A DNA stretch of 19,009 bases from Candidatus Helarchaeota archaeon (GTDB taxonomy: Archaea > Asgardarchaeota > Lokiarchaeia > Helarchaeales > RDOG01). Shown here piece after piece: positions 1-19,009 of this stretch (positions are counted from its first letter, which is position 1; the number at the start of each line of letters is the position of its first letter). Location: contig JALGVI010000058.1 in assembly GCA_029838215.1 (NCBI GenBank), positions 1-19,009 on the forward strand. The letters run 5' to 3'. The notes under the pieces are model-generated. The model made no database searches. It was not told the origin of the DNA and was given only the letters and a program-made list of their open reading frames with translations. The position numbers were made by a program, and so were the translations under genes.

Positions 1-818
1 TTGTGTTTTCCTATAGAACTATTTCGGGCGGCTTGAATTTCTCGAATGCTATCCTTATGTTTTCTAATGAGGTCGCTGAGCAAAGTTACTACTGCAGATT
101 CTCTTATGGCATGTGATTGTTTCTCCAAATTTGAAACGCGAAGATCCGCGCCTGTATAGAAATTCTCTCGCATTTGATCTATTTCTTTTCTATATGTGGT
201 GATTCTTTCATCCAATGTTTCACTGAGTGTCTTTTCTAAATTCCCCGTTTCTGTTTCCAATCGCGTGATTTGCTCCTTGATTTTCTCCAAGAATCTTGCT
301 TGTACTTCATCTAAAATGTCTTTAAACTGTTTCACAAGTGCATCAGTATTTCCCGACAAAGTCCCTTTGACTTGATAGAAATCAGATTCGATTTTTTCGA
401 TTTGGGCATTAAAAGCAGCCGCAATTTCCACGCTAAATACTTCTGCATTCTTTTGAAAGACCGTAATGTTATCTTCAAGCATTCCCTTAATGGATTCTCT
501 TAAATCTTTGGATATATTCGAAAGTGCTTCTTTTAGCGTGTTCGAAGCATCTTCAAGCAAGTTGGTAAGATCACTCAGAGCATCATCAGATTCCTTTCCA
601 ACCTTATCGAAAAGTTCGTTCAAGATCTTGTCTAATTCTTGTTCGTATTCTTCGAATTTCTGTTTTTGATCGTCTATTATGCTCTTTAATTTCAATTCGT
701 CTTTAAATGTCTTAAGCTCGGTGACTTTTTCTTTGATCTCTTGATCCTCAGGACTTAGTGCTTTAGCTCGGTCTGATACGTCTTTAATAAATGTTTCCGT
801 TCTTTTGAGAATCTTTAA
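1..818 (-). CDS. Frameshifted continuation of the TrmB-wHTH/helical-rod gene (3' partial, runs off the window edge)
   Basis: The minus frame with codons starting at 818, 815 ... 5 has no stop for 272 codons. It reads ...TETFIKDVSDRAKALSPEDQEIKEKVTELKTFKDELKLKSIIDDQKQKFEEYEQELDKILNELFDKV..., with the same E/K/L/I-rich amphipathic composition as 784..2295. It is bounded upstream by TAA at 821..819 and has no ATG for more than 100 codons, so it is not a plausible independent gene. Confidence 0.85.
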
Positions 819-2286
819 TTATTCCTTTTAAGTCTTCTTTCTGGGCTTTATTGATTTGATTAATCTTCTCCTTGACTTTTTCCTTGACATTGTCAATGGA
901 CTGCGATATTTCAGTAATGGTCGACTCTGCTGAATTATTTATTTTAGTTTCAACGGTTAGTGAATCTGCCTTGATAGCGGATATCTTCTTGTCCAAATCT
1001 TGTCCTAAAATCTTTTCCAAATCCGTTACAGATTTCAAGGTGCCAAGCTGTGCATCTATTTTAGATTCAAATGTTTGGCGAATGTCTTCTAACATGCTTT
1101 TGAAGCGATTTATTAGATCTCCCGTTATCCCTTTTATACTATCCCCAAAGTGGCTGAAGGTATTTTCTTGATGCTCGATTTCTTTATTAAACACTTCAGC
1201 AGCACGTTCTCGCATGATGGCTGCCCTGGTCTTAAACCATTCAAAGTTAATTTCTTGGGATTTCTTGATCTCTTCCTTCAATTCGGAGTTTTTCTCTTTT
1301 ACTCCCGCTATTTCTGTCTCAATTTGAGCTAGTATTTTCTTCGAGAGATCTTCATACCATGAATCATATTCCCCGAACGTGTTATTCTGGTGTTTATCTA
1401 ATTCCTGAACTAGTTCATCATAATCTGAAAATGTTTCTTTTTGATGATTGTTAAGAATTTCAACTGTCTTCGACACGTACTCCATGTGACTCTTGTCAAG
1501 ATGTTCGTTTAATTTTTGCAGGGATTTATCTGTTTCTTGTTTGGTTTGATCCAGAATTTTTCCTGTAAAGTCATCCAAGACTGAGCCAATGTTCTTTTCT
1601 AGCGTTTTTATGGAGTTTTGGTGGCCCGATGTCGCATCATCTTCGATTTTCTGTGTTCCTTCGGTGATCACGGTATATTTCAAGTCTAAAGCATTTGCTA
1701 ACTCCTTCTCATAGGAATGAAGTGTATTTTCATGGGCTTCAATTTTTTGTTTATATACCGCCGAAGTTTCCTGCTTTCTATTCTCTATGCTCTCGTTCAA
1801 CGTCGTTATGTGCTTGGTTATTACTTGGGAGGTTTTCTCTTTCGCCTTCAATGTTTCTTCGTTGAATTTTGCAATCTGATTATTTACAGCTTCTGCAACG
1901 CCTGTCTTCAACATTAAAACTTCTTTTTTTAACGCATCGATGTGATCTTTAATGTTCTTGTCAAATTCTTCCCGCAAATTCGCAATATTAACTTGGAACG
2001 TATCGAGATATGAAGTAAATGCTGACCACGGAACTGTTGGCATGTAACGCGGAATACCCCTAACTGGTTCAGGAATCTTATTCGCCAATCCTTTCTCTAT
2101 GAACATTTGTAGTGTCTGTCTTGCTTCGTCTAATGACATTCCTGACATGGCAGATATCTTTGAATCGGTCACGTAACCTCTTGCATAAAGACCGACAAAG
2201 GCCTTTGCTTGTGCTTCGTTTAATCCCAAACCATCGACAATTAATTGTATCAAGTTAGGCTTGTCTGACAATTCTTCAATTCCCAT
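784..2286 (-). CDS. N-terminal TrmB-like winged HTH followed by a long alpha-helical/coiled-coil region (5' part of a frameshifted gene)
   Basis: GLGLNEAQAKAFVGLYARGYVTDSKISAMSGMSLDEARQTLQMFIEKGLA...RYMP matches the TrmB wHTH pattern, and the remainder is heptad-like. I prefer the ATG at 2286 over the GTG at 2295: it has GGTGA 9 nt upstream and lies 1 nt after the upstream gene's stop. Confidence 0.8.
   Translation of the reverse strand: MGIEELSDKPNLIQLIVDGLGLNEAQAKAFVGLYARGYVTDSKISAMSGMSLDEARQTLQMFIEKGLANKIPEPVRGIPRYMPTVPWSAFTSYLDTFQVNIANLREEFDKNIKDHIDALKKEVLMLKTGVAEAVNNQIAKFNEETLKAKEKTSQVITKHITTLNESIENRKQETSAVYKQKIEAHENTLHSYEKELANALDLKYTVITEGTQKIEDDATSGHQNSIKTLEKNIGSVLDDFTGKILDQTKQETDKSLQKLNEHLDKSHMEYVSKTVEILNNHQKETFSDYDELVQELDKHQNNTFGEYDSWYEDLSKKILAQIETEIAGVKEKNSELKEEIKKSQEINFEWFKTRAAIMRERAAEVFNKEIEHQENTFSHFGDSIKGITGDLINRFKSMLEDIRQTFESKIDAQLGTLKSVTDLEKILGQDLDKKISAIKADSLTVETKINNSAESTITEISQSIDNVKEKVKEKINQINKAQKEDLKGIIKDSQKNGNIY
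1345..1446 (-). repeat. Diverged 54-bp (18-aa) internal tandem duplication
   Basis: HQKETFSDYDELVQEL and HQNNTFGEYDSWYEDL share HQxxTFxxYDxxxxxL at exactly 18-residue spacing. The His codons are at 1446 and 1392. Confidence 0.6.
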
Positions 2287-2287
2287 A

Positions 2288-4156
2288 TTATCCACTCACC
2301 TGAATCTTTTTTGCAAATTGATCCGTTAACTTTTCTCCAAAGGCAGGTTGGTCCGTATCCGAGAATTTGGCAACGGCATCGTCCAGCAATGACTTTGCCT
2401 TATTCATGTCTCCTGCTTTCATGTATTCCTCGATCATTCGTGCCGTAAATTGCCAAGAGTAAAAATATTCTTTTTTATCAAAAAATAACTGCTTTGCCTT
2501 CTCAAGAACGGCAAGAGATTTTCCTGTTTCTCCAATGTCGATATATGTTCTTTCAGCTCGCGTGAAGTTGGCTCTCGCAAGAGCATAATCACCGGAGTCG
2601 ATGCTTGAAAGGGCTTTACTTTCACTATTCTCCGCAATTTGGAGTTTTAACTCTTTAATCTTGTCGGCATTTTCTAACATTTCGTATGCTTCAACCGCCT
2701 TGATCAACATGTCTCGGGCATAATCTCCCTGTTCTTTTTCTTTAAAAACCTTGACGGCATCTTCTAAGATGGCGGCACTTTTCTCTAATTCATTAACCTT
2801 TACAAAGCTATCCGCCGCGATAGTGATGTACTTAAAAGCCTCTGCAAAATAATCATATGTTTGCAAGTAAAAGATCCCGACACGCTCATATCCTCGTGCG
2901 ATCGTTTCAATTGGCGTTACAAGACCTGCGGTTATCGAATCTTTACGCAATTTTTCAAGCTCATTAAAAAGATTCGTGTCCACTATTCTTCCATTTTCAG
3001 CGTCGTGTTCTGCAATGGTCACGAGACTTCTTGCTTGAGCCGAGATTGCAATATCACCCATGCTATTTCGCAAGAACTCCCAAAATGCACTCGAAGAAAA
3101 ATAATAATTCTCTCCTTCATTTTGGATCAAGTGCTTTTCGGCTAATTCATTCAAAGTGCTCAAAACGGTTTCACGCTCGATTCCCGTGGCTCTCACCAAC
3201 ATGTCCACATCCGCAAAATTTACAGGCTCCATTGCAAATGCTTGGAGGAGAGCACGCGTTTCATCAGATAATCCTTCTAATTCCTGTGCAAATCCTTCTT
3301 TAACCTGAGCTTCTACTTCATTCCACTCGGTCAAGCCTATTTCTCGCTTCCCGGTTTTTTCGCACAACATGTTCGTGTTATACAATATCAATTCGGGAAT
3401 ACCCTGTGAACTTTCGAAGATTTTTTTTCTGACTTCTTCCGAAATGTTGACCGCCGCTTGGATTTCTCTTTTATTTAGCATCTCATTTGCGACTGCTGCC
3501 GTAATCTTGGGTATTCCTAATGTTTCAAAATTGGAGAGAGAAAATTTGATTTTTGGTGCATACCTGTCATCTCCTACCAATACAAAATAGATGGGCAGAG
3601 GATCGGGTATCTTCGGTGTTGTTTCTTCAAAAGCTTGAGTAATTTTATTGAAAATATCAAAAGCAACTTCATTTGCTAAAAATATAAATCGCTCAACTCT
3701 GTCTACAAAAATAACTATTCCCTTTTTCCCTTGTTTTTGTAATAATTTTCTCATTTTTATGATTTTTTTATTAAATTTCAAGATGAAATTTTTTGTGTAT
3801 GTTTCTTCATCTTGGATTTCGTAACTTCTTTTTATTAAAGGACAGTTCTTCCCCAATTTAGGAGGCTTCCCAGTCGATTTTTTTGGTTTAAAAATATTTA
3901 ATACATCAGGTATGAGCAAATCAAAGAAGGCTTCAGAATTTATCAGTGGTACATCGTAACTCAAGGTCATATAACCTATGGTAACTGCAGATTTCATGCA
4001 TTGTTCCACGAGACTGGTTTTTCCAATTCCTGGGCGTCCGTGAATGAAAATGCTCTTTTTTTTCGTCTCAAGGATGTCTTTAAACAATTGCAATTCTCTT
4101 TGCCGATCGACGAAAAAACTTCCAGCTGGTTTATAATAATTAAATGCATCAATCAT
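2288..4156 (-). CDS. STAND-like/archaeal-type P-loop ATPase with GxP helical domain, winged helix and TPR/alpha-SNAP-like C-terminal repeats
   Basis: It has an FVDRQREL start motif, Walker A GRPGIGKTS, Walker B-like VIFVDRVE, SQGIP (GxP) and a wHTH (LSDETRALL...LNELAEKHLI...YYF). The C-terminus is Ala/Tyr-periodic helical repeats (AEAFKYITIAADSF...ARDMLIKAVEAY). SD AGGAGATGA precedes the ATG. Confidence 0.8.
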   Translation of the reverse strand: MIDAFNYYKPAGSFFVDRQRELQLFKDILETKKKSIFIHGRPGIGKTSLVEQCMKSAVTIGYMTLSYDVPLINSEAFFDLLIPDVLNIFKPKKSTGKPPKLGKNCPLIKRSYEIQDEETYTKNFILKFNKKIIKMRKLLQKQGKKGIVIFVDRVERFIFLANEVAFDIFNKITQAFEETTPKIPDPLPIYFVLVGDDRYAPKIKFSLSNFETLGIPKITAAVANEMLNKREIQAAVNISEEVRKKIFESSQGIPELILYNTNMLCEKTGKREIGLTEWNEVEAQVKEGFAQELEGLSDETRALLQAFAMEPVNFADVDMLVRATGIERETVLSTLNELAEKHLIQNEGENYYFSSSAFWEFLRNSMGDIAISAQARSLVTIAEHDAENGRIVDTNLFNELEKLRKDSITAGLVTPIETIARGYERVGIFYLQTYDYFAEAFKYITIAADSFVKVNELEKSAAILEDAVKVFKEKEQGDYARDMLIKAVEAYEMLENADKIKELKLQIAENSESKALSSIDSGDYALARANFTRAERTYIDIGETGKSLAVLEKAKQLFFDKKEYFYSWQFTARMIEEYMKAGDMNKAKSLLDDAVAKFSDTDQPAFGEKLTDQFAKKIQVSG

Positions 4157-4488
4157 GAGTTCATCTCCTTCTATTCATCCATTATTTCTATTTCTTTGAA
4201 TTTTCGCCCCAATACGCTCAAAACACGCATTGTTTCAATGTCGATAATTTTTCGCAATATTTGTCTTGTAAAAATTTAACGTTAATTATTTATAAAAAAC
4301 ACTCTTCTAATTTATCCTTATCAGAGATCAAACAAAGCTTATTCTCATGCATGCCGTCCTTCATAAAGGAGGATCATGGAAAGAATTTATTATGATAGAT
4401 TACAATTAAGGTAGAGGCTTGTCAAACCACAAAAGTTTCTGCCAAAAAAAACGCAAACACCTTAAATTAAGGCAAAACTTGAAAGAAA

Positions 4489-4962
4489 TCATCGCCTTCG
4501 TTTTGAGAATAGAGCTTTTAATTCTGAATTTATTGCTGACCTAGCACTCATCCCTGACATTGGTCGAGGCTTGGGTGCAGGTGGTTTCGGTGCTGGTGGC
4601 GGTGCCACAGGTGCTCGGGGTGCTCCTTGTCCCTGTACCGCGGGTGCCTGAGGGGCAGGACTCAAAGGCTTCATTGGAGCTCCTCCTCCCCCTACCGGAG
4701 CTGGAGCTGCAACTACTCCTGAAGCAACACGCTGCTTAAGCGTGCTCACTTCTCCTGTTAAAGAGGCAAGGCTGTTTGTCACTGAAGTAATGCTATTCAT
4801 GCAATCCGTAAGACTGCCTTCTATTGCCGAGATCCTATTACCAAGGTCATCTATAGCACTCACTACTATGCTCATCACTCGCGTTAGAATTTCTGATATT
4901 TCGTCCAAACGCTTTTCGATGGGCTCACCGCGAATACTATCCATAAAATCGCCAAACTCCAT
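4489..4962 (-). CDS. Small protein: N-terminal coiled coil, Pro/Ala/Gly-rich linker, C-terminal amphipathic basic helix (candidate actin-binding motif)
   Basis: Heptads ISAIEGSLTDCMNSITSVTNSLASLTGEVSTLKQRV, linker APPPAPKPPAPKPRP, end SARSAINSELKALFSKRRR. A GGAG SD-like motif lies upstream. The function is inferred. Confidence 0.8.
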   Translation of the reverse strand: MEFGDFMDSIRGEPIEKRLDEISEILTRVMSIVVSAIDDLGNRISAIEGSLTDCMNSITSVTNSLASLTGEVSTLKQRVASGVVAAPAPVGGGGAPMKPLSPAPQAPAVQGQGAPRAPVAPPPAPKPPAPKPRPMSGMSARSAINSELKALFSKRRR

Positions 4963-5059
4963 ATAACCAGCTCCTATTCGTTTAAAAATTTATCATTAAT
5001 CTTATAATTTGTTCGTTATATCTTATAAAAATATAAATCTATAAATCTTATTTGGATAA

Positions 5060-5677
5060 TTATTTTTGCATCTCAATAATTTTTTCCAATTCTTTAATCC
5101 TTTGATCTTTTGTCTTCAATTTTTGTTGCCAAGTCGCTTCAAGTTTCTTGAATCGTTCTTCGTTTTCTTGCATTTCTTCATATTTTTTCTTCCAAGGCTT
5201 TAATTCTTCGATGTCTTGAAGCAATTTTTCAATTTCTTGTTGTTTTTCGGTAATGGTCTTTTCCTTTTCTTCAATTTCTTTTTTCAGGTCATCACACTTG
5301 GTGTTCAACTCTTTAATTTGCGCGTCCAATTCCTCAATTCGTTTTTCCTTTTTTTCACACATTAACTTGTAGTTGACATCCGGTTCCAGTTGGTATTTTG
5401 CTTCTAGCTCCTTAATTGCTTCTAATTTCTCGCGCATGACCTTTTTAACATTTCGCACGTGTTTTTCTCTTTCTTCTTGCAATTGTTTTTTTAATTCTTC
5501 TATTTCTTCTTGGAGTTCCTGTCTTTCTTCCGCGGATACAGATCCAGATTCTTCAATCTGTCCTCCAGAACCTTCCAATCGAACTTGCAGGTCGATAATC
5601 CTTTTCTGAAGTTCTAAAATATTCGCTTGCTGGATCAATATGCGTTCATCTTTGTTCTCGTCTTCCACTGTTGCCAC
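5060..5677 (-). CDS. About 205-aa coiled-coil rod protein
   Basis: Near-continuous E/K/Q/L/I heptads. The first 49 codons of the tracked ORF (from 5824) overlap fdhD on the other strand and are compositionally different, so the start is more likely the GTG at 5677 (or 5668). Confidence 0.75.
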   Translation of the reverse strand: MATVEDENKDERILIQQANILELQKRIIDLQVRLEGSGGQIEESGSVSAEERQELQEEIEELKKQLQEEREKHVRNVKKVMREKLEAIKELEAKYQLEPDVNYKLMCEKKEKRIEELDAQIKELNTKCDDLKKEIEEKEKTITEKQQEIEKLLQDIEELKPWKKKYEEMQENEERFKKLEATWQQKLKTKDQRIKELEKIIEMQK

Positions 5678-5762
5678 CGAAAAATTTCGAGAGATATTAT
5701 TTTTTTCCTGACCAGCTCTAATTAAAGTATTGCCTAATCTAAATAAGAAATCGGTGCAAGAC

Positions 5763-6524
5763 ATGGTGAATAACTCAACTGAGTTCCGTGAATTAGTTAT
5801 TGAAAAGCATGACGTCACTCGCATTCATAAAAAAGAGTACTCAAGATCTAAAGCGGACATTGCAAAGGAAAAAACCAGCAGGCTGATGATAAATGATGAA
5901 ATAGTCATTAAACAGACATACACGCCAAAAAACATCAAGGAAATGGTCATTGGCTTCCTTATAAGTGAGGGTTTTATTCAAAAATCCACGGAACTCAAAT
6001 CTCTTGAAATTCATGAAGATCAAATATCCATTCAAGTCGAAAAATCTACGTCTAATCTTAAAAAAACTCAAGAAATGAGACTTCGGCCCGATCCGCAACC
6101 GATACAGGTTCATTCGGACTTGATGATTGATGTAGCGACGATATTCAAGGCACAAGATTATCTAAATGACAATTGCAAGTTATGGAAACTAACAGGGGGA
6201 ACTCATGCTGCTTGTATTGTAAACGAAATGGGCAAAATCATCGCGCTAAATGAAGACATCGGAAGGCATAATGCATTCGATAAAGCCATTGGACATATCT
6301 ACTTGAATGATATGGATCCTTCCAAATTATTTATTGTTTCAACGTCCCGTCAATCTGCGAGCATGGTCCTGAAGGTCATTCGTGCAAGAATTCCCATCAT
6401 CATCTCGAATGCTGCTCCACTGAGTCATGGCTTGTATCTGGCAGCAAAATATAACGTGACTCTAGTTGGGTTTGCTCGATATCCATCTCTAACAATTTAC
6501 ACGCATCCCGAAAGAATACTATAA
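5763..6524 (+). CDS. fdhD: FdhD/NarQ-family formate dehydrogenase accessory (Mo-bisPGD carrier) protein
   Basis: Motifs TPKNIKEMVIGFLISEGFI, TGGTHAA, EDIGRHNAFDKAIG, STSRQSASMVLK and NVTLVGFAR. I prefer the ATG at 5763, which has GGTG upstream, over the TTG at 5730. Confidence 0.9.
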   Translation: MVNNSTEFRELVIEKHDVTRIHKKEYSRSKADIAKEKTSRLMINDEIVIKQTYTPKNIKEMVIGFLISEGFIQKSTELKSLEIHEDQISIQVEKSTSNLKKTQEMRLRPDPQPIQVHSDLMIDVATIFKAQDYLNDNCKLWKLTGGTHAACIVNEMGKIIALNEDIGRHNAFDKAIGHIYLNDMDPSKLFIVSTSRQSASMVLKVIRARIPIIISNAAPLSHGLYLAAKYNVTLVGFARYPSLTIYTHPERIL

Positions 6525-6538
6525 ATAAATAAAAGCCG

Positions 6539-6548
6539 ATTTTTTTTT
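6539..6548 (+). terminator. Oligo-T tract after fdhD (possible archaeal terminator)
   Basis: A run of about 10 T lies 15 nt after the fdhD stop. Oligo-T termination is established in archaea; activity here is untested. Confidence 0.35.
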
Positions 6549-6563
6549 ATCCGGTGAAGAAAC

Positions 6564-7073
6564 GTGTCGAAGTCAAATCCATTGTTGGGAACAGAGGTCA
6601 AGGTAAACCAATTTCGAAATGCGATCTATGAATTAGTGAAATTATTGCGAACCGAAAAACAAATGGACGATTCTCAGCTCATAAACGAACTAAAAGGCAT
6701 GGGATATTCCATATTTGAAACCTATCAACATTTTTGGAAGCCAAGTGGGGCTGAACCACTCGAAATCATTCAAGAAATTCATGCATTCATCTTTAGGAAA
6801 AAAGCAAAGCCTGAATACATCGAGCCCGAGCACTCCCCTTCTAAAAGCGGCATTAGAGTCATTGATCGCAAGTGCTGTTTTTGCAAGTACGAACGACCCG
6901 ATGTAGGACGAATAGCGGGCTGTAACATTACAAACGCAATTGTCGAGAAATATTTTGAATTATTGCACGAAAAAGATCCAAGCATTCCATTAGTCGATGG
7001 TAGGGTCGTGAGTAGCAAGACCTTTGGTGATAAACATTGCATCCATATTTACGACATTATGGAGGAGCCATGA
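6564..7073 (+). CDS. V4R/Bet3 (TRAPPC3)-like protein A, Cys-rich
   Basis: LKGMGYSI resembles the Bet3 LxxMGYxIG helix. It is followed by EIIQEIHAFIF, CCFC, AGCNITNAIVE and the V4R-type ending SKTFGDKHCIHIY. The GTG start has GGTGA at 6553-6557. Confidence 0.65.
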   Translation: MSKSNPLLGTEVKVNQFRNAIYELVKLLRTEKQMDDSQLINELKGMGYSIFETYQHFWKPSGAEPLEIIQEIHAFIFRKKAKPEYIEPEHSPSKSGIRVIDRKCCFCKYERPDVGRIAGCNITNAIVEKYFELLHEKDPSIPLVDGRVVSSKTFGDKHCIHIYDIMEEP

Positions 7074-7652
7074 ATGGTTGGAAAAGTCGCCACGAAATTG
7101 ATATCTTCATTCAGTCGAAACATCGAAACCGTATTTTTCATGTTGCTTTACAGGGAAATCACCGAACGGGTCTTGAACTATTTTCCTGATAAACAAGAAG
7201 AATTTTTAAAACAATTTGGGAGAGAAGGCGCGCGACGAAGCTGTGACAGGCACAAAACCGTCCTAAAATTTGCTCCCGAGGTCACCGATCCTGAAAAAGT
7301 CAAGGAAATGGTTGAGTTTCTTTGGCTCGTTGCCTTCGGAAGATCCCCCACTCTCGACTATTCCATCGAGAACGAGCAGGATTATTTCATTGTAACGCTG
7401 TGGATTGATGAATGTCCTGTCTGTTCAGGCTTGCCAAGAGAAGATTTAAAAGCCAAATCTTTGGACATTTTTAAGAACAAATCGGATGGATATGCTTGCA
7501 TCCTAACGGGATTGATCGAAGGTGCAGCCAAATTCTTGCTCGATCTTCAAGGACGTTCCGAACAAATTAAAATTACAGAATCCAAATGCATGCTGGACGG
7601 ACACGAAAAAATGGAAATTAAAGTAAAATTTGGCAAAAACATTGATAAATAA
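7074..7652 (+). CDS. V4R/Bet3 (TRAPPC3)-like protein B
   Basis: FFMLLYREIT, FLKQFGREGARR, EFLWLVAFG, ECPVC, YACILTGLIEGA (cf. Bet3 YSNxLCGVLRGALE) and IKITESKC...MEIKVKF. The ATG directly follows gene A's TGA, with a GGAGG SD. Confidence 0.75.
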   Translation: MVGKVATKLISSFSRNIETVFFMLLYREITERVLNYFPDKQEEFLKQFGREGARRSCDRHKTVLKFAPEVTDPEKVKEMVEFLWLVAFGRSPTLDYSIENEQDYFIVTLWIDECPVCSGLPREDLKAKSLDIFKNKSDGYACILTGLIEGAAKFLLDLQGRSEQIKITESKCMLDGHEKMEIKVKFGKNIDK

Positions 7653-7690
7653 CGTGCGATATCATATTTTAAGGACCGAGGTTTGATAAG

Positions 7691-8077
7691 ATGTCCGACA
7701 AAAAAGACCCAACCAATGACGACGTGGAAGAACTTGTCTACCAAATCTCCGAAAGACTGGTCGACGATCAAGTTGCCGATCTTTCTGAAGATATTAAGGG
7801 AGAAATCGAAGAACTCCTCATCTTGAGTTTTCACCCCGATACAGACATTCATGCTCTGGATCAAACATTACGAGAACGCGTCGAAAGAATTCGAGAAGTC
7901 ATTACTGATTTTAAAGAAGACATTAAAAAATCAATAAAAAATGAAATATTGGACGATCTCCGAAAGAATAAATCCAAAAAAGGACCTGCAAGACAACGAA
8001 AACGCGTTATTCTGGGTCCTGTTGAAAAACCAATGAGAAAAAAACCAAAGAAAAAGAAAAAACCTTCCCAAGAATGA
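7691..8077 (+). CDS. Hypothetical helical protein with an acidic N-terminal half and a Lys/Arg-rich tail
   Basis: 128-aa ORF with a GAGGT SD-like motif and protein-like composition. No family recognised. Confidence 0.7.
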   Translation: MSDKKDPTNDDVEELVYQISERLVDDQVADLSEDIKGEIEELLILSFHPDTDIHALDQTLRERVERIREVITDFKEDIKKSIKNEILDDLRKNKSKKGPARQRKRVILGPVEKPMRKKPKKKKKPSQE

Positions 8078-8352
8078 ATGCTTCAATGCCAATCTCAGCA
8101 TCCATTCAAAAAAAGCATCTAGCAAAAAATCATCGAACTTACTTGCAAACCACTTCATTATAATAAAAAGAATTCAACTTCTATTATGCAAAATTCAACT
8201 CAAATCGATCTTCGTTTTTACTTCAAGATCTTTTACATGAAAAGTTTCTGAGTGGCTACCACAAAATTCTTAATTCTGCCATTCTTTGAGTGTTTTGAGT
8301 CGTTTACACGTTAGTTTAAAGGATTTAAGAACTTGACAAACCAAGGATCCAA

Positions 8353-8360
8353 TTTATATT
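8353..8360 (+). promoter_or_regulatory. TATA-box candidate for a small RNA starting near 8384
   Basis: TTTATATT lies at -31..-24 relative to the first G of the hairpin, which is normal archaeal spacing. The AT-rich background limits confidence. Confidence 0.35.
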
Positions 8361-8383
8361 CTTAAACTACGTAATAACATTAA

Positions 8384-8486
8384 GGATTTAGGTTCACCCA
8401 TTGAGGAATTCTTTAAGGACTTTGCCATATTCATCCCTCAAATAAATATCCTTTTTCTTCAATGACACCTAAATCCATTTTTTTTT
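8384..8486 (+). ncRNA. Candidate structured small RNA: 93-nt end-to-end hairpin followed by T9
   Basis: GGATTTAGGT (8384-8393) pairs with ACCTAAATCC (8467-8476). CATTGAGGAA (8399-8408) pairs with TTCTTCAATG (8455-8464) with one G-U. AAGGA (8415-8419) pairs with TCCTT (8449-8453). A T-run follows at 8478-8486. No family recognised. Confidence 0.45.
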
Positions 8487-8847
8487 GCAAGATTTTTTTC
8501 TAGATCAACACAAACATGTAATGATTTGATTAATTTTTCACGACTTCAAAATTTTAATTTTTTTTCATCGCAATTCACAACTTATTAGTTAAAAAACAAG
8601 TCTAATTGAGAAATCCATGATTCGCATGAAGAATTCCTCCGAATCTCAATTCAGTTTAATTTGGTGGATTTTTCTGAGATTGATGAAAAGATGAGCGTTT
8701 TTTTTAACTTCTTCCAAAATATGCATCATATATGAAGAATCATTTTTCGCATCAATGGTTTTTTCATATTTCTTGCCTGAAAACTCAACTTTTTAGGATA
8801 AATAAAATTTAAATTAATAAAAGTGAAAAAGTTTTCATTAAATTGAC

Positions 8848-9516
8848 ATGAGGCAAAAAATAATGGAACTATTCGAAGCATTTCCTGATGGCGAGCTGCA
8901 ATTCGTCATTCAAGCGTGTTTACTTAAGGACATCATCAATGAAGAAAATCTAGATAAAGTTTTTCTCATTCTAAATCATGCTGGACGAGAAGCATGGATT
9001 TGGATTGGACCGAAAGCCCAAGTGCAAAAAAAGTTCGCATGTGCAAGAGCCGCTCGCAGAATAATTAGCGATCGTCGTCTATCCTATCGAATTAGAACTG
9101 CTGATGGATACGGAGACGAGCCGAAAGAATTCAAATCTCTTTTAGATTGTTCACTTCGGACCGCAATGAGAAAGGAGGGACCTCCATTAGAAATTCTCAA
9201 GCTTCAACGGTACCTCTTGAGAACTCCAGTTCCCGAAGGCATGAGGAGAGAAGCATGTATCATCGGGAATAAAATGTACGTTACCGTTACTAAACAAGCA
9301 ATGGGACAGGTTAGTACGGTATATGGTGAAAATGACTTCATTCCTGACGGAGTCGTAGACTTGCCGGAAAATTACCGTATCAGAATCTTCAGCAGTCACG
9401 GAACCATTCAAGCCGTCGAATTCTTAGTTCCAATAAAAAAAGAGAAAAATAGATCCACTAACCAAAAAGAATCAGCTTCTTCTAAAAAGGACAAAAACAC
9501 GAAAAAGGACAATTAA
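8848..9516 (+). CDS. Single gelsolin-domain protein with an additional C-terminal domain (Asgard 1DGelX-type architecture)
   Basis: KVFLIL..GREAWIWIGPKA...KFACARAARRI...GDEPKEFKSLL is a gelsolin repeat. It is followed by a second beta-rich domain (REACIIGNKMY...DGVVDLPENYRIRIF) and a basic tail. The start is at 8848 or 8863. Confidence 0.8.
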   Translation: MRQKIMELFEAFPDGELQFVIQACLLKDIINEENLDKVFLILNHAGREAWIWIGPKAQVQKKFACARAARRIISDRRLSYRIRTADGYGDEPKEFKSLLDCSLRTAMRKEGPPLEILKLQRYLLRTPVPEGMRREACIIGNKMYVTVTKQAMGQVSTVYGENDFIPDGVVDLPENYRIRIFSSHGTIQAVEFLVPIKKEKNRSTNQKESASSKKDKNTKKDN

Positions 9517-9625
9517 AACTCAGGAAACACGACTAAAAAACGTGAGAAAAAAACTTGGCCAAAGCCAGTATGAGTACCTCATTATTAATATATGCGAAAA
9601 AGAAATAGAAAGTTTTTACTTGTAA

Positions 9626-10222
9626 TTACTCCTCTATAAGTCCAAGTTTTCTTAGCTTCTCAACAACGACTACAACATCGTCTTCTTGAATGCCCATTAG
9701 TTCTGCAATGTCATCATACGTGCGCTTTCCATCACAATTCTTTGCAAGTTCATATTCATCTTGCGTTAAAGTCCCCATCTTCACGATCATTTTAGGTAAT
9801 TTCTTCTTTAGCTTTGGTCTCGGGACTTCAACCTCGGCAACCTTACCATTCTGGAGAATTTCGTCAATGATAGGGATGAAATCGTCAAACATCTTGATGT
9901 TCCCTGACCAATTCGTCAGATCGAACTTTTTAAGGAACTCCTCAAGTGCCTCACCCATTGCCTTCATCGCAATGTTCTTGTCATCTGATTTGTCTGCCGC
10001 AGCACTGATCATCAATCCTTCACGAAAAACCAAAACTACATTATATGCGTGCATGTCAAGAACTTTAATGACACCTTCTCCCTTGGTAACTTCTGCTGCA
10101 AAATCCTTTAATGCCGTGAGAAACCCGCTAATTAAATCTTCATTGAAATCTATACTGCCATATTTTCTTGCCATTAGACAAACTCCACTTTGGGACATGA
10201 TGACATAAGCATTATGAATCAT
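9626..10222 (-). CDS. Longin-like domain fused to a C-terminal winged HTH
   Basis: MIHNAYVIMSQSGVCLMARKY...DLISGFLTALKDFAAEV...WSGNIKMFDDFIPIIDEIL matches the longin (AP sigma/mu-N, TRAPP Bet5-like) pattern. CDGKRTYDDIAELMG...VVEKLRKLGLIE is a wHTH. Confidence 0.75.
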   Translation of the reverse strand: MIHNAYVIMSQSGVCLMARKYGSIDFNEDLISGFLTALKDFAAEVTKGEGVIKVLDMHAYNVVLVFREGLMISAAADKSDDKNIAMKAMGEALEEFLKKFDLTNWSGNIKMFDDFIPIIDEILQNGKVAEVEVPRPKLKKKLPKMIVKMGTLTQDEYELAKNCDGKRTYDDIAELMGIQEDDVVVVVEKLRKLGLIEE

Positions 10223-10324
10223 GAATCAAACCTTCCTTTTACAAATTCAATCATAATTGAAGTTTCAAGCTTCAATTTTAAAAGAATATCTTTCAACACT
10301 TAAAAAGAATTTCCAAATTTTACT

Positions 10325-11242
10325 TTATAAATTAAATTTCTTAAAGTAAGCGATATTTTTTTGGAGCTCGACTTGAAGGTGACGGGCTACGGTATTGCAT
10401 TTGGTTCGCAAGAGAAAAACAATGGGACAGTTAAGAATTTCATCGGAAAGTGTTTCGTAGTACCCCATGCCTTTTGCCAATATCAAGTCGGAGTTATTGA
10501 AGTACTTGGCAAAACCCGGCGAAATTTCATCGAGAATCACGCCCACATGGTCGGATTCGGTCGTGATTATTTCCAATCGAGGATGTTTTTTCGTCATCTC
10601 AAGTAAACCTGCGGTTTCGGCATCTTCCAGCGTGGCGTCATTTAATGCAGGGCTTCCTTTTACAGCAACGGTAACACGTGCTCCGAGTGCTAAAAGTTCT
10701 TGAATGAGGAATTTATCGAAAACAATTTCACCAGCATTATCCGTGAGATAGAGGATTTTTTGTTCCGGCTTGATATATGCATGAATTTTGGGAATATCAT
10801 CGATGACAAGGTCTTCGCTTGCTTTTTGAATGCCATTCTTCAATTTTTCTTCGAGATTCTCCACGGTGACCTGATGATCTGCGATGTTAAATTCCATGTT
10901 ATTTCCGACAATGCTCATGAGAACGGCGTGTCGAAATCGATCCAACCCGGGAGGGAATTTATCAATTTCTTTCTGAATGAGTGGCTCGAATTTTAAGGCG
11001 ATTCGGTTTGAAGCGATCTTTTCATTCAAGTAAGGATCAGGATTTCCCGAGATCTCTGCAATGATGCGATCGCGATACGTGCCTAAAACGGCAGGTATTT
11101 GATCGGATGTGAACTTTTCCTCGAATAATTTGGATAATTGTCTTGCAATTTCGAATTGTAGGTCCTCGTCAGTAGTAGCAAGTTTGGCTTGTTTAAGACC
11201 ACGGCTAAACAAACACTCGGCACATCGCAGGCTGACTTTCAT
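10325..11242 (-). CDS. DUF89/ARMT1-like metal-dependent damage-control phosphatase (PH1575-like)
   Basis: N-terminal CxxC (CAEC), DPY..K, GN, YLTDNAGEIVFD, VK..PALNDAT.EDA, LAKGMG..E and LLRTKC. Confidence 0.9.
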   Translation of the reverse strand: MKVSLRCAECLFSRGLKQAKLATTDEDLQFEIARQLSKLFEEKFTSDQIPAVLGTYRDRIIAEISGNPDPYLNEKIASNRIALKFEPLIQKEIDKFPPGLDRFRHAVLMSIVGNNMEFNIADHQVTVENLEEKLKNGIQKASEDLVIDDIPKIHAYIKPEQKILYLTDNAGEIVFDKFLIQELLALGARVTVAVKGSPALNDATLEDAETAGLLEMTKKHPRLEIITTESDHVGVILDEISPGFAKYFNNSDLILAKGMGYYETLSDEILNCPIVFLLRTKCNTVARHLQVELQKNIAYFKKFNL

Positions 11243-11266
11243 GATGAAAAAAGACTTAATTTTTAG

Positions 11267-11275
11267 AAAAAAAAA
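11267..11275 (-). terminator. Oligo-T tract directly after the tpiA stop
   Basis: An A9 run on the plus strand (T9 on the coding strand) starts 1 nt after TAA. Confidence 0.35.
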
Positions 11276-11276
11276 G

Positions 11277-11960
11277 TTATGCCTTCAAGGCGGCTTCGGC
11301 CATTCGCGTCAATACTGATTTCGGATCTTCAGCTTTAGTAAATGCGGAAGCGAGAAGCACGCCCTTTGCACCGAGGTTTAAGGCAGCAGTAACGTCTTCA
11401 GCCTTGGATACACCAGCACCACATAGTGGGATTACATCCGGTCCATTTTTCATAATGAGTTCGACGCTTTTTTCGACTTTTTGAGGTTCTGCCTTAGAGA
11501 TTGAAATACCAGTTCCAATAAGTTCAGGCAATTCGAATGCAACATACGTAGGATTTAGAGTGGCAACAGCTCCAGATATTTGAGGATTAGCTGCACACAC
11601 GCAAGTTTCGAGTTTTAATTCGTTCATTCGTCTGACCACTGCCATCACGTAGAGTAATTTAATTTTCTTTTCGGCATGGTTGATTAGGGTTCCTTTTGCT
11701 CCCGCTTGGACAAGAGCCTCAGGAAGAATATGTCCTGTATGTGATCCTGGCGTGATGGCATCAACGTGTTGAGCAAAGACTGGTATGTCACACTCTCGTG
11801 CAATACGGCGGAGATCGATTGCCTGCACGGCGACGGTAATGTTAACATCATATTGTTTTGAAACTTCTTCGCATATTTTTGCAAGGGCAAGGGCTTTATC
11901 ACCTGTGGCTTGAATATAAGTCTTGAAATTAATCAAGATAATGGGAAGTTTTGGCACCAT
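11277..11960 (-). CDS. tpiA: Triosephosphate isomerase, archaeal type
   Basis: INFKTY, GSHTG, LINHAE, ELPELIGTG (catalytic Glu), LCGAG and GVLLAS. I prefer the ATG at 11960, which has GGAGTGA 5 nt upstream, over 11984. Confidence 0.95.
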   Translation of the reverse strand: MVPKLPIILINFKTYIQATGDKALALAKICEEVSKQYDVNITVAVQAIDLRRIARECDIPVFAQHVDAITPGSHTGHILPEALVQAGAKGTLINHAEKKIKLLYVMAVVRRMNELKLETCVCAANPQISGAVATLNPTYVAFELPELIGTGISISKAEPQKVEKSVELIMKNGPDVIPLCGAGVSKAEDVTAALNLGAKGVLLASAFTKAEDPKSVLTRMAEAALKA

Positions 11961-11980
11961 TTTAATCACTCCATTTTTTA

Positions 11981-13099
11981 TCATTTAATGAATTTCACGG
12001 TATCGATGGAATTAAAAGCTTTGAAGAACTTAAGAGCTTCCGAATAAGCAATTGCCTTCAATGCCTCTCTCGTACGGGCATCCACGTCATAGATTTCATC
12101 GAAGAATTGTTTGATTGCATATTTCGAGTTTTTTCCGAATATAATGCCTTCGGGGCGGGTATCTCCCTCATCATAACCCCGTGAAATTGTCCACTCCTTT
12201 ATTTTATCAAATAGATCCGGTTCAAAAACTTTTAGGACGTCCCAAGCAATATTTTGCCAATAAGTTCCGACATTGCCTTTTCCAATCAATCCCTTTGGAA
12301 AATGTTTCGCTATCAGTTCAATCGGTGTTCCGGTAATGCCGTGTTGGGCAATTTTAACGCCATTTTCTGCCAAAGACCGCGCGATTTCAATTGTTCGAGG
12401 GATGTCGATGGATAATTGCTCGACGAGCTTACCTGAATCATCAAATATATTTCCGTGAGTAGATCCATTCGCAATTGCAAGAAAATTTGGATGAATATCT
12501 TTCTTTTTTAATTCATTTATGTAAGTAGTCGCTTCTTCCACGGTTGTTATGACTAAACCCGAATCATCTCTTTTTCCGATTTCTCCAACTTCCACTTCTA
12601 AGCCGAACTCTTTGCCCGACATGTTGTCTTTGATGAAATACGCGAGTTCTGTCGTGACTTCGATGTTTTGCTGTAATTGTTCTTTTTCTGTCAAACCATT
12701 CACGTTAAACAAAAAGGAGGCATCAATGGCAAAACTCGTGTACCCCGCGTTTATTTGCGCTTTTATTAAATCCTTGACAACGGGGACATCTTTTTCAGGA
12801 TTCTTGATCGTGAGATGATCACCATGAACGATGAAATATGGCCAGTCATTTCTTTCTGCCGCTTCATGTATGGCTTTGGAATACGTGGCAGGTGTCTGTC
12901 CGGTATATCCACCCGATAAATTACATTCAGATTTTGCAAGTTCGAAAATGACAACGGTATTAAATTTTTTTGCGGCTTCAAAAATACCATCTACTATGCC
13001 GTTAGTAATCCTGGTATTTGCTGCCAGAATGATGGATTTTGCATCTTTTAATTTTTTATATATTGTTGAACCGGGTAACGATTCAAATTTGTAACCCAT
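11981..13099 (-). CDS. fba: Class II (metal-dependent) fructose-bisphosphate aldolase
   Basis: HGDH, GYTSFAIDAS, LEVEVGEIG, LAIANGSTHG, AQHGITG and KGNVGT. It lies between PFK and TPI. Confidence 0.92.
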   Translation of the reverse strand: MGYKFESLPGSTIYKKLKDAKSIILAANTRITNGIVDGIFEAAKKFNTVVIFELAKSECNLSGGYTGQTPATYSKAIHEAAERNDWPYFIVHGDHLTIKNPEKDVPVVKDLIKAQINAGYTSFAIDASFLFNVNGLTEKEQLQQNIEVTTELAYFIKDNMSGKEFGLEVEVGEIGKRDDSGLVITTVEEATTYINELKKKDIHPNFLAIANGSTHGNIFDDSGKLVEQLSIDIPRTIEIARSLAENGVKIAQHGITGTPIELIAKHFPKGLIGKGNVGTYWQNIAWDVLKVFEPDLFDKIKEWTISRGYDEGDTRPEGIIFGKNSKYAIKQFFDEIYDVDARTREALKAIAYSEALKFFKAFNSIDTVKFIK

Positions 13100-13189
13100 G
13101 AAAAATCACCTAAATTATTTGTTCAAATCAGATTTGAATTTAAATAGATAAAAATGAAATCGTGTTGATAATCGGAAAATTTCCTGCTA

Positions 13190-14410
13190 TTAGCCTGTTA
13201 GTGTCCAGTTCCAGAATTTAGACGCATTTTTGAACCGCCATGGTTGTACATATCGGATTTTTTGTGTTGCAACAGATAAATCCTTGATCACAAACTTTGA
13301 TCCATCCATGACAACCATTTTTCCAAAGTTTTGCTCATGCATCAAATCGATCAATCTGATTCCATAATTAATGGACATGTATGAATCAAAAGCACTCGTT
13401 CTTGAGCTCCGACAAATATATCCCGTTTGAATGGACCGTGTTCGTGTTTCCAGCTTTTCAGCAATATAGTCAGCAATGATTTTTCCAATGCCTAACTTGT
13501 CAAGTCGCACGTGCCCAAATTCGTCTTTGGGAATTTCCTTGGATGTTTCTTCGACCTTTTTTTCCAGAATTTCATCCACGTATCCTTCAGCAACGCATAT
13601 GACGGCATAATGCTTACCACGTTCGAAACGATGCTTGATTATATCTACAACCGAGTCAACGTTAAAGTTTATGTGGCGATATTCTTCTAACTCGGGATAT
13701 AGATCAGGATCTTCGACTTTAGCACGGTACAATTCTGGTATTAGAATTGCATGAGCACCGCCAGCCATTCCTGATTCGAGCGCAATCCATCCGGCCCTTC
13801 TTCCCATGGTCTCCACGATCAGGATTCCACTCGTGGCTTTGGCATCAAAGATCAAGTTGCGAATGATGTTAGTCACGGTGTTGATGGCAGTATCAAAGCC
13901 AAAGCAATAATCCGTTCCCAATACGTCATTATCGATCGTCTTAGGAGCTCCAACCGTTGGAATCCCATTTTCATACAATTTATATGCTACTCCAAGAGTG
14001 TCATCGCCTCCGAGACAAGCAACGGCTTTTAAATTTAATTGTTTGATGACTTCCTTGCACTTCTCAAAAGCTCCGGGGATCTTTGAGAGATTTGTTCGAG
14101 AATTTCTGAGAATACTTCCGGATTCATATGCAATATTGCTAACGCCAATTATATTTATACCATTAATTGATGAAATGTGAGTTCTATTCGGATTGAGTGC
14201 CTCGGGAACTAATATTGAAAAATCACCATCCATTAAACCCTTATATCCATCATGGAACCCAACCACTCCAATATTTCGCTCATATGCCGCATAAGTAAAA
14301 CCCTGAATGGTAGCATTTAAACCCGGTGCAGGTCCTCCACCAGTTAAAATTCCTACATAGCCACTCAAATCAAAATTTTGTATTTTCTTTGGTAAATCTT
14401 TTATCATCAC
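13190..14410 (-). CDS. pfp: PfkA-family 6-phosphofructokinase, probably PPi-dependent
   Basis: GILTGGGPAPGLNA, GGDDT, PKTIDND and ETMGRRAGW. Asp in GGDD together with Lys in PKTIDND is the established signature of PPi use. Confidence 0.9.
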   Translation of the reverse strand: MMIKDLPKKIQNFDLSGYVGILTGGGPAPGLNATIQGFTYAAYERNIGVVGFHDGYKGLMDGDFSILVPEALNPNRTHISSINGINIIGVSNIAYESGSILRNSRTNLSKIPGAFEKCKEVIKQLNLKAVACLGGDDTLGVAYKLYENGIPTVGAPKTIDNDVLGTDYCFGFDTAINTVTNIIRNLIFDAKATSGILIVETMGRRAGWIALESGMAGGAHAILIPELYRAKVEDPDLYPELEEYRHINFNVDSVVDIIKHRFERGKHYAVICVAEGYVDEILEKKVEETSKEIPKDEFGHVRLDKLGIGKIIADYIAEKLETRTRSIQTGYICRSSRTSAFDSYMSINYGIRLIDLMHEQNFGKMVVMDGSKFVIKDLSVATQKIRYVQPWRFKNASKFWNWTLTG

Positions 14411-14582
14411 TGATCTTCTCCATCTTTTTGATACAAATTGCTACTTGACATGAATTTAGTAGAAAATTTTCGACAAGAAAAGATCGGATCTCCGTCTTTA
14501 TATCTTTTTAAGTCAAATTTTTGGAGAAATAGATCTTTAAAATCAGAATTGGTAACAAATAAATAAGATAGTTGTACGTGGA

Positions 14583-15152
14583 TTATTTTTGAACGCGACC
14601 TGCCCCTCTATATGAGATCTGGATGCGATTAGAATTCAAGGACTTGGTTTCTACACCTTCCGTGAAGATCTTGTAGTCCACTTGAAATACTTTTGACACG
14701 GAGTTAACGATTGACTTGATCGCATTGGAGAAAATAATGTTTAAAGCCTGAGCAGGATCCATCATTAAACCATTCATTTGAAGGGATTCTGTCAAAATTT
14801 TCATCTCTTCTTCTCCAAAAGTATAGGAAAAATTAAGAATTATGTCAACTGGAGAAGGACCAATGGGAAATTCGATTTTTAAATTCGAAGCATCAAAGGG
14901 AAAAACATTCGTTAACCAGAATTTAAATAAATTTGGACCCTCTTTTCGAAAAAAACCCAAATAATTGCCCAAATTACTCTTATTTTCCAACCATTTACTC
15001 CAAGCAGTTGATAATTCCTTTTCGAATGCAAAGGCGCTATCAAGGTTCATTCGGATTTCATCTTCAAATGCTTGCGTAATGCGAGAAGATTCAAGACGAT
15101 GAAACATGATTAAACGGTCTATCATAACGGCAAATCGGTGCGACATGAACAA
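14583..15152 (-). CDS. Hypothetical protein, possibly a Cys-free Bet3/V4R-fold protein
   Basis: 189-aa ORF, with a probable ATG at 15146. Its helix/strand order resembles 7074..7652. The fold is inference only. Confidence 0.65.
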   Translation of the reverse strand: MFMSHRFAVMIDRLIMFHRLESSRITQAFEDEIRMNLDSAFAFEKELSTAWSKWLENKSNLGNYLGFFRKEGPNLFKFWLTNVFPFDASNLKIEFPIGPSPVDIILNFSYTFGEEEMKILTESLQMNGLMMDPAQALNIIFSNAIKSIVNSVSKVFQVDYKIFTEGVETKSLNSNRIQISYRGAGRVQK

Positions 15153-15320
15153 CTCGTCCTATCAGTTAATGGTAAGAGATGGTCGATTCAATCTTAAATT
15201 TCTTTTTAATTTTTATCGAATCCAATTTAAGTATTTTTTCCTTGAGTCTTTCTAATCATGTTTAGATGTTAATGAAAAAATATAAATAAAAAACGGAAAG
15301 ATATAGAAATATGCCGAAGA

Positions 15321-16868
15321 TCAATCGATTTTAGAACCGCAATACGTGCAGAACTTCCAAGCTCCTGCTATCTTTTGATGACAATTTGGGCATATCCTTT
15401 CTTCATTTGTAGCGACTGTGGGTGCTTCTTCTTTTGGAATGACTTCTAAAACAATTTCTTCGGCTTCTTCACCCTTGGAACTAATTCCTGCATCCGATAC
15501 GAGAAATGGAATGAAAGAAGGCTTATATTCTTCTTCTTCATCGTCCTTTCGCTTCAAAAAAGTCATCCAAGTCGGCACGTCATCATCCACTATTATGGGT
15601 TTTGGTTGTTCAATAGGGCCTGCTATGAAAGGTACAAATTCGGAATCTTGTCCATCTTGAGCCTCGATTTTCTCACTAGACTCTACTGCTGAAATCTGCT
15701 CGAAAAGATTTGGTTGAGAAGGTGGTGTTTCGAGCTCGAATGCTGGAGCAGCGGGTTGTTCTGCAGTGAATGGAACAGGTCCTGAAGGTGCTTCGGGCAT
15801 TTCTGGTGCAGGAGGGAATTGAAGCTCCGATGCTTTCAAAGATGGAGACGGTGCAGGTTCTGGTGTAACTGGTTCGATCTTGATTGGTTCGAGTGGTGCC
15901 GGTGTAGGTGCTGATCCTGCACTTGATGGGAGAGTTGGATGTTCGGGAAAAGAAGGAGGCGCTGAAGGAGGAGATGTTGCCGGTGCAGTCGATGGTTCCA
16001 GTTCATCACCCGGACCACGTAATATTTCAAGAGCCTCATCAAGCGTTGGCGTGGGTGAACTTGAAGGAACCTCCATTGGTTGAGGAGGAGGCGTCCGAAC
16101 TGCAGGGGGTGGTGCAGGTGGAGGCGCACTTGGGGGTAATGAAGACCCCAGTGATGAAATTTGTGGTGGTATTGGTTTTGCTTGTACTGGAGGGGGTGCT
16201 GTAAAAGAAGGTATTTTTGGAGGACTTGGTGGCGCAGACATCGAAGGTGTTGGCAAAGAAGGTGAAGGTGATGAAGGTGCGGCAACGGGTGGAGGTGTAA
16301 GAGATGGCACAGTAGGTGGAGCACTCGTTTCAGCCTGAGCCTGAACCTTGATACCTATCTTCTTTTCCAAAAGTACCTCTGCTAATTTAGTAAATAGATC
16401 GTGTATGTTTTTGCCATTCTTTGCCGAAGCCTCATAAAAATAGATGCCCATTTGTTCGGCCAAGGCCTGTGCCTCGGAAGTAGCAACTGCACGATCTGGA
16501 AGGTCGGCTTTATTTCCCACGAGAATCAGAGGAATTCCTCCACAGTTTTCCGCAACCTCACTAAACCACTTTGGAAGGTTATCATAGGATTCACGATTAG
16601 TCAAATCAAAAATGGCAAGTGCCGCCATTGCACCCTTATAATAAAGCGGGCGAATGTACGAAAACCGTTCTTGTCCTCCGGTATCCCAAACTTGCATCTT
16701 GATTTTATAACCGCCGACTTCTACCAGTTTAATGGCAAAATCGACACCTATGGTCATTTTGTAGTGGTCCTCAAAACGACCTTCCGCAAATCGAATGGTT
16801 ATTGCAGTCTTTCCTACAGCACCATCGCCCACGACGATGATCTTAAACAAATAATCGTATTCAGACAT
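15321..16868 (-). CDS. Rab-like small GTPase fused to a long Pro-rich linker and a C-terminal double-CxxC Zn ribbon
   Basis: EYDYLFKIIVVGDGAVGKT (G1), TIGVDF (G2/RabF1), KMQVWDTGGQE (G3), YYKGA, NKAD (G4) and SAK (G5). About 300 aa of Pro/Ser/Ala/Glu-rich sequence follow, then CPNC...CTYCG at 15321-15392. Confidence 0.92.
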   Translation of the reverse strand: MSEYDYLFKIIVVGDGAVGKTAITIRFAEGRFEDHYKMTIGVDFAIKLVEVGGYKIKMQVWDTGGQERFSYIRPLYYKGAMAALAIFDLTNRESYDNLPKWFSEVAENCGGIPLILVGNKADLPDRAVATSEAQALAEQMGIYFYEASAKNGKNIHDLFTKLAEVLLEKKIGIKVQAQAETSAPPTVPSLTPPPVAAPSSPSPSLPTPSMSAPPSPPKIPSFTAPPPVQAKPIPPQISSLGSSLPPSAPPPAPPPAVRTPPPQPMEVPSSSPTPTLDEALEILRGPGDELEPSTAPATSPPSAPPSFPEHPTLPSSAGSAPTPAPLEPIKIEPVTPEPAPSPSLKASELQFPPAPEMPEAPSGPVPFTAEQPAAPAFELETPPSQPNLFEQISAVESSEKIEAQDGQDSEFVPFIAGPIEQPKPIIVDDDVPTWMTFLKRKDDEEEEYKPSFIPFLVSDAGISSKGEEAEEIVLEVIPKEEAPTVATNEERICPNCHQKIAGAWKFCTYCGSKID

Positions 16869-17450
16869 TAGGCATCTAAATCCTTACAAAGTTATTGACC
16901 CATATAAACATGATAAAATAGAAAGGTAAGAATTTTTTCGTTTCTAACTGAAGCTTGCTCATCATGTTATAAATTTTTGAAAGACAAAATTAATTTTCGG
17001 CTATTATAAATTTAAATATATTTCCAGATGAAATCAAATATTTCCTTTAATGAACCTCGAAGAAAACCAAACGAATATGAAGGATTTAATGACTCAAACG
17101 AGTTAATGGAACCTTAATGACAAGATTTAAACTATAATGAAAGAATTTCAGACCTACAGTAATCACTCATTGATGAAAAAAGCATTAAAATGCCCCTAAA
17201 ATAACGGAGTATTCCTGAGAACGAAATCTTCGAATTGACTCAAAAGCCTGCACTTCACTGACGAACTCAATGCATTTAGATGAAAAAATATTCAAATCCT
17301 AACATGAGAATTTTTGAACTAATTCAAAAAGAAGGAAAAAGATAAAACTCACTCATGCTAAAAATTAAATAGGTTTTCGAATTTGAAATTAATACTAACG
17401 AAACAACAATTTGACATAAAAGATCATGATAAAACTTGAGTTGAAAAAAA

Positions 17451-17984
17451 ATGGGCACGTACAAACTGAAATGCTTGCTCTTGGGCGATGCGGCTGTTGG
17501 AAAGACGAGCTTGATAAAGAAGTTCATAAAGGGATCCTTTGCACGCGATTATAAAATGACAATAGGCTGTGACATCTTTACGAAGGATATCACGATTGGA
17601 GAAGGACAGGATCTCATCACGTTATCCATCTGGGACATTGCAGGACAAGAAAGGTTCAAGTTTTTTAGATCTAGTTTCTATCGTGGAGCTGCTGGTGCTC
17701 TGGTTGTCTTTGATCTAACCCGATATCCAACTTTTAATCCAAATGTTGTGAATTGGATTCGGGAAGCATGGAGTCACACTGGACGCATTCCAATCTGCTT
17801 AATAGGGAATAAAGCCGACCTGGTAAACATGCGAAGCGTGCGTGGGAACGATGCTCAGAAGTTCTCGGATACTGTACCGTGTCCATACATTGAAACTTCG
17901 GCAAAAGAAGGACAGAACGTCGATGAAGCATTCAGTGCTCTTGCAGAAGTAATGCTTCAGACAATGAAGCAGAAAGGTGTTTAA
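17451..17984 (+). CDS. Rab-like small GTPase, stand-alone, no prenylation motif
   Basis: GDAAVGKT, TIG, WDIAGQERF, FYRGA, NKAD and ETSAK. It ends MKQKGV with no C-terminal Cys. Confidence 0.95.
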   Translation: MGTYKLKCLLLGDAAVGKTSLIKKFIKGSFARDYKMTIGCDIFTKDITIGEGQDLITLSIWDIAGQERFKFFRSSFYRGAAGALVVFDLTRYPTFNPNVVNWIREAWSHTGRIPICLIGNKADLVNMRSVRGNDAQKFSDTVPCPYIETSAKEGQNVDEAFSALAEVMLQTMKQKGV

Positions 17985-17999
17985 TTTTTACTTCTTCTT

Positions 18000-18665
18000 C
18001 TAATCTTCGATGAGTAACGAAAGAATCAGTTCTTTTGATAAATATTTAATGCTTTTTATAACGATATTTTGAACCGACAAATTTTTTAAGATATCTTCAT
18101 CTATTCCTGCGTTGGAGAGAACTGCAATAAATGGAATATTCGCATTCTGGGCGGTTCTTGCATCAATCGCATGATCCCCAATTAAAACTGCATTTTTCAC
18201 CTTTAATTTTTTCATCAAGTAATGGATTGGTTCGGGATCCGGTTTATTTCCATGTCCCTTCCCAACGCCTAAAATCATATCGAAGAAATGGTCAATTCCC
18301 AAATGATTTGATATTATTGTAGCGGTTTTTGTTCGGCGATTCGTGAGTATCGTCATTTTAAATCCATTTTCTTTTAGTTCGCTTAATTTTTCTTTTACTC
18401 CCGTGAAAAGCTTGATTCTTTGAACTGAATTTTTATCGAAGTATGACCGGTATGTCTTGATGCATGAATCCAGCACGTTTTCATCAGATGTGACTTTTCT
18501 GAACATATTTCTTAGCGGAATTCCGATCATTTCGAATATTTCTTCTTTGGACAAAACTGGCAAGTGGCAATCACGTAGAACCTGCTGAAAAGTCACCATT
18601 ATGGCGTTTTTGCTATCGATTAATGTCAGATCCATATCAAAAATTAATAAAATATCTTCCATCAC
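18000..18665 (-). CDS. HAD-superfamily hydrolase (phosphoglycolate-phosphatase-like)
   Basis: Motif I FDMDLTLID, motif II LTN, motif III KPDPEP and motif IV IGDHAIDARTA. Confidence 0.92.
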   Translation of the reverse strand: MMEDILLIFDMDLTLIDSKNAIMVTFQQVLRDCHLPVLSKEEIFEMIGIPLRNMFRKVTSDENVLDSCIKTYRSYFDKNSVQRIKLFTGVKEKLSELKENGFKMTILTNRRTKTATIISNHLGIDHFFDMILGVGKGHGNKPDPEPIHYLMKKLKVKNAVLIGDHAIDARTAQNANIPFIAVLSNAGIDEDILKNLSVQNIVIKSIKYLSKELILSLLIED

Positions 18666-18760
18666 GGCTCATAGGATGCTTTTTCTTTTTTATTTTACTA
18701 CTTGGAGAAAATAATTCTTTATAACGTGATTTAAAAAGAGATGGAATGTTTTTGTTCGAG

Positions 18761-18792
18761 TTTTCTGGGTTAAACATTTTCTGGGTTAAACA
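18761..18792 (+). repeat. Perfect 16-bp tandem duplication TTTTCTGGGTTAAACA x2
   Basis: The units at 18761-18776 and 18777-18792 are identical, with no spacer. Confidence 0.95.
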
Positions 18793-18803
18793 GATGGTAT
18801 AAA

Positions 18804-18895
18804 CTTGGACATTAATGGACATGCCGGGAGACACGTCCTCGTCCAAGGGAGTTCCGTCCCATCTGAAGACGGAAACGCGCACCTTGGGGGTGCGC
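18804..18895 (-). ncRNA. Candidate omegaRNA (reRNA) scaffold
   Basis: Hairpin 1 is GCGCACC/GGTGCGC (18877-18895). Hairpin 2 is TTCCGTC/GACGGAA (18852-18874). Hairpin 3 is CTTGGAC/GTCCAAG (18804-18847) enclosing GGACGTG/CATGTCC. In the last two hairpins, positions that are mismatches on the plus strand become G-U pairs on the minus strand. Confidence 0.5.
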
Positions 18896-18930
18896 CATGA
18901 TGATGATTTTATTTATATTAATGTTTTTCG

Positions 18931-19009
18931 TCAGGTGGAAGCACCAATGGCGGCGGCGAATTCGTCCCATGCGTCCTGCCCGCGCCTTGCGATGTTCCTT
19001 GCGGCGTTC
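18931..19009 (-). CDS. tnpB: C-terminal 25 aa of a probable TnpB RNA-guided nuclease (5' truncated)
   Basis: It reads NAARNIARRGQDAWDEFAAAIGAST*. NAAxNI is the end of the RDxNAAxNI RuvC-III motif of TnpB. The Asp lies outside the window, so the call rests on 6 residues plus context. Confidence 0.6.
   Translation of the reverse strand, partial: NAARNIARRGQDAWDEFAAAIGAST

Follow-up and report, generated by a model that had tools for sequence, protein, structure and literature searches.

A Rab-like GTPase with a long disordered tail, conserved short motifs and a terminal zinc ribbon in a Helarchaeota archaeon

The window analyzed here is a stretch of 19,009 nucleotides from Candidatus Helarchaeota archaeon, and its minus strand carries, at 15321..16868, an open reading frame that begins with ATG and encodes a protein of 515 aa plus stop, according to the ORF list and its translation. 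The ORF list, Pfam, and the full-length orthologues P0002-P0012 delimit the whole gene as a Rab-like GTPase with a disordered tail and a zinc ribbon, in a three-part layout where a complete Ras-superfamily G domain precedes an acidic, Pro/Ser-rich disordered tail of about 310 aa, followed by a four-Cys zinc ribbon. The annotated start codon is considered correct because the N-terminus MSEYDYLFK is invariant across 11 orthologues. The source genome contains 54 Ras-superfamily ORFs, and only this one bears the tail. Tandem repeats were looked for in the gene DNA and none were found; the public sequencing runs listed comprised two from sediment DNA, in which the word shares were small, and none from RNA.

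All strings quoted in the sequence-only reading that prompted this analysis can be placed on the protein. In the G domain, these are EYDYLFK (residues 3-9), IGVDF (40), KMQVW (57), and YYKGA (76), while the tail contains PPSAPPPAPPPA, QFPPAP, EFVPFIAGP (410-418), SFIPFLV (451-457), the island DDDVPTWMTFLKRKDDEEEEY (residues 428-448, nt 15525-15587), and the double-CxxC ribbon, CPNC...CTYC (493-510).

The G domain comprises residues 1-175 (16344..16868, minus strand), as defined by motif positions, PDB matches, Foldseek, and AF2, and has the hallmarks of a Ras superfamily small GTPase. Pfam Ras matches residues 9-165 at 1.9e-54 (184 bits against a cutoff of 21.6), the nucleotide-binding motifs G1-G5 are complete, with GDGAVGKT at position 14, T39 in switch I, DTGGQE at 62, NKAD at 119, and SAK at 148, and the AF2 model, with pLDDT mostly 85-96 in this domain, resembles Rab structures. 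Residues 21-41, covering the end of helix 1 and switch I, have unusually low AF2 confidence in the full-length model. The RabF1-RabF5 consensus strings are IGVDF, KLQIW, RFrsiT, YYRGA, and LVYDIT; at the corresponding positions the protein has IGVDF, KMQVW, RFSYIR, YYKGA, and AIFDLT, so that F1 is exact and the other four differ by conservative changes. The same family motifs (Pereira-Leal and Seabra 2000) were employed as Rab criteria in PMC4915359.

Similarity searches place the domain with Rab rather than Ras, Rho, Arf, or Ran: the best 60 PDB sequence matches (phmmer) are all Rabs and all eukaryotic, headed by Rab35 (2.6e-49, 170.9 bits) and including Sec4 and Rab1B, and the best 50 Foldseek matches are likewise all Rabs, with target-normalized TM scores of 0.84-0.87 and 39-43% identity to Rab1b, Rab43, Rab35, and Rab8a. 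Together, the best sequence and structure matches are all eukaryotic Rabs (Rab35, Sec4, Rab1, Rab8, and Rab11), in agreement with the initial description of the domain as strikingly Rab-like. Paralogues score lower against the PDB, with 142.8 bits for C143 and 134.9 bits for the neighboring GTPase, whose best match is Thor-Rab, while the C88 paralogue has no PDB match at 1e-35. Judged by these scores, the G domain is the most eukaryotic-Rab-like among the four paralogues tested in the genome. The adjacent GTPase is of the plain type (177 aa, 17451..17984) and matches Thor-Rab (7EZB) at 2.4e-38, a structure that is not among the best 60 PDB matches of the 515-aa protein's G domain.

The protein shares with eukaryotic Rabs such as Rab35, Sec4/Rab8, Rab1, and Rab11 the nucleotide-binding motifs, recognizable RabF1-5, and a layout that runs from the G domain through a flexible C-terminal region to a Cys-bearing terminal element. 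The differences lie in switch II, where DTGGQE replaces the eukaryotic DTAGQE, and above all beyond the G domain, since the flexible region measures about 30-40 residues in eukaryotic Rabs and about 310 motif-bearing residues here, and the terminal Cys residues are those of a zinc ribbon rather than prenyl acceptors. A prenylatable C-terminal Cys (CC, CXC, CCXX, or CAAX) is absent: the protein ends in WKFCTYCGSKID (CTYCGSKID), with its last Cys six residues from the end, inside a C-x2-C-x10-C-x2-C ribbon. The expectation that a disordered region stands in place of a prenylated tail is therefore borne out, as the prenylation motif is missing and the tail is predicted to be disordered.

Residues 176-489 of the tail are 24.5% Pro, with a net charge of -30 and no Pro run longer than 3. 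Its main part is a Pro/Ser/Glu/Ala-rich spacer, residues 176-427 (15588..16343, minus strand), identified by composition, AF2, and orthologue variability. In the AF2 model, built on 64 sequences, most of residues 179-489 have pLDDT below 60 (about 40-60 in the spacer), with the exception of a helix at 434-447, and the spacer is drawn without secondary structure except at 276-282. Orthologue tails vary for the most part in length and sequence, whereas the G domain is almost invariant. Within this variable background, alignment A1, which compares the 515-aa protein as query with its close orthologues (n=11), reveals islands whose identity to the query is 0.78-0.82, against 0.32 in the rest of the tail and 0.25 for the non-Pro residues there. 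The sequence-only reading had guessed from one sequence that these islands were conserved, and had named their non-conservation as grounds for abandoning it; they prove to be about 80% identical in the 11 orthologues, compared with about 30% elsewhere in the tail. Tail residues invariant in close orthologues are F411, F414, W434, F437, E445-446, P454, F455, L474, and E475.

Two of the conserved elements precede the terminal region. The mid-tail acidic helix motif TLDEALEILR, residues 275-284 (16017..16046, minus strand), is recognized by conservation and by a low-confidence AF2 helix at 276-282; L276, E278, A279, L280, I282, and L283 are invariant among 12 sequences, and the pattern [ST]LDEAL[EK][IL]L recurs in the Hel-clade and one Loki-clade group, while others have F-x-TPDEIL. 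Further along lies the first F-x-P-F motif, EFVPFIA, residues 410-416 (15621..15641, minus strand), with F411 and F414 invariant in alignments A1 and A2; many relatives carry 2-3 FxPF copies.

The terminal elements, all encoded on the minus strand, form an ordered module. Motif A, VPTWMTFLKRKDDEEEE (residues 431-447, 15528..15578), is a short predicted amphipathic helix with an acidic run, supported by conservation and by the AF2 helix at 434-447 (block pLDDT 84 and 78); W434, F437, E445, and E446 are invariant in close orthologues, and its wider-family counterpart reads S-L-F-Q-T-L-[ST]-Q-K. Wherever it was found, it precedes the last FxPF by 16-21 residues; the exceptions are a few weaker matches at a greater distance upstream (44-50). 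This last F-x-P-F, Motif B (SFIPFLV, residues 451-457, 15498..15518), was defined from the 38-sequence module alignment A3, where the Pro and the second Phe never vary and at least 90% of the sequences keep the first Phe, and is found 32-99 residues upstream of the ribbon. Motif C, the strand-like EEIVLEVIPK (residues 470-479, 15432..15461), has L474, E475, and K479 invariant in A1, an identity of 0.78 over 471-479, and the counterpart L-R-I-I-P-N in the wider-family alignment. The full-length AF2 model assigns low pLDDT to F-x-P-F and Motif C. The zinc ribbon itself, ERICPNCHQKIAGAWKFCTYCGSKID (residues 490-515, 15324..15401), matches Pfam Zn_Ribbon_1 (PF13240) over residues 493-513 (4.5e-06, 26.7 bits against a cutoff of 25); its four Cys and G511 are invariant in 64 sequences, and AF2 models two short strands at pLDDT 91-95. 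The C-terminus is thus a Zn_Ribbon_1 domain by Pfam's measure and a predicted metal binder.

At least 76 Asgard proteins carry these elements in the same order, from an LFxxLxQK-type helix to F-x-P-F, a LRIIPN/LEVVPK-type strand, and the zinc ribbon, and the ordered module with fixed spacing, counted in 38-76 proteins, is kept even where the linkers cannot otherwise be aligned. In many relatives the ribbon is preceded by a Lys-rich stretch, which the 515-aa protein lacks. An exhaustive phmmer search of the tail (residues 395-515) against 1.8 billion representatives returned, beyond orthologues, generic zinc-ribbon repeats only, and an ESM Atlas feature search with residues 400-515 returned generic zinc-ribbon clusters only, with scores of 0.75-0.80. 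When the G domain (1-178) was co-folded on alignment A2, without controls, with the module (428-515), the score was 0.05 against a mark of 0.32, which speaks neither for nor against contact between them.

A search with the module profile yielded 316 proteins, nearly all of 450-600 aa with Ras domains; most of the matches without Ras are fragments on short contigs, and some of these carry a partial flag. In these searches, the module occurs almost only on the long-tail GTPase lineage and about once per genome in most of the Lokiarchaeia sampled, with a single member in the source genome. The sampled family is mainly from Lokiarchaeia, Helarchaeota-type lineage included, being present in 35 of 40 genomes of family f2, one of three in f3, and one of 21 in f6, with none found at 1e-8 in the other sampled families. 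All 76 long-tail proteins fall on one side of a single branch in the G-domain tree (SH-aLRT 85), and the nearest group, joined at SH-aLRT 82, consists of Asgard "Rab family GTPases" of about 300 aa (P0029-P0081; in this genome C143:12796-13704). These also end in a Cys4 zinc-binding motif (CPxCG), but their tail is short and folded, with about 100 residues and 1-5% Pro, and lacks F-x-P-F and the other motifs.

Gene neighborhood is not conserved between clades and therefore offers no clue to a partner. Hel-clade orthologues adjoin POR and a class-I Glu/Gln-type tRNA synthetase, while Loki-clade members adjoin MazG/NrdD and a convergent double-zinc-ribbon protein that, used as query, was not found in the source genome. 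A "proto-TRAPP/Rab module" reading gains nothing from synteny, the 189-aa ORF and second GTPase of the window not being kept beside orthologues.

From the anatomy and its conservation, we infer that the tail serves for docking, and we give an even chance to the reading in which the terminal motifs and zinc ribbon dock a Rab-like switch, held on a long flexible leash, to a protein partner or membrane. The tail would take the role of the Rab hypervariable region and geranylgeranyl anchor; the ribbon and short motifs would dock the GTPase to a fixed partner in the form of a protein receptor or the membrane surface, and the long spacer would allow the GTP/GDP-dependent G domain to sweep a large volume in search of regulators and effectors. 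That helix and F-x-P-F keep a constant distance suggests that both are read by a single partner surface. PF13240 is a generic type without assigned function, so the ribbon could bind protein, lipid, or nucleic acid, and the missing Lys-rich stretch weakens a simple electrostatic membrane-anchor model for the 515-aa protein. The phrase "a GTPase carrying its own docking platform" describes the anatomy fairly; the earlier proposal of a GTPase switch fused to its effector platform holds for that anatomy, conserved motifs and ribbon included, while its effector function, like docking, is something we infer.

Intramolecular regulation would account for the conserved short motifs just as well; in this reading the helix and acidic run, with or without F-x-P-F, would fold onto the G domain in one nucleotide state and be freed in the other, making the tail a regulated output or autoinhibitor that might be compared to the C-terminal helix and acidic DEDDDL tail of Ran. 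A near-invariant G domain despite mostly unalignable tails would fit many constrained surfaces, the helix at 434-447 (pLDDT about 80) is accompanied by the unusually low confidence of residues 21-41, and the module is almost confined to the long-tail G-domain lineage. Nevertheless, a fold-back element does not need a spacer of about 250 residues and variable length, and the full-length model leaves F-x-P-F and Motif C undocked at low pLDDT, so we consider this switch unlikely. The ribbon directs attention to a further possibility, as archaeal translation and transcription proteins often contain small four-Cys ribbons, and the one here might tether the GTPase to RNA, DNA, or ribosomes by binding nucleic acid, the ribosome, or the transcription machinery. 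Fragments of relatives are auto-named "ribosomal protein L40E" by one source, and the Lys-rich stretch of many relatives directly precedes the ribbon; however, such names stem from generic ribbon similarity, that stretch is missing here, the tail's net charge of -30 is unfavorable for nucleic-acid binding, and the G domain is like trafficking Rabs and not translation GTPases, which makes the tether quite improbable.

Predicted disorder and the free length and sequence of most of the tail would also suit a mere entropic spacer or bristle without a specific partner, its islands being kept for solubility or ribbon folding. This is very unlikely, given that aromatic residues kept invariant over deep divergence, always in the same order and at the same spacing, typically mark binding motifs and that the motifs are not packed on the ribbon in the AF2 model. 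The actin link that the sequence-only reading had itself marked as speculative finds no support. It would make the tail an actin-regulating platform, with WMTFLKRK as a WH2-like helix, an acidic-Trp segment resembling Arp2/3 activators, and Pro-rich stretches recruiting profilin, and it draws on a loose resemblance, in the 515-aa protein alone, of a helix followed by basic and then acidic residues, and on a weak, below-cutoff gelsolin match (E 0.0066) of the window ORF at 8848..9516, whose neighborhood is not kept in orthologues. Pfam matched no family, WH2 included, on three tail pieces at E<=10, and the wider-family island reads S-L-F-Q-T-L-S-Q-K, replacing W434 and K440-441, so W and KRK are clade-specific; moreover, the Trp precedes the acidic run rather than sitting within it. 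Profilin-recruiting polyproline of the FH1/VASP type has runs of five or more consecutive Pro, and the longest run of 3 here is too short for such a classical track. Taken together, these points render an actin-regulating role extremely improbable.

The docking reading has a parallel in eukaryotic endocytic adaptors (epsin, AP180, Eps15), in which a folded N-terminal domain precedes a long disordered chain with partner-recruiting aromatic motifs (DPF/W, NPF, FxDxF). The layout is similar, although the motifs here (F-x-P-F, LFxxLxQK, LRIIPN) differ, and clathrin, AP2, and EH domains are not known to occur in these archaea. A functional parallel is found in Haloferax, where the small GTPase of the ArvA/ArvB/ArvC system is linked functionally to the zinc-ribbon protein ArvC (DUF2072) of the same operon, and knockouts alter extracellular vesicle output (PMC10927574). 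In that system, ribbon and GTPase are separate proteins, the GTPase lacks Rab-like character, and the 515-aa protein has no Pfam match to DUF2072 at E<=0.01.

Asgard small GTPases have no lipid anchors, and cultured strains have shown no internal membranes, which leaves the positioning of these GTPases in the cell to be explained. Previously described Asgard Rab-like GTPases (Thor-Rab 7EZB, Lokiarchaeum) belong to the same superfamily and organism group and have Rab-like motifs, but are reported to lack a C-terminal extension or membrane signal (PMC4915359, PMC10933270), and BLAST searches made in the study of the Thorarchaeota Rab are reported to have found no REP or RabGGTase homologues (PMC10933270). 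The module family, in contrast to these statements, bears a long extension that ends in a conserved module, and it is the most Rab-like of the paralogues tested in the source genome. The tail may show how such switches were positioned before lipid anchors existed, and with this family one can test concretely whether the Rab layout is older than eukaryotes. In a bolder form, which we rate as a minor possibility, the family would preserve a protein-based Rab targeting that predates prenylation, with leash, ribbon, and bipartite aromatic motif binding a dedicated receptor and F-x-P-F representing a new class of archaeal docking motif; the receptor may be sited on the membrane, protrusions, or another Lokiarchaeia structure. 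The defined peptides and the small domain could be used as baits to seek physical partners, which would be the first for an Asgard Rab-like switch.

Other assignments of the module motifs were set aside by eye, as LIR/AIM, MIM1, PP1 RVxF, clathrin-box, PIP-box, and RanBP2/NZF consensus patterns fitted too poorly. The sole other ORF in the genome combining SLFQTL and FVPF (C88:25496-27418, 640 aa) was judged a chance match. This ORF has a C-terminal hydrophobic segment, likely a membrane anchor, and its SLFQTL and FVPF apparently lie in a non-disordered part.

The minus-strand ORF at 15321..16868 encodes a 515-residue GTPase in which a complete Rab-like switch is joined by a long disordered spacer to a conserved, ordered cluster of terminal motifs that ends in a zinc ribbon, an arrangement confined to this GTPase lineage. 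Pfam assigns a Ras domain to residues 9-165 (E 1.9e-54) and Zn_Ribbon_1 to residues 493-513 (26.7 bits against a cutoff of 25), and the strings quoted in the sequence-only reading were all found at their coordinates in the translation. The Pro-codon-rich composition of the gene accounts for the ORFs that overlap it in other frames (e.g. 15836..16324), as well as for a local rise in G+C to 0.49 and a positive plus-strand GC skew.

The G domain carries the full set of nucleotide-binding motifs, comprising the P-loop GDGAVGKT, switch I Thr39, DTGGQE with its catalytic Gln retained, NKAD and SAK, and all five Rab family motifs are recognisable (IGVDF, which is exact, KMQVW, RFSYIR, YYKGA and AIFDLT). 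The Rab-like character proposed from sequence is upheld by database comparison, as eukaryotic Rabs alone make up the best 60 matches of a PDB sequence search, led by Rab35 (2.6e-49, 170.9 bits) and followed by Sec4 and Rab1B, and Rabs alone make up the best 50 Foldseek matches of the AlphaFold2 model (target-normalised TM 0.84-0.87, identity 39-43%). Within that model, residues 21-41 (window about 16746-16808), where helix 1 ends and switch I lies, have pLDDT below 50 while the rest of the G domain lies at 85-96, which may reflect either switch flexibility or alignment noise.

The genome contains 54 Ras-superfamily ORFs, four of which were compared by PDB score. The paralogue at C143:12796-13704, on another contig, reached 142.8 bits, below the tailed GTPase; a plain 177-aa Rab-like GTPase without a tail, encoded on the plus strand at 17451-17984 and divergent from the tailed gene, reached 134.9 bits, its best match being the crystallised Thorarchaeota Rab 7EZB (2.4e-38); and a paralogue on contig C88 gave no match at 1e-35. 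By these sequence scores, the tailed GTPase is the most eukaryote-like Rab relative among the four.

Strictly speaking, though, it does not qualify as a Rab, since it lacks the prenylation site that defines them. Surkont and Pereira-Leal described archaeal Rab-like proteins as having no extended C-terminal region and no prenylatable Cys, and as devoid of a polybasic stretch and of all other membrane signals (PMC4915359). Tran et al. reported that Thor and MK-D1 Rabs have no C-terminal extension, which probably arose during eukaryogenesis, and listed, without describing them, some MK-D1 GTPases as fusions with domains of unknown function (PMC10933270). Full-text literature searches, with term look-ups in the papers of Vargová et al. 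and of Liu et al., gave no description of the tail module, a coverage that omits most subscription journals and so leaves novelty unproven.

The tail (residues 176-489) is 24.5% Pro, rich in Ser, Glu and Ala, and has a net charge of -30; its longest Pro run is three, and the DNA of the gene contains no tandem repeats. AlphaFold2, run with a 64-sequence alignment, predicts disorder except for a weak helix at residues 276-282, a confident helix at 434-447 (pLDDT about 80) and the zinc ribbon at 490-515 (pLDDT above 90). Across 11 full-length orthologues of 43-62% overall identity, the G domain is near-invariant and the tail is mostly unalignable. The presence of conserved islands, suspected from the single sequence, was nonetheless borne out: TLDEALEI (residues 275-282, identity 0.82), FVPFIA (411-416, 0.78) and EIVLEVIPK (471-479, 0.78) rise far above the rest of the tail (0.32, or 0.25 with Pro left out), and W434 with F437, E445-E446, P454-F455 and the C-terminal ribbon also stand out.

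A Pro-rich tail with a terminal zinc ribbon is present in 76 of the 120 proteins of a wider match set, most of which share one ordered four-part module, as seen in a 38-sequence alignment of the C-terminal region. It consists of [ST]-L-F-Q-T-L-[ST]-Q-K (T-W-[IM]-x-F-[LM]-K in the window's clade), F-[IVT]-P-F, a strand-like L-R-I-I-P-N or [IL]-x-L-E-V-[IV]-x-K, and the ribbon C-x2-C-G-x-x-L-x5-F-C-x2-C-G. In nearly all cases the helix motif lies 16-21 residues upstream of F-x-P-F, which itself lies 32-99 residues upstream of the ribbon.

Searching longer proteins with a profile of the module gave 316 matches, nearly all of which are 450-600 residues long and contain a Ras domain; the matches in which no Ras domain was hit are mostly short-contig fragments, some flagged partial, and one is an unrelated multi-ribbon protein. 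Database relatives bear the source names Candidatus Helarchaeota, Promethearchaeota or Lokiarchaeota archaeon, which places the origin of the window in an Asgard archaeon. A search of 201 sampled genomes of the phylum at E<=1e-8 detected the module in 35 of the 40 from family f2, 1 of the 3 from f3 and 1 of the 21 from f6, usually once per genome, and in no other sampled family at that threshold; the NCBI names of some matches (Thor-, Hermod- and Hodarchaeota) suggest sporadic presence further afield.

A quick maximum-likelihood tree was computed from 162 G domains. One of its branches (SH-aLRT 85) has all 76 of the long-tail proteins on the same side, together with four long-tailed proteins lacking the terminal ribbon (one annotated partial) and one long-branch paralogue. 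The join after that (SH-aLRT 82) brings in a likewise Cys4-terminated family of roughly 300 aa. To this family belongs the 302-aa C143 paralogue, whose G domain is strongly Rab-like (Sec4, 9.2e-41) and whose tail is short, poor in Pro and terminated by CPxC...CPDCG. These groupings are only indicative, because the taxa were chosen for their resemblance to the query and the tree has no root.

We propose that the terminal module would act as a docking device that binds a protein receptor or a membrane, with the spacer serving as a leash for the G domain, so that the Rab layout of G domain, flexible region and terminal anchor would be copied without a lipid. The fixed helix-to-FxPF spacing suggests that one partner reads both motifs, and we give this combined reading about an even chance. 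Its main rival, a Ran-like switch in which the tail folds back, is considerably less probable; a nucleic-acid or ribosome tether acting through the terminal module is somewhat less likely still, and a pure spacer is improbable.

Least credible of all is the suggestion that WH2-like and acidic-Trp elements tie the tail to actin, which failed on all the features tested: at E<=10 no piece of the tail matched WH2 or any other Pfam family, the Trp and KRK vary outside the window's clade, the Trp and acidic run occur in the wrong order, and there is no polyproline track. Thus, of the proposed fusion of a GTPase to an effector platform, the platform survives as a conserved, ordered module for putative docking and the actin link does not. 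A functional parallel is found in Haloferax, where the operon of the GTPase ArvA encodes the zinc-ribbon protein ArvC (PMC10927574). The tail module offers a defined handle on the possible positioning of an Asgard Rab-like switch.

Gene neighbourhoods differ between clades, and therefore synteny identified no partner. Hel-clade orthologues adjoin genes for pyruvate/indolepyruvate:ferredoxin oxidoreductase and a class-I Glu/Gln-type tRNA synthetase, and in the Loki clade the genes nearby are MazG and NrdD. Three genomes of that clade also show the long-tail gene convergent with a minus-strand gene (L013:6706-7476, L014:6738-7517, L015:6800-7606), whose 256-268-aa product has zinc ribbons at both ends and, in P0373 and P0374, a predicted folded middle; a search with that protein found no counterpart in the window's genome (3.6 Mb, 170 contigs, 94% complete). 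In the window, the neighbours are the second Rab-like GTPase, a directly downstream 189-aa ORF (14583-15152, minus) without a Pfam match at E<=0.01, and a glycolytic gene row. None accompanies the orthologues examined, and synteny lends no support to a conserved TRAPP-like module around the gene.

The minus-strand row at 10325-14410 encodes phosphofructokinase (13190-14410), a class II aldolase-like protein (11981-13099), triosephosphate isomerase (11277-11984) and an ARMT1-like damage-control phosphatase (10325-11242), with two genes overlapping by 4 nt, and resembles a glycolytic operon that includes a metabolite-repair enzyme. A 222-aa ORF at 8848-9516 (plus) has only a weak gelsolin-repeat match, below threshold (E 0.0066; 16.7 bits, cutoff 21). 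The region 3-5824 (minus) holds several long, coiled-coil-like ORFs whose Pfam matches are all weak and of low complexity, next to a 622-aa STAND/AAA_16-like ATPase (2288-4156) and a protein with a TrmB-like N-terminal domain (784-2295).
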